Assembly (NCBI GenBank): GCA_017541885.1
Contig: JAFXYF010000014.1
Coordinates: forward strand, 1,930-65,929
DNA from: Bacilli bacterium
GTDB lineage: Bacteria > Bacillota_I > Bacilli_A > RF39 > UBA660
DNA length: 64,000 nucleotides
Direction: 5' to 3'
Shown: in pieces, positions 1-64,000 of the stretch
Position numbering within the stretch: the first letter of the stretch is position 1
Layout of the letters: every line of letters starts with the position of its first letter
Position numbers and translations under genes: made by a program
Notes under the pieces: generated by a model
What the model was told of the DNA's origin: nothing
Database searches by the model: none
Seen by the model: the letters and a program-made list of their open reading frames with translations, nothing else

Positions 1-1218
1 ATGGCTGAGGGAACATTTAGTGAAGGCGGTCAAGATCAAGTAAATCAATATGCACTTAAGAAAGTTACAGGTGGCAATAATGTTATTACACAAACTACAA
101 AGAATAAAATTGAACAAGAAGTAGCAAAGAATACACTTGGATCATTTATTAATGGTGGTAAACAATTTGTAGTTAGATCTGCAGGAACAGCTTTACAAAA
201 TGCAGGACCAATATCTCAAGGAATCAATGTAGTACGCCATGAAACATCACAATCATCTGCAATTAAAGGTGCAGCTAGGGGACAATCACTTGCTCCAGTT
301 ATTCAAGCTGCATCACAAGCTGCTACAGCAACACCATCAGCACCATCAACAATGGTTCGTGGTACTACACAGGTATATTCACAACCTACAGTTCCAATAA
401 ATCATCCACAACAAGCTGCTCCAAGAGCCGCATCAGGTGTAACACCTAAGGTTGTTTCAAGTGTTCCAACAGCAAGCGTTGGAGCTGCAGTTGGAAATGC
501 TGCACAAAATGTAGCACAGGGAGTTGCAAATAGTGCTGCAAACGGAGCTGCATCACTATCTAACTTAACAAATAAATGGACAGATAATGCTTATCAACCA
601 AAAGAAATGCCAGTTCCAGGAACAACACCTAAGACTATAATTCCAGGAAATGGTAGTGTAACACCAGTTCCAACTTCAAATGGTAAATTGCAATCTAATG
701 TACCAATTACATACCATAGTGGTGGAGAATATAATGAAAATGGTTATGTTGGAGATAAGAATACATCACTTGCTGCATCACTTGCAGGATTAACTGATGA
801 TACAGATGAGTTAATTGATGAAATCATGAGAGATGGTTCTAGAGGTAGTGCTTCAAAGATACCAGTAAGTAATAATCCACTTAATGCTGGTAAGAAGGGT
901 GGAGCACAAGCTGCTATTCCTATTGCCGCAGGATTTACTACAGCTGCCGCTGCAGGTTTAGGAGCAAAGGCATACTCAGACATTAAGAGAGCAAATGAGG
1001 AAGCTGAAGAGGAAGAATATGAAGACGAATATGAAGAATTTGATAACGATGGAATTATCGTAGATGGTTGGACAGATGAAGACGTTATTGAAGAATTAAA
1101 TAAAGCTGATACAGAAGATAAGTTCATTAATATTGATAAACAAGATGAAGATGAATATTATCGTATCAGTGAAAATCCTCTACCAATTGTTTCAAACGAG
1201 GAAGAAAGCTTCGCATAA
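1..1218 (+). CDS. Hypothetical membrane-anchored protein, 5' end cut by the window edge. Low-complexity A/Q/S/T/P-rich region, one predicted TM helix, poly-acidic C-terminal tail.
   Basis: The ORF is open from base 1. There is a hydrophobic stretch AAIPIAAGFTTAAAAGLGA followed by EEAEEEEYEDEYEEFDND. A rho-independent terminator follows. Confidence 0.5.
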   Translation: MAEGTFSEGGQDQVNQYALKKVTGGNNVITQTTKNKIEQEVAKNTLGSFINGGKQFVVRSAGTALQNAGPISQGINVVRHETSQSSAIKGAARGQSLAPVIQAASQAATATPSAPSTMVRGTTQVYSQPTVPINHPQQAAPRAASGVTPKVVSSVPTASVGAAVGNAAQNVAQGVANSAANGAASLSNLTNKWTDNAYQPKEMPVPGTTPKTIIPGNGSVTPVPTSNGKLQSNVPITYHSGGEYNENGYVGDKNTSLAASLAGLTDDTDELIDEIMRDGSRGSASKIPVSNNPLNAGKKGGAQAAIPIAAGFTTAAAAGLGAKAYSDIKRANEEAEEEEYEDEYEEFDNDGIIVDGWTDEDVIEELNKADTEDKFINIDKQDEDEYYRISENPLPIVSNEEESFA

Positions 1219-1230
1219 TTAATATAAATA

Positions 1231-1253
1231 AAGAAGGCTATGCCTTCTTTTTA
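1231..1253 (+). terminator. Intrinsic terminator
   Basis: Stem AGAAGGC/GCCTTCT followed by a T-run, directly after the stop codon. Confidence 0.7.
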
Positions 1254-1312
1254 ATTGACTAAAATCCGTATATTTACTATAATTATTATGATAAGAATAA
1301 TAGGAGGTGCCT

Positions 1313-1783
1313 ATGTCAAAAGTAGATTGGATAACATGGAAAACAGATCCTAAAGAGGTAATAAATCCTGATAAAATTGAAGAAAAAATAAATGAACAAT
1401 ATCAAAATTATGAATCTTATATGAATTCAATGATATATGAACAATTACAAAATGAAATAAATGGTGGAGGTCTTTCAAAAGATGCTTTCCAAATAACTGG
1501 AATTTCTCCAGCCAATGAATTAGCAACAGAAATAATAAAATCAATTGATGAAATTAAAAATACAATGGATAGATTAAAAAACAACGTAAGAGATGTATCA
1601 ACAAAACAAAAAGAACTTGAAAAAGACCAATTAATTGACGCTATAGAAGAAAAAATAGAAAAAGAAAAAGATTTTCTAAAGAATATGAACTCTAAAGATA
1701 ATAGTGATGAAGATGTTAAAGCACTAACTAATGACAAAATTGAAAAACTACAAGAAAGGTTAGCAGCAGCTAAGGCATTATAG
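1313..1783 (+). CDS. Hypothetical K/E-rich helical (coiled-coil-like) protein
   Basis: AGGAGG lies 5 nt upstream of the ATG at 1313; the ORF track starts at the GTG at 1307. I recognise no catalytic motif. Confidence 0.5.
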   Translation: MSKVDWITWKTDPKEVINPDKIEEKINEQYQNYESYMNSMIYEQLQNEINGGGLSKDAFQITGISPANELATEIIKSIDEIKNTMDRLKNNVRDVSTKQKELEKDQLIDAIEEKIEKEKDFLKNMNSKDNSDEDVKALTNDKIEKLQERLAAAKAL

Positions 1784-1792
1784 GAGGATATT

Positions 1793-2614
1793 ATGAATAA
1801 AGAAGGACATATAGATTTAGAACAAATATCTCATAGTATAAATACATTATCTTCTATAGAAAACATTATAAATACAGTAGATTTAGCTGATAATTTTGAA
1901 GAAATAGAAAAAGAATTCAAACAAATTAATTTTGAACATTCAAGTTGTATAAATTATAAAGAATCATTAGATTTAATCTATGCTAATTTAGAAAAAATAA
2001 AAAAACAAATTAATGAACTAGCAGATGCTCTTAGAAGAACAAAGAACAACTATGCAACAATTAATACATTCTCTGAAGGAGATATTAAAGAGTTTAGTGA
2101 AATATATAAAACTACTGAAGCAAGAGCAGAATTATTAAAACTAGTAGGAGATGCAAAACAAGTAGATGTTAATTCTTTAACTGCAGATATTGCAGGAGTT
2201 AATGATGGTAACGTTACAACAATACCAGCCCCAGAGCCTACTACTCCACAAGAAGATACTAAGATAGTTGATACAGTACCAATTGGTGTTGGAATAGGTG
2301 TAACTGGTATAGCAGGATCTATTGGAGCTGTAATCGTTGATGATATGTATCAAAAGAAAGAAAAAGAAAACAAAGTAATAGAAGACAGTGAAATATATGC
2401 AGAGGACTATAATGATGAAGCAGAAAGTAAAGTAGAAGAAAGCTATGATTACAACAAAATTAGAAATGAACTAGGAATTGTACAAGGACCATATAGAGCA
2501 GCAAGAATGAATAGAGAAGCAGATCGTTATTATGGAGGAGAAATTGCTAAGAAAATCGAAGATGACGACATTGAGTATGTTGACGAAGATGATGACGATT
2601 ACGAAGATTTTTAG
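1793..2614 (+). CDS. Hypothetical protein: helical N-terminal domain, one TM helix, poly-acidic C-terminal tail
   Basis: GGAGG RBS. TM segment VPIGVGIGVTGIAGSIGAVIV, then an acidic tail ending DEDDDDYEDF. The architecture matches the first ORF. Confidence 0.5.
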   Translation: MNKEGHIDLEQISHSINTLSSIENIINTVDLADNFEEIEKEFKQINFEHSSCINYKESLDLIYANLEKIKKQINELADALRRTKNNYATINTFSEGDIKEFSEIYKTTEARAELLKLVGDAKQVDVNSLTADIAGVNDGNVTTIPAPEPTTPQEDTKIVDTVPIGVGIGVTGIAGSIGAVIVDDMYQKKEKENKVIEDSEIYAEDYNDEAESKVEESYDYNKIRNELGIVQGPYRAARMNREADRYYGGEIAKKIEDDDIEYVDEDDDDYEDF

Positions 2615-2623
2615 TATAAAAAG

Positions 2624-2652
2624 TTGATTATTATTTAAAATTGAGTTATAAT
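2624..2652 (+). promoter_or_regulatory. Sigma-A type promoter of the T-box/valS operon
   Basis: TTGATT (2624-2629), 17-nt spacer, TATAAT (2647-2652). Confidence 0.6.
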
Positions 2653-2654
2653 TA

Positions 2655-2885
2655 CTTGCAGATGCGATGAATCTGAGGAGTATTTATAACTTTTTTTGTA
2701 GAGAGTCTACGTGAGGTGAAAGTAGATAAAAAAGTATAAAGAAGGTAGCAGAAGAGCATAATTTCTGAGTTTAGTAAGAAGTTCCGGATAATTCCGTTAA
2801 AGATATCAAGCTATATATTATATATATAGAAAAAAAGGTGGTACCGCGAGATTTTCGTCCTTTGGATGAATCTCGCTTTTTTTAT
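2655..2885 (+). promoter_or_regulatory. T-box riboswitch leader with terminator/antiterminator
   Basis: Conserved T-box sequence AAGGTGGTACCGCG at about 2834-2848. It overlaps the 5' arm of the terminator GCGAGATT...AATCTCGC (2846-2876), which is followed by T8. AGAGAG and GGTGAAAGTAG stem-I-like elements are upstream, and valS is downstream. Confidence 0.85.
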
Positions 2886-2901
2886 TTTATAGGAGGATTA
2901 T

Positions 2902-3648
2902 ATGAAAGAAGCACAAAATGAATTTTTTAAGTACACAGAAAGTTATAAAAAGTATGGTCCAAAGATTGAATTAAAAATCAGTCATACCGTACGAGTCGAA
3001 AAGTTATGTGTAGATATTGCTAAAAGCTTAAATTTATCAGATGAAGATGTAGAACTTGCTGATATGTGTGGATTGTTACATGATATTGCTAGATTTGAAC
3101 AATGGAAAAGATATCAAACTTACAGTGATTTAGCTTCTCTTGATCATGGAGATTTAGGAGTAGAAATATTAAAGAAAAATAATTTCATTAATAAATTTAC
3201 TAAAAAGAATCATGAAACTATTTTTAGAGCAGTAAAATATCATAATAAATATCGTGTACCAAATACAATTTCAGATAGAAATAAATTGTTTGTAAATATT
3301 ACTAGAGATGCAGATAAAATTGATATTCTACAATTATTTGTTAATGGTGGATTAGTCAATCATACAGAAGATGCAATTATTAGTGATAAAGTATATAAAG
3401 CAATTTTAGATAAAAAAGAAATTAAAAGAACAGATGTCAAAACAAAAGCAGATGATATTGCTGTTCGTTTAGGATTTGTCTTTGATTTAAACTTTAAAAG
3501 ATCCTATGAAATATTAAAAGAAACTGATTATATCAATAAAATGATTGATGTACAAATTAAAGATACAAAAAATGAAACACTAGTAAAACAATTAAATGAA
3601 TTAAGAGAATTTGTTAATAAATATATAGGGGAGATGATAAAATGCTAG
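2902..3648 (+). CDS. HD-domain phosphohydrolase family protein
   Basis: H...HD signature (ISHTVRVEKL ... LLHDIARFE ... DADKID). AGGAGG RBS. The stop overlaps the valS start (ATGCTAG). Confidence 0.7.
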   Translation: MKEAQNEFFKYTESYKKYGPKIELKISHTVRVEKLCVDIAKSLNLSDEDVELADMCGLLHDIARFEQWKRYQTYSDLASLDHGDLGVEILKKNNFINKFTKKNHETIFRAVKYHNKYRVPNTISDRNKLFVNITRDADKIDILQLFVNGGLVNHTEDAIISDKVYKAILDKKEIKRTDVKTKADDIAVRLGFVFDLNFKRSYEILKETDYINKMIDVQIKDTKNETLVKQLNELREFVNKYIGEMIKC

Positions 3649-6173
3649 ATAAAAAATATAATCATTTAGAAGTTGAAAAAGAAAAATATTTAAAATGGAA
3701 AGAAAAAGGATACTTTAAAGCAGATAATCAATCAGATAAGACTCCATTCTGTATTGTAATTCCACCTCCAAATGTTACAGGTAAATTACATATAGGACAT
3801 GCTTATGATACAGCACTACAAGATGCTATAGTTAGATATAAAAGAATGAAAGGATTCGATACACTATGGCTTCCAGGAATGGATCATGCTGCAATTTCAA
3901 CAGAAGCAAAAGTTGTTAAGAAATTAAAAGATGAAGGTATTGATAAATACGAATATGGAAGAGAAAACTTCTTAAAAGCATGTTGGGATTGGACTCATGA
4001 ATATAGTGATAGTATTCGTGCTCAATGGGGAGCTTTAGGACTATCAGTAGATTATGATAGAGAACGTTTCACATTAGATGAAGATTTAAATAGAGCAGTT
4101 CGTAAAGTATTTGTAGATTATTACAATAAAGGATTAATCTATAGAGGAGAAAGAATAATTAACTGGGATCCAGCTGCTAAAACAGCTCTATCTAATGAAG
4201 AAGTTATTTATAAATCAGAAAAGAGTGCTTTCTATCATTTAAAATATAAACTAGAAGATAGTGAAGAATTCTTAGATGTAGCAACAACTCGTCCTGAAAC
4301 TCTATTTGGAGATACAGCAGTTGCAGTAAATGAAGCAGATGAAAGATATAAAAAGTTTGTAGGAAAGAATGTTATTCTACCTCTTATGAATAAGCCAATT
4401 CCAGTTATAACAGATGAACATGCTGATATGACTAAAGGTACTGGTGTAGTTAAAATAACTCCTGCACACGATCCTAACGACTTTGAAGTAGGTAATAGAC
4501 ATAATCTAGAAAGAATCGTTATTATGAACGATGATGCAACAATGAATGAAAATGTTCCTGAAAAGTATCAAGGAATGAGTAGAGAAAAATGTCGTGAAGA
4601 ATGTTTAAAAGACTTAGAAGAGCAAGGATTATTACTAGAAGTAGAACCATTAGTTCACGAAGTAGGTCATAGTGAAAGAACAGATGTAATGGTTGAACCA
4701 ATGATCAAAGAACAATGGTTTGTTAAAATGGGACCTTTAGCAGAACGAGTATTAAAGTTCCAAGATAATAAAGATAAAAAGATTAACTTTGTACCAAAGA
4801 GATTTGAAAAGATATTAAGACACTGGATGGAAATATCATATGACTGGTGTATATCTCGTCAATTATGGTGGGGTCATAGAATTCCTGCATGGTATAAAGA
4901 TGGAGAAACATATGTTGGTATGGAAGCTCCAAAAGAAGAAGGTTGGGTACAAGATGACGACGTTTTAGACACATGGTTCTCAAGTGCATTATGGCCATTC
5001 TCAACATTAGGTTGGCCAGATGAAACAAAAGACTTAGAAAGATACTTCCCAACAGACTGTTTAGTAACAGGATATGATATTATCTTCTTCTGGGTAGCAA
5101 GAATGGCATTCCAATCAGAATTTATAATGAATGCTCGTCCATTTAAAGATTGTTTAATTCATGGATTAATTCGTGATAAACAAGGAAGAAAAATGTCTAA
5201 ATCACTAGGAAATGGAGTAGATCCATTTGATATGGTAGATAAATATGGAGCAGACTCCCTAAGATATTATTTATCTACAGATGGTTCTATGGGTATGGAT
5301 TTAAGATTTGATGAAGTTAAACTTACTGCTACATGGAACTTTATTAATAAGATTTGGAATGCTTCAAGATTCTCTCTTATGAATATTGAAAATTTAAAAG
5401 AAATTAAATTAGAAAATCTTAAGAATGAAGATAAATGGATTTTAACAGTTTATGAACATACTCTAAAGAATGTTATTAAACATATGGATAAATATGAATT
5501 CAATTTAGCAGGAGCAGAAATCTATGACTTTACATGGAATTACTTCTGTGACTACTATATTGAAATGGCTAAATATTCTCTTGAAGATCCAGCTACACAA
5601 TCTACATTATGTTTTGTATTAACTGGTATTCTACAAATGTTACATCCATTTATGCCATTTGTTACTGAAGAAATCTATCAAATGTTACCAGTAAAAGAAT
5701 ATGAATCAATTATGATTTCTGAGTATCCTAAATATAATAAAAAATTAGTATTTGAAAATGAAGCTCAAGCAGTAGCAGATCAAATAGAATTTATTAAGAA
5801 CTTCAGAAATGTAAAAGCAGAGAACAATATCTCAAAAGATATGAAAGTAATGTTTGATACTGATGATGATAATGATCTAATCGTTAAGATGTTAAAGTTA
5901 CAAGATAATTTAGTAACTGAACCATTAGGCATTAAAGCATACAAAGTATTCTCTAATAGAGTTAAAGCTCAAATCTTCTTCGAAAAGATTGAAACAGAAG
6001 CAGATAAAGAAGCTAAGAAAGAACAAATTAAACAGTTAGAAGAATCAATTGCAAGAAGAGAAAAACTATTATCTAATGAGAATTATGTTAATAAAGCTCC
6101 TGCAAACATCGTAGAACTTGATAGACAAAAATTAGCTGAAGAAAAGAAAAAATTAGAAGAGTTAACAAAATAG
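3642..6173 (+). CDS. valS: Valine--tRNA ligase
   Basis: Class I HIGH motif (PPPNVTGKLHIGHAY), KMSKS motif (KMSKSLGN), C-terminal coiled coil, 843 aa. Preceded by the T-box leader. Confidence 0.95.
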   Translation: MLDKKYNHLEVEKEKYLKWKEKGYFKADNQSDKTPFCIVIPPPNVTGKLHIGHAYDTALQDAIVRYKRMKGFDTLWLPGMDHAAISTEAKVVKKLKDEGIDKYEYGRENFLKACWDWTHEYSDSIRAQWGALGLSVDYDRERFTLDEDLNRAVRKVFVDYYNKGLIYRGERIINWDPAAKTALSNEEVIYKSEKSAFYHLKYKLEDSEEFLDVATTRPETLFGDTAVAVNEADERYKKFVGKNVILPLMNKPIPVITDEHADMTKGTGVVKITPAHDPNDFEVGNRHNLERIVIMNDDATMNENVPEKYQGMSREKCREECLKDLEEQGLLLEVEPLVHEVGHSERTDVMVEPMIKEQWFVKMGPLAERVLKFQDNKDKKINFVPKRFEKILRHWMEISYDWCISRQLWWGHRIPAWYKDGETYVGMEAPKEEGWVQDDDVLDTWFSSALWPFSTLGWPDETKDLERYFPTDCLVTGYDIIFFWVARMAFQSEFIMNARPFKDCLIHGLIRDKQGRKMSKSLGNGVDPFDMVDKYGADSLRYYLSTDGSMGMDLRFDEVKLTATWNFINKIWNASRFSLMNIENLKEIKLENLKNEDKWILTVYEHTLKNVIKHMDKYEFNLAGAEIYDFTWNYFCDYYIEMAKYSLEDPATQSTLCFVLTGILQMLHPFMPFVTEEIYQMLPVKEYESIMISEYPKYNKKLVFENEAQAVADQIEFIKNFRNVKAENNISKDMKVMFDTDDDNDLIVKMLKLQDNLVTEPLGIKAYKVFSNRVKAQIFFEKIETEADKEAKKEQIKQLEESIARREKLLSNENYVNKAPANIVELDRQKLAEEKKKLEELTK

Positions 6174-6191
6174 TGTTAACTCTTTCTTTTT
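6159..6191 (+). terminator. Intrinsic terminator of valS
   Basis: Stem GAGTTAACA/TGTTAACTC spanning the stop codon, followed by a T-rich run. Confidence 0.7.
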
Positions 6192-6204
6192 ATGTTATAA
6201 TACT

Positions 6205-6252
6205 CTTCGTACTAGTTAACCTACACATCCTAGTATAAAAAAGGGAAGGAGA
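6205..6252 (+). promoter_or_regulatory. Candidate preQ1-I type riboswitch
   Basis: Hairpin TACTAG(6210-6215)/CTAGTA(6230-6235) with loop ...CCTACAC..., then the A-rich tail TAAAAAAGGGAAGGAG running into the RBS. It resembles the B. subtilis queC aptamer (...GCUACACCCUCUAUAAAAAACUAAGGA). It sits directly upstream of a YhhQ/DUF165-type transporter, a known preQ1-regulated gene class. Confidence 0.5.
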
Positions 6253-6258
6253 GATATT

Positions 6259-6918
6259 ATGAATATAGCTTTAGGATTTGCAAACATAGTAGTAACATTT
6301 TCTTTAGTAGTTTTAATTGAAAAACTATTTAAAAAAGAAGGAGTATTTGCTTGGATTGCTATTGCAACAATTCTTGCAAACTTAACAGTCTGTAAAATGA
6401 TTGATGCTTTTGGTTTTACTACTTCTTTGGGAAATGTTTTATTTGCATCTACTTTCTTAGCAACAGATATTTTATCTGAAAAGTATAGTAAGAAAGATGC
6501 TAAAAAAGCAGTTTACTTAGGAATATTTGCAGGAATTACATTTATTATTATTACTCAATTAACATTACTATTTATTCCTAGTAGTGATGATGTTGTACAA
6601 GAGTCTATGAAGACATTATTTGGAATTAGTATTCGTACTACAATTGCTAGTATGACAATGTTCTTTATAAGTAATATGTTAGATGTATACTTATACAATA
6701 AGTTAAAAGATAAGTTTTCTAATAAGTTATGGTTAAGAAATAATGTATCTACAATTCTATGTAATTGTATTGAAAATTACTTTTTTAATACCTTAGCATT
6801 CATTGGAATATTTAGTATACCTGTAATTATATCTATAGCCACAACAACATCAATTATAGAGATAATAATTGCTCTATGTGATACACCATTCTTATATTTA
6901 TCTAAAAAATTAAAATAG
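6259..6918 (+). CDS. Queuosine-precursor transporter, YhhQ/VUT (DUF165) family
   Basis: 219-aa polytopic membrane protein of typical size and hydrophobicity pattern, in a preQ1-riboswitch-like context. Confidence 0.6.
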   Translation: MNIALGFANIVVTFSLVVLIEKLFKKEGVFAWIAIATILANLTVCKMIDAFGFTTSLGNVLFASTFLATDILSEKYSKKDAKKAVYLGIFAGITFIIITQLTLLFIPSSDDVVQESMKTLFGISIRTTIASMTMFFISNMLDVYLYNKLKDKFSNKLWLRNNVSTILCNCIENYFFNTLAFIGIFSIPVIISIATTTSIIEIIIALCDTPFLYLSKKLK

Positions 6919-6978
6919 TGTTGACTTTATAAATTAAGGTATGATATAAATTTGTCTATACACAAAGAGGTGATTTGT

Positions 6979-7050
6979 ATGGATAAACGGATAAATGCCT
7001 TATATTGTATTAAATCCACTATGTTGGAATATTTAAGTGTGTCAAAATAA
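6979..7050 (+). CDS. Possible 23-aa upstream/leader ORF (MDKRINALYCIKSTMLEYLSVSK)
   Basis: AAAGAGGTGA lies 7 nt upstream of the ATG. A weak hairpin (AAACGA.../...TCGTTT) plus T-run follows, just before the rel homolog. Too short for coding statistics. Confidence 0.25.
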   Translation: MDKRINALYCIKSTMLEYLSVSK

Positions 7051-7101
7051 TAAACGATTCAATTAATAAGATTGGGTCGTTTTTTAGTTAGGAGTAATTG
7101 T

Positions 7102-8580
7102 ATGGAAGAGTTAAAAGATATTATTAGTATTTTAAATGAAAAGAATAAAGATGCTATACCTGAAGTAATAAAGTCTTATGAAATGGCAGATAAGGCTCAT
7201 GAAGGAATATTTAGAGAAAGTGGAGAACCATATATAACTCATCCTATAGCCGTAGCTAAGAACTTATTAGATATGGAAATATATGATGGTCCAACAATTT
7301 GTGCAGCATTGCTTCATGATGTAGTAGAAGATACAAATGTAACTCTAGAAGATATATCTAGAGAAATAAATCCAGAAGTAGCAGAATTAGTAGATGGAGT
7401 TACTAAAATGAGAAGAATGAACTTTTCTACTAAACAAGATCAAAATAATGCCAATACAAGAAAAATAATTACAAGCCTAACTAAAGATGTAAGAATAATA
7501 ATAATTAAACTAGCAGACCGTCTTCATAATATGAGAACATTAGAATACAAGAAACCTAATAAACAAAGAGAAAATGCTATAGAAACAATGGAACTCTTTG
7601 TTCCCCTTGCATTATCAATAGGTGCCTATCAAATAAAAAGTGAATTAGAAGATTTAGCTTTAAAATATATTGAACCAGAAAAATATGATGAAATATTTAG
7701 AAAAAGAAATGAATTAGCAAAACAAGAAAAAGAATATCTTTTAGAGTTAAAAAAGAAACTAAAAAAACTTCTTGCTCAAAAACATATACCAAATGAAATA
7801 TTAATTCGTACTAAAAATATTTGTAATATTTATCGTAAAATTACAAAAGGTTATGAAATGGAAAATATCTATGACTTATTCTATATAAAAATATTAGTAA
7901 ATGAAGTAGATGATTGTTATAGAACTTTAAGAATAGTACATGAGTTAACTCCACCAATAAACGGAAGATTTAAAGATTATATTTATAATCCTAGAACGAA
8001 TCACTATCAATCACTTCATACTACAGGATCTGATAGTAATGATAAATTAATTAAAACTAAAATAAGAACTTTTGATATGGATAAAGTATCTGCTTATGGA
8101 ATACCAGCTTATTGGAATATTAATCCAAATAAAAAAGAAGGAGAAACTCCTACAAGAAAAACAAAAGAAGAGACTCAAGCAGAAATTAGAAATAAATTAC
8201 AATTCGCTAAGAAATTACAAGAAATAGATACATCATATAGAGAAGATGATGACTTTATTGCTAATATCAAAGAACAATTACTAACAGAACATGTATATGT
8301 ATACAATCATAGTGGAGAAATAATAGAATTACCAGTTGGATCAACTGCTCTAGATTATGCTTGTGAAGTACATCCTGAATTATTAGATATAATGACAGGA
8401 GTAATTATAAATGGTAAAGAAAGTAGAGTAGATACAGTATTGGAAAATAATGATACTGTCCAAATAAAAACAAAAGGAAAAACAAATCGAGCTAATTGGG
8501 AAAAATGTGTTCACACAGAAAGTTCTAAAGGTAAAATTAGAAGCTTAAATAATAGACAAAACAAAGATCAAGCATTATAA
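7102..8580 (+). CDS. Long RelA/SpoT homolog (HD hydrolase, degenerate synthetase and TGS domains), C-terminally short
   Basis: HD motifs HEGIFRESGEPYITHPIAVA, LLHDVVEDT, DRLHNMRTL. Synthetase-domain motifs RTKNICNIYRK and HYQSLHTT. TGS-like VYVYNHSGEIIELPVGSTALDYA. AGGAG RBS before the ATG at 7102; the ORF track starts at 7072. Confidence 0.85.
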   Translation: MEELKDIISILNEKNKDAIPEVIKSYEMADKAHEGIFRESGEPYITHPIAVAKNLLDMEIYDGPTICAALLHDVVEDTNVTLEDISREINPEVAELVDGVTKMRRMNFSTKQDQNNANTRKIITSLTKDVRIIIIKLADRLHNMRTLEYKKPNKQRENAIETMELFVPLALSIGAYQIKSELEDLALKYIEPEKYDEIFRKRNELAKQEKEYLLELKKKLKKLLAQKHIPNEILIRTKNICNIYRKITKGYEMENIYDLFYIKILVNEVDDCYRTLRIVHELTPPINGRFKDYIYNPRTNHYQSLHTTGSDSNDKLIKTKIRTFDMDKVSAYGIPAYWNINPNKKEGETPTRKTKEETQAEIRNKLQFAKKLQEIDTSYREDDDFIANIKEQLLTEHVYVYNHSGEIIELPVGSTALDYACEVHPELLDIMTGVIINGKESRVDTVLENNDTVQIKTKGKTNRANWEKCVHTESSKGKIRSLNNRQNKDQAL

Positions 8581-8607
8581 TATTATTAGAATAGAGAGTG
8601 TGATAAT

Positions 8608-10827
8608 GTGGAAAGAAAATTATTAAAAGTAGCTAGTATTCTATATGGAATTACTGGTGTATTATTCTTAGAGTTTCCAGTGTATGGAGTATTTCTAATA
8701 CTATTAGGAATATATTTTTATACTCAATCAGAAGAATCTAATGAAAAACTATATAAAAATAGAGTAATTAATATTATTTTTGCAGCATTAGGATTGGTAA
8801 ACTTATTAGGATCAATCTTAGTATTTGTCGTAGAAGATAATATTATAAAAGAAAAAAGAATTAATAGTCATGGTATAAATGCACCACCAAAAGTAGTGTA
8901 TAAAGTAGATAAAGAAGCAAAGAAAATAGATATTCTTCTAAAAATTGGAGTATTTATGGTATTTGTATCTGGAATACTTTTTGCTACTACATCATGGAGT
9001 TTTATAAATGATATAGTAAAAGCAATTGCTTTATTAGTATTTGGTTTCTTATTCTTAGGATTATCATTATTTACAGAAAAGAAATTAAAACTATATCGTT
9101 CATCTTATATGTATTGGTTACTAAGTATTTCTTTATTTGTATTAACAATAGTAGGAATTCTTTATTTCGGAATATTTGGAGATTATTTAACTTATAGTGG
9201 AGCAGGATCTAATCTTGCTTATGCAATTACATTCTTAACAGGAGCAGCATTTGCTTTAACAACATATTATAAGTTCCCTAAAAAATATTTATTATATGCA
9301 AGTTATGGAGGAATAATAATTTCTTTAGGATTCCTATTCCAATATTTAAATCTAAATGAAATGACAGTTCTAGCAATAGTATCATTTATTGTTTTATTAA
9401 CAAATATTATTGATAATAGAAAAGATAAGATATCTGTATTTAGTAGAATAGTTTCATACATTTTATTAGCATTTATGTTTAGAGCAGGAACTTATGGATC
9501 ATTTGATTTAATAGCTGTAATGTTAATAAACATATTTAATCTAAACTTCTTAATAATGATAGATGATAAAAAAGAATTATCAGTTATTAATGTAATTCTA
9601 ACTTATATAGTAATTATATTTGGGGCATCTCAAATAAATATGTTTGGAGATTATATTTATTTAATAACAGCCCTAATCACAACAATTTATACATTATTAA
9701 TTAATGGTAAAGTTATTAAAACTAATAAATTTACAGAAAGATTAAATTATATTATCTATACTATAATTGCATTAACTCTAATAATTTCAATGACAGATAG
9801 TACACAAGCATTATTAATAATGAGTATTATAATAGCTTTATTACAATTAGGAGTTAATACTATTATTAAGAGAGGTTTATGGAGAGTAGAAAAGTGGAAA
9901 GCTGCAAACTTTATTCAACCACTATTAGTATTAAATATAATTGATTTAGTATTAATCTATTTAGACGAACCAATTTCAGGTATATATGAAGTAGCATTAA
10001 TGGCTGCAGTATATACATTAATGAATTTAATATATCGTAATAAGTTAGATAAGAAAGTAACTCATGTTTACTTATTCATTACATTACTAATTGGTCTATG
10101 CTTTAGATTACATTATGAAGATGTCTATGCTTGTCTAATTCTTATCTTAACAGGATTATATTTCTTTACTACAACGTATTTAGAAGATAATGAAAAAGTA
10201 TGGAATCAAATTAAATTAAATATAAATTATCTAGTATTACTTTCAACAATCTATGTACCATTTGTTTATCATAATATTCTAGAATTACATATTATGATTC
10301 CAACACTAATATTTATAGTATTAGTATTTGTAATTGCTCCATTATTAAAGAATGAATGGATTAAGAAATTATCATATTTATATATAATTCTTCCATTAAC
10401 AGTATTAATTGAAAACTCTGGAACATCTTATCCAGTAGTCGCAGTTCTAGAAAGTTTTACAGGATTATATATCTTATTCTTATTATTAAAATTCTTTATT
10501 AAGAATGATATTGCAAGAAATATAATTACAATCTTAGGTATAATTTTCTACTGTTTTGAACCATTCTTTGTAGAAGATGTTATTTGTGGAGTATATTTAG
10601 GTATTGTTGGTATTATTCTATTAATCTATGGTGTAAGAAAAGATAAAAGCTTACCAATATTTATTACAGGTATAGTTTTAACAATAATTAATATTCTATA
10701 TAGATTAAGAGATGTCTGGAAACAAATTCCTTTCTGGTTATATCTATTAGCTGGAGGATTATTCATAATAGGATTTGTAACATATAGAGAAATTAAAAGA
10801 CAAAAAGAAAAAGAGTCTAATAAATAG
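8608..10827 (+). CDS. Large polytopic membrane protein (about 20 or more TM helices), function unknown
   Basis: 739-aa ORF that is almost entirely hydrophobic. GTG start preceded by AGAGAG. A terminator follows. Confidence 0.6.
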   Translation: MERKLLKVASILYGITGVLFLEFPVYGVFLILLGIYFYTQSEESNEKLYKNRVINIIFAALGLVNLLGSILVFVVEDNIIKEKRINSHGINAPPKVVYKVDKEAKKIDILLKIGVFMVFVSGILFATTSWSFINDIVKAIALLVFGFLFLGLSLFTEKKLKLYRSSYMYWLLSISLFVLTIVGILYFGIFGDYLTYSGAGSNLAYAITFLTGAAFALTTYYKFPKKYLLYASYGGIIISLGFLFQYLNLNEMTVLAIVSFIVLLTNIIDNRKDKISVFSRIVSYILLAFMFRAGTYGSFDLIAVMLINIFNLNFLIMIDDKKELSVINVILTYIVIIFGASQINMFGDYIYLITALITTIYTLLINGKVIKTNKFTERLNYIIYTIIALTLIISMTDSTQALLIMSIIIALLQLGVNTIIKRGLWRVEKWKAANFIQPLLVLNIIDLVLIYLDEPISGIYEVALMAAVYTLMNLIYRNKLDKKVTHVYLFITLLIGLCFRLHYEDVYACLILILTGLYFFTTTYLEDNEKVWNQIKLNINYLVLLSTIYVPFVYHNILELHIMIPTLIFIVLVFVIAPLLKNEWIKKLSYLYIILPLTVLIENSGTSYPVVAVLESFTGLYILFLLLKFFIKNDIARNIITILGIIFYCFEPFFVEDVICGVYLGIVGIILLIYGVRKDKSLPIFITGIVLTIINILYRLRDVWKQIPFWLYLLAGGLFIIGFVTYREIKRQKEKESNK

Positions 10828-10839
10828 ACTCTTTTTTTT
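10812..10839 (+). terminator. Intrinsic terminator
   Basis: Stem AGAGTCTA/TAGACTCT followed by T8. Confidence 0.75.
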
Positions 10840-10885
10840 GACAAATTAATACTAAAAAATATTGTATATCATAATAGGTGATAAT

Positions 10886-11251
10886 GTGAATAAAAAAGTA
10901 TTATTTGGAATTCTTACTCTTTTAATTTGCTTATTTTTATATAGAGATTATATTCCTAAATCAAATAACACAGAAAACATGTTTTATTTCTTAGAAGAAA
11001 AAAATAATAATAATTTTGTCTTTGTAGGAATAACTAAAGATTTAGAAGTAGCAGAAAGATTAATGAATATTTATGAAAAAGAAAATATTAAATTAGATTT
11101 AAAAGAAGTATATTTAAGAAGTGAAGAGTTAAAAATAAATATAGAGCAGTTTGATTTATTAAGTAAAAAAGCCTTAACAAAAGAAGAATTATTAAAAATA
11201 CAAGAAGTAGTTTGTGCAAGTTATGAGGAAGTTATAAAAAAAGGAGAATAA
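10886..11251 (+). CDS. Small N-terminally membrane-anchored protein, unknown function
   Basis: TAGGTGA RBS before the GTG at 10886. N-terminal TM segment VLFGILTLLICLFLY. Confidence 0.45.
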   Translation: MNKKVLFGILTLLICLFLYRDYIPKSNNTENMFYFLEEKNNNNFVFVGITKDLEVAERLMNIYEKENIKLDLKEVYLRSEELKINIEQFDLLSKKALTKEELLKIQEVVCASYEEVIKKGE

Positions 11252-11267
11252 TATTAAAGGGGAGTAC

Positions 11268-11951
11268 ATGAGTAATTATAAAATAAAAGAGATTCCTATA
11301 TCTGATAGACCTCGAGAAAGATTAAAAGAAGTAGGTGTAGAAAATCTGACAGATATTGAATTATTATCGATAATATTAAAGACAGGTCTAAAGAATAAAA
11401 ATGTAAAAGATCTAGCAATTGAATGTTTAAATAATTATTCTCTAAAAGATTTAAAAGATATTTCTATTTATGAACTTATGAAAATAAAAGGAATAGGTGA
11501 AGTAAAAGCAATTGAATTAGTCTCATCTATAGAATTAGGTAAAAGAGTTCTATTAAAAGAAAATAAAACTATTAAGTTAGATAATCCAAATAGTATTTGG
11601 AAAGATGCTAGAAGTATTTTAAATGGTAAAAAACAAGAATATTTCTATGCCTATTATTTCAATTCTAAACAAGAATTAATAGAAAGAAAGCAATTATTTA
11701 TAGGTACAATAAACTCATCAACTACACATACAAGAGAAGTTTTTAAAGAAGCATATAAAGTATCCGCAACAAGTATTGTTTGTCTACACAATCATCCATC
11801 TAATGATGTAACTCCAAGTAAAGCAGATATTCTATTTACAAATTCTTTAGTTGAAACAGGTAAGATTCAAGGAATCCCAGTAGTAGATCATATTATAGTA
11901 GGAGAAAAGAATTATTATAGTTTTTATGAACATAATAAACTGAGTAATTGA
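11268..11951 (+). CDS. radC: RadC-family JAB-domain protein
   Basis: HhH-like N-terminus (LSDIELLSIILKTG-type) and JAMM motif HNHPSNDVTPSKADI. Conserved position upstream of mreC. Confidence 0.9.
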   Translation: MSNYKIKEIPISDRPRERLKEVGVENLTDIELLSIILKTGLKNKNVKDLAIECLNNYSLKDLKDISIYELMKIKGIGEVKAIELVSSIELGKRVLLKENKTIKLDNPNSIWKDARSILNGKKQEYFYAYYFNSKQELIERKQLFIGTINSSTTHTREVFKEAYKVSATSIVCLHNHPSNDVTPSKADILFTNSLVETGKIQGIPVVDHIIVGEKNYYSFYEHNKLSN

Positions 11952-11994
11952 ATGAAATAAATATTTATCATATAATTAAATAGAGGGTGATGTT

Positions 11995-12783
11995 ATGTAT
12001 AAGAAAAAGAAACAAAATATAAAAATAACAGTAATTGTCATAATAGTCATGATTATTTTATTAACAATATCTTTATTAGGACAAGCACCCGGTAATCAAA
12101 AACATAATATTTTTAAAAATATTTCTATGACAATAAATAAAGTAGTAATGTTTCCATTTACTAGTCTAAATAAAGAAAAAGGTAAAGATCAAAGTGAAAG
12201 TTATACTATTCAAAAAAATGTTAATTCATCACTAGAAGAAGAAATAAAAGAATTAAAAGATATGTTAGAACTAAATAAAACTATGACTGAGTATGATACA
12301 GTTAATGCAACTATACTATCTAGAAATAAGAGTTATTGGTTTAATACAATAACTATAGATAAAGGTGCTAAACAAGGTATTAAAGAAAATATGGCTGTAA
12401 TAACTAAAAATGGTTTTGTAGGAAAAGTAACAAAAGTATTTAATGGTTCTAGTGAAGTTAAATTAATTACTTCAGATGATATTAATTTTAAAGTAAGTGT
12501 TGCGATAAGAACTAATGGAGTAGATCATTATGCTATTATGAATGGATATGATAAAGAAACAAATAGAATAATGATTACAGGAATAGATAAAACAACAGTA
12601 GTAAATAAAGGTGATATTGTATTAACAAGTGGATTAGGAGAATTATTCCCTGCAGGTATATATGTAGGAGAAGTAGATGAAATAAAAAGTGATAAATATA
12701 ATCTAAGTAAAATAATTTATATAAAAACAAAACAAAATTATAGTGATATGCATTATGTAACAGTATTGAAGGTGAAATCATGA
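11995..12783 (+). CDS. mreC: Rod shape-determining protein MreC
   Basis: N-terminal TM, coiled coil, then a beta-barrel region (GIKENMAVITKNGFVGKV ... GDIVLTSGLGELFPAGIYVGEV). Synteny with radC and mreD. Confidence 0.85.
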   Translation: MYKKKKQNIKITVIVIIVMIILLTISLLGQAPGNQKHNIFKNISMTINKVVMFPFTSLNKEKGKDQSESYTIQKNVNSSLEEEIKELKDMLELNKTMTEYDTVNATILSRNKSYWFNTITIDKGAKQGIKENMAVITKNGFVGKVTKVFNGSSEVKLITSDDINFKVSVAIRTNGVDHYAIMNGYDKETNRIMITGIDKTTVVNKGDIVLTSGLGELFPAGIYVGEVDEIKSDKYNLSKIIYIKTKQNYSDMHYVTVLKVKS

Positions 12784-13286
12784 TTTCATATATTATATTA
12801 GGAATATCACTTTTATTAGATGGAATACTAACAAACTTTCTTCCATACTTAGTAAATGATTTATCACTATTTACTCCATTACTAACATTAGTATCAATTA
12901 TTATTATTTATCCATTCTTTAGAAAAGATGAAATGAAATATTTTATAGTATCTTTTTTAGTAGGAGTAATCTATGATTTATTCTATACTAATCTAATATT
13001 CTTTAATGGAGTACTATTTTTTACAATAGCTTATATAAGTAGTAGAATTACAAAGAATATGACAAGAAATACTCTAAATCTTTTATTAGAAACAATAGGT
13101 ATGATTATTCTTTATGAAGCTTTAACAGGTTTAGTTTTATTCACATATCATGTTGTACCAATTACTGTATATAAAGTATGGTATAAAATAATTCATAGTT
13201 TATTATTAAATGTAATATATGTAGAAATAGTTTATTGGATATTAAAAATAATTCCAAAGAAATACAAAAAAATAAGTATCAACTAG
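12780..13286 (+). CDS. mreD: Rod shape-determining protein MreD
   Basis: 168-aa polytopic membrane protein whose start overlaps the mreC stop (ATGA). Call rests on synteny. Confidence 0.7.
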   Translation: MISYIILGISLLLDGILTNFLPYLVNDLSLFTPLLTLVSIIIIYPFFRKDEMKYFIVSFLVGVIYDLFYTNLIFFNGVLFFTIAYISSRITKNMTRNTLNLLLETIGMIILYEALTGLVLFTYHVVPITVYKVWYKIIHSLLLNVIYVEIVYWILKIIPKKYKKISIN

Positions 13287-13302
13287 AATACTTATTTTTT
13301 TT
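13271..13302 (+). terminator. Intrinsic terminator
   Basis: Stem AATAAGTAT/ATACTTATT followed by a T-run. Confidence 0.7.
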
Positions 13303-13327
13303 ATACATATAATTTATTGGTGAGAAA

Positions 13328-13855
13328 ATGGAAGAAAGATTAGTACTAAAAAAATCAGTAAAGAACTTACTCCAAAAAATATTTATAATGACAATAGGTA
13401 TATTAATAGGTATGATTCTAACTAAGAATAATGAATCACTAAAAAAAGATTTAAAGAAAGAAATTTATGAAACAAGTTATCCTATTATTGAAAGCAGAAA
13501 TATCTATGAAAAATATTTTTCATTTCTAAATAAAGAAAAAGTAAAACAAGTAAGTAATAATATATTTAGTTATATAAAGAAAGAAGATACAAAAGAAGGA
13601 GTAAAACTAACGGTAAAAGCAAATACTCCGATACCAACATTAGAAAGTGGAATCATAGTTTATCTAGAAAATAGTAGAGTGATTATAGAACAAACTGATG
13701 GAGTAAAAGCTATTTATGAAAACATAAATACTAATAATAAGAAATTATATGATTATTTAGAAAAAGGAGAGATTCTAGGAGAATCTATATCAGATACAAT
13801 AATTCTTTCATTTACTAAAAAAGGAGAATATTACGACTATAAAAAATATCTTTAA
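13328..13855 (+). CDS. SpoIVFA-like membrane protein with a degenerate M23/LytM-type domain
   Basis: N-terminal TM. The C-terminal region (GVKLTVKANTPIPTLESGIIVY...DGVKAIYENI...LEKGEILGE) has the M23 beta-fold pattern but lacks the metal-binding His residues. It lies immediately upstream of an M50 protease, as in B. subtilis spoIVFA-spoIVFB. Confidence 0.5.
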   Translation: MEERLVLKKSVKNLLQKIFIMTIGILIGMILTKNNESLKKDLKKEIYETSYPIIESRNIYEKYFSFLNKEKVKQVSNNIFSYIKKEDTKEGVKLTVKANTPIPTLESGIIVYLENSRVIIEQTDGVKAIYENINTNNKKLYDYLEKGEILGESISDTIILSFTKKGEYYDYKKYL

Positions 13856-14585
13856 AATAGATATAATTACATTTATATTTATAATTATTTATATCTTAAT
13901 AGGTGCATTTAAAGAATGTATTATAATTTATTCTTTAATAATTATTCATGAATTAGGGCATATTTTAGGTGCTTCTTTTTTTAATATAAAAGTTGACTAT
14001 ATTAAAATATATCCATTAGGCGGAATGACTAAATTTAAAATGGATATTAATACACCTTTTATAAAAGAATTAATAATACTAGTAATGGGTCCATTATTTC
14101 AAGTATTTGCATATTATTTATTAATAAATATATTTAAAGATATAGATCTAATAAAAATGTATCATCTAGGAATACTAAGTTTTAATTTGCTTCCTATTTA
14201 CCCACTAGATGGAGGTAGAATTATAAATCTATTCATAAATAAAAAATATCCTTTTTATAAATCATTAGAAATATCAATAATCATTAGTTATTTAATAATT
14301 GTTTTAATATTATTCACAAATATAAAGATAGGAATAAATATAATAATAATGGAATTATTCTTAGTACTTTTAATTCACAAAGAAGAGAAGAAAAAAGACA
14401 TATATTTTCAAAAATTTATCTTAGAAAGATATTTTAATAAATATAATTATAAAAAAAGTATAATGATTAATAGTATTAGAAAATTATATAAATATAAAAC
14501 AAATTATATAAAAATAGGTAAAATTCTATATACAGAAAAGGAATTTATAGCACTAAATTATCAAATATTTAATAAAAAATGTTGA
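13830..14585 (+). CDS. Site-2 protease, M50 family (SpoIVFB-like); start codon uncertain
   Basis: HELGH zinc motif (about 13947-13961) and the NLLPIYPLDGG motif. The frame is open from 13803. The first ATG (14025, the ORF-track start) lies downstream of HExxH, so the true start must be an upstream non-canonical codon (ATT 13830 or ATA 13839) after AAGGAG (13821-13826). Confidence 0.7.
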   Translation: MTTIKNIFKIDIITFIFIIIYILIGAFKECIIIYSLIIIHELGHILGASFFNIKVDYIKIYPLGGMTKFKMDINTPFIKELIILVMGPLFQVFAYYLLINIFKDIDLIKMYHLGILSFNLLPIYPLDGGRIINLFINKKYPFYKSLEISIIISYLIIVLILFTNIKIGINIIIMELFLVLLIHKEEKKKDIYFQKFILERYFNKYNYKKSIMINSIRKLYKYKTNYIKIGKILYTEKEFIALNYQIFNKKC

Positions 14586-14610
14586 CTTTAAAAAAATGCT
14601 TTGCTATAAT
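14582..14610 (+). promoter_or_regulatory. Consensus sigma-A promoter for tRNA-Ala
   Basis: TTGACT, 17-nt spacer, TATAAT. Confidence 0.7.
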
Positions 14611-14646
14611 CTTATTGCTGGTGTGGAAAAAACACATAAGTAATAT

Positions 14647-14722
14647 GGGGCATTAGCTCAGCTGGGAGAGCGCCACGTTTGCACCGTGGAGGTCAGCGGT
14701 TCGATCCCGCTATGCTCCACCA
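14647..14722 (+). tRNA. tRNA-Ala (anticodon UGC) with encoded CCA
   Basis: Cloverleaf folds by eye. Acceptor stem GGGGCAT/ATGCTCC contains the G3:U70 alanine identity pair. Anticodon loop TTTGCAC, T-loop GGTTCGATCC, 3' CCA. Confidence 0.95.
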
Positions 14723-14734
14723 TATAGAATTTTA

Positions 14735-14757
14735 AAAACGCTTTAAGCGTTTTTTTT
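14735..14757 (+). terminator. Intrinsic terminator after tRNA-Ala
   Basis: Hairpin AACGC...GCGTT followed by T8. Confidence 0.7.
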
Positions 14758-14833
14758 GTCAAAGAATTTGTAAATTAAAAAATTATTTAAAAAAAGTTTA
14801 GTCAAGAAATAAAAATTGTGTTATTATATTATT

Positions 14834-14941
14834 GTGGTAGACATCTTAAAGTGTAATCACAAATTCTTGGACATATGTCACGCGTTTGATCAAGAATTTA
14901 GTCTACTACGTTTTTGGAAGAGTATACTCTTCTTTTTTTTT
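14834..14941 (+). ncRNA. Candidate structured RNA or attenuating leader (unclassified) with its own intrinsic terminator
   Basis: Nested perfect helices: GTGGTAGAC (14834-14842)/GTCTACTAC (14901-14909, one G-U pair) enclose AAATTCTTG (14861-14869)/CAAGAATTT (14891-14899). The terminator GAAGAG...CTCTTC plus T9 follows (14917-14941). An extended -10-like TGTTATTAT lies just upstream. Confidence 0.4.
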
Positions 14942-15014
14942 ACTTTTTTTTAAAAAAGTGGGGGCAACTTAAAAAATACGAGAATAATATCTATGGAGGT
15001 GAGAGAAAGAAGAC

Positions 15015-17096
15015 GTGAAAGTTGTTCTGCAAGATGGTATTAAAGATTGTGGTATTTGCTGTCTCTTATCAATCATCAGGTATTATGGAGGAGAAGTACC
15101 TAAAGAGATTTTAAGAGAAATGACAAATACTACAAAAGATGGAGTATCATTATATAACTTGTTAGAAGCTTCAAATAATTTAGGATTTGAATCAATAGGT
15201 GTATCAGGTAATCTAGAAGATATAGCTCTAAATAACTTACCCTGTATAGCTCATGTTCAAGTAAAAAACAATCGTAAACATTTCATTGTAATATATGAAA
15301 TAAATAAAGAAAGTGAACAAGTAATTGTAATGGATCCTGCAAAAGGAAAAAGAAAATTATCTTTTTCTGAATTTAATTTACTATCTAGTAAATATTATTT
15401 ATTCTTAAAACCAAAAAAGAAGATTCCGATACTCAAGAAAAAAAATATAGTTTACCAAAATATAATAAAATTATTCAAAGAACACCAACAATTATTAATA
15501 GTTATTTTTCTATTAACAACAAATTATTTCATATTAAATATTATAACTTCTTTTCATTTTAAGTACCTAATAGAGTACACAATAAATAAAAATGTTTCAA
15601 ATAATCTCTTAAAACTATCAATTTCATTATTAATAATCTATTTAATGAAAAATATAATAATGACATTAAGAGATATTTTATTAAATAAATGGAGTTCTCT
15701 TTTTACACTTGAAGTAACAACATTTCTCTATCAACAAATTCTCTTGCTTCCATATCTCTATTTTAAAAATAGAACAACAGGAGAAGTAATATCTAGATTC
15801 CAAGATCTTGGAAATATTAGAGATTACTTAACAATTCTTTTTAGTACTATTACTATAGACTTAGTATCTTGTATTATCTTTTTGATATTAATGTGGAACT
15901 ATCAAAAAACAATATCTTCCCTGATTTGTATAATATTATTAGTATCTGCACTATATACAATTATTATTTCAAAAAGTAAAAAAAGAAAAATGAAAATGAT
16001 TAAACAAAAAGAAGATATTGCAAACTCTTATATAATTCAAGGAATAACTAATGTAGATACTATTAAAGGTAGTCATATTGAAAAAAGATTAATCGATAAA
16101 TTTAATTTAAACTATAAGTCTTTACAAGAAAGTATATACAACTATCTAAATTTTCATCATATTGAAAATTTTATTAAAAACAATCTACAAGATGGTATCT
16201 TTCTAATTCTTTATGGATTAGGTAGTTATTATTGTATAAGAGAGAATATGAATCTAAGCAGTTTAATTATTTATTCTTCATTTGTAAATTATTATTCAAC
16301 CAGTTTTTCAAATATTATTAATTTAATTAGTAATTATCATTCATACAATTTAACACTAGATAGAGTAGAAGAATTATTCATGTTAGATAAGGAGGAGTTT
16401 AAGCATAATTATTTCTATCTACCATATCAATTAAAAGGAGATATTTGTATCCATAATTTAAGTTACAAGATAGGAACAAAAGTAATATTAGATAATTTAA
16501 ATATAAACATAAAGCACGGAGAAAAAGTATTATTATGTGGAGATTCTGGTAGTGGTAAATCAACTCTAATGAAAATGTTAATGAGATACATTCAAATAGA
16601 TTTTGACAAAATTAAGATTGCAAACATAGATATAAATCATTATCACCTTCAAAACATAAGAAATAATATTACTTATCTATCAAGTAACGAATATCTATTT
16701 CAAGATTCAATTAAGAATAATATTTGTATGTATCAAGATTATCAAGAAGAAGATATAAAAGAAGTCTGCGATATATGTTTCGTAGATGAAATACTAAAAA
16801 GTAAAAATATAACATTAGATTCAATTATAGAAGAAAATGGATTTAACTTTAGTAATGGTGAAAGACAAAGAATTATTTTAGCTAGAAGTCTTCTTAGAAA
16901 CACTAGTATCTATATTTTAGATGAAGCTTTAGCACAAATAGATATAAATAAAGAAAAGAAAATCTTAGAAAAGTTATTTACTTATCTAAAAGATAAAACA
17001 GTTATTGTCATATCACATCGTTTTAACAATAAAAAAGTATTTGATAGAGTTTTAAAATTAGAAAAAGGAAAAATAAATGAAACAAAAAAACTATGA
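15015..17096 (+). CDS. Peptidase-C39-domain ABC exporter for double-glycine peptides (ComA/LagD/SunT type)
   Basis: N-terminal C39 motifs (QDGIKDCGICCL, KHFIVIY, VMDPAKG), a six-TM domain, Walker A GDSGSGKST, signature FSNGERQR, Walker B IYILDEA. Confidence 0.9.
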   Translation: MKVVLQDGIKDCGICCLLSIIRYYGGEVPKEILREMTNTTKDGVSLYNLLEASNNLGFESIGVSGNLEDIALNNLPCIAHVQVKNNRKHFIVIYEINKESEQVIVMDPAKGKRKLSFSEFNLLSSKYYLFLKPKKKIPILKKKNIVYQNIIKLFKEHQQLLIVIFLLTTNYFILNIITSFHFKYLIEYTINKNVSNNLLKLSISLLIIYLMKNIIMTLRDILLNKWSSLFTLEVTTFLYQQILLLPYLYFKNRTTGEVISRFQDLGNIRDYLTILFSTITIDLVSCIIFLILMWNYQKTISSLICIILLVSALYTIIISKSKKRKMKMIKQKEDIANSYIIQGITNVDTIKGSHIEKRLIDKFNLNYKSLQESIYNYLNFHHIENFIKNNLQDGIFLILYGLGSYYCIRENMNLSSLIIYSSFVNYYSTSFSNIINLISNYHSYNLTLDRVEELFMLDKEEFKHNYFYLPYQLKGDICIHNLSYKIGTKVILDNLNINIKHGEKVLLCGDSGSGKSTLMKMLMRYIQIDFDKIKIANIDINHYHLQNIRNNITYLSSNEYLFQDSIKNNICMYQDYQEEDIKEVCDICFVDEILKSKNITLDSIIEENGFNFSNGERQRIILARSLLRNTSIYILDEALAQIDINKEKKILEKLFTYLKDKTVIVISHRFNNKKVFDRVLKLEKGKINETKKL

Positions 17097-17481
17097 GAAA
17101 AAAACTCTAGTATTATTTTTGACAATATTATTATGGATCATTGAAATATGTTTTATTATCTATTTATCTAATATAAGAATAATAGAATATAAATTATTTC
17201 AAGTAATAATGATTAGTAATAAAGAAGGAGTAGTTTATTTATCTAAAGAAGATAAAAAATTATTTTATAAAAGTAGTTATTATTACTATAAAGATAAAAA
17301 ATATTACTTTGAAATTATAGATGAAAAAAAAGTAAATGATCTAATAGAAATAAAATTAAAAACATCTATCAAAAATCTAAAAGAAAATGATATTATAACA
17401 ATCTCGATAGAGAATAAAAGAATAAGTGAACTAGAAACTATTATAGATATATGGGGTGGTGATAAAAATAGTAAAGGTTGA
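17077..17481 (+). CDS. Small single-TM protein, possible minimal export accessory protein
   Basis: It overlaps the ABC gene by 20 nt. N-terminal TM LVLFLTILLWIIEICFIIYL followed by a roughly 100-aa soluble domain. Function is inferred only from position. Confidence 0.4.
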   Translation: MKQKNYEKKTLVLFLTILLWIIEICFIIYLSNIRIIEYKLFQVIMISNKEGVVYLSKEDKKLFYKSSYYYYKDKKYYFEIIDEKKVNDLIEIKLKTSIKNLKENDIITISIENKRISELETIIDIWGGDKNSKG

Positions 17482-24298: not shown

Positions 24299-25309
24299 AT
24301 GAGAAAAAAGAAAAAATCACTAGTATTTTTAATAGCAATACTATTACTAAGTTTTGGTATAGGTTATGCCTATCTTACAACAACTCTTTCTATTAATGGA
24401 ACAACAGATATTGATAGTAATAATTGGGATGTATACTTTGATAATGTTAATGTAACTGAAGGATCTGTCTCAGGAGAACAAGTTATAGAAGCCCCAACAA
24501 TTACAAGTGATACAGAAGTAGAGTTCCATATAAGACTTAAAGAACCAGGAGACTTTTATGCATTTACAATAGATGCAAAAAATGATGGTACTATAGATGC
24601 AATGATAAATACATTTAGTAAAAAAATAAATGGTTTAGCAACTATTCCAGATTATTTAAACTATATAATTGTATATTCAGACGGAACGCCAATTGAAAAT
24701 AATCATTTACTTGCAAAAGAATCCTTAGAAACATATTATGTATTTATAGAATATAGACGAGATATAGATCCAGATGACTTACCATCAACGGCTCAGTCAC
24801 TTACATTATCGTTTGATGTAGAATATGTCCAAGCTGATAGTAATGCAAAAGAGATTATGCAAACTCTATATAGTCACAGTACATTTTCCATCGGAACAAC
24901 AATTATGTATACAGATAATGTATATGATAATAATTCGATGTTTAGTGGTAATTATGTACATTTTAAGTATGAAGGCAGAGGATATAAGGTTAACAGTGCA
25001 TATATTGGCTTTGAAGTTAATGGAACTAAACATTATGTTAGAGGAGCTGGTGCAACATTTAACGATACAACAGGTGAATTAGAAGAAAAAAGTCCATACT
25101 ATGAGAACAATAAAAAAGAACTGCAAAGTCTTTTTGGAGAGTCTAATTGTATGGAACAAACTGTTCAATCGGTTAAAGAGTATCAATGTAATTCTGGTGG
25201 ACTATTTGGTTCGGCAAATGAAAAAGGGTTGGTAAAAATTACAGACACTTATGAAGCAAATTATTATATTTATGAAAATGGAGAAGTAAGATATTTTCCA
25301 CAATTATAA
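24299..25309 (+). CDS. Secreted or N-terminally anchored protein, unknown function
   Basis: Signal-anchor MRKKKKSLVFLIAILLLSFGIGYAYLTTTLSINGT. The GY-x-x-L...I-x-G motif after the helix is shared with the two BspA-like proteins. Confidence 0.6.
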   Translation: MRKKKKSLVFLIAILLLSFGIGYAYLTTTLSINGTTDIDSNNWDVYFDNVNVTEGSVSGEQVIEAPTITSDTEVEFHIRLKEPGDFYAFTIDAKNDGTIDAMINTFSKKINGLATIPDYLNYIIVYSDGTPIENNHLLAKESLETYYVFIEYRRDIDPDDLPSTAQSLTLSFDVEYVQADSNAKEIMQTLYSHSTFSIGTTIMYTDNVYDNNSMFSGNYVHFKYEGRGYKVNSAYIGFEVNGTKHYVRGAGATFNDTTGELEEKSPYYENNKKELQSLFGESNCMEQTVQSVKEYQCNSGGLFGSANEKGLVKITDTYEANYYIYENGEVRYFPQL

Positions 25310-25338
25310 AAAAAGAAGAGGCAATCTCTTCTTTTTTT
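25308..25338. terminator. Bidirectional intrinsic terminator
   Basis: Stem AAGAAGAG/CTCTTCTT flanked by an A-run and a T-run, between convergent genes. Confidence 0.7.
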
Positions 25339-25549
25339 AATAGTAATAATAGTTATTGTTATTACAGTTTGGACATTGTGGATATGGATAAACTGGATAT
25401 ACTGGTACTGGATAATATTGTTGTTGATTATTATTTTGACTTATTCCATAACCTAAAGCAGTACCTGCAACTCCTCCTAAAAGAAAAGGAGCAAGTAAGA
25501 ATCTTTCATCTTCAGGATTTCCATAATTTACAGGATATTGATTATACAT
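25337..25549 (-). CDS. Small Tyr/Pro/Asn/Gln-rich protein with a central hydrophobic segment
   Basis: Strong GAGGAGG RBS 5 nt upstream of the ATG on the minus strand. The 70-aa product ends ...YPVPVYPVYPYPQCPNCNNNNYYYY. Confidence 0.6.
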   Translation of the reverse strand: MYNQYPVNYGNPEDERFLLAPFLLGGVAGTALGYGISQNNNQQQYYPVPVYPVYPYPQCPNCNNNNYYYY

Positions 25550-25652
25550 AAATACCTCCTCATAGTATTTTATACAAGATTGAGAATTTTGTTATTATAC
25601 TAGTAAAAGATAAAAAAGTACGATATAATTTAAAGAGAAAAAGAGGGATAAT

Positions 25653-26366
25653 ATGGAAAGACTACAAAAAGTAATTGCTGCATCTGGTTATACTTCTAGA
25701 AGAAAAGCAGAAGAATTAATTAAACAAGGAAAAGTAAAAGTAAATGGTAAAGTTGTAACTGAATTAGGTACAAAAGTTTTTGATAGAGATGAAATAGTAA
25801 TCGATAATAAGATTATTACAAAAGAGACTAAAGAATACTATTTGATTAATAAACCCAGAGGTGTTATTACATCTACTGATGATGATAAGAATAGAAAGAT
25901 TGTTACTGATTTAATTCCTACTGAAGCAAGAATATATCCTGTTGGAAGATTAGATTATGATACAACTGGAGCTTTAATTCTTACAAATGATGGAGATTTT
26001 GCAAATATTCTTACTCATCCAAAGAATAAAGTAGATAAAGTATATCTTGCAAAACTAGAAGGTATCATTAAAGGTGAACAAATAAACAAATTAAAAGAAG
26101 GAATTATTCTTGATCATACAAAAGTAATACCTTCTCGTGTTAAATTAAAAAAAGTAAATAATGAAACTAATACATGTATTGTCGAAATTACAATTCATGA
26201 AGGTAAAAATCATCAAGTTAAAAGAATGTTTGAAGCAGTTGGATTCCGTGTTGAAAAATTAAAAAGAGAAAGAATTGGAATATTTACAACTGAAGGATTA
26301 CAATCAGGAGAATTTAGAAAACTTACACCAAAAGAAGTAGCAATTGTTTATAGTTTAAAGAAATAA
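25653..26366 (+). CDS. rluB: Pseudouridine synthase, RsuA/RluB family
   Basis: N-terminal S4 domain (RLQKVIAASGYTSRRKAEELI) and catalytic motif GRLDYDTTG. Confidence 0.85.
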   Translation: MERLQKVIAASGYTSRRKAEELIKQGKVKVNGKVVTELGTKVFDRDEIVIDNKIITKETKEYYLINKPRGVITSTDDDKNRKIVTDLIPTEARIYPVGRLDYDTTGALILTNDGDFANILTHPKNKVDKVYLAKLEGIIKGEQINKLKEGIILDHTKVIPSRVKLKKVNNETNTCIVEITIHEGKNHQVKRMFEAVGFRVEKLKRERIGIFTTEGLQSGEFRKLTPKEVAIVYSLKK

Positions 26367-26391
26367 AAAAAGGAACTAAGTTCCTTTTTTA
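26365..26391. terminator. Bidirectional intrinsic terminator
   Basis: Stem AGGAAC/GTTCCT flanked by an A-run and a T-run, between convergent genes. Confidence 0.7.
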
Positions 26392-26580
26392 TTATTCAGT
26401 AACAATTGCTCCTGTAGGACAAGTCTCTTGTGCATCTTTTGCAGCTTGTTCCTTATCAGCAGGTACTTCAGCTACTTTAGCAGTAGATAATCCTTCATCA
26501 TTGATTTCGAATAAATCTTCAGCAACAGCAGTACAAGCTCCACATCCGATACAAGCTTCTTGATTAACTTTAACTTTCAT
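26392..26580 (-). CDS. Ferredoxin (small 4Fe-4S type)
   Basis: CIGCGAC...C motif. GGAAGG RBS before the ATG at 26580; the ORF-track start at 26622 is an upstream extension. Confidence 0.8.
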   Translation of the reverse strand: MKVKVNQEACIGCGACTAVAEDLFEINDEGLSTAKVAEVPADKEQAAKDAQETCPTGAIVTE

Positions 26581-26724
26581 TTTTGATACCTTCCTTTCAA
26601 TGATTATTATAACGAAAAACAAATCTCTCGTAAAGCATTTTTTCTACTAAAACGTAAAGTAAAATCAAATAATCTTTTGTTTTAAAATGATATGTGATAA
26701 ACTTATAATAAGAAGGTGAATCTT

Positions 26725-27687
26725 ATGAGACGAATGGATCGTTATAAAGATGAAGAACCGAATAGAGTAAATCGTTTGGAAAAAAATCAGGAACTATATC
26801 AAGATTTGTTTAGTAATACAAGATATACTAATATTGCAGATGTAACAAATGCCAATGCTTATGAATTAGGTGGAGAAAAGAAAGATGCTACATCATCAAG
26901 AGAATCATATCAACAAATGTTAAAATATAGAGGCGTAGAAGAAGTTCCAAAAGTAAAGAAAGAATTAGATGATTTTAATTACTTATATCCAAAAAAAGAA
27001 AAAAGAATTTATGATATTAACAGTGTATTAGAAGATGCTAGAAAAAATAGAGAAGAAAAAGATGAACTAGAAGAAAAAAGAAAACTTAAATACACAAGTT
27101 ATAATATTTTAGCTGGAATTAACTTAGAAGAATTAGCTAAATATAGAGAAGAAAAGAGTAAGAGAGAAAAGACTCCTGAAGAAGAAGAAATTCATGATTT
27201 AATGGATACAATTGCATCTAAGACTTTAGCAGGAGAATTATCTAAAGAAGAAACTGTAGATTTATTAAGTGACTTAATGGCAACTAATATGCTTGATAAA
27301 GTAGTACCTGCAGATGAAATGGGAGATCAAGAACCTGAAAAAGAAGAGGATACTGAACCATTAATTATATCTACTCAAGAAATAACTATTGATCATACAG
27401 CTCCACTTGATGAGCAATTAGATGAAACATTAAAAGAAAACACTATGTCTACAGCAGAGATGGAAGAGTTACTAGCAAGAGAAGATGAACCAACAAATAC
27501 TGAAGAAAATAAATTAGTAGATAAAGACTTCTATACTAAGAGTATGGATTTATCTACAAAAGATTTTGAAATGGCAGATGACTTCAAAGATAAAGGCTTA
27601 CCAGTAATTGTTAAACTACTAATTGCCTTCTTAATATTATCAATAATCGCAGTAGCAGTTTATTTTATTTATTTAAGACTAAAATAA
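26725..27687 (+). CDS. Tail-anchored acidic protein (C-terminal TM), unknown function
   Basis: AAGGTGA RBS 7 nt before the ATG at 26725. E/D/K-rich body. C-terminal TM VIVKLLIAFLILSIIAVAVYFIYL. Confidence 0.5.
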   Translation: MRRMDRYKDEEPNRVNRLEKNQELYQDLFSNTRYTNIADVTNANAYELGGEKKDATSSRESYQQMLKYRGVEEVPKVKKELDDFNYLYPKKEKRIYDINSVLEDARKNREEKDELEEKRKLKYTSYNILAGINLEELAKYREEKSKREKTPEEEEIHDLMDTIASKTLAGELSKEETVDLLSDLMATNMLDKVVPADEMGDQEPEKEEDTEPLIISTQEITIDHTAPLDEQLDETLKENTMSTAEMEELLAREDEPTNTEENKLVDKDFYTKSMDLSTKDFEMADDFKDKGLPVIVKLLIAFLILSIIAVAVYFIYLRLK

Positions 27688-27718
27688 AGAAAAGTTATTC
27701 AACTTTTTCTTTTTTTTT
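27688..27718 (+). terminator. Intrinsic terminator
   Basis: Stem GAAAAGTT/AACTTTTTC (one bulge) followed by a long T-run. Confidence 0.6.
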
Positions 27719-27751
27719 GGTATGATATTATTGAGAGTGGTGAAGCAAAAA

Positions 27752-28570
27752 ATGAACACAAAGTTTATAGTAAATGATTATGCATTAATATGGAATTTAT
27801 TGTTTCAATCTGCCATAGATGATAGTTTTTCAAAAGAAAAAGCTAAATTATGGAATACATATAAAGAAGAATATAATCAAACATATAAAGATAAAATGGC
27901 TATTATGAAAGATTATAAAAACTTTATTCCAAATGATGATACAATTTATAATGTCGTTATAGAAAATAAATCATATGATAAATTAAAAAAACAAGCAGAA
28001 AAATATCGTTTAGAAGTAATGAAATTATGGGATAAAAATAAGAAAGAAGCAGATAATCTTATTACAAAGATTACTAGACTTAATATCCCTGAATACACTT
28101 TTTTTGTAGTGAATAAAGAACTAGGAATAATTGATCATCCTACTAGAGGTAGTATGGTTTTAGGAAAAACAATTGATGGTAGAAATCCATTCATGATGTT
28201 ATATGAAATAATGATGAATATCGTTATGAATAATATTAAAGTATATAATGAATCAGAAAAAGATTTCAAAAAAGCAATTGTTGAGTTAGCTGTTTTAAAT
28301 GAATACGCAACTGGCTTAAATAAAAGAAGTTGTTACTTAAGTGGAGATCCAAAACTATTATCATTAAAGAGATGGATTTATCCATATTGGTTAATGTATT
28401 TAGGAGTAGCTAAAGAAGATTTCCATACTTATATGGCAAGAGATAAAGTATCATTTGATACAGAGCGTTATGCTTATGAAAAAGAATTAAAGAAAATGAA
28501 CCTAGAAGAATTTATTGATTTCTGTATACGTAATAAAAGGTATATTATTAGAGATCCAAAACAACAATAA
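27752..28570 (+). CDS. Hypothetical cytoplasmic protein upstream of polC
   Basis: Long ORF with codon usage like its neighbours. I recognise no motif. The start could be 27722 or 27752. Confidence 0.45.
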   Translation: MNTKFIVNDYALIWNLLFQSAIDDSFSKEKAKLWNTYKEEYNQTYKDKMAIMKDYKNFIPNDDTIYNVVIENKSYDKLKKQAEKYRLEVMKLWDKNKKEADNLITKITRLNIPEYTFFVVNKELGIIDHPTRGSMVLGKTIDGRNPFMMLYEIMMNIVMNNIKVYNESEKDFKKAIVELAVLNEYATGLNKRSCYLSGDPKLLSLKRWIYPYWLMYLGVAKEDFHTYMARDKVSFDTERYAYEKELKKMNLEEFIDFCIRNKRYIIRDPKQQ

Positions 28571-28589
28571 CTAGAAAGCAGGGGGATTT

Positions 28590-31500
28590 ATGGACGATAA
28601 AATCAAAATATTATTAGACAAAATAAATATTGGAGAAGAAACTTTCCAATATTTTAATGATGCCAAAATATTAAAGATTAAAGTTAGTCCTAAAACAAAG
28701 AGTTATAACATTATTGTTGAAAAAGAAGATCTATTACCTGTAGAAGTATTAAAAGAATTAGAAGAAAAGAAACATTTATTAGATGAAAATGCTAAAACAA
28801 TTGAATTTGTTTTTGAAATAAAAAATAAAGATATAAATGTATATAAAACATATTATGAGTATTTATTACCTAACTTAAAGAAAGAATTAAAAGTATTAGA
28901 AATATATCAAGACTCTTTACAAATAGAAGATGATAAATTAGCAATTATTGTTACTAATGATATGGAGTTCCAAGCAATGGAAAAAGCTCTTCCAAAGATT
29001 AATAAGTTTTATAAACAAATGGGTTATAATGAAGAACTAGATATCATTAAAAGAGAAGAACATGTTCTAGCTAAGATTCAAGAAGAATTAGAAAATGAAA
29101 TAAATCATTTAGAAACAAAAAAAGAAGATAAGAAAGAAACTCCTAAAGTAGAACAACCTGAAAAGAAACAATATAGAAGAGAAGCTGTAGAAGAGAATAA
29201 TGTTATAGGAAGAGGTATCAAAGAAGATCCAATAAAGATTAAAACAATTATTGGAGAAGATAACAATGTAGTAATAGAAGCAAAAGTTTTTGGAACAGAA
29301 TTCTTTGAATCCCCTAAAACAGATTTTAAGATTATTACATTAAAACTAACTGATTATTCTGATAGTATTTATTCAAAGATATTTGTAAGAGATAATGATG
29401 AATATAAACGTCTTTCTAAAGAATTTAAAGAAGGTAATTGGTATAAGATTAGAGGAGCTTCTGTTAATGATAAGTACTCTAAAGAATTAGTTATTAATGC
29501 TAGAGATATTTTAAAAATAGATTCAAAAGACTCTAGTCGTAAAGATACATCTGATGAAAAGAGAGTAGAACTACATGCTCATAGTAAAATGAGTCAAATG
29601 GATGGAGTAGCAGAAGAAACTGATCTTGTAAAAACTGCTATGAAGTTTGGTATGAAAGCAGTAGCAATTACTGATCACAATGGTGTACAAGGATTCCCTC
29701 ATGTATTCAGTATGGTAACTGATCATAATAAGAATTTGAAAGAGGGAGAAGAACCATTTAAAGCTATCTATGGAGCAGAATTAACAATGATTGATGACTC
29801 TGTAGATATAGTAACCAGACCTAATGATGAAATAATGTTAGATCAAACTTATGTAGTATTCGACTTTGAAACTACAGGTTTTAATGCCGGTGGAGCAGAC
29901 TCTATTATTGAAATAGGTGCAGTTAAGATTAAGAATGGTGAAATACTAGAAAAGTATGATGAATTAATTAATCCTGGAAGACCTCTACCAGAAAAAATTA
30001 CAGAAGTAACTAACATTACAGATGAAATGTTAAAAGATAAAGATAACGAAGAAAATGCTGTTAAAAGATTTATTGAGTGGTTTGGAGATTGCCCAATGGT
30101 AGCTCATAATGCTAAGTTTGATGTTTCATTCTTAGAGATGGCATATAAAAAGTATGATTTAGGAACATTTACAAATCCTGTAATCGATACTCTAGAGTTA
30201 TCAAGAACACTAGATAATAACTATGCAAGACATAGTTTGTCTGCATTAGTTAAAAGATATGAAGTTCCATGGGATGAATCAGCACACCATAGAGGAGATT
30301 ATGATGCTGAAGGAACTGCTTTAGTATTCCATAAAATGCTAAAGAAATTATCCAATCGTAATATAGATAAAATGTCTGATTTAGATAAATTAGTAGATAA
30401 ATCAGAAATTCATAAATATGGTCGTGCTCATCATGTTAATTTACTTGTAAAAAATAAAGTAGGATTAAAGAACTTATTTAAACTTGTTTCCTTAGCAAAC
30501 ACAACTTATTTATATAAAGCTCCTAGAATTCTAAGAAGTGTTATTGAGGAACTTCGAGAAGGATTATTAGTAGGTAGTGGTTGTTATGAGTCTGAAGTAT
30601 GGAATCAAGCTAAATCAAAAAGTGATGATGAGTTATCTAATATTATTAGATTCTATGATTATGTAGAAGTACAACCAGTAGAGTGTTATAATCACTTAAT
30701 TCAAACAAGTGACTTTACATCACCTGCAGAAGTAATGGCTAATATTGAAAAAGTAATTAGAGTAACAAAAGAAGCAGGTAAAATTATAGTTGCAACAGGA
30801 GATGTTCATCATATTAATCCTGAAGATAAGATTTATAGAGAAATAATTGTAAATCAAAAAGTTCCAGGAGGAGGACGTCATCCACTTGCAAGAGGAGAAA
30901 TAAAAGAAATACCATCAAATCACTTTAGAACAACAAATGAAATGCTAGAAGACTTTAATTTCTTAGGTGATGAATTAGCACATGAAATAGTAATTGAAAA
31001 TACAAATAAAATTGCTGATATGTGTGAAATTGTTGAAGTTATTCCAGATACTGGAGGTATACCTTTCTCTCCAAGAGTAAAAGCAGATGATGGAGAAAGT
31101 TACCTAGATTGTCCTGTTGTAGTAACAGAACTTGTCTATACCAAAGCAAAAGACTGGTATGGAGAACCTCTTCCATATATGATTGAAGAGCGTATCGCAA
31201 CAGAACTTTATGGAGATATAGTATTTAAAATTATTACAGAAAAATATGAAGGCGAAAATCTAGACAAAGAAGAGTATGAAAAGAAAGTACATCAAGAATT
31301 ACATGATGAAATAATAAAAGGCTCTGAAAATATCAAAAATATGGTAACAGAGTATGTTAAGAAAACATCAGAAGAAGAGCTAGATGAAAAAGCCTTAGCA
31401 AAAAAAGTTAAAAAGACTTTAGGAGGAGTAATAGGTGGAGGATTTGATCCTATTTACTTAATTGCTCAAAGACTTGTTAAACACTCAAATGATGAAGGGT

Positions 31501-33212
31501 ACTTAGTTGGTTCAAGAGGATCTGTTGGTTCAAGCTTTGTCGCTACAATGATGGGTATTACAGAAGTTAATCCACTTCCAGCACATTATAGATGTGATAA
31601 ATGTAAATTAAGTATCTTTGATGGTGAAGATGGTCTTCCTTTAGGTAAAACATATAATTCTGGATTTGACTTACCAGATAAAGAATGTCCAAATTGTCAT
31701 ATTCCAATGATAAAAGATGGACAAGATATGCCTTTCGCAACATTCTTAGGATTTAATGCTGATAAAGTACCAGATATTGATTTAAACTTCTCAGATTTAA
31801 ATCAAGCATCAGCTCATGCTTATACCAAAGTATTATTTGGAGAAGATAATGTTTATCGTGCAGGAACAATTGGTACAGTTGCTGATAAAACTGCCTTTGG
31901 ATTTGTAAAAGGATATTTTGAAGATAAAGAAATCACAGATGTAAGAACTGCTGAAATAGAGCGTCTAGCAATAGGTTGTACAGGAGTTAAAAGAACTACT
32001 GGACAACATCCAGGAGGAATTGTTGTTATACCAGATTACAAAGATGTTTCAGATTTTACACCTTTCCAATTCCCTGCAGAAGATGCAACAGCAGAGTGGA
32101 GAACAACACACTTTGATTACCACTCAATTGATCAGTGTTTATTAAAACTTGATATCTTAGGTCACTCAGACCCAACACAATTAAGATTAATTCAAAATCA
32201 ATCAGGTACTGATATTCTAAAAGTACCATTAGATGATAAAGATACGATGAGTATTTTCACATCTACCAAAGCTTTAGGTGTTACTAATGAACAAATAATG
32301 TGTCCAACAGGTACATTAGGTATTCCAGAGTTTGGTACACCATTTACTATCTCTTTAGTAGAAGACACAAAGCCAACTACCTTTGCCGAACTAATTAAAA
32401 TTTCAGGTCTTTCTCATGGTACAGATGTATGGTTAGGAAATGCTCAAGAACTAATTAAGAATAATATTGTTCCATTTAAAGAGACTATAGGCTGTCGTGA
32501 TGATATTATGGTTTACTTAATGTATCATGGAGTAAAACCAATTAAAGCATTCAAGATAATGGAGTTTGTTCGTAAAGGAAAAGCTTCAAAAGACCCAGAA
32601 ACTTGGGCAGAACATGTAAAAACAATGCAAGAAGCAAATATTCCAGATTGGTTTATAGGATCATGTCAAAAGATTAAGTACATGTTCCCTAAAGCTCATG
32701 CTGCGGCATACGTAATTTCAGCATTCAGAATAGCTTGGTATAAAGTACATATGCCAGTATACTTCTATGCTTCATGGTTATCATCAAAAGCAACAGATAT
32801 AGATGTAGAAAGCATGATTAAAGGATATAATGCCATTAAAGCAAAAATAGAAGATATTGAAGCTAAAGGCTATGAAGCATCTAATAAAGAAAATGGTCAA
32901 GCTGAATCTTTAAAAGTAGCATTAGAAGCAACTGCTAGAGGAATTAAATTCTTACCAGTTGATTTATATGAAAGTGATGCAACTGTTTGGGTAGTTAAAA
33001 ATGATACAGATATTTATCCACCATTTAATGCAATTGAAGGATTAGGAGATACAGTTGCTAAAAACATAGTTGCAGAAAGAGAAAAAGGTAAATTCTTAAG
33101 TATTGAAGATGTTCAAAAAAGAGGAAAAGTATCAGGAACTCTTATTGATAAGATGAAAGAAATGGATATCTTTAAAGATTTACCAGACTCTAATCAATTA
33201 ACATTGTTCTAA
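28590..33212 (+). CDS. polC: DNA polymerase III alpha subunit, PolC type
   Basis: 1540 aa. PHP domain (ELHAHSKMSQMDG), inserted DEDDh exonuclease (VVFDFETTG...HNAKFDVSFL), Cys zinc module (CDKC...CPNC), polymerase core (GQHPGGIVV). Confidence 0.97.
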   Translation: MDDKIKILLDKINIGEETFQYFNDAKILKIKVSPKTKSYNIIVEKEDLLPVEVLKELEEKKHLLDENAKTIEFVFEIKNKDINVYKTYYEYLLPNLKKELKVLEIYQDSLQIEDDKLAIIVTNDMEFQAMEKALPKINKFYKQMGYNEELDIIKREEHVLAKIQEELENEINHLETKKEDKKETPKVEQPEKKQYRREAVEENNVIGRGIKEDPIKIKTIIGEDNNVVIEAKVFGTEFFESPKTDFKIITLKLTDYSDSIYSKIFVRDNDEYKRLSKEFKEGNWYKIRGASVNDKYSKELVINARDILKIDSKDSSRKDTSDEKRVELHAHSKMSQMDGVAEETDLVKTAMKFGMKAVAITDHNGVQGFPHVFSMVTDHNKNLKEGEEPFKAIYGAELTMIDDSVDIVTRPNDEIMLDQTYVVFDFETTGFNAGGADSIIEIGAVKIKNGEILEKYDELINPGRPLPEKITEVTNITDEMLKDKDNEENAVKRFIEWFGDCPMVAHNAKFDVSFLEMAYKKYDLGTFTNPVIDTLELSRTLDNNYARHSLSALVKRYEVPWDESAHHRGDYDAEGTALVFHKMLKKLSNRNIDKMSDLDKLVDKSEIHKYGRAHHVNLLVKNKVGLKNLFKLVSLANTTYLYKAPRILRSVIEELREGLLVGSGCYESEVWNQAKSKSDDELSNIIRFYDYVEVQPVECYNHLIQTSDFTSPAEVMANIEKVIRVTKEAGKIIVATGDVHHINPEDKIYREIIVNQKVPGGGRHPLARGEIKEIPSNHFRTTNEMLEDFNFLGDELAHEIVIENTNKIADMCEIVEVIPDTGGIPFSPRVKADDGESYLDCPVVVTELVYTKAKDWYGEPLPYMIEERIATELYGDIVFKIITEKYEGENLDKEEYEKKVHQELHDEIIKGSENIKNMVTEYVKKTSEEELDEKALAKKVKKTLGGVIGGGFDPIYLIAQRLVKHSNDEGYLVGSRGSVGSSFVATMMGITEVNPLPAHYRCDKCKLSIFDGEDGLPLGKTYNSGFDLPDKECPNCHIPMIKDGQDMPFATFLGFNADKVPDIDLNFSDLNQASAHAYTKVLFGEDNVYRAGTIGTVADKTAFGFVKGYFEDKEITDVRTAEIERLAIGCTGVKRTTGQHPGGIVVIPDYKDVSDFTPFQFPAEDATAEWRTTHFDYHSIDQCLLKLDILGHSDPTQLRLIQNQSGTDILKVPLDDKDTMSIFTSTKALGVTNEQIMCPTGTLGIPEFGTPFTISLVEDTKPTTFAELIKISGLSHGTDVWLGNAQELIKNNIVPFKETIGCRDDIMVYLMYHGVKPIKAFKIMEFVRKGKASKDPETWAEHVKTMQEANIPDWFIGSCQKIKYMFPKAHAAAYVISAFRIAWYKVHMPVYFYASWLSSKATDIDVESMIKGYNAIKAKIEDIEAKGYEASNKENGQAESLKVALEATARGIKFLPVDLYESDATVWVVKNDTDIYPPFNAIEGLGDTVAKNIVAEREKGKFLSIEDVQKRGKVSGTLIDKMKEMDIFKDLPDSNQLTLF

Positions 33213-33238
33213 AAAAGAAGAGAAATCTTCTTTTTTTC
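33213..33238 (+). terminator. Intrinsic terminator of polC
   Basis: Hairpin GAAGA...TCTTC with flanking A/T extension and a T-run. Confidence 0.7.
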
Positions 33239-33240
33239 TT

Positions 33241-33302
33241 TACATTAAAAGACATTTGTGTTTACATTCTACTTTGACGTAAACAAAATGTTAATGTATA
33301 CT
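33241..33302 (+). promoter_or_regulatory. Promoter embedded in a long imperfect inverted repeat (candidate operator)
   Basis: TTGACG (33274-33279), 17-nt spacer, TATACT (33297-33302). Inverted repeats ACATTTGTGTTTAC / GTAAACAAAATGT and TACATTAA / TTAATGTA flank and overlap the -35 element. Confidence 0.45.
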
Positions 33303-33327
33303 ATTGTTAAGAATAGGAAGTGTTATT

Positions 33328-34881
33328 GTGAAAAAAATAGTTAAATTATTATTTGTATTTTTATTAGGATTCATGATTATTCCAATGGTACATGCAGAAG
33401 ATTTACCAACAGAAGGTGTTACTTATTTTATGGATTATCCTAATGGAGAAGAAGAAGTAACTCTTGAATATGATAAGGCAAATGACCCTGATGAAGTATT
33501 AATATTCAGTGGTATGACTGATTCAAATGGTAAAATCAATCTTTGTGATTGGTCTAGTACAGGACAACTTCGTATTGTACAAGAAGTACCTGCAGGATAT
33601 ACTACAACTACAAAAGAAGTTAAAGTAGATTTATCAAGAGATAATGTAGCTAGTTTTATTAACTATAGAGGATTAGATAATCCAAAGACAGGAAGATCAA
33701 TTCTAGTATTCTTAGGAATAATAGGAGTAGTAACAATAACAATTTTAGTATCAAGAAAAAATAAAAAGTCACTTCTAATAATTCCTATAATAGTAGGAGT
33801 TTTAGCAGTAACTTATGTAAAAGCAGAAACTTGTTTCTGTATTCAAGTAAAAGATGGTTCAGGAAAAGCTTTAGCAAATGTACATATAGATGTATATGCT
33901 AAGCCAAATAAAATTGAGGCATATCCAGCAATCGTATACGATGCAAATGGTGGAAAATTCTTTGATGGAAAAGAAAAAATGTATATACGTATTCCTCATG
34001 ATGATTGTACAAGCGAAGAATTCTATAGTTCTTTTACAATAGATGATTTTTCATACCTACAAGAAAACTTAGCTCTAGTATACAGAGATGGATATAGAAT
34101 GTCAGGAGCTTCGTATAATGGATCAAGTGAAATACCAACAACCCTTAAAAATGGAATGGTTTTAAAAATTGATTGGGAAGAACAAGAGGAATCTACTATA
34201 GTAGAAGTAAATGGAAATGGTGGAGTAATTAATTATCACGGAAAGAAAATAGAAAAATCATTTTTAAATTCAGTTACAAAATCATACGTTTTGAATAAAA
34301 TAACTACATCATTTACAAATGGAAATAAAAGATTCATTGGTTATGATACTAAAGCAGCATGTAGTAGATTTAATTCATATGGTATTCAAAATAATAACAA
34401 TTCTGAAAGTGATGAAAACGTTGAAGATTCAAAAATATACTATGCATGTTGGAATGAATCACCAGATGGAATATATGTTAATGATGAATTGTTTATTGGA
34501 ACAAATGACACATGCTTCAAAGAATCTAATGCAAGCATAAAATTAGGTGATAATGATGACTTTAGCTTATATAGTAATGAAGGATCAAATCTATATATAG
34601 GTGATTATACACTTGATGATATCTACTTAGTTTTAACAAAAGAAAGAATAATTGGTATATTAAATAACTACAATAATCCATTAGTACCACTTCCTGATTA
34701 TGATGGAAAGCAAGAAATAACAAAATTAGAAATTGTTAAAAATGGAGAAACAGTAGTATCTCTTACAGAAGATGATTTTGAGTATGATGGAGGTAATTAT
34801 TATATTTTAAATGATGATAAGAGACCTATTGTAATGAACTATATTGCTGTTCTAGATGAAAATGATTGTTTTGGAATATAA
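33328..34881 (+). CDS. Surface protein: signal peptide, CnaB/prealbumin-like domain, internal NPKTG sorting signal, second signal-like TM, 350-aa C-terminal domain
   Basis: GGAAG RBS before the GTG at 33328. Signal peptide ...IPMVHA|ED. TDSNGKINL...VQEVPAGYT pattern. NPKTG (33679-33693), then hydrophobic RSILVFLGIIGVVTITILVS and RKNKK. This is followed immediately by SLLIIPIIVGVLAVTYVKA|E. Confidence 0.65.
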   Translation: MKKIVKLLFVFLLGFMIIPMVHAEDLPTEGVTYFMDYPNGEEEVTLEYDKANDPDEVLIFSGMTDSNGKINLCDWSSTGQLRIVQEVPAGYTTTTKEVKVDLSRDNVASFINYRGLDNPKTGRSILVFLGIIGVVTITILVSRKNKKSLLIIPIIVGVLAVTYVKAETCFCIQVKDGSGKALANVHIDVYAKPNKIEAYPAIVYDANGGKFFDGKEKMYIRIPHDDCTSEEFYSSFTIDDFSYLQENLALVYRDGYRMSGASYNGSSEIPTTLKNGMVLKIDWEEQEESTIVEVNGNGGVINYHGKKIEKSFLNSVTKSYVLNKITTSFTNGNKRFIGYDTKAACSRFNSYGIQNNNNSESDENVEDSKIYYACWNESPDGIYVNDELFIGTNDTCFKESNASIKLGDNDDFSLYSNEGSNLYIGDYTLDDIYLVLTKERIIGILNNYNNPLVPLPDYDGKQEITKLEIVKNGETVVSLTEDDFEYDGGNYYILNDDKRPIVMNYIAVLDENDCFGI

Positions 34882-34883
34882 AA

Positions 34884-34909
34884 GAGAAGATATATATCTT
34901 CTTTTTTTT
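34884..34909 (+). terminator. Intrinsic terminator
   Basis: Stem GAAGATA/TATCTTC followed by T8. Confidence 0.7.
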
Positions 34910-34941
34910 ATTAGTGATATAATAAATTTATAGGAGGATTT

Positions 34942-36006
34942 ATGAAAAAATATTTAACATTATTATTAATACTTATTGCATTTATCTATGTACCAGTAAA
35001 TGCTAAAGTAGATAACTTTATGGCAGGAGGAAATGTAACATTTGATAAAGATGTAACAAAAACATCTTTTATTGCTGGAAATGATGTAGAGGTAAATAGT
35101 AGAATCAACGGTATTGGTTTTGTTGCTGGTAATAGAGTATCAGTATCAGGAAGTGAAGATTATTTATTTGCTGCAGGTAATAGTCTAAGCATTGATAAAG
35201 TAACTACAAAAGATATGTTTTTAGCAGGAAACAATATCGTAGTAAAAGATTCTAATGTAAGAGATCTATATGCAGCTGCTAGCTTTATTAGAATAGAGTC
35301 AAGAGTATCAAATAATCTATATTTAGGAGGAGATCATGTCTATATTAACTCTGAAATAGATGGAGATGCTTATGTTGCAGGAGATACTATTAGAATTGGA
35401 GATCAAGCAGTTATTCATGGTACATTAAATTATCCAAAAGAGTCTAAAATAACAATTTCAAAAACAGCAATTATTAAAGAAAAGAAAGCTTATAAAGGAG
35501 AAAAAGTAGAAGTAAATAAAACATCTCCAATTATAAGTAATATTGTAAGTACAATAATATCATTTGTATCAATGTTACTAATTGCCTTTGTTTTATATGC
35601 AATTTCTAAGAAATTATTTAAAGAATTTATAAAAATAAAAGCAAAAGCAGATAGCTTATTAAAAACAATTGGAATTGGTCTAATTACTTTAATAGTAGTA
35701 CCAGTATTATCATTCTTTGTAATGTTAACACTAATTGGTATTCCATTAAGTGTTTTAGTTCTAATGCTTTATGGAGTACTAATCTACTTATCAATTATTC
35801 CAACATCATATTATTTAGGAAATCTATTCTTAAAAGATAAGATTAAGAATGCTTACTTATTAGTATTTGTATCATTATTATGTATGTATATCTTAAAATC
35901 AATTCCATACTTAGGATGGATTATTGAATTCTTATCAATTGGCTTTGGATTAGGTATCTTTGTAAGTATGATAAAAGAAAAGATTAAAACAAAAGAAACA
36001 CGTTAA
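34942..36006 (+). CDS. Membrane protein with an extracytoplasmic beta-helix-like repeat domain (bactofilin/polymer-forming-like AGN repeats) and a C-terminal multi-TM domain
   Basis: Signal peptide, then repeats with a period of about 20 aa (FIAGNDVEV, FVAGNRVSV, FAAGNSLSI, FLAGNNIVV, YVAGDTIRI), then 4-5 TM helices. Confidence 0.4.
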   Translation: MKKYLTLLLILIAFIYVPVNAKVDNFMAGGNVTFDKDVTKTSFIAGNDVEVNSRINGIGFVAGNRVSVSGSEDYLFAAGNSLSIDKVTTKDMFLAGNNIVVKDSNVRDLYAAASFIRIESRVSNNLYLGGDHVYINSEIDGDAYVAGDTIRIGDQAVIHGTLNYPKESKITISKTAIIKEKKAYKGEKVEVNKTSPIISNIVSTIISFVSMLLIAFVLYAISKKLFKEFIKIKAKADSLLKTIGIGLITLIVVPVLSFFVMLTLIGIPLSVLVLMLYGVLIYLSIIPTSYYLGNLFLKDKIKNAYLLVFVSLLCMYILKSIPYLGWIIEFLSIGFGLGIFVSMIKEKIKTKETR

Positions 36007-36022
36007 TAATACGTGTTTTTTT
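35997..36022 (+). terminator. Intrinsic terminator
   Basis: Stem AACACGT/ACGTGTT followed by T7. Confidence 0.7.
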
Positions 36023-36047
36023 ATGATATAATTAATACGGTGATATT

Positions 36048-36890
36048 ATGGACGGTGTAATAGTAATTAATAAACCAAAAGGTATTACTTCATTTGATGT
36101 AGTACATGAAGTTAGTAGATTTTTAGAAATAAAGAAAGTAGGGCATACTGGTACTCTAGATCCTTTAGCAGAAGGAGTATTAATTGTCTGTGTAGGTCAG
36201 GCTACTAAAATTGCTGAATTACTAACAAGTTATGATAAATAGTATATTGCAGGAGTAGAATTAGGAATTGAAACTGATACTTATGATATAGAAGGAAAAG
36301 TTCTAGAAGAAAAAGAAGTAGGAGACAATCTACCAATAAAAGAAGTTTTAGATTCATACAAAAAAACATATCTTCAAGAAGTACCAATTTATTCTGCAGT
36401 AAAAGTAAATGGTAAGAAATTATATGAATATGCAAGAGAGAATATTGAAGTAGAATTACCTAAAAAAGAAGTAACTATTAAAGATATAGAATTATTAGAA
36501 AATAACAATAAAACATTTAAATTTAGAGCATTTGTTACTAAAGGATGTTATATCAGAAGTCTTATTCATGATATTGGCCAATCTTTAGGTACAGGAGCAA
36601 CAATGACATCTCTAATTAGAACTAAACAAGGAAGTACTAGTATTGAAGAATCATGTACTTTAGAAGAGTTTAAACAAGGTAAATTTAAATTAAAAAGTAT
36701 AGAAGAAGTATTAGATATGCCAATAATTGTAGTAGATTCTGATTTAGAGTTTAGAATCAAAAATGGACAAAAACTTCATAATAATTGGGGTATAGTAGAT
36801 AAAGTATTATTTAAAAGTGAAGATAATAAACTATTAGGTATTTATGAAGTAGAAGAAAATCACTTAAGAGTGTGGAAAAACTTTTATTAA
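36048..36890 (+). pseudogene. truB: tRNA pseudouridine(55) synthase TruB interrupted by a single in-frame TAG (36240-36242)
   Basis: N-terminal part carries the catalytic motif [14 protein letters not shown]. After TAG the same frame continues YIAGVELGIETDTYD...PIYSAVKVNGKKLYEYAR... to 36890 with no further stops. The ORF track splits it into 36048-36242 and 36603-36890 in the same frame. Confidence 0.85.
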
Positions 36891-36937
36891 AATTTCTTTG
36901 TATTTTAAAGAAAATGTGTTATAATACAAACTGAAAG

Positions 36938-36975
36938 GAGTGGGAAAGAAATTTACCCACTCTTCTTATTTATTA
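36938..36975 (+). promoter_or_regulatory. Leader hairpin of the rimP-nusA-infB operon (possible attenuator)
   Basis: An extended -10 (TGTTATAAT, 36917-36925) is followed by the stem GAGTGGG (36938-36944)/CCCACTC (36956-36962) and a T-rich tract before the rimP RBS. Confidence 0.35.
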
Positions 36976-36986
36976 GGAGGTGACTT

Positions 36987-37238
36987 ATGAAAGAAAAAAT
37001 TGCTAGTCTTGTAGATGAATCTATTAAGGAATTAAATGTCTTTGTAGATGATGCATTTATAAGTACAGAGGAAGGAAAAAAGATATTTAATATTGTCCTT
37101 GATAGCGAAGAAGTAATTGACTTAAATAAAGTAACAGAAGCCTCAAGAATAATAAATAAAATAATAGATGCAAATGAAAGTTTATTAGAAGATGCTGATG
37201 AACTTGACATTTACTCTAAAGAGAAGGGAGATAAGTAG
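36987..37238 (+). CDS. rimP: Ribosome maturation factor RimP, N-terminal domain only (83 aa)
   Basis: Position immediately upstream of nusA and a RimP-like N-terminal pattern (IASLVDESIKELNVFVDDAF...). It is about half the usual length. Confidence 0.6.
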   Translation: MKEKIASLVDESIKELNVFVDDAFISTEEGKKIFNIVLDSEEVIDLNKVTEASRIINKIIDANESLLEDADELDIYSKEKGDK

Positions 37239-37244
37239 GAAAAA

Positions 37245-38453
37245 ATGAACGGAAAGGAATTTAAAGCTGCACTAGATAACATCGTAAAAGAAAAAGATAT
37301 TGATCCAGAAGTAGTATATAGTGCAATGGAATTAGCTCTTACATCTGCATACAAAAAGAATTTTAATTCTAAAACAAATGTAAAAGTATTATTTGATCGT
37401 GAAACTGGTGAGATTAAAGTATACTCATTCTTAACAGTAGTAGCAGATGATAAGATGACTAAGGAAGAGTATGATGACGCATTATTTGAACGTTATGCTG
37501 AAGATGATGAGTTAGATACTAAACAAGAAGAAGTAGAAGAGGTTGCTGAAGGAGAAGAAGGAGAAGAGAAAGAAGAAAAAGAAACTATCACATTCTTCAA
37601 TCCTGAAACTGAAATTAAATTAAGTGATGCTAAGAAGATTGATAAGACTCTAGAGATTGGAGATACTATTGATACAGAAGTAACTCCAAAAGACTTTGGT
37701 AGAGTTGCAACTTCAACAGCTAAACAAGTAGTAACACAAAAGATTAGAGAAGCTGAAAGAAATAGTATTATGGAAGAATATGGAGACAAACAAGATGAAT
37801 TACTAATCGGAACAGTTGCTCTAGAAGATACAGATAATTACTTTATTGATTTAGGAAGAACTAATGGTATCTTACCTAAGAAAGATTGTATCCCAGGAGA
37901 AAAAATCGAAATGGGATCACAAATTAAAGTATATGTATCTAAAGTAGATAATAATGGAAAGAGTTTATTAATTCTTTTAAGTAGAGCTCATTATGGTTTT
38001 GTTAAAAGATTATTTGAACTTGAAATTCCAGAAATTAATGATGGAACAGTAATGATTTACTCAGTTGCTAGAGATCCTGGAAATAGAAGTAAAGTTGCTG
38101 TTTACTCAGAAAATCCAAATGTTGATCCAATTGGAGCATGTATTGGAGAAAAAGGTTCTAGAATTGCTAGAATTATTAATGAATTACACGGTGAAAAATT
38201 AGACGTTGTTAAATATGACACTGATCCAGCTGTATTTATTGAAAATGCACTATCACCAGCAAAGAATTTAACAGTTGCTATCACAGATCCTAAGAAATTA
38301 GAAGCAATGGTTATAGCTGATGGAGATAACTTCTCATTAGCAATTGGTAAGAAAGGTCAAAATGCTCGTCTTGCAACACGTTTAACTAAATTCAAGAAGA
38401 TTGATATTAAGACAACTGAACAAGCAAGAGAAGCAGGAATTAATTTTAGATAA
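37245..38453 (+). CDS. nusA: Transcription termination/antitermination factor NusA
   Basis: N-terminal domain, S1 (DFGRVATSTAKQVVTQKIREAER) and two KH domains (GACIGEKGSRIA, AIGKKGQNARLA). Carries an acidic insertion (EEVEEVAEGEEGEEKEEKE). Confidence 0.95.
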   Translation: MNGKEFKAALDNIVKEKDIDPEVVYSAMELALTSAYKKNFNSKTNVKVLFDRETGEIKVYSFLTVVADDKMTKEEYDDALFERYAEDDELDTKQEEVEEVAEGEEGEEKEEKETITFFNPETEIKLSDAKKIDKTLEIGDTIDTEVTPKDFGRVATSTAKQVVTQKIREAERNSIMEEYGDKQDELLIGTVALEDTDNYFIDLGRTNGILPKKDCIPGEKIEMGSQIKVYVSKVDNNGKSLLILLSRAHYGFVKRLFELEIPEINDGTVMIYSVARDPGNRSKVAVYSENPNVDPIGACIGEKGSRIARIINELHGEKLDVVKYDTDPAVFIENALSPAKNLTVAITDPKKLEAMVIADGDNFSLAIGKKGQNARLATRLTKFKKIDIKTTEQAREAGINFR

Positions 38454-38716
38454 TGAAAACTAAAAAAATACCTTTAAGAACTTGTGTAGTAACAAAAGAA
38501 TCACTACCTAAAAAAGATCTACTAAGAATAGTAAGAACTCCATATGGAGACATTGAAGTAGATGAAACAGGAAAGTTAAATGGTAGAGGTGCATATATTA
38601 AAAAAGACTTAAATGTTTTAGAACAAGCTAAAAAGTCAAAAATCTTAGAAAAAAGATTAGAAATTGCAATAGAGGATAGTGTCTATGAAAAAATAAAAGA
38701 ATGTATAGAAAAGTGA
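38453..38716 (+). CDS. ylxR: YlxR/RnpM family (DUF448) RNA-binding protein
   Basis: Motif PLRTCVVTKE...LLRIV...GRGAYI. Lies between nusA and infB. Confidence 0.85.
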   Translation: MKTKKIPLRTCVVTKESLPKKDLLRIVRTPYGDIEVDETGKLNGRGAYIKKDLNVLEQAKKSKILEKRLEIAIEDSVYEKIKECIEK

Positions 38717-38726
38717 GGTGGATAAT

Positions 38727-40862
38727 ATGATGACTTTAGAAGATTATGCATTAGATGTTGGAAAAACAGTAGAAGAGATTGAAGCATTATGTGATAAAGT
38801 TGGAATTTCCTATCAAGATGAGAATTCATTATTAGATGATGTAAGTATTACTCTATTAGATAATGAATTACAAGATGCTGAGGATTATATTGGAGATGAC
38901 TCTGAAGATCTAGAAGAGCAAAGAATTGAAGAAGAAGTAGAAGATAAAGCTGAAGAACTTGCATATGATACAAAGATTGATTTAGAAACTACATCTTTTA
39001 CAAAAGTTAAACCAAAGAACTCTCAGAAACAAGAAAACACTAAAAAAGATTTCTTAAAAGAAAGAAAGAAAATCTATAAGCATAGAGAGAAATTACAAAG
39101 TAATGAAGTAGAGCAAGATGAAAATGTAATTCTTTATAAAAAAGGAATGACAGTAACAGAACTTGCAGAAGCTTTAGAAGTTGCTCCTGTTGAAATGGTT
39201 AAAAAACTTATGGGACTAGGAGTAATGGCAGGAGTTAATCAACCAGTTGATTATGATTCTGCAGAAGTAATTGCATCTGAATATGACAAAGTATTAAAGA
39301 AAGAAGAAACTCAAGATATTTCTAACTTTGAAAATTATGAAATAGAAGATAGAGCTGAAGACTTAGAAGAACGTCCTCCAGTAGTAACTATTATGGGTCA
39401 CGTAGATCATGGTAAAACAACTCTATTAGACGCAATCAGAAATACTGATGTAGTTGCTGGAGAAGCAGGAGGAATCACTCAAGCAATTGGTGCTTACTCT
39501 GTTAAATGTAATGGTAAATTAATTACCTTTATTGATACTCCAGGACATGCTGCATTTACTGAAATGCGTGCAAGAGGTGCTCAAATTACAGATATCGTAA
39601 TTATTATTGTCGCAGCAGATGATGGTATAATGCCTCAAACAGTAGAAGCAATTGATCATGCTAAAGCTGCAGGAGTACCAATAATTGTTGCTATTAATAA
39701 AATTGATAAACCAGAAGCTAATCCAGATCGTATAATGACTGCCTTAGTAGAAAATGGTCTTACTCCAGAAGAATGGGGTGGAAATATTATTGTAAATAAG
39801 ATTTCTGCTAAAACTGGTGTAGGAATTGATGAATTATTAGAAAATATTTTATTAGTAGCAGAAATGCAAGAATATAAAGCAAATCCAAATAGATATGCAA
39901 CAGGAACAGTAATTGAATCTAAGAAAGATTCTAAAGTAGGTTCAGTCGCAACATTATTAATTCAAAATGGTACTCTACGTTTAGGAGATCCAATTGTAAT
40001 TGGTAACTATTATGGAAAAGTAAGAACACTAAAAGATGATAAAGGAAACAATATCATTGAAGCTAAACCATCTATTCCAGTAGAAGTAACAGGTATATCT
40101 GAAATACCTTCAGCTGGAGATAAATTCATGGCTTTTGAATCTGAAAAACAAGCAAAAGAAATAGCTCATGAAAGAGAGCTAAGAAGTAAAGAAGCAGATA
40201 CTAACTTTAGTGGAATGAGTCTAGAAGATTTATTCGGTAGAATTAAAGAAGGACAAAAAGAAATCAATGTCGTACTTAAAGCAGATGTTAATGGTTCTCT
40301 AGAAGCTGTTAAAAATGCTTTAGAAAAGATTGATGTTGAAGGTGTTAAAGTATCTGTAATTAGAGGTGGAGTAGGAGCAATCACTGAAAGTGATGTAGTT
40401 TTAGCTAGTGCATCTCATGCAATTATCATTGGATTCAATGTTAGAGGTAATGCTTCTACAATGGATACTGCTAAACAATATGGTATTGATATTAAGACAT
40501 ATGATATTATCTATAAGGTAGTAGAAGATGCTGAAAATGCTATGAAGGGAATGCTTGAACCAGAATTTGAAGAAAAAGTTATTGGTACTGCTGAAATCAG
40601 ACAAATCTTTAAATTCTCAAAAGTAGGTTTAATAGCTGGATGCCATGTAACAAGTGGTGTTATTAAAAATAATTTAAAAGCAAGAATTATCAGAGATGAT
40701 ATAGTTGTTTATAATGGATCAGTAAATTCATTACAACATGAAAAAGATCAAGTAAAAGAAGTTAAAAAGGATATGGACTGTGGTATGACTCTAGAGAATT
40801 GTCAAGATTATAAAGAAGGAGATATCATTGAAGTATACGAATTAGTAGAGATCAAGAGATAA
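38727..40862 (+). CDS. infB: Translation initiation factor IF-2
   Basis: GTPase motifs [19 protein letters not shown]-terminal IF2 domains. GAGGTGG RBS before the ATG at 38727. Confidence 0.95.
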
Positions 40863-40872
40863 AATTATAAAC

Positions 40873-41268
40873 ATGAAAAAAACAATAAAAGAAGATCAAG
40901 AAAGATTAGTGTTATATAGTGAATTATTAAATGATAACTCTCTATTAGAGTTTGTCGCAGGAGAAGGCTTCATGAATGTAGTAGTTCGCTATATAGAAAG
41001 TCCATCTTCAGGAATGAGAGAACATACATTAATTCATATGAATATTGTAGATTATATGAAACATCAAAATAACCTTATCAGAGTAAATGAGGACAGAACC
41101 GCAATTGCTACTTATCTTCCAACTGATAATGGTTATGAATTAAAAGATGTATATGATACAGTTAATCATGAATTTGGTATACCTGAATTTACAGACTTAG
41201 AATATCAAAAAAGTTTTAAACAAGAAGGAGAAGCTTTAGTATATTCAAAAAAACCAAATAAAAGATAA
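40873..41268 (+). CDS. Hypothetical protein occupying the ylxP position between infB and rbfA
   Basis: 131-aa ORF with no motif I recognise. It does not resemble DUF503/YlxP by eye. Confidence 0.4.
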   Translation: MKKTIKEDQERLVLYSELLNDNSLLEFVAGEGFMNVVVRYIESPSSGMREHTLIHMNIVDYMKHQNNLIRVNEDRTAIATYLPTDNGYELKDVYDTVNHEFGIPEFTDLEYQKSFKQEGEALVYSKKPNKR

Positions 41269-41279
41269 GGAGTGATATA

Positions 41280-41621
41280 ATGAGTATCAAGATAGAAAGA
41301 TTAAATCATACTTATCAAGAAGCAATAAGTACTATTCTAATGCGTGAAGTAAAGGATCAGGAAATTAAATTTGTTACAGTAACGGGAGTAGAAGTAACAA
41401 ATGATTTAAGTTTTGCTAAAGTTTACTACACAGTATTAGATAAAGAGAAAAAAGAATCAACCAAACAAGCTTTAGAAAAGGCAGCTCCATTTATACGTAC
41501 TAAATTGGCCGAAAAAGTAGAAGTACGTCATACTCCAGAGTTAAGATTTATCTATGATGAATCAATTGCTTATGGAGAACATATTGAGTCGCTAATTAAA
41601 GAAATCAAGGAAAAAGAATAA
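41280..41621 (+). CDS. rbfA: Ribosome-binding factor A
   Basis: Typical RbfA pattern (RLNHTYQEAISTIL...VTVTGVEVTNDLSFAKVYY...RHTPELRFIYDES). Confidence 0.9.
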   Translation: MSIKIERLNHTYQEAISTILMREVKDQEIKFVTVTGVEVTNDLSFAKVYYTVLDKEKKESTKQALEKAAPFIRTKLAEKVEVRHTPELRFIYDESIAYGEHIESLIKEIKEKE

Positions 41622-41635
41622 GAGGTGGAATGTTA

Positions 41636-42202
41636 ATGAAAAAAAAGCAATTAGTAGAAGAATACAACGATTGCTGGATTTACGTGCTATTACTCACAAC
41701 ATTAACAATATTAATTCAATCAGTAAAAAGTTATAAGTTTATGTTTATGGGATGTGAATTAGGATATAATATTTTTCTAATCCCAGGAATTTATTTCTTA
41801 TCAAATTATATTTGTAAGAAATATGACTATAAAAAAGCGATAGCCGCAATAGCTATCTCTGGAGTAATCTTTGTAGGATTTATAGTTACTATGGAATTTG
41901 CTTTAGGTAAAGGATTAGTACTATCTACTCTAGTAGGTGATTTTTGTGGATATGTAGTAAGTCAATTTGTAAACTTAATGATTTATGTATTTTTACTAAA
42001 CAATACTAGAAGTCCATATATATTAGTATTATTAAATTATATATTCTCAATTATTGTTTATTATATGATTTATACATTAATGTATTTAAACTTAGTAATA
42101 CAAGATGGATACTGGTTAAAATACTTTATCACAATAGGTATTGATGCAGTAATATGTTTAGTAGTTGCCTTGATTGATAAGAGAATAAAAAGAGGTATTT
42201 AA
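41636..42202 (+). CDS. Polytopic membrane protein, possibly a second VUT/DUF165-like transporter
   Basis: GAGGTGG lies 7 nt before the ATG at 41636. About 6 TM helices. Size and organisation resemble the YhhQ-like protein at 6259. The assignment is tentative. Confidence 0.3.
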   Translation: MKKKQLVEEYNDCWIYVLLLTTLTILIQSVKSYKFMFMGCELGYNIFLIPGIYFLSNYICKKYDYKKAIAAIAISGVIFVGFIVTMEFALGKGLVLSTLVGDFCGYVVSQFVNLMIYVFLLNNTRSPYILVLLNYIFSIIVYYMIYTLMYLNLVIQDGYWLKYFITIGIDAVICLVVALIDKRIKRGI

Positions 42203-42214
42203 TACCTCTTTTTT

Positions 42215-42943
42215 TTATTCATGAAATTGTCTATTGTATAAGAATTTATAGAAGAAGAATCCAACTATTAATACTCCAACTATAATAAAGAATTCTATAA
42301 TTGCTAAAGTATCATGATCAATATGTTTTTGTAATACTCCATAAGATGTAGCCATACTTTTCTTATTACGCATAACTTTATAATAGATATCTACATTATC
42401 TTTATTATATTTATCAATAACCCATTGAGTTTTACCATCAATATAAGTTCCATTACTATATTGATCAGGATAGATAGAAGATACTTCAATAACCATTGTC
42501 TTATCTTGTAAACAATAGAAAGCACCTTTTAAATCAATTTCTAAGTAATCATCTTCATCTTTAATAGAAGGCTTTTCAAAACATGTATTAATATAATTTG
42601 AATTAACAAAATCTTTTTCTAAGTAGTTGAAGTCAAGTTGAGCTTCAACTGCTTTTTTAAATTGATTAATATTCTTACCATAATAAGTATAAACATTATT
42701 ATGAATTGGTCTTGAGAAGTTATCTATCAATAATATGTATTCAAGTGAATCATAATCAGAATCCATACTATTAACTGCAAGTTCATAAGCATTTGATGGA
42801 AAAGTAAATGTAATATTCTCTTTATAATAATTACTAATATCTAGACTATAGAATATTGTATTAACATCATGTTCTGCTTCTCCTAAAGAACAACCAGTAA
42901 CAAATAAAACAATTACAAATAAAGATATAATTATTTTTTTCAT
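42215..42943 (-). CDS. Lipoprotein with an additional C-terminal TM helix, unknown function
   Basis: Lipobox LFVTGC at the N-terminus. C-terminal TM LAIIEFFIIVGVLIVGFFFY. Last gene of the minus-strand three-gene module. Confidence 0.6.
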   Translation of the reverse strand: MKKIIISLFVIVLFVTGCSLGEAEHDVNTIFYSLDISNYYKENITFTFPSNAYELAVNSMDSDYDSLEYILLIDNFSRPIHNNVYTYYGKNINQFKKAVEAQLDFNYLEKDFVNSNYINTCFEKPSIKDEDDYLEIDLKGAFYCLQDKTMVIEVSSIYPDQYSNGTYIDGKTQWVIDKYNKDNVDIYYKVMRNKKSMATSYGVLQKHIDHDTLAIIEFFIIVGVLIVGFFFYKFLYNRQFHE

Positions 42944-42953
42944 ATTTTACCCC

Positions 42954-43913
42954 CTAACTACTAGATAGGGATATTGCAACATCCCATCCACACCAATTAG
43001 CAGTTCTACAACGATTATTGTAGTTATAAGTATAATTGAATAATTCTTCAGGTGAATAACAACCATTAGATGTAGGTCTTGAAGGATTATATAGATAAAT
43101 CTTATCACTAGAACATTGTATATTAGGTCCTGCAACTGCCCAGTGTCCAGGCATACCAAACATTACAGATTTACCAGAGTTAACTGCTCTAAGTATTCTA
43201 GAACCTTCAATAGAATTATACTCTGTGCCATAGTTCTTATCATTTTGTCCTGTTTTATTAAATAAAGCTTCACCTGTAAGACCAAAGTTATCTAATGTAT
43301 CTTTAGACATTACAGCATTTTCATGTAATCCACCATCAGATAAACTATATTTATTAGAACAGAACCATCTCGCAACAGTAGGTGGATTATAAGATGGATG
43401 AACATAAGAAGATGCAATCATTGCGAAAGATACTGCTCCACATCCAGAATTTGCGATAGTATTTTCTCCGCTACAGAATAAATCATTAGGATAATTTCCT
43501 TGACTATAATAAACTAATTCTTTTAGTACTTTTACATTACCAGTTAAATACATATCAGGATCATATAATATAGAAGTTTTACTCCTATCATCAATTGGAA
43601 TATAAGTAGAGTTCATATGAACATTACCAGCTAATTCCCAACAAGAACTAATAGAAGTAGTCTCTCCCAAAGCACCTAAAACTACATTAACAATAACCGG
43701 TACAAAGAAAACCATAAATAAAGCAATTATAGAATTCTTTACCTTTTTAATTAATTTATTATTATCAGGATCTCTTACTAATTGAATAAAAGTAATTGAT
43801 AAGCTAACAATACATAAAATAGGGGCAATAATCTGAAATAGATTTAATAATCTTTTTACAACTGCCAAAATACCTACTAATGCATAGTCGTAGCAGCTAC
43901 TGACAATATTCAT
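42954..43913 (-). CDS. Membrane-tethered papain-like (C39-like/peptidase_C39_2-type) cysteine peptidase domain protein
   Basis: Two N-terminal TM helices separated by a short charged loop (...IQLVRDPDNNKLIKKVKN...). The extracytoplasmic domain has a Cys motif NSGCGAVSFAMI and a His motif GMPGHWAVAG. Confidence 0.55.
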   Translation of the reverse strand: MNIVSSCYDYALVGILAVVKRLLNLFQIIAPILCIVSLSITFIQLVRDPDNNKLIKKVKNSIIALFMVFFVPVIVNVVLGALGETTSISSCWELAGNVHMNSTYIPIDDRSKTSILYDPDMYLTGNVKVLKELVYYSQGNYPNDLFCSGENTIANSGCGAVSFAMIASSYVHPSYNPPTVARWFCSNKYSLSDGGLHENAVMSKDTLDNFGLTGEALFNKTGQNDKNYGTEYNSIEGSRILRAVNSGKSVMFGMPGHWAVAGPNIQCSSDKIYLYNPSRPTSNGCYSPEELFNYTYNYNNRCRTANWCGWDVAISLSSS

Positions 43914-43925
43914 AAATACTCCTTT

Positions 43926-44621
43926 CTATATCACTAAAACAAGTAAAAATGTAAATAAATTATGCATCATGTGTAGACATATAGTTGTATAAATAGTATT
44001 TGTTTTGTGATATGCAAATGCAAATGCTCCACCTAAAGCTCCATATGGAATAATATATAGCCAATCAACAAATGTAGAAGCCATACTAGATACATGAGCA
44101 TAACCAAACATTAAAAATGATAAAATAACAAATATTTCTCTTCTTTTAAATACATCATATAAAGTTTTTCTAAAAACTATTTCTTCAATAATAGGTGCAA
44201 GTACACATACATTAAGACCCATAATTAATGGTAAAGAATGAATCATAGATCTAACTAAATTTTCATTATTCGCACCATTTGCATGAAAGAATACTAATAA
44301 GATACTGTTAGATAAAACCATAATTATAAGACCAACAACCCAACAAGCAATACCAGTATCCATATTTTTCTTCCAGTCTTTTTTAAATATCTTAAAGTCT
44401 TCTTTTAAATCTTTATAATAAATACATATAAGTATAAATAATAATATTAAATCAGAAAAAGCACTAAGTAAGACACTTATTCTAGTATTACCAGCAAAAT
44501 TACTTAATTGTTCATTAAATAATCTAAAAGGAATGTATTGAAAATAAACTGATCCATAGAATAAACATAAAACTATTAGACCTTTTATAATCTTGTCGAT
44601 TCTATCATTCAAGATTTTCAT
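43926..44621 (-). CDS. CPBP-family intramembrane glutamic endopeptidase (CAAX protease/Abi-like)
   Basis: Motif 1 EEIVFRKTLY, motif 2 FGYAHV, motif 3 HMMHN. Polytopic membrane protein. Confidence 0.85.
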   Translation of the reverse strand: MKILNDRIDKIIKGLIVLCLFYGSVYFQYIPFRLFNEQLSNFAGNTRISVLLSAFSDLILLFILICIYYKDLKEDFKIFKKDWKKNMDTGIACWVVGLIIMVLSNSILLVFFHANGANNENLVRSMIHSLPLIMGLNVCVLAPIIEEIVFRKTLYDVFKRREIFVILSFLMFGYAHVSSMASTFVDWLYIIPYGALGGAFAFAYHKTNTIYTTICLHMMHNLFTFLLVLVI

Positions 44622-44684
44622 ACTATCACCAATTATAAAATATCATAAAATAGAAGAATAATAAAGAAAATAGATTAAAAATAC

Positions 44685-44710
44685 TTGTCTAATTGTCTAA
44701 TTCTAGAATT
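44685..44710. promoter_or_regulatory. Direct repeat plus palindrome in a divergent intergenic region (candidate operator)
   Basis: TTGTCTAA TTGTCTAA (44685-44700), overlapping the 12-bp perfect palindrome AATTCTAGAATT (44699-44710). Confidence 0.3.
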
Positions 44711-44765
44711 GATTTTTATTATTTTTTATAATATAATTTTAATAGTAGGATAAGGAGTGTTATAA

Positions 44766-45782
44766 ATGGAAGAATTAGAAGAATTTGAAATAGTAGAAGA
44801 TAAAAAGGATGAAGTAGTAATTTATAGAGACAAAGATGATTTAAAAAGAGTATTTGTAACTAAGCCAGTACTAGATAAATTCAAAATAGAAATGCCTTAC
44901 TATAAATTATGTTTAGACAATGGTGATGAATTATATGAGATTAAACCAGAAGAAGCTATTTATATCATTGAAAATGCCGATAATAGATTTGCTCCTTATG
45001 ATATTCGTTATCAAAACTTTGATTTTAATAATGAATTAGAAGATGAAACACAAGAAACTGTTCGTAGACAAATGGAAGAACCAATGGACGTTATTAAAAT
45101 CTATAGAGATGTTAATAGATCAGAAAGAGCTTTTGTAACAAAAGATGTAATGATGAGATTCCATTTAGATGATGATCATCATAAAGTATTACTAGGAGAT
45201 TTCATAGTATATGAAATAGATCCAACAGAAGCAATTAATATTATCAATAATAGTACAAATAAATATGCTCCATATCAAATAGAGTATGTAGCAATTGAAT
45301 TTGATAATGATAAAACAGTAGAAAAAGAAGATACTGTAGAAGAAGCTAAGGAAGAGCCTATTAAAGAAGAAAAAGTAGAAGAAAAGCAAGTTGAGAAAAA
45401 AGAAGAAGATGAATATAGACCTAGACCTAGACTTAGAAGAGAAAATGAATCAGATGAATTATATGCCGCATATCTAGAAGGATACTATGATAGAATGTTT
45501 AATGTAATTCCTGAAAAAGAAAACTTAAGCAAAAAAGAAAAACAACAACCAGTAATTCTACCAAAAGAAGAAAAACATTCTGATCAAAAATATGATAAAG
45601 AATATCTTAAATTATTAAAAGATAGTATTTTAAATAAAAAAGTTCTAGATTCAGTAAAAGCTGAAAATGTTATTAAACAAAGAAAACAAAGAAAAGATGA
45701 AACTGATGAAGAATATAATGCATATCTATCAATGTTCTATGGAACACCAGACCAAGAAGATGAGAATGTAAAATCAAAATAA
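44766..45782 (+). CDS. Hypothetical protein with an internally duplicated roughly 80-aa domain and a K/E-rich tail
   Basis: Repeat 1 VVIYRDKDDLKRVFVTKPVL...YEIKPEEAIYIIENADNRFAPYDIRY. Repeat 2 IKIYRDVNRSERAFVTKDVM...YEIDPTEAINIINNSTNKYAPYQIEY. AAGGAG RBS. Confidence 0.6.
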   Translation: MEELEEFEIVEDKKDEVVIYRDKDDLKRVFVTKPVLDKFKIEMPYYKLCLDNGDELYEIKPEEAIYIIENADNRFAPYDIRYQNFDFNNELEDETQETVRRQMEEPMDVIKIYRDVNRSERAFVTKDVMMRFHLDDDHHKVLLGDFIVYEIDPTEAINIINNSTNKYAPYQIEYVAIEFDNDKTVEKEDTVEEAKEEPIKEEKVEEKQVEKKEEDEYRPRPRLRRENESDELYAAYLEGYYDRMFNVIPEKENLSKKEKQQPVILPKEEKHSDQKYDKEYLKLLKDSILNKKVLDSVKAENVIKQRKQRKDETDEEYNAYLSMFYGTPDQEDENVKSK

Positions 45783-45783
45783 C

Positions 45784-45812
45784 TTGCAATTTAAGTAAAC
45801 AAATAGTATAAT
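45784..45812 (+). promoter_or_regulatory. Sigma-A promoter of rpsO
   Basis: TTGCAA, 17-nt spacer, TATAAT, followed by an 80-nt structured leader. Confidence 0.65.
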
Positions 45813-45892
45813 ACAAGTACTTACCGTTTCCAGGTAAATAGAATTTCCGACTTTTTACTTAGTTACGGTGGATTGATAGAAAGGAAGTGTTA

Positions 45893-46165
45893 ATGATGGC
45901 TTTAACAAAAGAAGAAAAGGCAAAGATCATTAAGGATTTCGCTAAGAGTGCAAATGATACTGGTTCAGCTGAAGTTCAAATCGCAATTCTTTCAAAAGAA
46001 ATTGATGAATTAACTGAACACTTAAAAGTACACACTCACGATTTCCATTCACGTAGAGGATTATTAAAGAAAGTAGGACAACGTAGAAATATGTTACAAT
46101 ACTTAGCTAAGAAAGATCTTCCAAGTTATCGTGAAGTAATTAAAAAATTAGGTTTAAGAAAGTAG
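45893..46165 (+). CDS. rpsO: 30S ribosomal protein S15
   Basis: [12 protein letters not shown]...GSAEVQIA...[23 protein letters not shown] is the typical S15 pattern. The start is ATG 45893 or 45896. Confidence 0.95.
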
Positions 46166-46191
46166 ACACAATTTTTAGTGTCTATTTTTTT
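46163..46191 (+). terminator. Intrinsic terminator of rpsO
   Basis: Stem TAGACAC/GTGTCTA followed by T7. Confidence 0.75.
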
Positions 46192-46208
46192 AATTAGAGG
46201 GGATTAAG

Positions 46209-46850
46209 TTGAAAAAGAAGAATATATTTATTGGCTTTAATAAAGATAAGGAAAGATGTTTATTATATAAAATAGATGAAAATAGTTTTGTTGATTTAGA
46301 AACAAATACTAAATATACAGTAGATGATTTATTAGAAACAACAATCTTACCTTATAATAGATTTATTTCATTAAAAGGATTTGCTTCTAAAAAGAAAGCA
46401 AAAAAGAAATATCAAAAAGATGCAAATGAAAGAATTAGAGTAGATGAGTTATTTATAGGAGATTTAGGAGAAGTAACTAGTGTTTATGGTTTTAAAGAAA
46501 GCATAACTAAAGTTAATTTAGAACCATACATGCAGTTTATGTGTGCATATTGTAATATACCAATGATAAATGAAGATTGGTATATGCCTAAGATAATTGA
46601 TTATAAATACTCATATAAAATAATTGCCAAAGACATCTTATTACAAAGAGTAGATAATGATAATAAAGATCCTGATTACATATGTCTTATTTCAAATACA
46701 AAGATATCTCATAAAGATGGAATGTTACAAAAAGGAGACATTATAGTAGGACCTAATCTAAAACCTTTTAAAGAAGTAATAGAAGTAGAAGAAGGATTAA
46801 TGCCAAAGGACAAAGTTATGGAACTTCATATAAGGAACAGAACTAAATAG
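46209..46850 (+). CDS. Hypothetical protein inserted between rpsO and pnp
   Basis: 213-aa ORF with a TTG start after GAGGGG. I recognise no motif. Confidence 0.4.
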   Translation: MKKKNIFIGFNKDKERCLLYKIDENSFVDLETNTKYTVDDLLETTILPYNRFISLKGFASKKKAKKKYQKDANERIRVDELFIGDLGEVTSVYGFKESITKVNLEPYMQFMCAYCNIPMINEDWYMPKIIDYKYSYKIIAKDILLQRVDNDNKDPDYICLISNTKISHKDGMLQKGDIIVGPNLKPFKEVIEVEEGLMPKDKVMELHIRNRTK

Positions 46851-46882
46851 TAGACAATTAATTATACATAAGAGGAGTAAAT

Positions 46883-49090
46883 ATGGAAAAGAAAGTATAT
46901 GAATTTGATTTCTATGGAAGAAAAATTGTAGTAGAACATGGAGAATTAGCTAAACAAGCAGATGGAGCAGTTCTAGTTCGTTACAATGACACAGTTATTT
47001 TAACTGCTGCTGTTGTATCAAAAAATGTTAATCTATTGTCAGATTTCTTCCCACTAACAGTAAACTATCAAGAAAAGTTATATTCTGTTGGTAAAATCCC
47101 AGGAGGATTTATTAAAAGAGAAGGTAGACCTAGTGATGCTGCAACATTAGCTGCAAGAATGATTGATAGACCAATGCGTCCACTATTCCCAGAAGGATTC
47201 AAAAATGAAGTACAAATCATTTCAACAGTTTTATCAGTAGATCAAGATTGTTCTCCTGAGTTAACTGCAATGTTAGCATCTAGTTTAGCAGTATCTATTT
47301 CAAAGATTCCATTCAATGGACCAATTGCTGGTGTAAAAGTAGGTAGAGTAAATGGTGAATTTATTATTAACCCAACTCCAGAAGAATGTGAAATTTCTGA
47401 ATTAGAGTTAACTGTTGCTGGTACAAAAGATGCTATTAACATGGTTGAGTCTTCAGCTAAACAAGTATCTGAAGATGTAATGTTAGAAGCATTAATGTTT
47501 GGACATGAAGCAATTAAAAAATTAATTAGTTTCGAAGAAAAAATTATTAATGAAATTGGAGAAGAGAAAATGGAATATGAAACTCTTACTCCAGAACCAG
47601 AACTAATCGAAAGAATTAAAGGATTAGTAACTGATAAGATGGATAAAGCTCTAAGAATTAAAGAAAAATTAGAGAAATATGCCGCTATTGATGCAATCAA
47701 AGAAGAAATGAATGAGTTATTCACAAAAGAAAATGAAGACTCAATGAAAGAAGAAGAATTAAAAGAGTTACTTGTTAAAGTACAAATGGTTGTATCTGAT
47801 ATTGAATATAACTTATTCAGAAGTATCGTTGTTAAAGAAGGTAAGAGAGCAGACGGAAGAAAGATGGATGAAATTAGGCCATTATCAACAGATATAGATT
47901 TACTTCCAAGAACTCATGGATCTGCATTATTCACAAGAGGTGAAACTCAAGCTTTATCTGTAACAACATTAGGTGCTTTAAATGAACATCAAATTATTGA
48001 TGGTTTAGGTTTAGAAGATCAAAAGAGATTTATGTTACATTATAACTTCCCACAATTCTCAGTAGGAGAAACAGGAAGATATGGTTCACCAGGTAGACGT
48101 GAAATTGGTCATGGTGCTTTAGGAGAAAAAGCTTTAGCTCAAGTTATTCCAAGTGAAGAAGAATTCCCATATACAATAAGAGTTGTATCAGAAATTCTAG
48201 AATCAAATGGATCTTCATCTCAAGCATCTATTTGTGCAGGATGTATGTCACTAATGGCTGCAGGAGTTCCTATTAAAGCTCCAGTTGCAGGTATCGCAAT
48301 GGGATTAATTACTCATGAAGATGATTATACAATCCTAACAGATATTCAAGGTATGGAAGATCACTTAGGTGATATGGACTTTAAAGTAGCTGGTACAGAA
48401 AAAGGTATTACAGCACTTCAAATGGATATTAAGATCAGTGGTATCACAGAATCAATCTTAAAAGAAGCATTAGCTCAAGCTAAGAAAGCAAGATTACAAA
48501 TCTTGGATGTAATTAAGAAACAAATTCCAGAACCAAGACCTGAAGTATCTAAGTATGCTCCAAAGATGGAAACATTCATGATCAACCCTGCTAAGATTAA
48601 AGATGTTATTGGTAAGGGTGGAGAAATGATTACTAAGATCATTTGCGAAGCATCAAATGTTACAGAAGTTACAAATGTAAATGCTGTTAAAGTAGAATTA
48701 GAAGATGATGGTAGAGTTATTATTTACCACTCTGATAGAGATATAATTAATAAGACACGTGAAATGATTGAAGAAATCGTACGTGAAGTAGAAGTTGGAA
48801 AAATTTATGAAGCAAAAGTAGTTAAAGTAGAAGACTTCGGATGTTTCGTACAATTATGGCCAGGATGCGAAGGAATGGTACATGTATCACAACTTGCTCA
48901 TGAACGTGTTGAAAAAGCTGGTGATGTAGTTTCAGTTGGAGACGAAATCATTGTAAAAGCTTTAGGAATGGATAAGAGAGGAAGACAAAACTTCTCAAGA
49001 AAAGACGCTCTTCCAGCTCCAAAAGAAAAAAAGACTAAAAAAGAAGACGAAAATAAAGTAGAAGAAACAGTTCCAGAAACTGAAGAATAG
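46883..49090 (+). CDS. pnp: Polyribonucleotide nucleotidyltransferase (PNPase)
   Basis: Two RNase PH domains (e.g. [31 protein letters not shown]), then KH (IGKGGEMI) and S1 ([18 protein letters not shown]) domains. Confidence 0.97.
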
Positions 49091-49115
49091 AAGTGAAATC
49101 ACTTCTTTTCTTTTG
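49089..49115 (+). terminator. Intrinsic terminator of pnp
   Basis: Stem GAAGTGA/TCACTTC followed by a T-rich run. Confidence 0.65.
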
Positions 49116-49166
49116 CATTTTTATAATACTTGTGCTAGAATATATTGCATCAAACGGAGGAATTGT

Positions 49167-49514
49167 ATGGAATTTTTAAAATTACTATTAAAGTGGATCG
49201 TTATCGCAATTATTTTTGTTCTAATAATTGTATTATTAGTAAAGCTTGCACATCGTAATGAAAATTCTTCAACTAAATCTAAAGAACCAAAAGTAAACAT
49301 TGTTCAAAAAGAAAATAACAGAGTAAAAGAAGAACAACTAGATGAAGAGGATTCTCTAGAACCAATTGAAGATGATTATACAGAAACATCATATACAGTA
49401 GATTCACCAGATACAGCTTCAAATGGATTAGTAGAAACTTTATTAGGAGTAGTAATCCTAAGCTTTGGAGCAAGTTATATTTATAAATGTAGAACAGTAA
49501 AAGGAAACTCATAA
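49167..49514 (+). CDS. Small protein with an N-terminal TM, an acidic middle and a C-terminal sorting-signal-like tail
   Basis: GGAGG RBS before the ATG at 49167. N-terminal TM IVIAIIFVLIIVLLV. C-terminal SPDTASNG plus hydrophobic LVETLLGVVILSFGASYIY plus basic KCRTVK. Confidence 0.5.
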   Translation: MEFLKLLLKWIVIAIIFVLIIVLLVKLAHRNENSSTKSKEPKVNIVQKENNRVKEEQLDEEDSLEPIEDDYTETSYTVDSPDTASNGLVETLLGVVILSFGASYIYKCRTVKGNS

Positions 49515-49552
49515 AAGAGTTTCTTTTTTCATATAGTAGAATAGGTGATTCT

Positions 49553-50389
49553 ATGAAAATTACAAAGTACATAGTATTATTACTATTCTTACTAGTAAGT
49601 ATCTATTATACAAATTATTCAATAAGTGTTTTAAGAGAGAAAGATCCTATAATGAGAAAAATAGAAGATAGTATTTCAAAATATGAAATAAAACCAATTA
49701 ATGCTGAAATAATAGAAAATACTATTATTCCAGGATTAAAAGGAATAGAAGTAGATATAAATAAGAGTTTTAATGAAATGAAAAAATATGGATCATATAA
49801 TGAAGCAATGACTGTTCTAAAAGAAATAGAACCAACTATCTCAGTAAATAATCATTATGATAAATATATTAGTAGTGGAAATAAAGAAAATAGACTAGTC
49901 TCAATAATATTTAAAGTAGAAGAAAAGAAAGAAATATCAAAAGTAATAAGTATTTTAAAAGAAAAAGAAGTACCAGCTACTTTTTTTATTGATGGAAATG
50001 ATCTAGATAGATTCATAAGTATCATAAATAAAAACAAAAATAATCAATATGAAATATTATCATTTAAAGGTAAATATAATTCCTCTTTTATGAAAACATC
50101 AATGTCTTACTTAGAAAATATAACTAAGGAAAAAACAAATTATTGTTATACAGAAGAAGAAAATGATGAATTATTAAATCTATGTAGAAAAGAGAATAAA
50201 CACACAATTAAACCAAAATATATATTTAAAGATAATTTATTAAAACAAGTAAAAGAAAACTTAGAAAATGGCATGATTATATCTATCACAATAAACTCTT
50301 ATACAGAAGAAGAATTAAGTACAGTTATAGACTATATAAATAAAAAAGGATATAGATTCGTTACTGTAAACACTTTACTTACAGAGTAA
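49553..50389 (+). CDS. Polysaccharide deacetylase-like (YlxY-like) protein, apparently divergent
   Basis: N-terminal TM. NodB-like stretch VSIIFKVEEKKEISKVISILKEKEVPATFFIDGNDL. Syntenic position after pnp, as for B. subtilis ylxY. Confidence 0.45.
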   Translation: MKITKYIVLLLFLLVSIYYTNYSISVLREKDPIMRKIEDSISKYEIKPINAEIIENTIIPGLKGIEVDINKSFNEMKKYGSYNEAMTVLKEIEPTISVNNHYDKYISSGNKENRLVSIIFKVEEKKEISKVISILKEKEVPATFFIDGNDLDRFISIINKNKNNQYEILSFKGKYNSSFMKTSMSYLENITKEKTNYCYTEEENDELLNLCRKENKHTIKPKYIFKDNLLKQVKENLENGMIISITINSYTEEELSTVIDYINKKGYRFVTVNTLLTE

Positions 50390-50469
50390 TGTAAATTAAC
50401 AGTGCTATTTACAATATATAATTGTAAAACACTCCCAGTAATATTATAATTAAGCTAGGAGTATTGTAT

Positions 50470-53073
50470 ATGAAATTCACTAGAAGAAAGCGTAGATTTG
50501 ATACTAAAAAATATAGAATCTTTGCCATTCTAGTTTTTGTGTTGTGTTTAACAGTAGGTTATTCTATTCTTAGTGTTGGTTTAGGAATTTCTGGAGCAAT
50601 AAATATTTCAAGAATAAAGGATCCTATTATTAGAAAAACATCAGAATCTGATACAACAGCTTTTAGAGGAAGTAACTATAAAAGTAGAATAAAAGCAATT
50701 TATTTGGATAATGAAATTAATCCGCCAGACAATGTAGTTGCTTCTTGGGATATAAGTGAGGCGGGTAATGGAAGAGTAATGGCATATTTAAAGTTCCAAG
50801 AAGATAACTGGTGTTATGATCTTTTCATACAAGGAGATGGACATTTATATGCCAATGAGGATAGTAGCTATCTTTTTAGTGGTTTTGGAAACGTAAATGT
50901 TTTAGAAGGTTTAGATAAACTAGATACTTCTAGAGTCACAAATATGTCTCATATGTTTTATATTATAGGTAGTTCTTCGTTCATACTTAATCTAAGTGAT
51001 AATTTTGATACAAGTAATGTTACAGATATGTCTTGGATGTTCTTCCGCGTTGGTTCTAGTAATAGAAATTTAATAATAAATTTAGGAAATAAATTTGATA
51101 CAAGTAATGTTACAGATATGAGTTATATGTTTTATAATATAGGTTACACAGCTACAGATTTTAATTTAGATTTAGGAAATAAGTTTGATACAAGTAGTGT
51201 AACAAATATGTCTCACATGTTTGAACAAATAGGATATGAAAGTTCAACAATTACCATAGACTTTGGGGATAAATTTGATACAAGTAATGTTACAACTATG
51301 GAGAATATGTTTTATAGAGCAGGATATAAAGCAAGTACTTCATTTAACCTAAATTTAGGTGATAATTTTGATACTAAAAGTGTTACAACTATGAGGCAAA
51401 TGTTTTATCAAGCAGGCTGTTTGTGCCCTGGATTCACATTAGATTTGGGTAATAGCTTTGATACATCAAATGTAACAGATATGTATAGGATGTTTTATTC
51501 TACAGGAAATAAAAGTACAGTAATGACATTAGATTTAGGAGATAAATTTGATACAAGTAATGTAACAAATATGACTGAGATGTTTGCCTATACAGGATAT
51601 TACAGTCAAGTTTTTACCATAGACTTAGGAAATAAATTTGATACAAGCAAAGTAACAAATATGACTAGAATTTTTCATAGGACAGCAGTTGAAAGTAGAG
51701 TTATAACACTTGATCTTGGAAATAAATTTGATACCAGTAAAATAACTAATATGTCAGATATGTTTAATGGAGTTGGCCATAATAGTACTGGATTCACTCT
51801 AAACTTAGGCCCTATGTTTGATACAAGTAATGTAACAAATATGTCAAGAATGTTCTACGAAACTGGATATGAATCAACAGGTTTTACATTAAATCTTGGA
51901 AACAAATTTGATACCAGCAACGTAACAGATACTAGAGAAATGTTTGCATTTACAGGATATAACAGTAATGTTATGACATTAGATTTAGGCGATAAATTTG
52001 ATACAAGCAATGTTACTGATATGAGTAATATGTTTTATAGTACAGCGTTCAATTCCCCAGTATTTACTTTGGATTTAGGTCCAAATTTTGATACAAGCAG
52101 TGTAGTAAATATGTCCGCTACGTTTTGTGACATAGGATTTAACAGTTCTATTTTAACACTAGATTTAGGTGATAAATTTGATACAAGTAATGTAACAAAT
52201 ATGGCTGCACTATTTACTTCAGTTGGTTATTCAAATACCTCATTCACTTTAGATTTAGGTGATAAATTTAATACAAGTAATGTTGAAGATATGTCAAGTA
52301 TGTTTTGTAGAACAGCAAATGTTAGTACAGTTTTTACAATTGATTTTGGAGATAAATTTAATACTAGTAACGTAACAAATATGTCCAATATGTTTTATGG
52401 AATTAATGCAGAGAATACACAACCATTTTCTTTAGATCTTTCATGCTTTGACACATCTAACGTTTATGATATGAGCATGATGTTTAAAGAAGCCGCAAAA
52501 AATAGTCAATTATTCACTTTAAATTTAGGACCAAATTTTGATACCAGCAATGTAACAACAATGGAAGAAATGTTTCGTGATGTAGGGTATAATAGTATGA
52601 TATTTACATTAGATTTGGGGAATAAATTTAATACTGAAAATGTATATGATATGTCCAGTATGTTCAGCTATGTTGGATATAATAGTACGTCATTAACATT
52701 AAATTTGGGGCCTAATTTTGACACAAGTAATGTTAATAGTATGGGAAGTATGTTTAATGACACAGGGTACTCTGATCAAACATTTACGTTAGACTTAGGA
52801 AACAAGTTTAATACTGCCAATACAGAGTACATGAGTTCTATGTTTGATAACACAGGACATAGTAATACATCTTTCGAAATAGATCTATCTACGTTTGATT
52901 TTAGTAATGTGTCAGGAACACCAGCTGGAATGTTTAGTGGATGGGCTACAACTCAAAAGATCTATGTAAAAGATGCTAATGATCAAAATTGGATATTGAC
53001 TAATGTAGGATATTTAGCTACTGAATATCCAAATACAAACTTAACAACAGCCAATGTCATAATAAAAACATAA
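50470..53073 (+). CDS. BspA-family/DUF285-type leucine-rich repeat surface protein, paralog 1
   Basis: N-terminal basic signal-anchor (RRKRRFDTKKYRIFAILVFVLCLTVGYSIL), then about 23 tandem 30-aa modules with core LDLG.KFDTSNVTNMS.MF. AGGAG RBS before the ATG at 50470. Confidence 0.8.
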   Translation: MKFTRRKRRFDTKKYRIFAILVFVLCLTVGYSILSVGLGISGAINISRIKDPIIRKTSESDTTAFRGSNYKSRIKAIYLDNEINPPDNVVASWDISEAGNGRVMAYLKFQEDNWCYDLFIQGDGHLYANEDSSYLFSGFGNVNVLEGLDKLDTSRVTNMSHMFYIIGSSSFILNLSDNFDTSNVTDMSWMFFRVGSSNRNLIINLGNKFDTSNVTDMSYMFYNIGYTATDFNLDLGNKFDTSSVTNMSHMFEQIGYESSTITIDFGDKFDTSNVTTMENMFYRAGYKASTSFNLNLGDNFDTKSVTTMRQMFYQAGCLCPGFTLDLGNSFDTSNVTDMYRMFYSTGNKSTVMTLDLGDKFDTSNVTNMTEMFAYTGYYSQVFTIDLGNKFDTSKVTNMTRIFHRTAVESRVITLDLGNKFDTSKITNMSDMFNGVGHNSTGFTLNLGPMFDTSNVTNMSRMFYETGYESTGFTLNLGNKFDTSNVTDTREMFAFTGYNSNVMTLDLGDKFDTSNVTDMSNMFYSTAFNSPVFTLDLGPNFDTSSVVNMSATFCDIGFNSSILTLDLGDKFDTSNVTNMAALFTSVGYSNTSFTLDLGDKFNTSNVEDMSSMFCRTANVSTVFTIDFGDKFNTSNVTNMSNMFYGINAENTQPFSLDLSCFDTSNVYDMSMMFKEAAKNSQLFTLNLGPNFDTSNVTTMEEMFRDVGYNSMIFTLDLGNKFNTENVYDMSSMFSYVGYNSTSLTLNLGPNFDTSNVNSMGSMFNDTGYSDQTFTLDLGNKFNTANTEYMSSMFDNTGHSNTSFEIDLSTFDFSNVSGTPAGMFSGWATTQKIYVKDANDQNWILTNVGYLATEYPNTNLTTANVIIKT
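50914..52940 (+). repeat. Tandem in-frame repeat array of about 90 bp (about 23 units) encoding DUF285-type modules
   Basis: Recurrent AAATTTGATACAAGTAATGTAACAAATATG cores with a 90-93 bp period (e.g. 51091, 51181, 51271). Confidence 0.85.
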
Positions 53074-53096
53074 AAGAACCAATTGGTTCTTTTTTG
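53073..53096 (+). terminator. Intrinsic terminator (identical copy after the paralog)
   Basis: Palindrome AGAACCAATTGGTTCT followed by a T-run. The same sequence recurs at 55384-55399. Confidence 0.8.
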
Positions 53097-53186
53097 TGTT
53101 TATTATTGTAAAGTAAATGCATTATATACTCTCATTTATTGAGGTATAATGCTAAGAATAGTATAATTAAACTAGGAGTACTATAT

Positions 53187-55382
53187 ATGAAAATAACTAG
53201 AAGAAAGCGTAGATTTGATAATAGAAAATATAGAATCTTTGCAATTCTAGTTTTTGTGTTGTGTCTAACTGTTGGATATTCTTTATTAAATACAAATTTA
53301 GGTATAACTGGAAACTTAGTAGTAAAAAAGTATAGAGAGCCAATTATAAGGAGAACATCTGTAAGTGATCCAACTGCTTTTAGAAGCAGTGAATACAAGC
53401 AAAAAATAAAAACAATCACATTAGATGATGAAATAAACCCACCAAACAATGTAGTTGCCAGTTGGGATATTGGTGTTGCAGGTAATGGAAATGTAATGGC
53501 CTATATTACAACAAATCAAGATGACAACACAATGTATGATTTATATATACAGGGTGATGGACATTTATATGCCCATGAAGATAGCAAACATTTATTTTAT
53601 GGCTTTGAATATGTTGATCAATTAAATGGAATAGACATTCTTGATGTATCTAGAGTAACAAATATGGAAGGAATGTTTATGTCTTTAGGAAAGAACAGTC
53701 AGGTCTTTACATTAGATTTAGGGAATAAATTTGATACAAGTAACGTCACAAATATGAATTCTATGTTTAAAAATTTAGGAATGAATTGTCCTATGTTTAC
53801 CCTAAACATTGGCAACAACTTTGATACAAGCAATGTAACTGATATGTATAATATGTTTGCATATACGGGAAATAAAAGTACAATCTTTACATTAAATTTA
53901 GGTTCTAAATTTGATACAAGTAATGTTACAAGTATGGAGCTGATGTTTGGATATACGGGGCAAGAAAGCACAGCTTTTACACTAGATTTAGGAGACAAGT
54001 TTGATACGAGTAATGTAACAACCATGCAATCAATGTTTTATAATACTGGTTATTCTAACATTAATTTTACTTTGAATTTAGGAACAAGATTTGACACTAG
54101 TAAAGTAACTAATATGGGTGTTATGTTTTATCAAACGGGTTACAAAAGTACAGTCTTTACCTTAGATTTAGGTTCTAAATTTGATACAAGTAATGTTACT
54201 AAAATGGGAGCTATGTTTCAATACACTGGATATAGCAGTCCTGTATTTACAATTAATCTAGGCTCAAAATTTGATACAAGCAGTGTTACTAATATGCAGT
54301 CAATGTTTACATCAACAGGTTATACAAGCACAGTATTCACACTAAATTTAGGTGACAAATTTGATACAAGCAATGTTACAAATATGAGTTGGATGTTTTG
54401 TCGCACTGGTCATAATAGTCAAATATTTACACTGGATTTAGGTTCTAAATTTGATACAAGTAATGTAACAAATATGAGTTATATGTTCTCATCTACAGGA
54501 TATAGCAGCACATTGTTCACACTAGATTTAGGCTCAAAATTTGATACAAGTAACGTTACTGATATGAGCTATATGTTTTCTGGAGTTGGTTATAATAGCA
54601 CAACATTTCAATTGAATTTGGGTTCCAAATTTGATACGGGTAATGTGAAAAATATGAGTTATTTATTCAAAGATGCTGGTTATAGTAGCCAAATGTTCAC
54701 ATTAGACCTAGGAGATAAATTTGAAACTATCAAAGTAACTAATATGCAATCATTGTTTTCATCTACAGGCTATAATAGTACAGTTTTCACGCTAGATTTA
54801 AGAGACAAATTTGACACAAGTAACGTTACTATGATGAATGGGATGTTTTCAAATACAGGTAATACCAGTACAGTGTTTGAATTAGATTTAGGCGATAAAT
54901 TTGATACGAGCAATGTTACAGAAATGTCACATATGTTTTCGTCTACAGGTTATAATAGTGTAGTATTTACATTAGATCTAGGTGACAAATTTGATACAAG
55001 TAAAGTAACTACAATGTATTGTATGTTTAAAGATTGTGGAAAGAGCAATTCCACCTTTACTATTGATTTAGGATCAAAATTTGATACAAGCAATGTTACA
55101 AATATGACATGGATGCTTGCAGGAATAGGCTTTGCTAATGATAACTTAGAGTTAGACTTATCATCATTTGATTTTTCAAACGTAACTAATTATGGACACA
55201 TGTTAGGATATAAACATGGTAATTCTTCTAGTGGCAATTATCTAAAAACAACTCAGAAAGTATATGTAAAAGATAGCAATGATGTTGATTGGATAGTAAC
55301 ACATGTTGGAAATGAGAATCCTGATCCTGATGCAGCTGTCAACACAAATGTAACAAGAGCAAATGTCTTAATAAAAACATAA
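53187..55382 (+). CDS. BspA-family/DUF285-type leucine-rich repeat surface protein, paralog 2
   Basis: The N-terminus is nearly identical to paralog 1 (MKITRRKRRFDNRKYRIFAILVFVLCLTVGYSLL). About 18 modules LDLG.KFDTSNVTNMS.MF. AGGAG RBS before the ATG at 53187. Confidence 0.8.
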   Translation: MKITRRKRRFDNRKYRIFAILVFVLCLTVGYSLLNTNLGITGNLVVKKYREPIIRRTSVSDPTAFRSSEYKQKIKTITLDDEINPPNNVVASWDIGVAGNGNVMAYITTNQDDNTMYDLYIQGDGHLYAHEDSKHLFYGFEYVDQLNGIDILDVSRVTNMEGMFMSLGKNSQVFTLDLGNKFDTSNVTNMNSMFKNLGMNCPMFTLNIGNNFDTSNVTDMYNMFAYTGNKSTIFTLNLGSKFDTSNVTSMELMFGYTGQESTAFTLDLGDKFDTSNVTTMQSMFYNTGYSNINFTLNLGTRFDTSKVTNMGVMFYQTGYKSTVFTLDLGSKFDTSNVTKMGAMFQYTGYSSPVFTINLGSKFDTSSVTNMQSMFTSTGYTSTVFTLNLGDKFDTSNVTNMSWMFCRTGHNSQIFTLDLGSKFDTSNVTNMSYMFSSTGYSSTLFTLDLGSKFDTSNVTDMSYMFSGVGYNSTTFQLNLGSKFDTGNVKNMSYLFKDAGYSSQMFTLDLGDKFETIKVTNMQSLFSSTGYNSTVFTLDLRDKFDTSNVTMMNGMFSNTGNTSTVFELDLGDKFDTSNVTEMSHMFSSTGYNSVVFTLDLGDKFDTSKVTTMYCMFKDCGKSNSTFTIDLGSKFDTSNVTNMTWMLAGIGFANDNLELDLSSFDFSNVTNYGHMLGYKHGNSSSGNYLKTTQKVYVKDSNDVDWIVTHVGNENPDPDAAVNTNVTRANVLIKT
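53640..55205 (+). repeat. Tandem in-frame repeat array of about 90 bp (about 18 units) encoding DUF285-type modules
   Basis: Same repeat core as the first array. Confidence 0.85.
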
Positions 55383-55407
55383 AAGAACCAATTGGTTCTT
55401 TTTTTAT
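55382..55407 (+). terminator. Intrinsic terminator
   Basis: Palindrome AGAACCAATTGGTTCT followed by T7. Confidence 0.8.
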
Positions 55408-55462
55408 TTATTGTTTGTGAAATAAATGATTATAGTATATAATATTAGATAGGGTGAAGAGT

Positions 55463-58417
55463 ATGTACTTAAAAGGAATAGTTACAAGTGGATTTAAATC
55501 CTTCGCAGATAAAATTGAATTAAATTTAGATGGTAGAATTACTTGTATTGTTGGACCAAATGGTTCAGGTAAAAGTAATATTGTAGATGCCGTTCGTTGG
55601 GTACTTGGAGAACAATCCGTTAAGTCTCTTCGTGGTGATGGCTCAATGACAGATGTCATCTTCTCTGGATCAAAATCTAGAAACCCTCTAAATGTAGCTT
55701 CAGTAGAATTAATATTTGATAATACTGATCATTATTTAAATGTTCCATATACTGAAATATCTATTAAAAGAAGAGTGTATCGTAGTGGAGAAAATGAATA
55801 TTACTTAAATAATGAAAGATGTAGATTAAAAGATATTAGTAATCTATTATTAGATACTGGTATGGGTAAAGAATCATTCAATATTATTTCTCAAGGTGAA
55901 GTAGATAAAATTCTTTCTAATTCTGCCCAAGATAGAAGAGTTATATTTGAAGAAGCTTCAGGAATTTTAAAATATAAAAAGAGAAAAGAAGAAGCTTTAA
56001 GAAAACTAGATAGAACTCATAATAACTTAGATAGAGTTAACGATATTATTGTAGAATTAGAAAATCAAGTAGAACCATTAAGAATTCAAAGTGAGAAAGC
56101 TAAAGAGTATTTAGAAAATAAAGAAGGTTTAGATAAATATGAAGTGGCAATACTTGCTTATGATATTGAAAATATAAATAATGAAGTAGAAAACTCTAAA
56201 AAGAGAAAAGAAAAAGTAGATAATGAAATAATGACTATTTCTAATGAGTCTAGTAAGACAGATGCTAATTACTTAGATGATAATAATACTTTAGAAAAAT
56301 TAGAAACTGAAAAAGCTAATTATAATAGAGAATTATTAAAAGTAATAGAAGAGAGAACTAGAATCGATGGAGAAAAATCTTTATTAGAAGAAAAGAGTAA
56401 GACAACAAAAGAGGAAGAAGAAGTTAAAGAAGAAATACGTAGAGTATTAGATAAAAAAGAAAAGATGAATTCTACTCTTAGTATTTTAAATGTTGATATA
56501 GAAGAAATAGAAAAAGAAAAGAGTAGAATAGAAGAAGAATTATCTACTGTTGAAAAAGACTTACAAACATTAAAAACTAAAAAGAATTTATTAGTTAATG
56601 ATTATTCTAGACATAATCAAGAACTTATTTCTACAAGACATAAAATAGAAAATTTGAAGATGGAAATAGAACAAGGTACTGATATGCCTAATAGTGTTAG
56701 AAGAGTATTAAAGAATTCTTCTTTAACAGGGATTTATAATACTATTGGCAATGTAGTAGATTGTGATTCTGAATATGCAAAAGCTTTAAATACTGCAATT
56801 TCAGCTTGTAAGAACTTTGTTATTACAAAAGATGAAGATTCAGCTAAACGAGCAATTAATTATTTAAAAGATGAGAAATTAGGTCGTGCAACATTCTTCC
56901 CATTGTCAGTAATTAAAGAGCGTTATGTAGATAATGAATCAATTAATATCTTAAAAAATAGTGTTGATTACTTAGGAGTAATGTCAGACTTAATTACATA
57001 TAATAGAGAATATGATAATGTAATTAAGAATCAATTAGGAAATGTAGTAGTAACTACAAATATGGATAGCGCAACACGCCTATCTCATATGATTAAAGCA
57101 AAATATAAAATTGTAACTCTTGAAGGAGACGTAGTAAATGTAGGAGGATCTCTTACAGGAGGATCTGCTAATATTACAAAGAGTGCGGTTATATTAAATC
57201 AAGAATTAAAACACTTAGAAGAAACAGAATCTCTATTAAAGAAAGAAGAAGATGAGATAGAACAAGAACTTCAAGATAATAGTACTGAATCAACTGAAAT
57301 AGAAGAAAAATTATTTACTTTATCTAAAGAAAGAGTAAATATTAAAGAAAGATTAGATAGTAAAAAACAAGAAAAAGAAGAACTTGTTGAAAGTCTAAAT
57401 AAAGTACAAAAAGAAGAAGAGTCCTTAGACTCTATCAAGAATAATTCTATTAGTGAGAAAGAACAAGAACTAATTAGAATGTATCATGAAAAAACTGCAC
57501 TAAAAGAAGAGATTGAGATTCATATTAAATCATTATCTAAAGAAATAGATAGATTAAAATCTAAGATTGAAGAGTCTCAAGCAAATGATAAATTACAAAG
57601 AGAAAGATTACGTAATTTAGAAAAAGAATCTCGTGAATTAGAAATAAGTATTAATCGTTCTGATGTAAAACTTGATAATATGTTAAATATATTATCAGAA
57701 GATTATGAATTAACATATGAAAGAGCTAAAGCAGAATATGTACTTGATATTGAACCTGAAGAAGCTCGTAAGAAAGTTAATGTTTATCGTGCTAATATTA
57801 AACGAATTGGTATGGTTAATTTAGATGCAATAGAAGAATATGAAAGAGTAAATACTCGTTATGAATTCTTAACTAAGCAAAGAGAAGATTTATTAAATGC
57901 AGAAACTACTTTACTTGATATCATGAATGAAATGGATGATGTCATGAAAGAAGAATTTGCAAATACTTTTGAACAAATTAGAGTAGAGTTCCAAAAAGTG
58001 TTTAAAGAATTATTTAGTGGTGGTCATGCCGACTTAAAACTAACTAATCCAGAAGACATTTTAAATACTGGTGTAGATATAGTTGCATCTCCTCCAGGCA
58101 AGAAGTTAACAACAATAACACTTTTATCAGGTGGAGAAAAAACTTTAACCGCAATAAGTTTATTATTTGCCATACTAAATGTAAGAACTGTTCCATTCTG
58201 CTTATTCGATGAAGTAGAAGCTGCTCTAGATGAAGCAAATGTTCAACACTTTGGTAAATATCTAGATCACTATAAAGATAAAACACAATTCTTAATAATT
58301 ACACATAAGAAGAAAACAATGGAATATGCAAATACACTTTATGGTATTACAATGCAAGAGTCAGGTGTATCAAAGATAGTTAGTGTTAAACTAGAAGATG
58401 CTCACGAAGTAATATAA
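55463..58417 (+). CDS. smc: Chromosome segregation protein SMC
   Basis: Walker A GPNGSGKSN, long coiled coils with a central hinge, signature LSGGEKTLTAISLLFA, Walker B FCLFDEVEAALD. The probable start is the ATG at 55463. Confidence 0.93.
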   Translation: MYLKGIVTSGFKSFADKIELNLDGRITCIVGPNGSGKSNIVDAVRWVLGEQSVKSLRGDGSMTDVIFSGSKSRNPLNVASVELIFDNTDHYLNVPYTEISIKRRVYRSGENEYYLNNERCRLKDISNLLLDTGMGKESFNIISQGEVDKILSNSAQDRRVIFEEASGILKYKKRKEEALRKLDRTHNNLDRVNDIIVELENQVEPLRIQSEKAKEYLENKEGLDKYEVAILAYDIENINNEVENSKKRKEKVDNEIMTISNESSKTDANYLDDNNTLEKLETEKANYNRELLKVIEERTRIDGEKSLLEEKSKTTKEEEEVKEEIRRVLDKKEKMNSTLSILNVDIEEIEKEKSRIEEELSTVEKDLQTLKTKKNLLVNDYSRHNQELISTRHKIENLKMEIEQGTDMPNSVRRVLKNSSLTGIYNTIGNVVDCDSEYAKALNTAISACKNFVITKDEDSAKRAINYLKDEKLGRATFFPLSVIKERYVDNESINILKNSVDYLGVMSDLITYNREYDNVIKNQLGNVVVTTNMDSATRLSHMIKAKYKIVTLEGDVVNVGGSLTGGSANITKSAVILNQELKHLEETESLLKKEEDEIEQELQDNSTESTEIEEKLFTLSKERVNIKERLDSKKQEKEELVESLNKVQKEEESLDSIKNNSISEKEQELIRMYHEKTALKEEIEIHIKSLSKEIDRLKSKIEESQANDKLQRERLRNLEKESRELEISINRSDVKLDNMLNILSEDYELTYERAKAEYVLDIEPEEARKKVNVYRANIKRIGMVNLDAIEEYERVNTRYEFLTKQREDLLNAETTLLDIMNEMDDVMKEEFANTFEQIRVEFQKVFKELFSGGHADLKLTNPEDILNTGVDIVASPPGKKLTTITLLSGGEKTLTAISLLFAILNVRTVPFCLFDEVEAALDEANVQHFGKYLDHYKDKTQFLIITHKKKTMEYANTLYGITMQESGVSKIVSVKLEDAHEVI

Positions 58418-58451
58418 AAAAAAGACTAGATGCCTCGCATCTGGTCTTTTC
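58415..58451. terminator. Bidirectional terminator between smc and def (overlaps the def 3' end)
   Basis: Stem AGACTAGATGC/GCATCTGGTCT flanked by A8 and a T-run. Confidence 0.6.
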
Positions 58452-58989
58452 CTTTGTACGGATTTTTTGGATCAATATGATCTACAAATAATATACCATT
58501 TAAATGATCTAATTCATGTTGGAAACAAATTGCTAAATCTTCTCTAGCTCTAACATGTATTTTTCTACCTTCCATGTCATATGCTTCCATTGTAACTCTA
58601 GCATATCTTGGAACAATACCTTCAACAGGTCTATTTACTGAAAGACATCCTTCTCCTTCATCAACATATATTTGTTCAACAGAGTTACTAATAATTCTAG
58701 GATTGATCATTACATAAGTTTCAAATTCTTTTTTCTCATCATCAGGACCAGTAAGTTCTGATACAACTACAAAGTATCTTTTTGGAACTCCAAGTTGTAT
58801 TGCAGACATTCCCCATCCAGGTCTTAAATTATATTCTTCTGAAATTTTAGGAATTTGACTATTTCTTAAATACTCAATCATAGTATTCATTGTTTCTTTA
58901 TCTTCTTTTGTAAGTGGAAAAGTAACTTCCTCACTAACAGTACGTAGTATAGGATCCTTTTCATCTAATATATCGCTAGTTAATAACAC
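58426..58989 (-). CDS. def: Peptide deformylase
   Basis: Motifs GMSAIQLG, EGCLS, HELDH. GAGGTGG lies 5 nt upstream of the GTG at 58989; the ORF track starts at 58998. Confidence 0.92.
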   Translation of the reverse strand: MLLTSDILDEKDPILRTVSEEVTFPLTKEDKETMNTMIEYLRNSQIPKISEEYNLRPGWGMSAIQLGVPKRYFVVVSELTGPDDEKKEFETYVMINPRIISNSVEQIYVDEGEGCLSVNRPVEGIVPRYARVTMEAYDMEGRKIHVRAREDLAICFQHELDHLNGILFVDHIDPKNPYKGKDQMRGI

Positions 58990-59053
58990 GCATACCACCT
59001 CAATACCAATATTTTATCAAATTATAAGTGTTTTGAAAAGTAAAAGAAATAAT

Positions 59054-60025
59054 CTATCTTCTTTTTTCAACATCTTTTACTCTTTCTCTGTATTCTTTTG
59101 AATACTTAACAAAATTATCTATTAGATTATTAAATTCATCTTCTGATGCATCTTCAGGTAAATGATATATCTTATCTAGTATTAATGATACTTGTTCAAA
59201 AGAACCTTCTCCTAATATTGAATCAAAATCATTTACTATTTGGTCAACATTACCAACTACAATATTATCTTCAATAGAATCTCGATAAGTAGGATGTCTC
59301 CAAAATTCTCTAACTAAGATACATATATCTTCATATCCATGATCTTCTAATAAATAAGAAGAATCTAATCCGTTTAAGAATTCTAATATTCTTTTATCAT
59401 TTGTAATATCTTTTAAGCTTAATATCTCTTTCATTACATCAGTAGTTTGAATACAGTTTATGGCCTCATCTAGTATTGCCGCAGACTGAGTAAATAATAG
59501 TTTTGTATAATCTTCTTGATAATTATAAACATAATGTGATAATCCATTTCTAATTACATAAATATCATTACCATCTTCTTTAGTATGATAGAATCCATTT
59601 ACTTCACCTTTAATTAAATGACCCATTTCATGACAAAAAGTATTAAGTAACATACTCATATTAGTATTACTAATACTACAAGCAAGAAATGGTCTTTCTT
59701 TTAAATAGTGAACTTTTCCTTCTTCATCAGTTATAAAAGAATGTCCTTGATTTGATACTCCATGAGTAGAACTTTTATTAGATCCATCATCATGAACAAA
59801 ATCTACTAAATCTTCTCCAAGATTATATTTTTTTAATATATCTTGTACATATCCTTTTTCAAAGATAATATCAGTCTTTCTAAATAAAGGAATAATAACA
59901 CTTTCATATCCTTCATATTTTGATAATAATCCATACAATGCAGATACCATAAAAGGATACATTGGATGTTTCTCATCAACTTTTTTAGAAACAGTTTGTA
60001 TAGCTAGATTATAATATTCGACCAT
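59054..60025 (-). CDS. Hypothetical HExxH zinc-metallopeptidase-like protein
   Basis: FCHEMGHLIKG motif. 323 aa with no signal peptide. Family not recognised. Confidence 0.45.
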   Translation of the reverse strand: MVEYYNLAIQTVSKKVDEKHPMYPFMVSALYGLLSKYEGYESVIIPLFRKTDIIFEKGYVQDILKKYNLGEDLVDFVHDDGSNKSSTHGVSNQGHSFITDEEGKVHYLKERPFLACSISNTNMSMLLNTFCHEMGHLIKGEVNGFYHTKEDGNDIYVIRNGLSHYVYNYQEDYTKLLFTQSAAILDEAINCIQTTDVMKEILSLKDITNDKRILEFLNGLDSSYLLEDHGYEDICILVREFWRHPTYRDSIEDNIVVGNVDQIVNDFDSILGEGSFEQVSLILDKIYHLPEDASEDEFNNLIDNFVKYSKEYRERVKDVEKRR

Positions 60026-60065
60026 AAAACCACCTGATGCATATTATATACTATTTTTATAAAAA

Positions 60066-60091
60066 TAAAAAGAACGAAATTCGTTCTTTTA
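60066..60091 (-). terminator. Intrinsic terminator after the YjcZ-like gene
   Basis: Stem AGAACGA/TCGTTCT with a T-run on the minus strand. Confidence 0.7.
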
Positions 60092-60232
60092 ATTATTAAC
60101 TCTACATCCTAATATAATAACAAGTAAAATAAATAATACTAAAACAATAGCATAATGATTATTAGAATTAGTAGGGTAATAATAGGAAGTTTGGCTTGGA
60201 CAACATCCTTGTCCATTTCCATAGTAATACAT
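60089..60232 (-). CDS. YjcZ-family-like small sporulation protein (47 aa)
   Basis: MYYYGNGQGCCPSQTSYYYPTNSNNHYAIVLVLFILLVIILGCRVNN. The C-terminal segment matches the YjcZ pattern (FALIVVLFILLIIVG). GGAGGAAG RBS. Not in the ORF track. Confidence 0.55.
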   Translation of the reverse strand: MYYYGNGQGCCPSQTSYYYPTNSNNHYAIVLVLFILLVIILGCRVNN

Positions 60233-60350
60233 ATTCTTCCTCCTTTACTAATATGCTATGCTACTTTACATTATCTGTGAGTAAAACGTACGTATTTCTT
60301 TGGGTCTAATTCAAAACTTATGATATATTTATTATAGAAGGGAGATTGTT

Positions 60351-61484
60351 ATGATAAAGAAATTAAAATATCTTGATAAACCTTTATTAATAATAACTTT
60401 AATTCTTTTCATAATCGGTTTGGTTATGGTTTTTTCTGCGTCTAATGTAACCGCATATATGACCAAAGCAGTAAGCCCTTATAATTATTTCTTTAGACAA
60501 GCTATCTTCTTAGGAGCAGGTGTATTACTCTTCTTTGTAATGATAACTTTTAATACAAATGTCTATGGTAAAACATCCCATTTATTGATGATTATTAATA
60601 TAGTAGCTTTAGTTACATTACTAGTTTATGGTAGTGCTAAAAATGATGCCATAAGCTGGTTTGAACTAGGACCAATTACAATTCAACCATCTGAGTTTAT
60701 AAAAGTAATATCAATAGTATTTTTAGCACAATATTATGAAGTAAACAAAAATAAATTAAATGGTTGGTTAAAATGTTTATATCCAATAGGTATCTGTATT
60801 GGTATTGCGGCATTAATTGTAATTCAACCAGACTTAGGTACTGCCATAATATATTCATGTATTGTAGGACTTATATTCTTAGCTGTTCCAATGTCAAAAG
60901 AAATAAAATATAAAGTAGTATTTATTGCTTTAGCAATTTTCATATTAGGATTATTTGCTATATTTGGAATGGGTAAAAGTGTTTTAAGAGACCGTCAAAT
61001 GGAAAGATTTAATATAGCTAATCCTTGTGATAGAATCTTAGAAGATGGTAATCAAGTATGTAACTGTTATATTGCCATGAATAATGGTGGATTAACAGGA
61101 GTAGGTTTAGGAAATTCTACTCAAAAATATTTATATCTTCCAGAACCATACACAGACTTTATTTTCGCAATTATTGTAGAAGAGTTAGGTGTAGTAACAG
61201 GAGTAATAATATTATTAATGTATTTTTATATTCTATATAGAATATTAGTAATAGGAAGAAGATCTCCAACTAATAAAGGAGCAATTCTTTGTTATGGAGT
61301 AGCAGCTTATATCTTCTTACATATAGCAGTAAACTTATTAGGTATTATGGGATTAATCCCAATGACAGGTGTACCTCTACCATTTATGAGTTATGGAGGA
61401 AGTTTCACAATCTGTCTTGTTGCTGCTCTTACAATAGTACAAAGAGTAAGTATTGAAAATGGTCTTTTAAAAGAAAAGAGTTGA
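60351..61484 (+). CDS. SEDS-family peptidoglycan glycosyltransferase (FtsW/RodA/SpoVE)
   Basis: 10-TM protein with family motifs (QPSEFIKV, PDLGT, LPEPYTDFIF, GLIPMTGVPLPFMSYGGS). Confidence 0.9.
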   Translation: MIKKLKYLDKPLLIITLILFIIGLVMVFSASNVTAYMTKAVSPYNYFFRQAIFLGAGVLLFFVMITFNTNVYGKTSHLLMIINIVALVTLLVYGSAKNDAISWFELGPITIQPSEFIKVISIVFLAQYYEVNKNKLNGWLKCLYPIGICIGIAALIVIQPDLGTAIIYSCIVGLIFLAVPMSKEIKYKVVFIALAIFILGLFAIFGMGKSVLRDRQMERFNIANPCDRILEDGNQVCNCYIAMNNGGLTGVGLGNSTQKYLYLPEPYTDFIFAIIVEELGVVTGVIILLMYFYILYRILVIGRRSPTNKGAILCYGVAAYIFLHIAVNLLGIMGLIPMTGVPLPFMSYGGSFTICLVAALTIVQRVSIENGLLKEKS

Positions 61485-61488
61485 TAAT

Positions 61489-62076
61489 ATGCCAAATGTA
61501 AAAATCCATGAAAGAGTAGGAAATTATATTGGTAAAAAAATAGGCAAGAATTCATATGATTATTATTTAGGTTTACTTGCTCCAGACTCTCCTAATGTAG
61601 ATGGCTTTGCTCCTAAAGAAGAAAGATGGATGGCTCATCAAAGAAGAAAAGATTATGATGAGTGGAGAGAAGAAATAACTAAGTTTTATGATATGGAAAA
61701 AAAGTATTATCCAGAAGATTTTCTTTTAGGTTATTACATTCATGTAATTACTGATATAGTATATGATGATTTCTTTTACATACCTATTAGAGATGAAATA
61801 GTAAAAGAAATACCTTTAGAAAAATCTCATGAAGCAATGAGAAAAGATATGGATAATTATTATGATACTGATTTAGATACTATAAAAGAAATACTAAAGA
61901 GTAATAATGAGTCTTATGACATTTTAAATATTTCTAAAAAAGAATTATTAAGATGGAAAGATAAAGAGATTAATTCTTGGAAAAACACAGATAAATGTAA
62001 GTACTTAACAGAAGAAATATTAAAAGAATTAGATGAAAAAGTTTATGATGAAATAAGTAAAAAATTAGAACGATGA
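61489..62076 (+). CDS. Hypothetical protein, possibly of the zinc-dependent phospholipase C-like fold
   Basis: His- and Asp-containing N-terminal pattern (HERVGNYI...LGLLAPDSPN...HQRR...HVITD). The assignment is weak. Confidence 0.3.
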   Translation: MPNVKIHERVGNYIGKKIGKNSYDYYLGLLAPDSPNVDGFAPKEERWMAHQRRKDYDEWREEITKFYDMEKKYYPEDFLLGYYIHVITDIVYDDFFYIPIRDEIVKEIPLEKSHEAMRKDMDNYYDTDLDTIKEILKSNNESYDILNISKKELLRWKDKEINSWKNTDKCKYLTEEILKELDEKVYDEISKKLER

Positions 62077-62095
62077 GTTCTAATTTCTTTGTTTG
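62065..62095 (+). terminator. Intrinsic terminator
   Basis: Stem TTAGAAC/GTTCTAA followed by a T-rich run. Confidence 0.6.
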
Positions 62096-62153
62096 TTGAA
62101 AAAAATAATAAGATATGTTAATATAAATCGCAAAAGAAAAAAGGTGATACCTT

Positions 62154-63236
62154 ATGTTAGATGATATAAGAGAATTAAAAACAGCCTTAGAAGAACAGAT
62201 AGATTACTGTGATAATGTATTTATAGTAGGACATAATGGACCTGATTTTGATTCAATAGGTTCTGCAATAGGATTAGCTTCTTTTGTAGATTCATTAGGA
62301 AAAGATGCTTTTATAATTGTAGATGATAATGAATTAAAAATAGAGCCCGGAGTAAAAAAAGTAATTGATCAAGCAAAAGGAAAATTTAATATTATTCACA
62401 GAGATACATTCTTAAATTTAGTAAGTGATAAATCATTATTAATTGTAACTGATGTTAATAAACAACCTATGATTTCAGTTAAAGATGATTTAGATAAGTT
62501 TTGGAATATTATTGTAATAGATCATCATCAAGAAGATGAAACATCAATTCCTGTAGAAGATAGATATATTTCATTAGATGCATCAAGTGCAAGTGAAATA
62601 GTTTCAAGAGTACTTTTATATTCTAGAAAACCAATTGATCAAGATGTAGCTAATTACTTACTCGCAGGAATTAGTTTAGATACTAAAAGATTTAAAATTA
62701 ATACTACAGATAAAACTCATGAAATTGCAGAAAAACTAATAAAGCATGGTGCAGATACTGATTATGTTAATAATCTTTTCTTAGAAGAGTTTGAAAGTTT
62801 CTGCCGTATTAGTAATTTAATTATTAATGGTACAATTATTAAAAAGTACAGTGACTCTTTACTTGCACCAATACAAGTATCATTTACTATTAATAGAAAT
62901 ATGCCAGATCAAATATATTTAAAAGAAGATTTAGCAAAAGCAGCAGATCGTATGATGAAATTTAATGGAATTGATGCATCATTTGCTTTAGGATTTGTCG
63001 AGCCTGGAGTAGTTCATGTATCTGCCAGAAGTAATAAAAAAGTAGATGTTGGAAATATTATGGAAGCAATCGGTGGAGGAGGTAATCCTCAAGCTGCAGG
63101 TGGAAGAATAGAAATAGATGATATCTTTAAAGTTGAAGAAGAGTTAATGCAAAAAATAGTTTGTGGTCTATCAGATGAAGAAAATATATTTGATGAACCA
63201 AAGATAATAAAATTAAAACAAGTAAAAAAAATATAA
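62154..63236 (+). CDS. DHH/DHHA1-family phosphoesterase (GdpP catalytic-domain-like or NrnA-like)
   Basis: Motifs GHNGPDFDSIGS, VTDVN, IDHH, SLDT, GGGGNPQAAGG. Confidence 0.8.
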   Translation: MLDDIRELKTALEEQIDYCDNVFIVGHNGPDFDSIGSAIGLASFVDSLGKDAFIIVDDNELKIEPGVKKVIDQAKGKFNIIHRDTFLNLVSDKSLLIVTDVNKQPMISVKDDLDKFWNIIVIDHHQEDETSIPVEDRYISLDASSASEIVSRVLLYSRKPIDQDVANYLLAGISLDTKRFKINTTDKTHEIAEKLIKHGADTDYVNNLFLEEFESFCRISNLIINGTIIKKYSDSLLAPIQVSFTINRNMPDQIYLKEDLAKAADRMMKFNGIDASFALGFVEPGVVHVSARSNKKVDVGNIMEAIGGGGNPQAAGGRIEIDDIFKVEEELMQKIVCGLSDEENIFDEPKIIKLKQVKKI

Positions 63237-63237
63237 T

Positions 63238-63266
63238 AAAAGAGGCGAAAAGTCTCTTTTTTTTTG
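63238..63266 (+). terminator. Intrinsic terminator
   Basis: Hairpin AGAGGC...GTCTCT followed by T9. Confidence 0.65.
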
Positions 63267-63959
63267 AATAATAAATTAGGAGGTGGTTTTATAACATTCA
63301 AATATCGATATCGAAAAGAGATAATTATTTCATTAATAATTGTTTTATTATTAGGTGTATCTGTCTTTAGTTATTTCTATTTTAAGGAAGATGAAGAAGA
63401 TATTGTAATTACTGAAAAGAAAGAGACAAAGAAAAAGCTAAAAGAAGAAGTAAAAGAAAAAGTATCAGTTGATATAAAAGGGGAAGTAATAAGTCCTGGA
63501 ACATACACAGTAGATATTAGTTTTAGAGTAATAGACGTAATAGATAAAGCAGGGGGTCTAACAGAAAATGCTGATACATCAGTAATTAATTTAAGTAAAA
63601 AAGTAATAGATGAAATGGTAATAATTATCTATAGTAAAGAACAAGTAAAAAACTTTGAAGAAACAAAAAAACAAGAAGAGTACTTACAAAATAAATGTAT
63701 ATCTCCTGATGATAATTCTCTAAGAAATGATGCTTGCATTTCTAACTCACAAACTAATGTAGTATCTGGAAAAGTAAATATTAATACTGCATCTATTTCT
63801 GAATTAATGACTCTTAATGGAATAGGTGAAAGTAGGGCAAAAGATATTATTTCTTATCGTGAAAAAAACGGTCCATTTAAAACTATTGAAGACATTAAAA
63901 ATGTATCAGGTATAGGAGAATCAACATATGCTAACATTAAGGAAAATATTACTGTGTAA
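63264..63959 (+). CDS. comEA: Competence protein ComEA (SLBB plus helix-hairpin-helix DNA receptor); start uncertain
   Basis: N-terminal TM, SLBB-like (VSVDIKGEVISPGTY) and tandem HhH (INTASISELMTLNGIGESRAKDII...VSGIGESTYANI). The TTG at 63264 lies inside the upstream terminator T-run. A strong AGGAGGTGG is followed at 5-nt spacing by an in-frame ATA at 63291. Confidence 0.85.
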   Translation: MNNKLGGGFITFKYRYRKEIIISLIIVLLLGVSVFSYFYFKEDEEDIVITEKKETKKKLKEEVKEKVSVDIKGEVISPGTYTVDISFRVIDVIDKAGGLTENADTSVINLSKKVIDEMVIIIYSKEQVKNFEETKKQEEYLQNKCISPDDNSLRNDACISNSQTNVVSGKVNINTASISELMTLNGIGESRAKDIISYREKNGPFKTIEDIKNVSGIGESTYANIKENITV

Positions 63960-64000
63960 TTATTTGTTTTATGGATTATTTATTATTGTTTTATTACTCA

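What the first reader, a model, noticed from the sequence alone, without database searches (positions are those of the whole stretch)
14825..14941. Nested-helix structured RNA with its own terminator between tRNA-Ala and the exporter gene
Seen in sequence:
- A 9-bp helix GTGGTAGAC/GTCTACTAC (14834-14842 with 14901-14909) encloses a second perfect 9-bp helix AAATTCTTG/CAAGAATTT (14861-14869 with 14891-14899).
- The loop of the inner helix contains the 10-bp palindrome GACATATGTC (14870-14879).
- A strong intrinsic terminator follows 7 nt later (GAAGAG-TATA-CTCTTC plus T9).
- An extended -10-like TGTTATTAT lies just upstream.
- No ORF fits the region.

Inference: this is either a roughly 110-nt stand-alone sRNA or a terminator-containing leader (a riboswitch or protein-dependent attenuator) gating the downstream exporter and peptide operon. 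That role would replace the missing two-component regulator. I could not match it to a riboswitch class from memory.
Basis: partly seen in the sequence, partly recalled or inferred. Interest (0 to 1): 0.65.

Follow-up and report, generated by a model that had tools for sequence, protein, structure and literature searches.

The report
New small RNA beside peptide exporter
A real, previously uncatalogued, roughly 105-base structured non-coding RNA with its own promoter and terminator sits directly upstream of a peptide-export operon in a group of uncultured gut and rumen bacteria; it looks more like a separate small RNA gene than a riboswitch, and its function is unknown.

Summary

The element is conserved. 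I found 15 distinct versions, each directly upstream of an orthologous C39-peptidase ABC exporter in uncultured gut and rumen Bacilli/Erysipelotrichaceae MAGs. All 15 have:
- a sigma-A promoter with an extended -10 that ends 4-8 nt before the outer helix P1;
- a P1 whose sequence differs between species but whose pairing is kept;
- an inner hairpin P2 with a nearly invariant top (RWCA-W2-4-RUCA-CGCRYW-UGAU-YAAR);
- an intrinsic terminator.

No Rfam family matches, and no ORF is conserved.

The riboswitch/attenuator reading is poorly supported:
- there is no antiterminator pairing, and P1 and the terminator can form together;
- the P1/P2 junction is not conserved;
- in 8 metatranscriptomes the exporter contigs begin at 15003-15009, downstream of the terminator and just after a conserved -10-like box, with no coverage of the element;
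- three related loci lack the element but keep that box.

Best reading (about 0.5): a stand-alone, terminator-ended small RNA linked to the peptide-export locus, with the P2 apical hairpin as its recognition site for an unknown partner. Expression of the RNA itself is not demonstrated. I class it as a new member of a known kind, of moderate interest.

The parts
14799..14827 (+). Promoter of the RNA: -35 TAGTCA (14799-14804), 17-nt spacer, extended -10 TGTTATTAT (14819-14827). The predicted start is about 14833-14835.
   Evidence: Promoter scan. The same layout, TTGnnn-17-TGnTAnnnT ending 4-8 nt before P1, is present in most of the 15 homologues; the extended -10 is in all of them. The start site is inferred, not mapped.
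14834..14842 (+). P1 5' arm, GTGGTAGAC.
   Evidence: Pairs with 14901-14909. P1 complementarity is significant in every homologue (p 0.0005-0.03, Fisher 1.7e-23). All P1 pairs show changes on both sides.
14851..14860 (+). Small optional hairpin P1a (GTG-TAAT-CAC) in the variable P1/P2 junction.
   Evidence: Present in the MFE fold. A small hairpin of unrelated sequence occupies this position in roughly half of the homologues and is absent from the rest.
14861..14873 (+). P2 5' arm, AAATTCTTGGACA. It ends in the distal copy of the RWCA motif.
   Evidence: Pairs with 14887-14899. The core-anchored pair table shows a conserved 9-bp stem with a recurrent mismatch at the fifth pair and G.U/A-U and C-G/U-A exchanges.
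14874..14886 (+). Conserved apical loop TATGTCACGCGTT. It contains the proximal RUCA copy and CGCGTT.
   Evidence: TCACGC and the TGAT that follows are invariant in all 15 homologues. The proximal RUCA could alternatively pair with UGAU to give 4 bp and a hexaloop; this is an inference from the sequence.
14887..14899 (+). P2 3' arm, TGATCAAGAATTT.
   Evidence: See the P2 5' arm. TGAT-YAA is invariant or nearly so.
14901..14909 (+). P1 3' arm, GTCTACTAC.
14916..14941 (+). Intrinsic terminator: GGAAGAG-TATA-CTCTTCT followed by a U-run.
   Evidence: Terminator scan. A stem plus U7-10 is present in all 15 homologues, and every stem pair shows changes on both sides. It does not overlap P1.
14982..14990 (+). 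Conserved -10-like box GAATAATAT in front of the exporter. It is a neighbouring feature, not part of the RNA.
   Evidence: rGAATAATAy lies 6-10 nt before GGAGG in most of the 18 loci compared; the three loci without the element have GAATAATAT (L054) or a TATAAT-containing variant (L006, L007) in the same place. No -35 is recognisable.
15003..15009 (+). Position where exporter RNA contigs begin in metatranscriptomes.
   Evidence: Contigs start at 15003-15009 in X26, X27, X28, X29, X30, X31, X34 and X35. DNA contigs from X13, X14 and X20 run straight through this point.
15015..17096 (+). C39-peptidase ABC exporter, the first gene of the linked peptide-export operon.
   Evidence: ORF. Homologues carry PF03412, PF00664 and PF00005.

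Best explanation
The element is a separate gene for a roughly 105-nt non-coding small RNA. It is transcribed from its own sigma-A promoter (start predicted near 14834) and ended by its own constitutive intrinsic terminator (about 14941). The exporter operon appears to start on its own about 60 nt further downstream.

The RNA folds so that P1 clamps its 5' end against the base of the terminator; I infer that this stabilises the RNA. P1 presents an inner hairpin, P2. The top of P2 is nearly invariant: an imperfect stem with a recurrent A.C or G.U position and a 12-14-nt loop WWW-RUCACGCGUU. I take this to be the business end, recognised by a trans-acting partner (a protein or another RNA) that I could not identify.

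Because the RNA gene was never found separated from the exporter, it most likely regulates, or is co-regulated with, the double-glycine peptide export locus.

Shown: the conserved promoter, P1, P2 and terminator; the absence of a switch structure; and where exporter RNA contigs begin. Inferred: the transcript ends of the small RNA, its independence from the operon, and its partner and target.
For: - Fifteen distinct homologues share the same architecture, and each lies directly upstream of an orthologous exporter.
- P1 differs completely in sequence between lineages, yet pairs significantly in every one.
- The structure is 83.8% paired on a covariance-model alignment, against 44-57% when the partners are slid. 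The covariation score is 0.52 against 0.14-0.20.
- G.U pairs and the stronger fold z-score point to the + strand as the functional strand.
- No conserved ORF is present.
- No antiterminator is present, and P1 and the terminator can form together.
- Exporter RNA contigs start at 15003-15009 in 8 RNA runs with zero depth over the element, whereas DNA contigs are continuous across the region.
- The -10-like box is kept in loci L054, L006 and L007, which lack the element. In L007 the upstream genes are divergent, so the exporter promoter must lie in that intergenic region.
- Other genes are inserted between tRNA-Ala and the element in L002, L005, L041 and L057. Nothing is ever inserted between the element and the exporter.
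Against: - Expression of the small RNA is not shown. The element has depth 0 in 8 RNA runs. The few low-depth contigs that cover it (X25, X37, X38) overrun both predicted ends, so they may be DNA or longer transcripts.
- The putative exporter promoter has no recognisable -35. The 5' ends at about 15003-15009 could therefore be processing sites of a read-through transcript.
- No target was found. P2 does not pair consistently with the translation-initiation regions of neighbouring genes, and no complement to the loop exists elsewhere in the window.
- All 15 loci are syntenic and come from one clade. Linkage to the exporter could therefore partly reflect shared ancestry.
Confidence: 0.5

Rival explanations
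1. Cis-acting leader. The exporter operon is transcribed from the strong promoter at 14799-14827, and read-through of the terminator is controlled by a factor that recognises P2. That factor could be a protein-dependent or processive antiterminator, or an unconventional ligand sensor. The leader would then be cut off and degraded, leaving 5' ends near 15003.
For: - The element has the same orientation as the exporter and stays immediately adjacent to it in 15 of 15 loci.
- Its promoter is strong and conserved, whereas the box in front of the exporter lacks a -35.
- Contigs in X25 (an RNA run), and in X41 and X48 (runs of unrecorded type), span the terminator and continue into the exporter.
- A terminator also precedes the exporter in the loci that lack the element.
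Against: - No antiterminator pairing exceeds shuffled controls.
- P1 and the terminator are adjacent and do not overlap, and both form in the MFE fold of 14 of 15 homologues.
- The P1/P2 junction, where riboswitch ligand pockets usually lie, varies in both sequence and length.
- Eight RNA runs show no coverage over the element or over 14942-15000, while the exporter reaches depth 3-29.
- Loci without the element keep the exporter and its upstream box.
Confidence: 0.22
2. Trans-acting antisense RNA that targets rpsU (ribosomal protein S21), the conserved gene just downstream of the peptide locus. The P2 3' arm would pair with codons 8-14 of rpsU.
For: Complementarity of 14-16 bp (-21 to -24 kcal/mol) links UUUGAUCAAGAUU to rpsU AAUCUUGAUCAAGC. 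It is the best or near-best site in the whole locus for L002, L004 and L041.
Against: - The match rests on a shared palindrome, CTTGATCAAG, which in rpsU is fixed by the conserved peptide NLDQA.
- It weakens to background level in L005, L015, L026, L042, L053, L055 and L057. In several of these lineages P2 has changed on both arms so that its internal pairing is kept.
- It was found post hoc.
- The rpsU translation-initiation region shows no signal.
Confidence: 0.08
3. DNA-level element. The inverted repeats would be an operator or upstream site for a transcription factor controlling one of the two promoters, rather than an RNA structure.
For: - P2 is a sequence-conserved imperfect inverted repeat, CTTAGTCA-N13-TGATCAAG.
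- In the window, a related 15-mer, TGTCAAAGAATTTGT, also lies upstream of the promoter at 14757-14771.
Against: - P1 keeps its pairing with no sequence conservation, which a protein-binding site would not require.
- The recurrent G.U pairs are mismatches in duplex DNA and occur only on the + strand.
- The element is framed precisely by a promoter and a terminator in every locus.
Confidence: 0.05

Closest known systems
csRNAs (cia-dependent small RNAs) of Streptococcus
   Same: They are stand-alone non-coding RNAs of 87-151 nt with their own promoter, a 5' stem-loop and a terminator stem-loop. They control a double-glycine-leader peptide system by repressing comC (PMC4387999).
   Different: - csRNAs have an unpaired region complementary to the Shine-Dalgarno sequence and start codon. 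This RNA has 0-7 unpaired nt before the terminator and no conserved anti-SD.
- It shows no consistent pairing with local translation-initiation regions.
- It shares no sequence similarity with csRNAs and has no Rfam hit.
- csRNA genes are dispersed in the genome, whereas this gene is fixed next to the exporter.
Terminator/antiterminator riboswitches and protein-dependent attenuators (T-box, RAT/LicT, PyrR and ANTAR types)
   Same: The position is the same: a promoter, then a structured RNA, then an intrinsic terminator, upstream of an operon on the same strand.
   Different: - There is no mutually exclusive antiterminator.
- P1 and the terminator coexist.
- The junction is not conserved.
- The downstream RNA contigs do not contain the element.
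- No Rfam model matches. The genuine T-box elsewhere in the window is detected readily.
Cis-acting processive antitermination RNAs (put of phage HK022, EAR of the Bacillus eps operon)
   Same: These are stem-loop RNAs transcribed just after a promoter and placed ahead of terminators. This comparison rests on my own knowledge; the families were not tested here beyond the Rfam scan.
   Different: Those RNAs make transcription continue through terminators, so the RNA is part of the long transcript. Here RNA coverage is absent between the element and about 15003. There is also no sequence or model similarity.

Membership tests
Any Rfam 15 family | A covariance-model score at or above the family's gathering threshold. 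| tested here: not met
   - In the window, only tRNA and a T-box at 2658-2865 pass.
- A permissive scan of 14500-15200 gives only weak chance-level hits, none resting on the P1/P2 structure.
- Fourteen homologous loci yield only tRNAs.
Transcription-terminating riboswitch or attenuator | An alternative antiterminator pairing that competes with the terminator. | tested here: not met
   The best duplex between the upstream RNA and the terminator 5' arm is +1.4 to -5.8 kcal/mol, the same as shuffled arms, in all 15. P1 and the terminator both form in 14 of 15 MFE folds.
Transcription-terminating riboswitch or attenuator | Conserved nucleotides in the junctions or internal loops that form a ligand pocket. 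| tested here: not met
   The P1/P2 junction varies in length (about 8-45 nt) and in sequence. Conservation is confined to the top of P2.
Transcription-terminating riboswitch or attenuator | Co-transcription with the regulated gene. | tested here: inconclusive
   Eight RNA runs have exporter contigs that start at 15003-15009, with no coverage of the element. One low-depth RNA contig (X25) spans both. These are assembled contigs, not mapped transcript ends.
Stand-alone terminator-ended bacterial small RNA | Its own promoter and its own intrinsic terminator flanking a non-coding region. | tested here: met
   An extended -10 promoter and a terminator are conserved in 15 of 15. No ORF is conserved.
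Stand-alone terminator-ended bacterial small RNA | A discrete transcript of the predicted size is detected. | tested here: inconclusive
   The element is not seen in 8 metatranscriptomes. Low-depth contigs in X37 (14801-14951) and X38 (14791-14960) cover only the element but overrun the predicted ends. Standard libraries tend to lose RNAs of about 100 nt (my own knowledge).
Stand-alone terminator-ended bacterial small RNA | A conserved secondary structure supported by covariation. | tested here: met
   Caveat: the alignments were fitted to the structure; the slid-partner and shuffle controls are both far lower.
csRNA-like anti-SD small RNA | An unpaired region complementary to the SD and start codon of the target peptide gene. 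| tested here: not met
   There is no conserved single-stranded anti-SD. Mean z-scores for P2 against the translation-initiation regions of the exporter, accessory, peptide A, peptide B, immunity-like and rpsU genes lie between -0.8 and +0.45.

The most novel reading that the evidence does not exclude
The element could be a new kind of cis-acting RNA sensor or antitermination device. In this reading it stands in for the missing two-component system: an unknown factor or signal would bind the invariant top of P2 and let the strong upstream promoter drive the double-glycine peptide export operon through the terminator, without a conventional antiterminator helix.
Probability: 0.12. Interest if true: 0.8.

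Novelty: new member of a known kind. Interest (0 to 1): 0.5.

Why it matters
- This would add a new, covariation-supported non-coding RNA family from a poorly studied clade of uncultured gut and rumen Bacilli.
- The RNA is tied physically to a conserved, chromosomally fixed double-glycine peptide export locus that has no recognisable histidine kinase or response regulator among the genes called in the loci examined.
- If the RNA controls that locus, it would be an example of RNA-based control of bacteriocin-like or signalling peptide export.
- If it does not, it remains a clean candidate for a protein-binding small RNA with a very well defined recognition hairpin.

Tried and rejected
- Rfam at gathering and permissive thresholds, on the window and on 14 homologous loci: nothing matches.
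- Antiterminator search: no signal above shuffles.
- Coding potential: only short ORFs, not conserved and in different frames and strands.
- A second copy in the window, or a degenerate copy in the element-less loci: none by pattern search or by covariance model (the best other hits have E of 0.24 or worse).
- A target complementary to the loop elsewhere in the window: none above chance.
- Pairing of P2 with the translation-initiation regions of 10 neighbouring genes: no consistent signal.
- Kissing dimer through the palindromic ACGCGU in the loop: weakened because L053 has ACGCAU and L055 has CGCGCA.
- The window's GACATATGTC palindrome as a functional feature: not conserved.
- Viral contig scan: 0 hits.
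- RNA runs for a second species (L026): uniformly low, DNA-like coverage, so uninformative.
- I compared the conserved core from memory with cre, CIRCE, CtsR, parS and DnaA-box consensus sequences. None fitted. These are recollections, not tests.

Full report
**Observation.**
- The outer helix GTGGTAGAC/GTCTACTAC (14834-14842 with 14901-14909) has 9 bp, one of them a G.U.
- The inner helix AAATTCTTG/CAAGAATTT (14861-14869 with 14891-14899) is perfect. It extends to 14861-14873 / 14887-14899 with one G.U and one A.A mismatch.
- The palindrome GACATATGTC is at 14870-14879.
- The terminator (stem-loop 14916-14933, T-run to 14941) is the only terminator-like site in 14000-15600, where 0.2 are expected by chance.
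- A promoter-like site, TAGTCA-17-TGTTATTAT, ends at 14827.
- The + strand folds to -32.4 kcal/mol (z = -4.9, 0 of 200 shuffles as stable). The opposite strand gives z = -3.0.

**Context.**
- Upstream lies tRNA-Ala at 14647-14722 with its own terminator.
- Downstream lie a C39-peptidase ABC exporter (15015-17096), a 134-aa accessory protein, two double-glycine-leader peptides (17456-17614 and 17602-17787) and a small membrane protein. After these come rpsU, yqeY and yqfC/yqfD (Pfam domains of homologues).
- The window is AT-rich (27% G+C).
- Its sequence is found in rumen and gut metagenomes.
- The relatives found are MAGs labelled uncultured Erysipelotrichaceae or Bacilli, from rumen, rabbit and sheep ileum, plus a contig from a woodrat cecum metagenome.

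**Known families.** Rfam 15 gives no match to the element. This holds for the window at gathering threshold, for a permissive scan of 14500-15200, and for 14 homologous loci. The real T-box at 2658-2865 is found easily, so the scan was working.

**Homologues.** The exporter has many relatives at 54-72% identity. I fetched the DNA around several of them. I also scanned the genome and metagenome collections with the conserved core pattern. Together these gave 15 distinct versions of the element: the window, L001, L002, L004, L005, L015, L020, L025, L026, L041, L042, L051, L053, L055 and L057.

All 15 are directly upstream of the orthologous exporter, in a syntenic neighbourhood: radC-mreC-mreD ... 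exporter-accessory-peptide A-peptide B-rpsU-yqeY. Every one has the following:
- an extended -10 (TGnTAnnnT) ending 4-8 nt before P1, preceded in most by a TTGnnn -35 at 17 nt;
- an outer helix P1;
- a variable junction, with a small extra hairpin in roughly half of them;
- an inner hairpin P2 with the near-invariant core RWCA-W2-4-RUCA-CGCRYW-UGAU-YAAR;
- 0-7 nt of spacer;
- an intrinsic terminator with U7-10.

RNAfold recovers this architecture in 14 of 15.

**Structure statistics.**
- P1 has at least nine unrelated sequences, for example GTGGTAGAC, GCGAATATA, GGGATTTATTTT, GAGATGAATAG and TAGATAACTAT. Even so, the first and last 22 nt before the terminator pair better than shuffles in every case (p 0.0005-0.03; Fisher 1.7e-23). 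The lineages are related, so the combined value overstates independence.
- I anchored P2 on the invariant core without fitting each sequence. It is a 9-bp stem. It has a recurrent mismatch at the fifth pair (A.C in 6 sequences, A-U in 5, G-C in 1), G.U/A-U exchange at the fourth pair, and C-G to U-A exchange at the eighth.
- A covariance model (R1) scores the 15 at 51-92 bits. It finds nothing else in the 64-kb window or in the element-less loci; the best other hits have E of 0.24 or worse.
- On the model's alignment, 83.8% of cells pair, against 44-57% when partners are slid by 1-3 columns. The covariation score is 0.52 against 0.14-0.20, and 0 of 500 shuffles reach it. A pairs-only alignment gives the same picture.
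- These alignments lean towards the structure by construction. The shuffle test and the anchored table do not.
- G.U pairs recur. They would be C.A mismatches on the other strand, so the + strand RNA is the functional strand.
- No ORF is conserved.

**Is it a switch?**
- Pairing between anything upstream and the terminator's 5' arm is no better than shuffled arms in all 15.
- P1 ends 0-7 nt before the terminator stem and never overlaps it, so the two form together.
- The junction, where riboswitch ligand pockets normally lie, is the least conserved part.
- These results argue against a classical terminator/antiterminator riboswitch, and against a RAT- or PyrR-type attenuator.

**Is it part of the exporter mRNA?**
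- Only Logan contigs were available for RNA runs, so this evidence is indirect.
- In eight independent rumen or sheep metatranscriptomes (X26, X27, X28, X29, X30, X31, X34, X35) the contig covering the exporter begins at 15003-15009. Exporter depth is 3-29, and depth over 14834-14941 is zero.
- DNA assemblies (X13, X14, X20) run straight through the region, so the break is not an assembly artefact of the T and A runs.
- Six to ten nt before the GGAGG lies a box, rGAATAATAy (window 14982-14990), conserved in most of the 18 loci compared. The three loci that lack the element have GAATAATAT (L054) or a TATAAT-containing variant (L006, L007) in the same place.
- In L007 the upstream genes are divergent, so the exporter promoter must lie in that short intergenic region. 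I could find no other plausible promoter there by eye.
- No -35 is recognisable. The promoter, if real, may need an activator or an alternative sigma factor. Equally, the 5' ends could be processing sites.

**Is the small RNA itself expressed?** This is not shown. Three low-depth contigs cover the element:
- X25, 14727-15449;
- X37, 14801-14951;
- X38, 14791-14960.

All three overrun the predicted ends, so they could be DNA or longer transcripts. It is suggestive that X37 and X38 hold only the element and not the exporter, but the evidence is weak.

**Linkage.** The element follows the exporter rather than the tRNA. In L002, L005, L041 and L057, other genes sit between tRNA-Ala and the element. 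Nothing is ever inserted between the element and the exporter. All true hits of the core-pattern scans were exporter-adjacent. All loci come from one syntenic clade, so this is supportive rather than decisive.

**Target search.**
- P2 shows no consistent pairing with the translation-initiation regions of ten local genes.
- No complement to the loop exists elsewhere in the window.
- A 14-16-bp complementarity links the P2 3' arm to rpsU codons 8-14, and it is the best site in the locus for L002, L004 and L041. It rests on a shared palindrome (CTTGATCAAG) and fades in half of the lineages. I treat it as a lead only.

**Verdict.**
- The most likely reading (about 0.5) is an independent, terminator-ended small RNA gene linked to the peptide-export locus. 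P1 would act as an end clamp, and the invariant top of P2 would be the recognition site for an unidentified partner.
- A cis-acting leader with factor-dependent read-through remains possible (about 0.2).
- A DNA operator is unlikely.
- The closest functional analogue I can name is the streptococcal csRNAs (PMC4387999). The element fails the defining anti-SD feature of that family and shares no sequence with it.
- It is a new member of a known kind, of moderate interest.

Noticed in passing
window 2658-2865 (+): A full-length T-box leader (133 bits, model positions 1-219). It is unrelated to this finding.
   Followed up: no
window 15015-17930; the same block in L001-L007, L015, L020, L025, L026, L041, L042, L053-L057: The exporter, accessory protein, two double-glycine peptides and small membrane protein form a vertically inherited block. 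It is fixed between mreCD/tRNA-Ala and rpsU across species whose exporters are only 54-72% identical. No histidine kinase or response regulator was recognisable among the called genes of these loci. That is unusual for a bacteriocin-like locus and suggests a housekeeping or signalling role.
   Followed up: partly
window 14982-15009: A conserved box rGAATAATAy lies 6-10 nt before GGAGG, and exporter RNA contigs begin at 15003-15009 in 8 metatranscriptomes. The GGAGG is 14 nt from the GTG start, which is too far for a normal SD. It may therefore sit at the very 5' end of the mRNA. No -35 is recognisable; only a loosely conserved GTG lies about 25 nt upstream of the box.
   Followed up: partly
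window 18039-18060 (rpsU codons 8-14); the same site in L002, L004, L041: The rpsU segment AAUCUUGAUCAAGC is complementary over 14-16 bp to the 3' arm of P2, through a shared palindrome CTTGATCAAG. It is the strongest site in the locus for three lineages and is weak in the others.
   Followed up: partly
window 14757-14771 and 14859-14873: TGTCAAAGAATTTGT, upstream of the element's promoter, is 14/15 identical to the reverse complement of the P2 5' arm region. A TGTAAAT motif recurs 40-60 nt upstream of the -35 in many homologues. A Spo0A-box-like TGTCGAA abuts the -35 in L005 and L055. These may be transcription-factor sites for the RNA's promoter.
   Followed up: no
L002 3092-3793; L005 2564-3556; L041 5157-7100; L057 2208-2816: Unrelated genes are inserted between tRNA-Ala and the element in several species. 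The 3' flank of tRNA-Ala therefore seems to be an insertion hot spot, while the junction between the element and the exporter is never broken.
   Followed up: partly
L007 3930-3960; L006 3918-3950; L054 2900-2940: Loci that lack the element still have a hairpin plus T-run immediately upstream of the exporter's -10-like box. In L007 no upstream gene reads towards the exporter. An insulating terminator in front of this operon therefore seems to be conserved in its own right.
   Followed up: no

What the first reader, a model, noticed from the sequence alone, without database searches (positions are those of the whole stretch)
42215..44621. Minus-strand CPBP protease, membrane-tethered papain-like peptidase and lipoprotein module inserted into the rbfA-rpsO backbone
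Seen in sequence: three tightly spaced genes on the opposite strand interrupt a region that is contiguous in B. subtilis (rbfA-truB-ribC-rpsO).
- The first encodes a CPBP/Abi-type intramembrane protease (EEIVFR, FGYAH, HMMHN).
- The second has two N-terminal TM helices around a short charged loop, plus an extracytoplasmic Cys/His peptidase domain (SGCGAVSFAMI ... GHWAVAG).
- The third is a lipoprotein with an extra C-terminal TM.

Established knowledge: CPBP/Abi proteins frequently act as bacteriocin or toxin self-immunity factors. C39-like and papain-like domains process or degrade peptides and cell wall.

Inference: this may be a self-contained effector-plus-immunity or surface-processing module. 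I do not recognise the combination as a described system. The N-terminal helix-loop-helix of the peptidase also resembles VirB2/TrbC-type pilin-like proteins of Gram-positive conjugation systems, but no other transfer genes are present.
Basis: partly seen in the sequence, partly recalled or inferred. Interest (0 to 1): 0.65.

Follow-up and report, generated by a model that had tools for sequence, protein, structure and literature searches.

The report
Pilin-anchored wall peptidase with lipoprotein partner
Three opposite-strand genes in an uncultured gut Bacilli bacterium encode a membrane protease, a cysteine peptidase held at the cell surface by an anchor borrowed from conjugation pilins, and a lipoprotein that always travels with that peptidase; the pair is most likely a cell-wall remodelling unit descended from DNA-transfer machinery, not a toxin-immunity module.

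Summary
The three minus-strand genes are real, tightly packed and end at a shared terminator.

- **Gene 1** is a CPBP/Rce1-like intramembrane protease with all catalytic motifs intact.
- **Gene 2** has a two-helix N-terminal hairpin that passes Pfam's T4SS_pilin (VirB2-like) threshold. It also has a flexible stalk and a disulfide-rich, divergent Peptidase_C39_2-type papain-fold domain (Q138/C158/H257 invariant).
- **Gene 3** is a lipoprotein with a C-terminal transmembrane helix. Its fold best matches M. tuberculosis LppM.

The conserved unit is the pair, not the trio. Peptidase and lipoprotein are adjacent in all seven genomic contexts examined, one of them inside a Gram-positive conjugation (T4SS) cluster. 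The CPBP accompanies them only in the window's own syntenic clade. In relatives it sits at the same rbfA–rpsO slot alone, or with a different pilin-anchored protein.

In paralogues the same anchor carries NlpC/P60, CHAP, M23, glucosaminidase, DD-carboxypeptidase, L,D-transpeptidase and canonical C39_2 domains. I therefore read gene 2 as a membrane-tethered cell-wall peptidase of T4SS descent, working with its lipoprotein partner. An effector/immunity role is not supported.

This is a new variant of a known kind, of moderate interest.

The parts
43926..44621 (-). CPBP (Rce1-like, glutamic-type) intramembrane protease, 231 aa. It is the resident gene of the rbfA-rpsO slot in this lineage and the first gene of the three-gene operon.
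   Evidence: Pfam PF02517 at E 2.7e-17. The best NCBIfam partial hits are an ABC-permease/CPBP model and MroQ, both far below cut-off. The motifs E146-E147-x-x-F-R151, F172-x-x-x-H176 and H217-x-x-H220-N221 are invariant in 16 orthologues. There are about 6 hydrophobic segments. dN/dS is 0.25-0.33.
43629..43913 (-). Gene 2, residues 1-95: a VirB2/T4SS_pilin-type two-helix membrane hairpin. The predicted topology is N-out/C-out with a Lys-rich cytoplasmic turn. Invariant Cys7 and Cys91 flank the hairpin.
   Evidence: Pfam PF18895 at 31.3 bits against a cut-off of 26.6. The AF2 model has helices 10-47 and 52-81. C7, P31, P72 and C91 are invariant even among 49 paralogues with other C-terminal domains.
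43533..43628 (-). Gene 2, residues 96-127: a flexible stalk of variable length.
   Evidence: pLDDT is below 50 for residues 98-127. The length varies and the region is rich in insertions across homologues.
42954..43532 (-). Gene 2, residues 128-319 plus stop: an extracytoplasmic papain-fold cysteine peptidase domain, a divergent Peptidase_C39_2 type. Candidate catalytic residues are Q138, C158 and H257, with N276 (N or D in homologues) as the inferred third residue. Eight further conserved Cys are present.
   Evidence: Q138, C158 and H257 are invariant in 31 sequences. pLDDT is above 90. The top Foldseek hits are all clan-CA proteases: the PCAT1 C39 domain at E 0.05 and SpeB, and a phage protein named 'AvrRpt2-like papain-like protease' at E 5.5e-4, probability 0.99. 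Relatives found with the family profile carry PF13529 above cut-off. The window protein itself has no direct Pfam hit.
42215..42943 (-). Doubly anchored LppM-like lipoprotein, 242 aa, with a lipobox Cys18, a beta-rich ectodomain and a C-terminal transmembrane helix at 208-237. It is the obligate genomic partner of gene 2. An invariant loop, LLIDNFSRPIHNN (residues 71-83), is modelled with low confidence.
   Evidence: Pfam LPAM_1. AF2 pLDDT is 83. The top Foldseek hit is M. tuberculosis LppM (2nc8) at E 3.3e-5, probability 1.00. It is adjacent to a gene 2 homologue in every context examined. Invariant residues are listed. dN/dS is 0.12-0.27.
42187..42213 (.). Bidirectional intrinsic terminator hairpin, shared by the operon and the convergent 190-aa membrane-protein gene.
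   Evidence: A 12-bp stem with T-runs on both strands.
44622..44765 (.). AT-rich divergent intergenic region that presumably holds the operon's promoter and that of the 338-aa gene on the other strand.
   Evidence: Promoter-like hexamers occur on both strands, but no more than expected in shuffled sequence. The function is inferred from position only.

Best explanation
The core of the finding is a two-gene unit.

**Gene 2.** It encodes a cysteine peptidase displayed on the outer face of the cytoplasmic membrane. It is held there by a VirB2-like (T4SS_pilin) two-helix hairpin, probably clamped by a Cys7-Cys91 disulfide. A flexible stalk of about 30 residues lets the disulfide-rich Peptidase_C39_2-type domain (Q138/C158/H257) reach the wall.

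**Gene 3.** It encodes a lipoprotein anchored at both ends (lipid and C-terminal helix), with an LppM-like beta-rich ectodomain. It is always encoded next to the peptidase. I infer that it binds and controls or targets the enzyme.

**Origin and role.** I infer that the pair descends from the cell-wall-opening equipment of Gram-positive conjugative type IV secretion systems. In most genomes, including this one, it now lives as a chromosomal orphan that trims peptide bonds in peptidoglycan or in wall-attached material during normal envelope growth.

**The CPBP gene.** It is an older resident of this chromosomal slot and has come to be co-transcribed with the pair. It may process the hairpin's short N-terminus or act on unrelated substrates, but it is not a dedicated component.

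**Shown:** gene structures, family assignments, conserved catalytic residues, pair co-occurrence, the T4SS context of a distant pair, the range of enzymes carried by the anchor, and purifying selection.

**Inferred:** topology, disulfides, physical interaction of the pair, the wall substrate, and any CPBP link.
For: 1. **Pair linkage.** Peptidase and lipoprotein homologues are adjacent in all seven contexts. These are the window clade, L018/19, L003/4, L015/16 with L035, L017, L010 and L005-7. The gene order is reversed in some, which argues for functional rather than accidental linkage.
2. **T4SS descent.**
   - The pair in L005-7 (33% and 44% identity) sits among three further pilin-like genes, a VirB6-like protein, PrgI, a TraC-like protein and VirB4.
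   - The nearest recognisable C39_2 domains in reference genomes lie in 1136-1150-aa SpoIID+C39_2+M23 proteins.
   - One of these is in a complete conjugation cluster with T4SS_pilin, TrbL/VirB6, VirB4 and VirD4.
3. **Wall-enzyme cargo.** Of 49 proteins sharing the N-terminal anchor, the matches were: 13 canonical Peptidase_C39_2, 4 C70, 3 NlpC/P60, 2 CHAP, 2 DD-carboxypeptidase S11, 2 NAGPA, 1 M23, 1 glucosaminidase, 1 YkuD and 1 GDPD.
4. **Active enzyme.** Q138, C158 and H257 are invariant. The domain is modelled confidently. The structural neighbours are all papain-like proteases.
5. **Walled host.** FtsW/RodA, MreC and MreD are encoded in the window.
6. **CPBP independence.**
7. **Maintenance and use.** dN/dS is 0.12-0.33. 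Low-depth contigs from four RNA-labelled gut runs cover all three genes, one spanning the gene 1/gene 2 junction.
8. **Published context.** Peptidase_C39_2 is counted among catalytic domains of Gram-positive phage lysins (PMC8223927). PF18895 is used as a VirB2-like pilin marker (PMC12102498).
Against: - No biochemical activity on peptidoglycan is established for this branch of C39_2. The window protein itself does not reach any Pfam peptidase model, and the Foldseek PDB matches are weak (best E 0.05).
- Only one of seven contexts is a T4SS cluster, so the direction of evolution (T4SS to chromosome, or the reverse) is inferred.
- A physical interaction between peptidase and lipoprotein was not tested, because no complex prediction was available.
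- The CPBP-pilin-protein adjacency recurs with a different ectodomain in L024-26, with the same 12-nt spacing. This could mean the CPBP is functionally tied to the anchor after all.
- The RNA evidence is contig-based, unstranded and no stronger than over flanking genes, so DNA carry-over cannot be excluded.
Confidence: 0.5

Rival explanations
1. Lipoprotein-tailoring or shedding system. The papain-fold enzyme, alone or with the CPBP, acts on the adjacent lipoprotein itself. It would either cleave it from one of its two anchors (a sheddase) or transfer an acyl group onto its N-terminus. The second option resembles S. aureus, where CPBP-like LnsB and the papain-fold enzyme LnsA N-acylate lipoproteins.
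For: - The trio's composition (CPBP, Cys/His papain-fold enzyme, lipoprotein) mirrors LnsAB plus substrate (PMC7387801).
- Strict peptidase-lipoprotein adjacency fits a dedicated enzyme-substrate pair.
- The lipoprotein has an invariant but poorly modelled surface loop (residues 71-83) that could be a recognition or cleavage site.
- Its structural neighbour LppM has both a lipobox and a C-terminal transmembrane helix, and a soluble form of it is active (PMC5217060).
Against: - LnsA is a permuted NlpC/P60 enzyme (His before Cys), and LnsB lacks the CPBP catalytic motifs. Here Cys precedes His and the CPBP motifs are intact.
- The CPBP is absent from six of seven pair contexts.
- The anchor's other cargoes are wall hydrolases, not acyltransferases.
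Confidence: 0.13
2. The peptidase is a toxic effector aimed at competitors or at the cell's own wall. The CPBP, or the lipoprotein, provides self-immunity.
For: - CPBP/Abi proteins are known bacteriocin-immunity factors (established knowledge).
- Tight pairing with variable gene order resembles effector-immunity pairs.
- One distant pair lies next to a SUKH/SMI1_KNR4 gene, a family typical of immunity proteins.
- C-domain relatives occur with dockerin, Big_2 and Listeria-Bacteroides repeats, so they are secreted or surface-displayed.
Against: - The enzyme has no signal peptide or delivery domain and is anchored by two helices in the producer's membrane.
- The CPBP is a lineage-wide resident gene that occurs without the pair.
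- There is no hit to defence models.
- There is no polymorphic C-terminal variation within the family: identity is 52-92% along the full length.
- The pair sits in housekeeping neighbourhoods.
Confidence: 0.1
3. Still a working conjugation or secretion component. The pilin-anchored peptidase and lipoprotein serve a T4SS or pilus-like apparatus encoded elsewhere in this genome, as its wall-piercing subunit.
For: - The N-terminal domain passes the T4SS_pilin threshold.
- The L005-7 homologues are embedded in a T4SS cluster.
- Arrays of pilin-anchored enzymes stand beside a type-IV-pilin-like giant protein in L020-22.
Against: - No VirB4, VirD4, VirB6 or relaxase gene is in the 64-kb window.
- The pair is syntenic and vertically inherited between housekeeping genes across genomes down to 61% identity.
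- Five other orphan contexts also lack T4SS genes.
- There are no matches in plasmid, phage or IMG/VR collections.
Confidence: 0.1
4. Peptide-signal or bacteriocin maturation. The C39-like domain and the CPBP together process an exported peptide, much as C39 domains remove double-glycine leaders and MroQ helps mature AgrD.
For: - The domain is C39-like. The best PDB neighbour is the PCAT1 peptidase domain.
- The CPBP's second-best NCBIfam partial match is MroQ.
- The window encodes a double-glycine-leader peptide (17602-17787).
Against: - That peptide has its own C39-ABC exporter directly upstream.
- C39 leader peptidases act on the cytoplasmic side, whereas this domain is disulfide-rich and extracytoplasmic.
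- No small precursor gene accompanies the pair in any context.
- The MroQ score is far below cut-off (43.5 against 270 bits).
Confidence: 0.05

Closest known systems
VirB1-type peptidoglycan hydrolases of Gram-positive conjugation systems (PrgK of pCF10, TcpG of pCW3, CwlT of ICEBs1)
   Same: - They are membrane-anchored enzymes that open the wall locally.
- They use papain-fold (CHAP, NlpC/P60) and M23 domains.
- Distant homologues of this pair, and related C39_2 domains, lie in such clusters.
- The same anchor carries CHAP, NlpC/P60, M23 and glucosaminidase domains in paralogues.
   Different: - The catalytic domain here is C39_2-type only, with no glycosidase module.
- The anchor is a VirB2-like hairpin rather than a single transmembrane helix.
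- The gene is a chromosomal orphan among translation genes.
- It has an obligate lipoprotein partner.
VirB2/TrbC-type T4SS pilins (Pfam PF18895 T4SS_pilin)
   Same: It has a two-helix hairpin with a short basic loop and scores above the Pfam threshold. Stand-alone 115-140-aa relatives exist in large numbers.
   Different: - Here the hairpin is only the first 95 residues of a 319-aa enzyme.
- There is no cleavable signal peptide.
- No secretion genes are nearby.
- Nothing shows that it polymerises.
Peptidase_C39_2 (PF13529) / C39 / C70 clan-CA cysteine peptidases
   Same: It shares the Gln...Cys...His order, a small-residue motif around the Cys (SGCG), and the papain fold. Intermediate relatives hit PF13529.
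   Different: - It is too divergent for a direct Pfam hit.
- It has eight extra conserved cysteines.
- It is extracytoplasmic, not a cytoplasmic leader peptidase.
LppM (Rv2171) of Mycobacterium tuberculosis
   Same: The architecture matches: signal peptide with lipobox, beta-rich domain and C-terminal transmembrane helix. LppM is the best structural match (E 3.3e-5, probability 1.0; PMC5217060).
   Different: - There is no sequence similarity and no DUF3153 hit.
- The phylum is different.
- LppM binds phosphatidylinositol mannosides, which Bacilli lack.
- LppM has no known peptidase partner.
Membrane hydrolase plus polytopic or anchored partner complexes (SagB-SpdC, LytH-ActH of S. aureus)
   Same: The logic is the same: a membrane-tethered wall hydrolase depends on a membrane partner. 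SpdC is itself a CPBP-family protein (established knowledge; the papers surfaced).
   Different: - SpdC lacks the catalytic residues, whereas this CPBP keeps them.
- The constant partner here is the lipoprotein, not the CPBP.
- The enzyme classes differ.
LnsAB lipoprotein N-acyltransferase of S. aureus
   Same: A CPBP-family membrane protein plus a papain-fold Cys/His enzyme act on lipoproteins (PMC7387801).
   Different: - LnsA is a permuted NlpC/P60 enzyme.
- LnsB has degenerate motifs.
- The genes are unlinked in S. aureus.
- There is no pilin anchor.

Membership tests
CPBP / Rce1-like intramembrane protease (PF02517) | Profile match above the curated threshold | tested here: met
   63.2 bits against a cut-off of 22.4, E 2.7e-17.
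CPBP / Rce1-like intramembrane protease (PF02517) | Catalytic motifs EExxxR, FxxxH and HxxxN/D | tested here: met
   E146-E147...R151, F172...H176 and H217..H220-N221 are invariant in 16 orthologues.
CPBP / Rce1-like intramembrane protease (PF02517) | Acts as a bacteriocin or toxin immunity factor | not testable with these tools
   There is no nearby bacteriocin gene. The only double-glycine peptide locus is 26 kb away and has its own exporter.
MroQ (NF046050) equivalog | Score above the NCBIfam equivalog cut-off | tested here: not met
   43.5 bits against a cut-off of 270.
T4SS_pilin / VirB2-like (PF18895) | Profile match above the curated threshold | tested here: met
   31.3 bits against 26.6, residues 20-78.
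T4SS_pilin / VirB2-like (PF18895) | Two transmembrane helices joined by a short loop | tested here: met
   AF2 helices at 10-47 and 52-81. Hydrophobic segments at 11-47 and 57-88.
T4SS_pilin / VirB2-like (PF18895) | Encoded in a type IV secretion gene cluster | tested here: not met
   No T4SS genes are in the window. The feature is met only for the distant homologue in L005-7.
T4SS_pilin / VirB2-like (PF18895) | Small processed subunit that polymerises into a pilus | tested here: not met
   It is a 319-aa fusion protein with no signal peptide ahead of the hairpin. Polymerisation itself is not testable here.
Peptidase_C39_2 (PF13529), clan CA | Direct profile match | tested here: not met
   The C-terminal 196 residues give no Pfam hit at E up to 1.
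Peptidase_C39_2 (PF13529), clan CA | Homology through intermediates that match the profile | tested here: met
   - Profile hits P0099 (E 2.7e-44) and P0083 (E 2.0e-61) carry PF13529 above cut-off.
- 13 of 49 anchor-sharing proteins hit it, best E 6.3e-21.
- BLAST links to the C39_2 domains of L011-L014.
Peptidase_C39_2 (PF13529), clan CA | Conserved Gln (oxyanion), catalytic Cys, then His | tested here: met
   Q138, C158 and H257 are invariant in 31 sequences.
Peptidase_C39_2 (PF13529), clan CA | Papain-like fold | tested here: inconclusive
   Every top Foldseek hit is a clan-CA protease. However, the best PDB E-value is 0.05. One BFVD hit reaches E 5.5e-4, probability 0.99. The whole-chain model includes the hairpin, which lowers the scores.
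Gram-positive T4SS VirB1-like wall hydrolase | Membrane-anchored protein with a recognised peptidoglycan-hydrolase domain | tested here: inconclusive
   The anchor is present. C39_2 is not an established peptidoglycan-hydrolase domain, but it co-occurs with SpoIID and M23 in T4SS proteins and shares the anchor with CHAP, NlpC/P60 and M23 domains.
Gram-positive T4SS VirB1-like wall hydrolase | Located beside VirB4/VirB6/VirD4 genes | tested here: not met
   Absent in the window and in six of seven pair contexts.
Gram-positive T4SS VirB1-like wall hydrolase | Cleaves peptidoglycan | not testable with these tools
   This needs a zymogram or muropeptide assay.
LppM-like lipoprotein (DUF3153) | Lipobox plus C-terminal transmembrane helix around a beta-rich domain | tested here: met
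   LPAM_1 hit and Cys18. Helix at 210-240 and 13 strands. Hydrophobic segments.
LppM-like lipoprotein (DUF3153) | Structural similarity to LppM | tested here: met
   Foldseek 2nc8 at E 3.3e-5, probability 1.00, TM-score 0.43/0.58.
LppM-like lipoprotein (DUF3153) | Sequence-profile membership | tested here: not met
   No DUF3153 hit at E up to 0.1.
LnsAB lipoprotein N-acylation system | Permuted NlpC/P60 enzyme (His before Cys) plus a CPBP with degenerate motifs | tested here: not met
   Here Cys158 precedes His257 and the CPBP motifs are intact. Criteria are from PMC7387801.
Effector-immunity (polymorphic toxin) pair | Secreted or delivered toxin domain with a cognate adjacent immunity gene | tested here: not met
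   There is no signal peptide or delivery domain, and the enzyme is anchored by a hairpin. There are no PADLOC hits. Inhibition by the lipoprotein was not tested.

The most novel reading that the evidence does not exclude
VirB2-like pilin hairpins have been recruited, in uncultured low-GC Bacilli, as a general membrane anchor for a whole toolkit of wall-active ectoenzymes. The toolkit includes C39_2, NlpC/P60, CHAP, M23, glucosaminidase, DD-carboxypeptidase, L,D-transpeptidase and NAGPA domains. The C39_2 member works only as an obligate two-protein complex with a doubly anchored LppM-like lipoprotein. Together these would be an undescribed class of envelope-remodelling machine, domesticated from conjugation systems and possibly still able to co-assemble through the pilin domains.
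Probability: 0.35. Interest if true: 0.6.

Novelty: new variant of a known kind. Interest (0 to 1): 0.45.

Why it matters
- It would give a function and an origin to a family of unnamed proteins. About 66 full-length representative clusters (50%-identity clusters) reach E ≤ 1e-30, and thousands share the anchor. All come from uncultured rumen and gut Bacilli.
- It shows that a conjugation pilin fold can be reused as a membrane tether for cell-wall enzymes.
- It points to a testable enzyme-partner pair (C39_2 peptidase plus LppM-like lipoprotein). This could reveal what the poorly understood C39_2 domains and LppM-like lipoproteins actually do.
- It is also a caution. Tight operon packing with a CPBP protease looked like a three-part module, but comparative genomics splits it into a mobile pair and a resident neighbour.

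Tried and rejected
- **PDB sequence searches.** Searches with the single protein and with the family profile gave nothing, or only transmembrane-helix noise against chemokine receptors.
- **T4SS lipoprotein homology.** I tested whether the 242-aa lipoprotein next to the C39_2 hydrolase in T4SS clusters L013/L014 is homologous to gene 3.
  - A full-length HMM hit (22 bits) disappeared once the signal peptide and transmembrane helix were removed. It was then no better than 1000 shuffles.
  - hhalign gave only 45% probability.
  - The result is the same architecture, with homology not shown.
- **Defence, phage and plasmid origin.**
  - No PADLOC hits.
  - Only the CPBP hits an unannotated PHROG.
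  - No tblastn match in PLSDB plasmids or INPHARED phages.
  - None in IMG/VR.
- **Signs of insertion.** A search for flanking repeats found only a 20-nt perfect inverted repeat inside the coding regions (42286-42305 and 43722-43741). It is 19/20 in the 92%-identical relative but absent at 73% identity. I treat it as not functional.
- **Cys7 as a lipobox.** I considered reading the N-terminal 'VSSC' of gene 2 as a lipobox. I rejected this because no signal peptide precedes it, and a matching invariant Cys follows the second helix in all paralogues. A disulfide clamp is more likely.
- **Transcription.** RNA-labelled runs give thin, unstranded contigs over all three genes, at depths like those of the flanks. 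This is compatible with expression but is not proof.
- **Wider census.** The metagenome and genome scans returned only 7 loci each, so a large statistical census of contexts was not possible.

Full report
**Observation**

The ORF table shows three minus-strand ORFs exactly where the finding places them:
- 43926-44621 (231 aa)
- 42954-43913 (319 aa)
- 42215-42943 (242 aa)

Almost every other gene in the window is on the plus strand. The intergenic gaps are 12 and 10 nt, and a GAAAGGAG site precedes the second gene. The block ends at a 12-bp-stem hairpin (42187-42213) with T-runs on both strands. That hairpin also terminates the convergent 190-aa membrane-protein gene.

**What the three proteins are**

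*Gene 1.* It matches Pfam Rce1-like/CPBP at E 2.7e-17. The three catalytic motifs (EExxxR, FxxxH, HxxHN) are invariant in 16 orthologues, so it is probably an active intramembrane protease. Its NCBIfam matches, including MroQ, are far below their cut-offs.

*Gene 2.* It has three parts.
- Residues 1-95 form two long helices joined by a Lys-rich turn (AF2; hydropathy). They score 31.3 bits on Pfam T4SS_pilin (PF18895, cut-off 26.6). A recent survey uses that model as a VirB2-like pilin marker (PMC12102498).
- Residues 98-127 are a low-confidence stalk of variable length.
- Residues 128-319 are a confidently modelled domain (pLDDT above 90). Q138, C158 (SGCG) and H257 (PGHW) are invariant, and eight further cysteines are conserved. 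This fits an extracytoplasmic, disulfide-bonded enzyme.

The window protein gives no direct Pfam peptidase hit. Three lines of evidence still place it among C39_2-type papain-fold peptidases:
- The family profile finds relatives that carry Peptidase_C39_2 above threshold.
- BLAST links the Q...C region to the C39_2 domains of L011-L014.
- Every top structural neighbour is a papain-fold protease. These include the PCAT1 C39 domain and SpeB in the PDB (best E 0.05), and a phage protein named papain-like AvrRpt2-type protease in BFVD (E 5.5e-4, probability 0.99).

I therefore call it a divergent C39_2-type clan-CA peptidase. The fold evidence is suggestive rather than strong.

*Gene 3.* It has a lipobox (Cys18), a beta-rich ectodomain and a C-terminal helix. 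Its best structural match is M. tuberculosis LppM (E 3.3e-5, probability 1.0). LppM has the same unusual combination of a lipobox and a C-terminal transmembrane helix, and it binds glycolipids (PMC5217060). There is no sequence-level membership in that family.

**Which genes belong together**

The peptidase family and the lipoprotein family are both small in the word-indexed search (35 and 33 clusters). They occur on the same contigs.

In every locus I could read, a gene 3 homologue lies directly beside a gene 2 homologue:
- the window's clade (L001/2, L008, L009, L029-34, L036-38)
- L018/19, downstream of a polysaccharide deacetylase
- L003/4
- L015/16 and L035
- L017, between mutL and miaA
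- L010, between parAB and rplQ
- L005-7

In three of these the order is lipoprotein first. That makes seven independent contexts with the pair intact.

The CPBP behaves differently.
- It accompanies the pair only in the window's own syntenic clade.
- Its family is much larger, with 407 clusters at E up to 1e-10.
- In L027/28 it occupies the same rbfA-rpsO slot alone.
- In L024-26, a relative recorded in 128 blocks of the contig collection, it is followed after the same 12 nt by a different 353-aa protein. That protein shares only the pilin-type N-terminus (38% identity, including both conserved cysteines). No lipoprotein follows it.

So the CPBP is a resident of the slot, and the pair is the mobile, functionally linked unit. 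The recurrence of a pilin-anchored protein behind the CPBP leaves open a link between the CPBP and the anchor.

**Where the pair comes from**

The 33%/44%-identical pair in L005-7 is embedded in a Gram-positive type IV secretion cluster. That cluster has three more pilin-like genes, a 769-aa VirB6-like protein, PrgI, a TraC-like protein and VirB4. Tad-like genes and a Bro-N gene lie upstream.

In the species-representative genome collection, the nearest recognisable relatives of the catalytic domain are 1136-1150-aa SpoIID+C39_2+M23 proteins. One of them lies in a complete conjugation cluster with T4SS_pilin, TrbL/VirB6, VirB4 and VirD4.

That cluster also encodes a 242-aa lipoprotein with a C-terminal helix directly after the hydrolase. 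However, homology to gene 3 did not survive removal of the signal and transmembrane segments.

The window itself holds no transfer genes. No plasmid, phage or IMG/VR record matches.

**What the anchor carries elsewhere**

The exhaustive profile search found 5659 representatives at E up to 1e-3. Of these, 66 reached E 1e-30 or better; most of them, though not all, match over the full length. Many hits match only the N-terminal 125 residues. Some of these are 115-140-aa stand-alone pilin-like proteins. Others are 270-460-aa fusions.

I scanned 49 of these longer proteins, fusions and partial C-domain matches alike, against Pfam:

| Pfam family | Proteins (of 49) |
|---|---|
| T4SS_pilin | 32 |
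| Peptidase_C39_2 (best E 6e-21) | 13 |
| Peptidase_C70 | 4 |
| NlpC/P60 | 3 |
| CHAP | 2 |
| Peptidase_S11 (DD-carboxypeptidase) | 2 |
| NAGPA | 2 |
| M23 | 1 |
| Glucosaminidase | 1 |
| YkuD (L,D-transpeptidase) | 1 |
| GDPD | 1 |

This is essentially a catalogue of peptidoglycan- and wall-polymer-active enzymes. It overlaps the domain set of conjugative VirB1-type hydrolases. It is the strongest argument that gene 2's domain also works on the wall.

The host is walled: FtsW/RodA, MreC and MreD are in the window. A phage-lysin survey lists Peptidase_C39_2 among Gram-positive lysin catalytic domains (PMC8223927).

**Likely mechanism**

*Shown:*
- operon-like packing
- intact catalytic residues in both proteases
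- purifying selection on all three genes (dN/dS 0.12-0.33 against relatives at 92% and 72% peptidase identity)
- obligate pair linkage

*Inferred:*
- The hairpin inserts N-out/C-out. Its turn is basic and both ends are acidic or neutral. The invariant Cys7 and Cys91 form a clamp.
- The stalk lets the peptidase reach nascent wall.
- The doubly anchored lipoprotein binds it. The contact may run through the invariant but poorly modelled loop LLIDNFSRPIHNN. The lipoprotein then activates, restrains or positions the enzyme, as membrane partners do for other wall hydrolases.
- The CPBP may trim the hairpin's short N-terminus, or it may be unrelated.

*Expression.* Low-depth contigs from four RNA-labelled gut runs cover all three genes, one spanning the gene 1/gene 2 junction. 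They are unstranded and no deeper than over the flanks, so expression is plausible but unproven.

**Rivals**

- *Lipoprotein tailoring or shedding.* This is modelled on S. aureus LnsAB, a CPBP-like protein plus a papain-fold enzyme that N-acylate lipoproteins (PMC7387801). It is attractive for the trio's composition. It fails the specific LnsAB criteria and does not explain the CPBP-less pairs.
- *Effector and immunity.* This lacks any delivery feature and conflicts with the CPBP's independent distribution.
- *A working T4SS subunit.* This conflicts with vertical, syntenic inheritance among translation genes and with five other orphan contexts.
- *Leader-peptide processing.* This conflicts with the extracytoplasmic, disulfide-rich nature of the domain. 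In addition, the window's only double-glycine peptide has its own C39-ABC exporter.

**Novelty and verdict**

Each part belongs to a known superfamily, and membrane-tethered wall hydrolases with partners are a known theme. Three things appear to be undescribed:
- the use of a VirB2-like pilin hairpin as the tether for a whole range of wall enzymes
- the strict pairing of the C39_2 member with an LppM-like lipoprotein
- the pair's apparent domestication from conjugation clusters

Literature searches for the Pfam model returned only the Patescibacteria T4SS survey and one structure-clustering preprint. I rate this a new variant of a known kind, with interest 0.45 and confidence 0.5 in the proposed mechanism.

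Noticed in passing
window 36048-36890 (stop codon at 36240-36242): truB is one continuous reading frame broken by a single in-frame TAG (…LTSYDK*YIAGVELG…). The 92%-related contig L036 has GAG (Glu) at that codon and an intact 280-aa TruB. This is either a strain-specific nonsense mutation (pseudogene) or a sequencing error.
   Followed up: partly
window 15015-17096, 17077-17481, 17602-17787: A bacteriocin-type locus. It has a Peptidase_C39 + ABC transporter (PCAT, Pfam E 1e-31) and a 134-aa membrane protein. It also has a 61-aa peptide with a double-glycine leader (MWNMTNVNNETLDKISGG|DYSYV…).
   Followed up: partly
window 50464-53073 and 53139-55382: Two large tandem paralogues made of 9-11 DUF285 ('Mycoplasma protein') repeats, with similar N-terminal signal-anchor sequences. 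They suggest a Mollicutes-like surface repertoire in a walled Bacilli genome.
   Followed up: no
window 42286-42305 and 43722-43741: A 20-nt perfect inverted repeat. One arm lies in the lipoprotein's transmembrane-helix codons (LAIIEFF) and the other in the peptidase's second helix (KNSIIA). It is 19/20 in L036 but absent in L001, so it is probably a coincidence of hydrophobic codons.
   Followed up: yes
window 42203-42214 versus L001 9723-10211 and L036 6567-7055: Relatives carry a 162-aa NUDIX gene between the lipoprotein gene and the 188-190-aa membrane-protein gene. The window has only the shared terminator there, so the slot has gained or lost genes repeatedly.
   Followed up: partly
window 44766-45782 and 46209-46850: Two lineage-specific proteins with no Pfam family flank rpsO. 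One is a 338-aa highly acidic protein with an internal duplication (self-similar halves in BLAST against L009). The other is a 213-aa protein between rpsO and pnp. Both are conserved in relatives.
   Followed up: no
L020/L021 2650-10165: An array of pilin-anchored and free NAGPA (phosphodiester glycosidase) proteins, plus another T4SS_pilin-domain protein. They lie directly after a protein of more than 1414 aa that has a type-IV-pilin N-methylation motif. This may be a surface organelle locus.
   Followed up: no
L005 1-4463: The T4SS cluster that holds the distant pair also carries a T2SSE-type ATPase, two TadB/C-like membrane proteins and four short prepilin-like genes upstream. A Tad or competence-type pilus and a T4SS are thus encoded side by side.
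   Followed up: no
L001 16506-16960: In this relative the gene call fuses VanY (D-Ala-D-Ala carboxypeptidase) and TruB domains in one 464-aa product. This is either a real fusion or a gene-calling artefact.
   Followed up: no
window 42150-44800: The exact sequence (all sampled words) is present in 12 gut-metagenome runs from three studies. Runs from four further studies hold 75-83% of the words, so the organism is recurrent in gut samples.
   Followed up: partly
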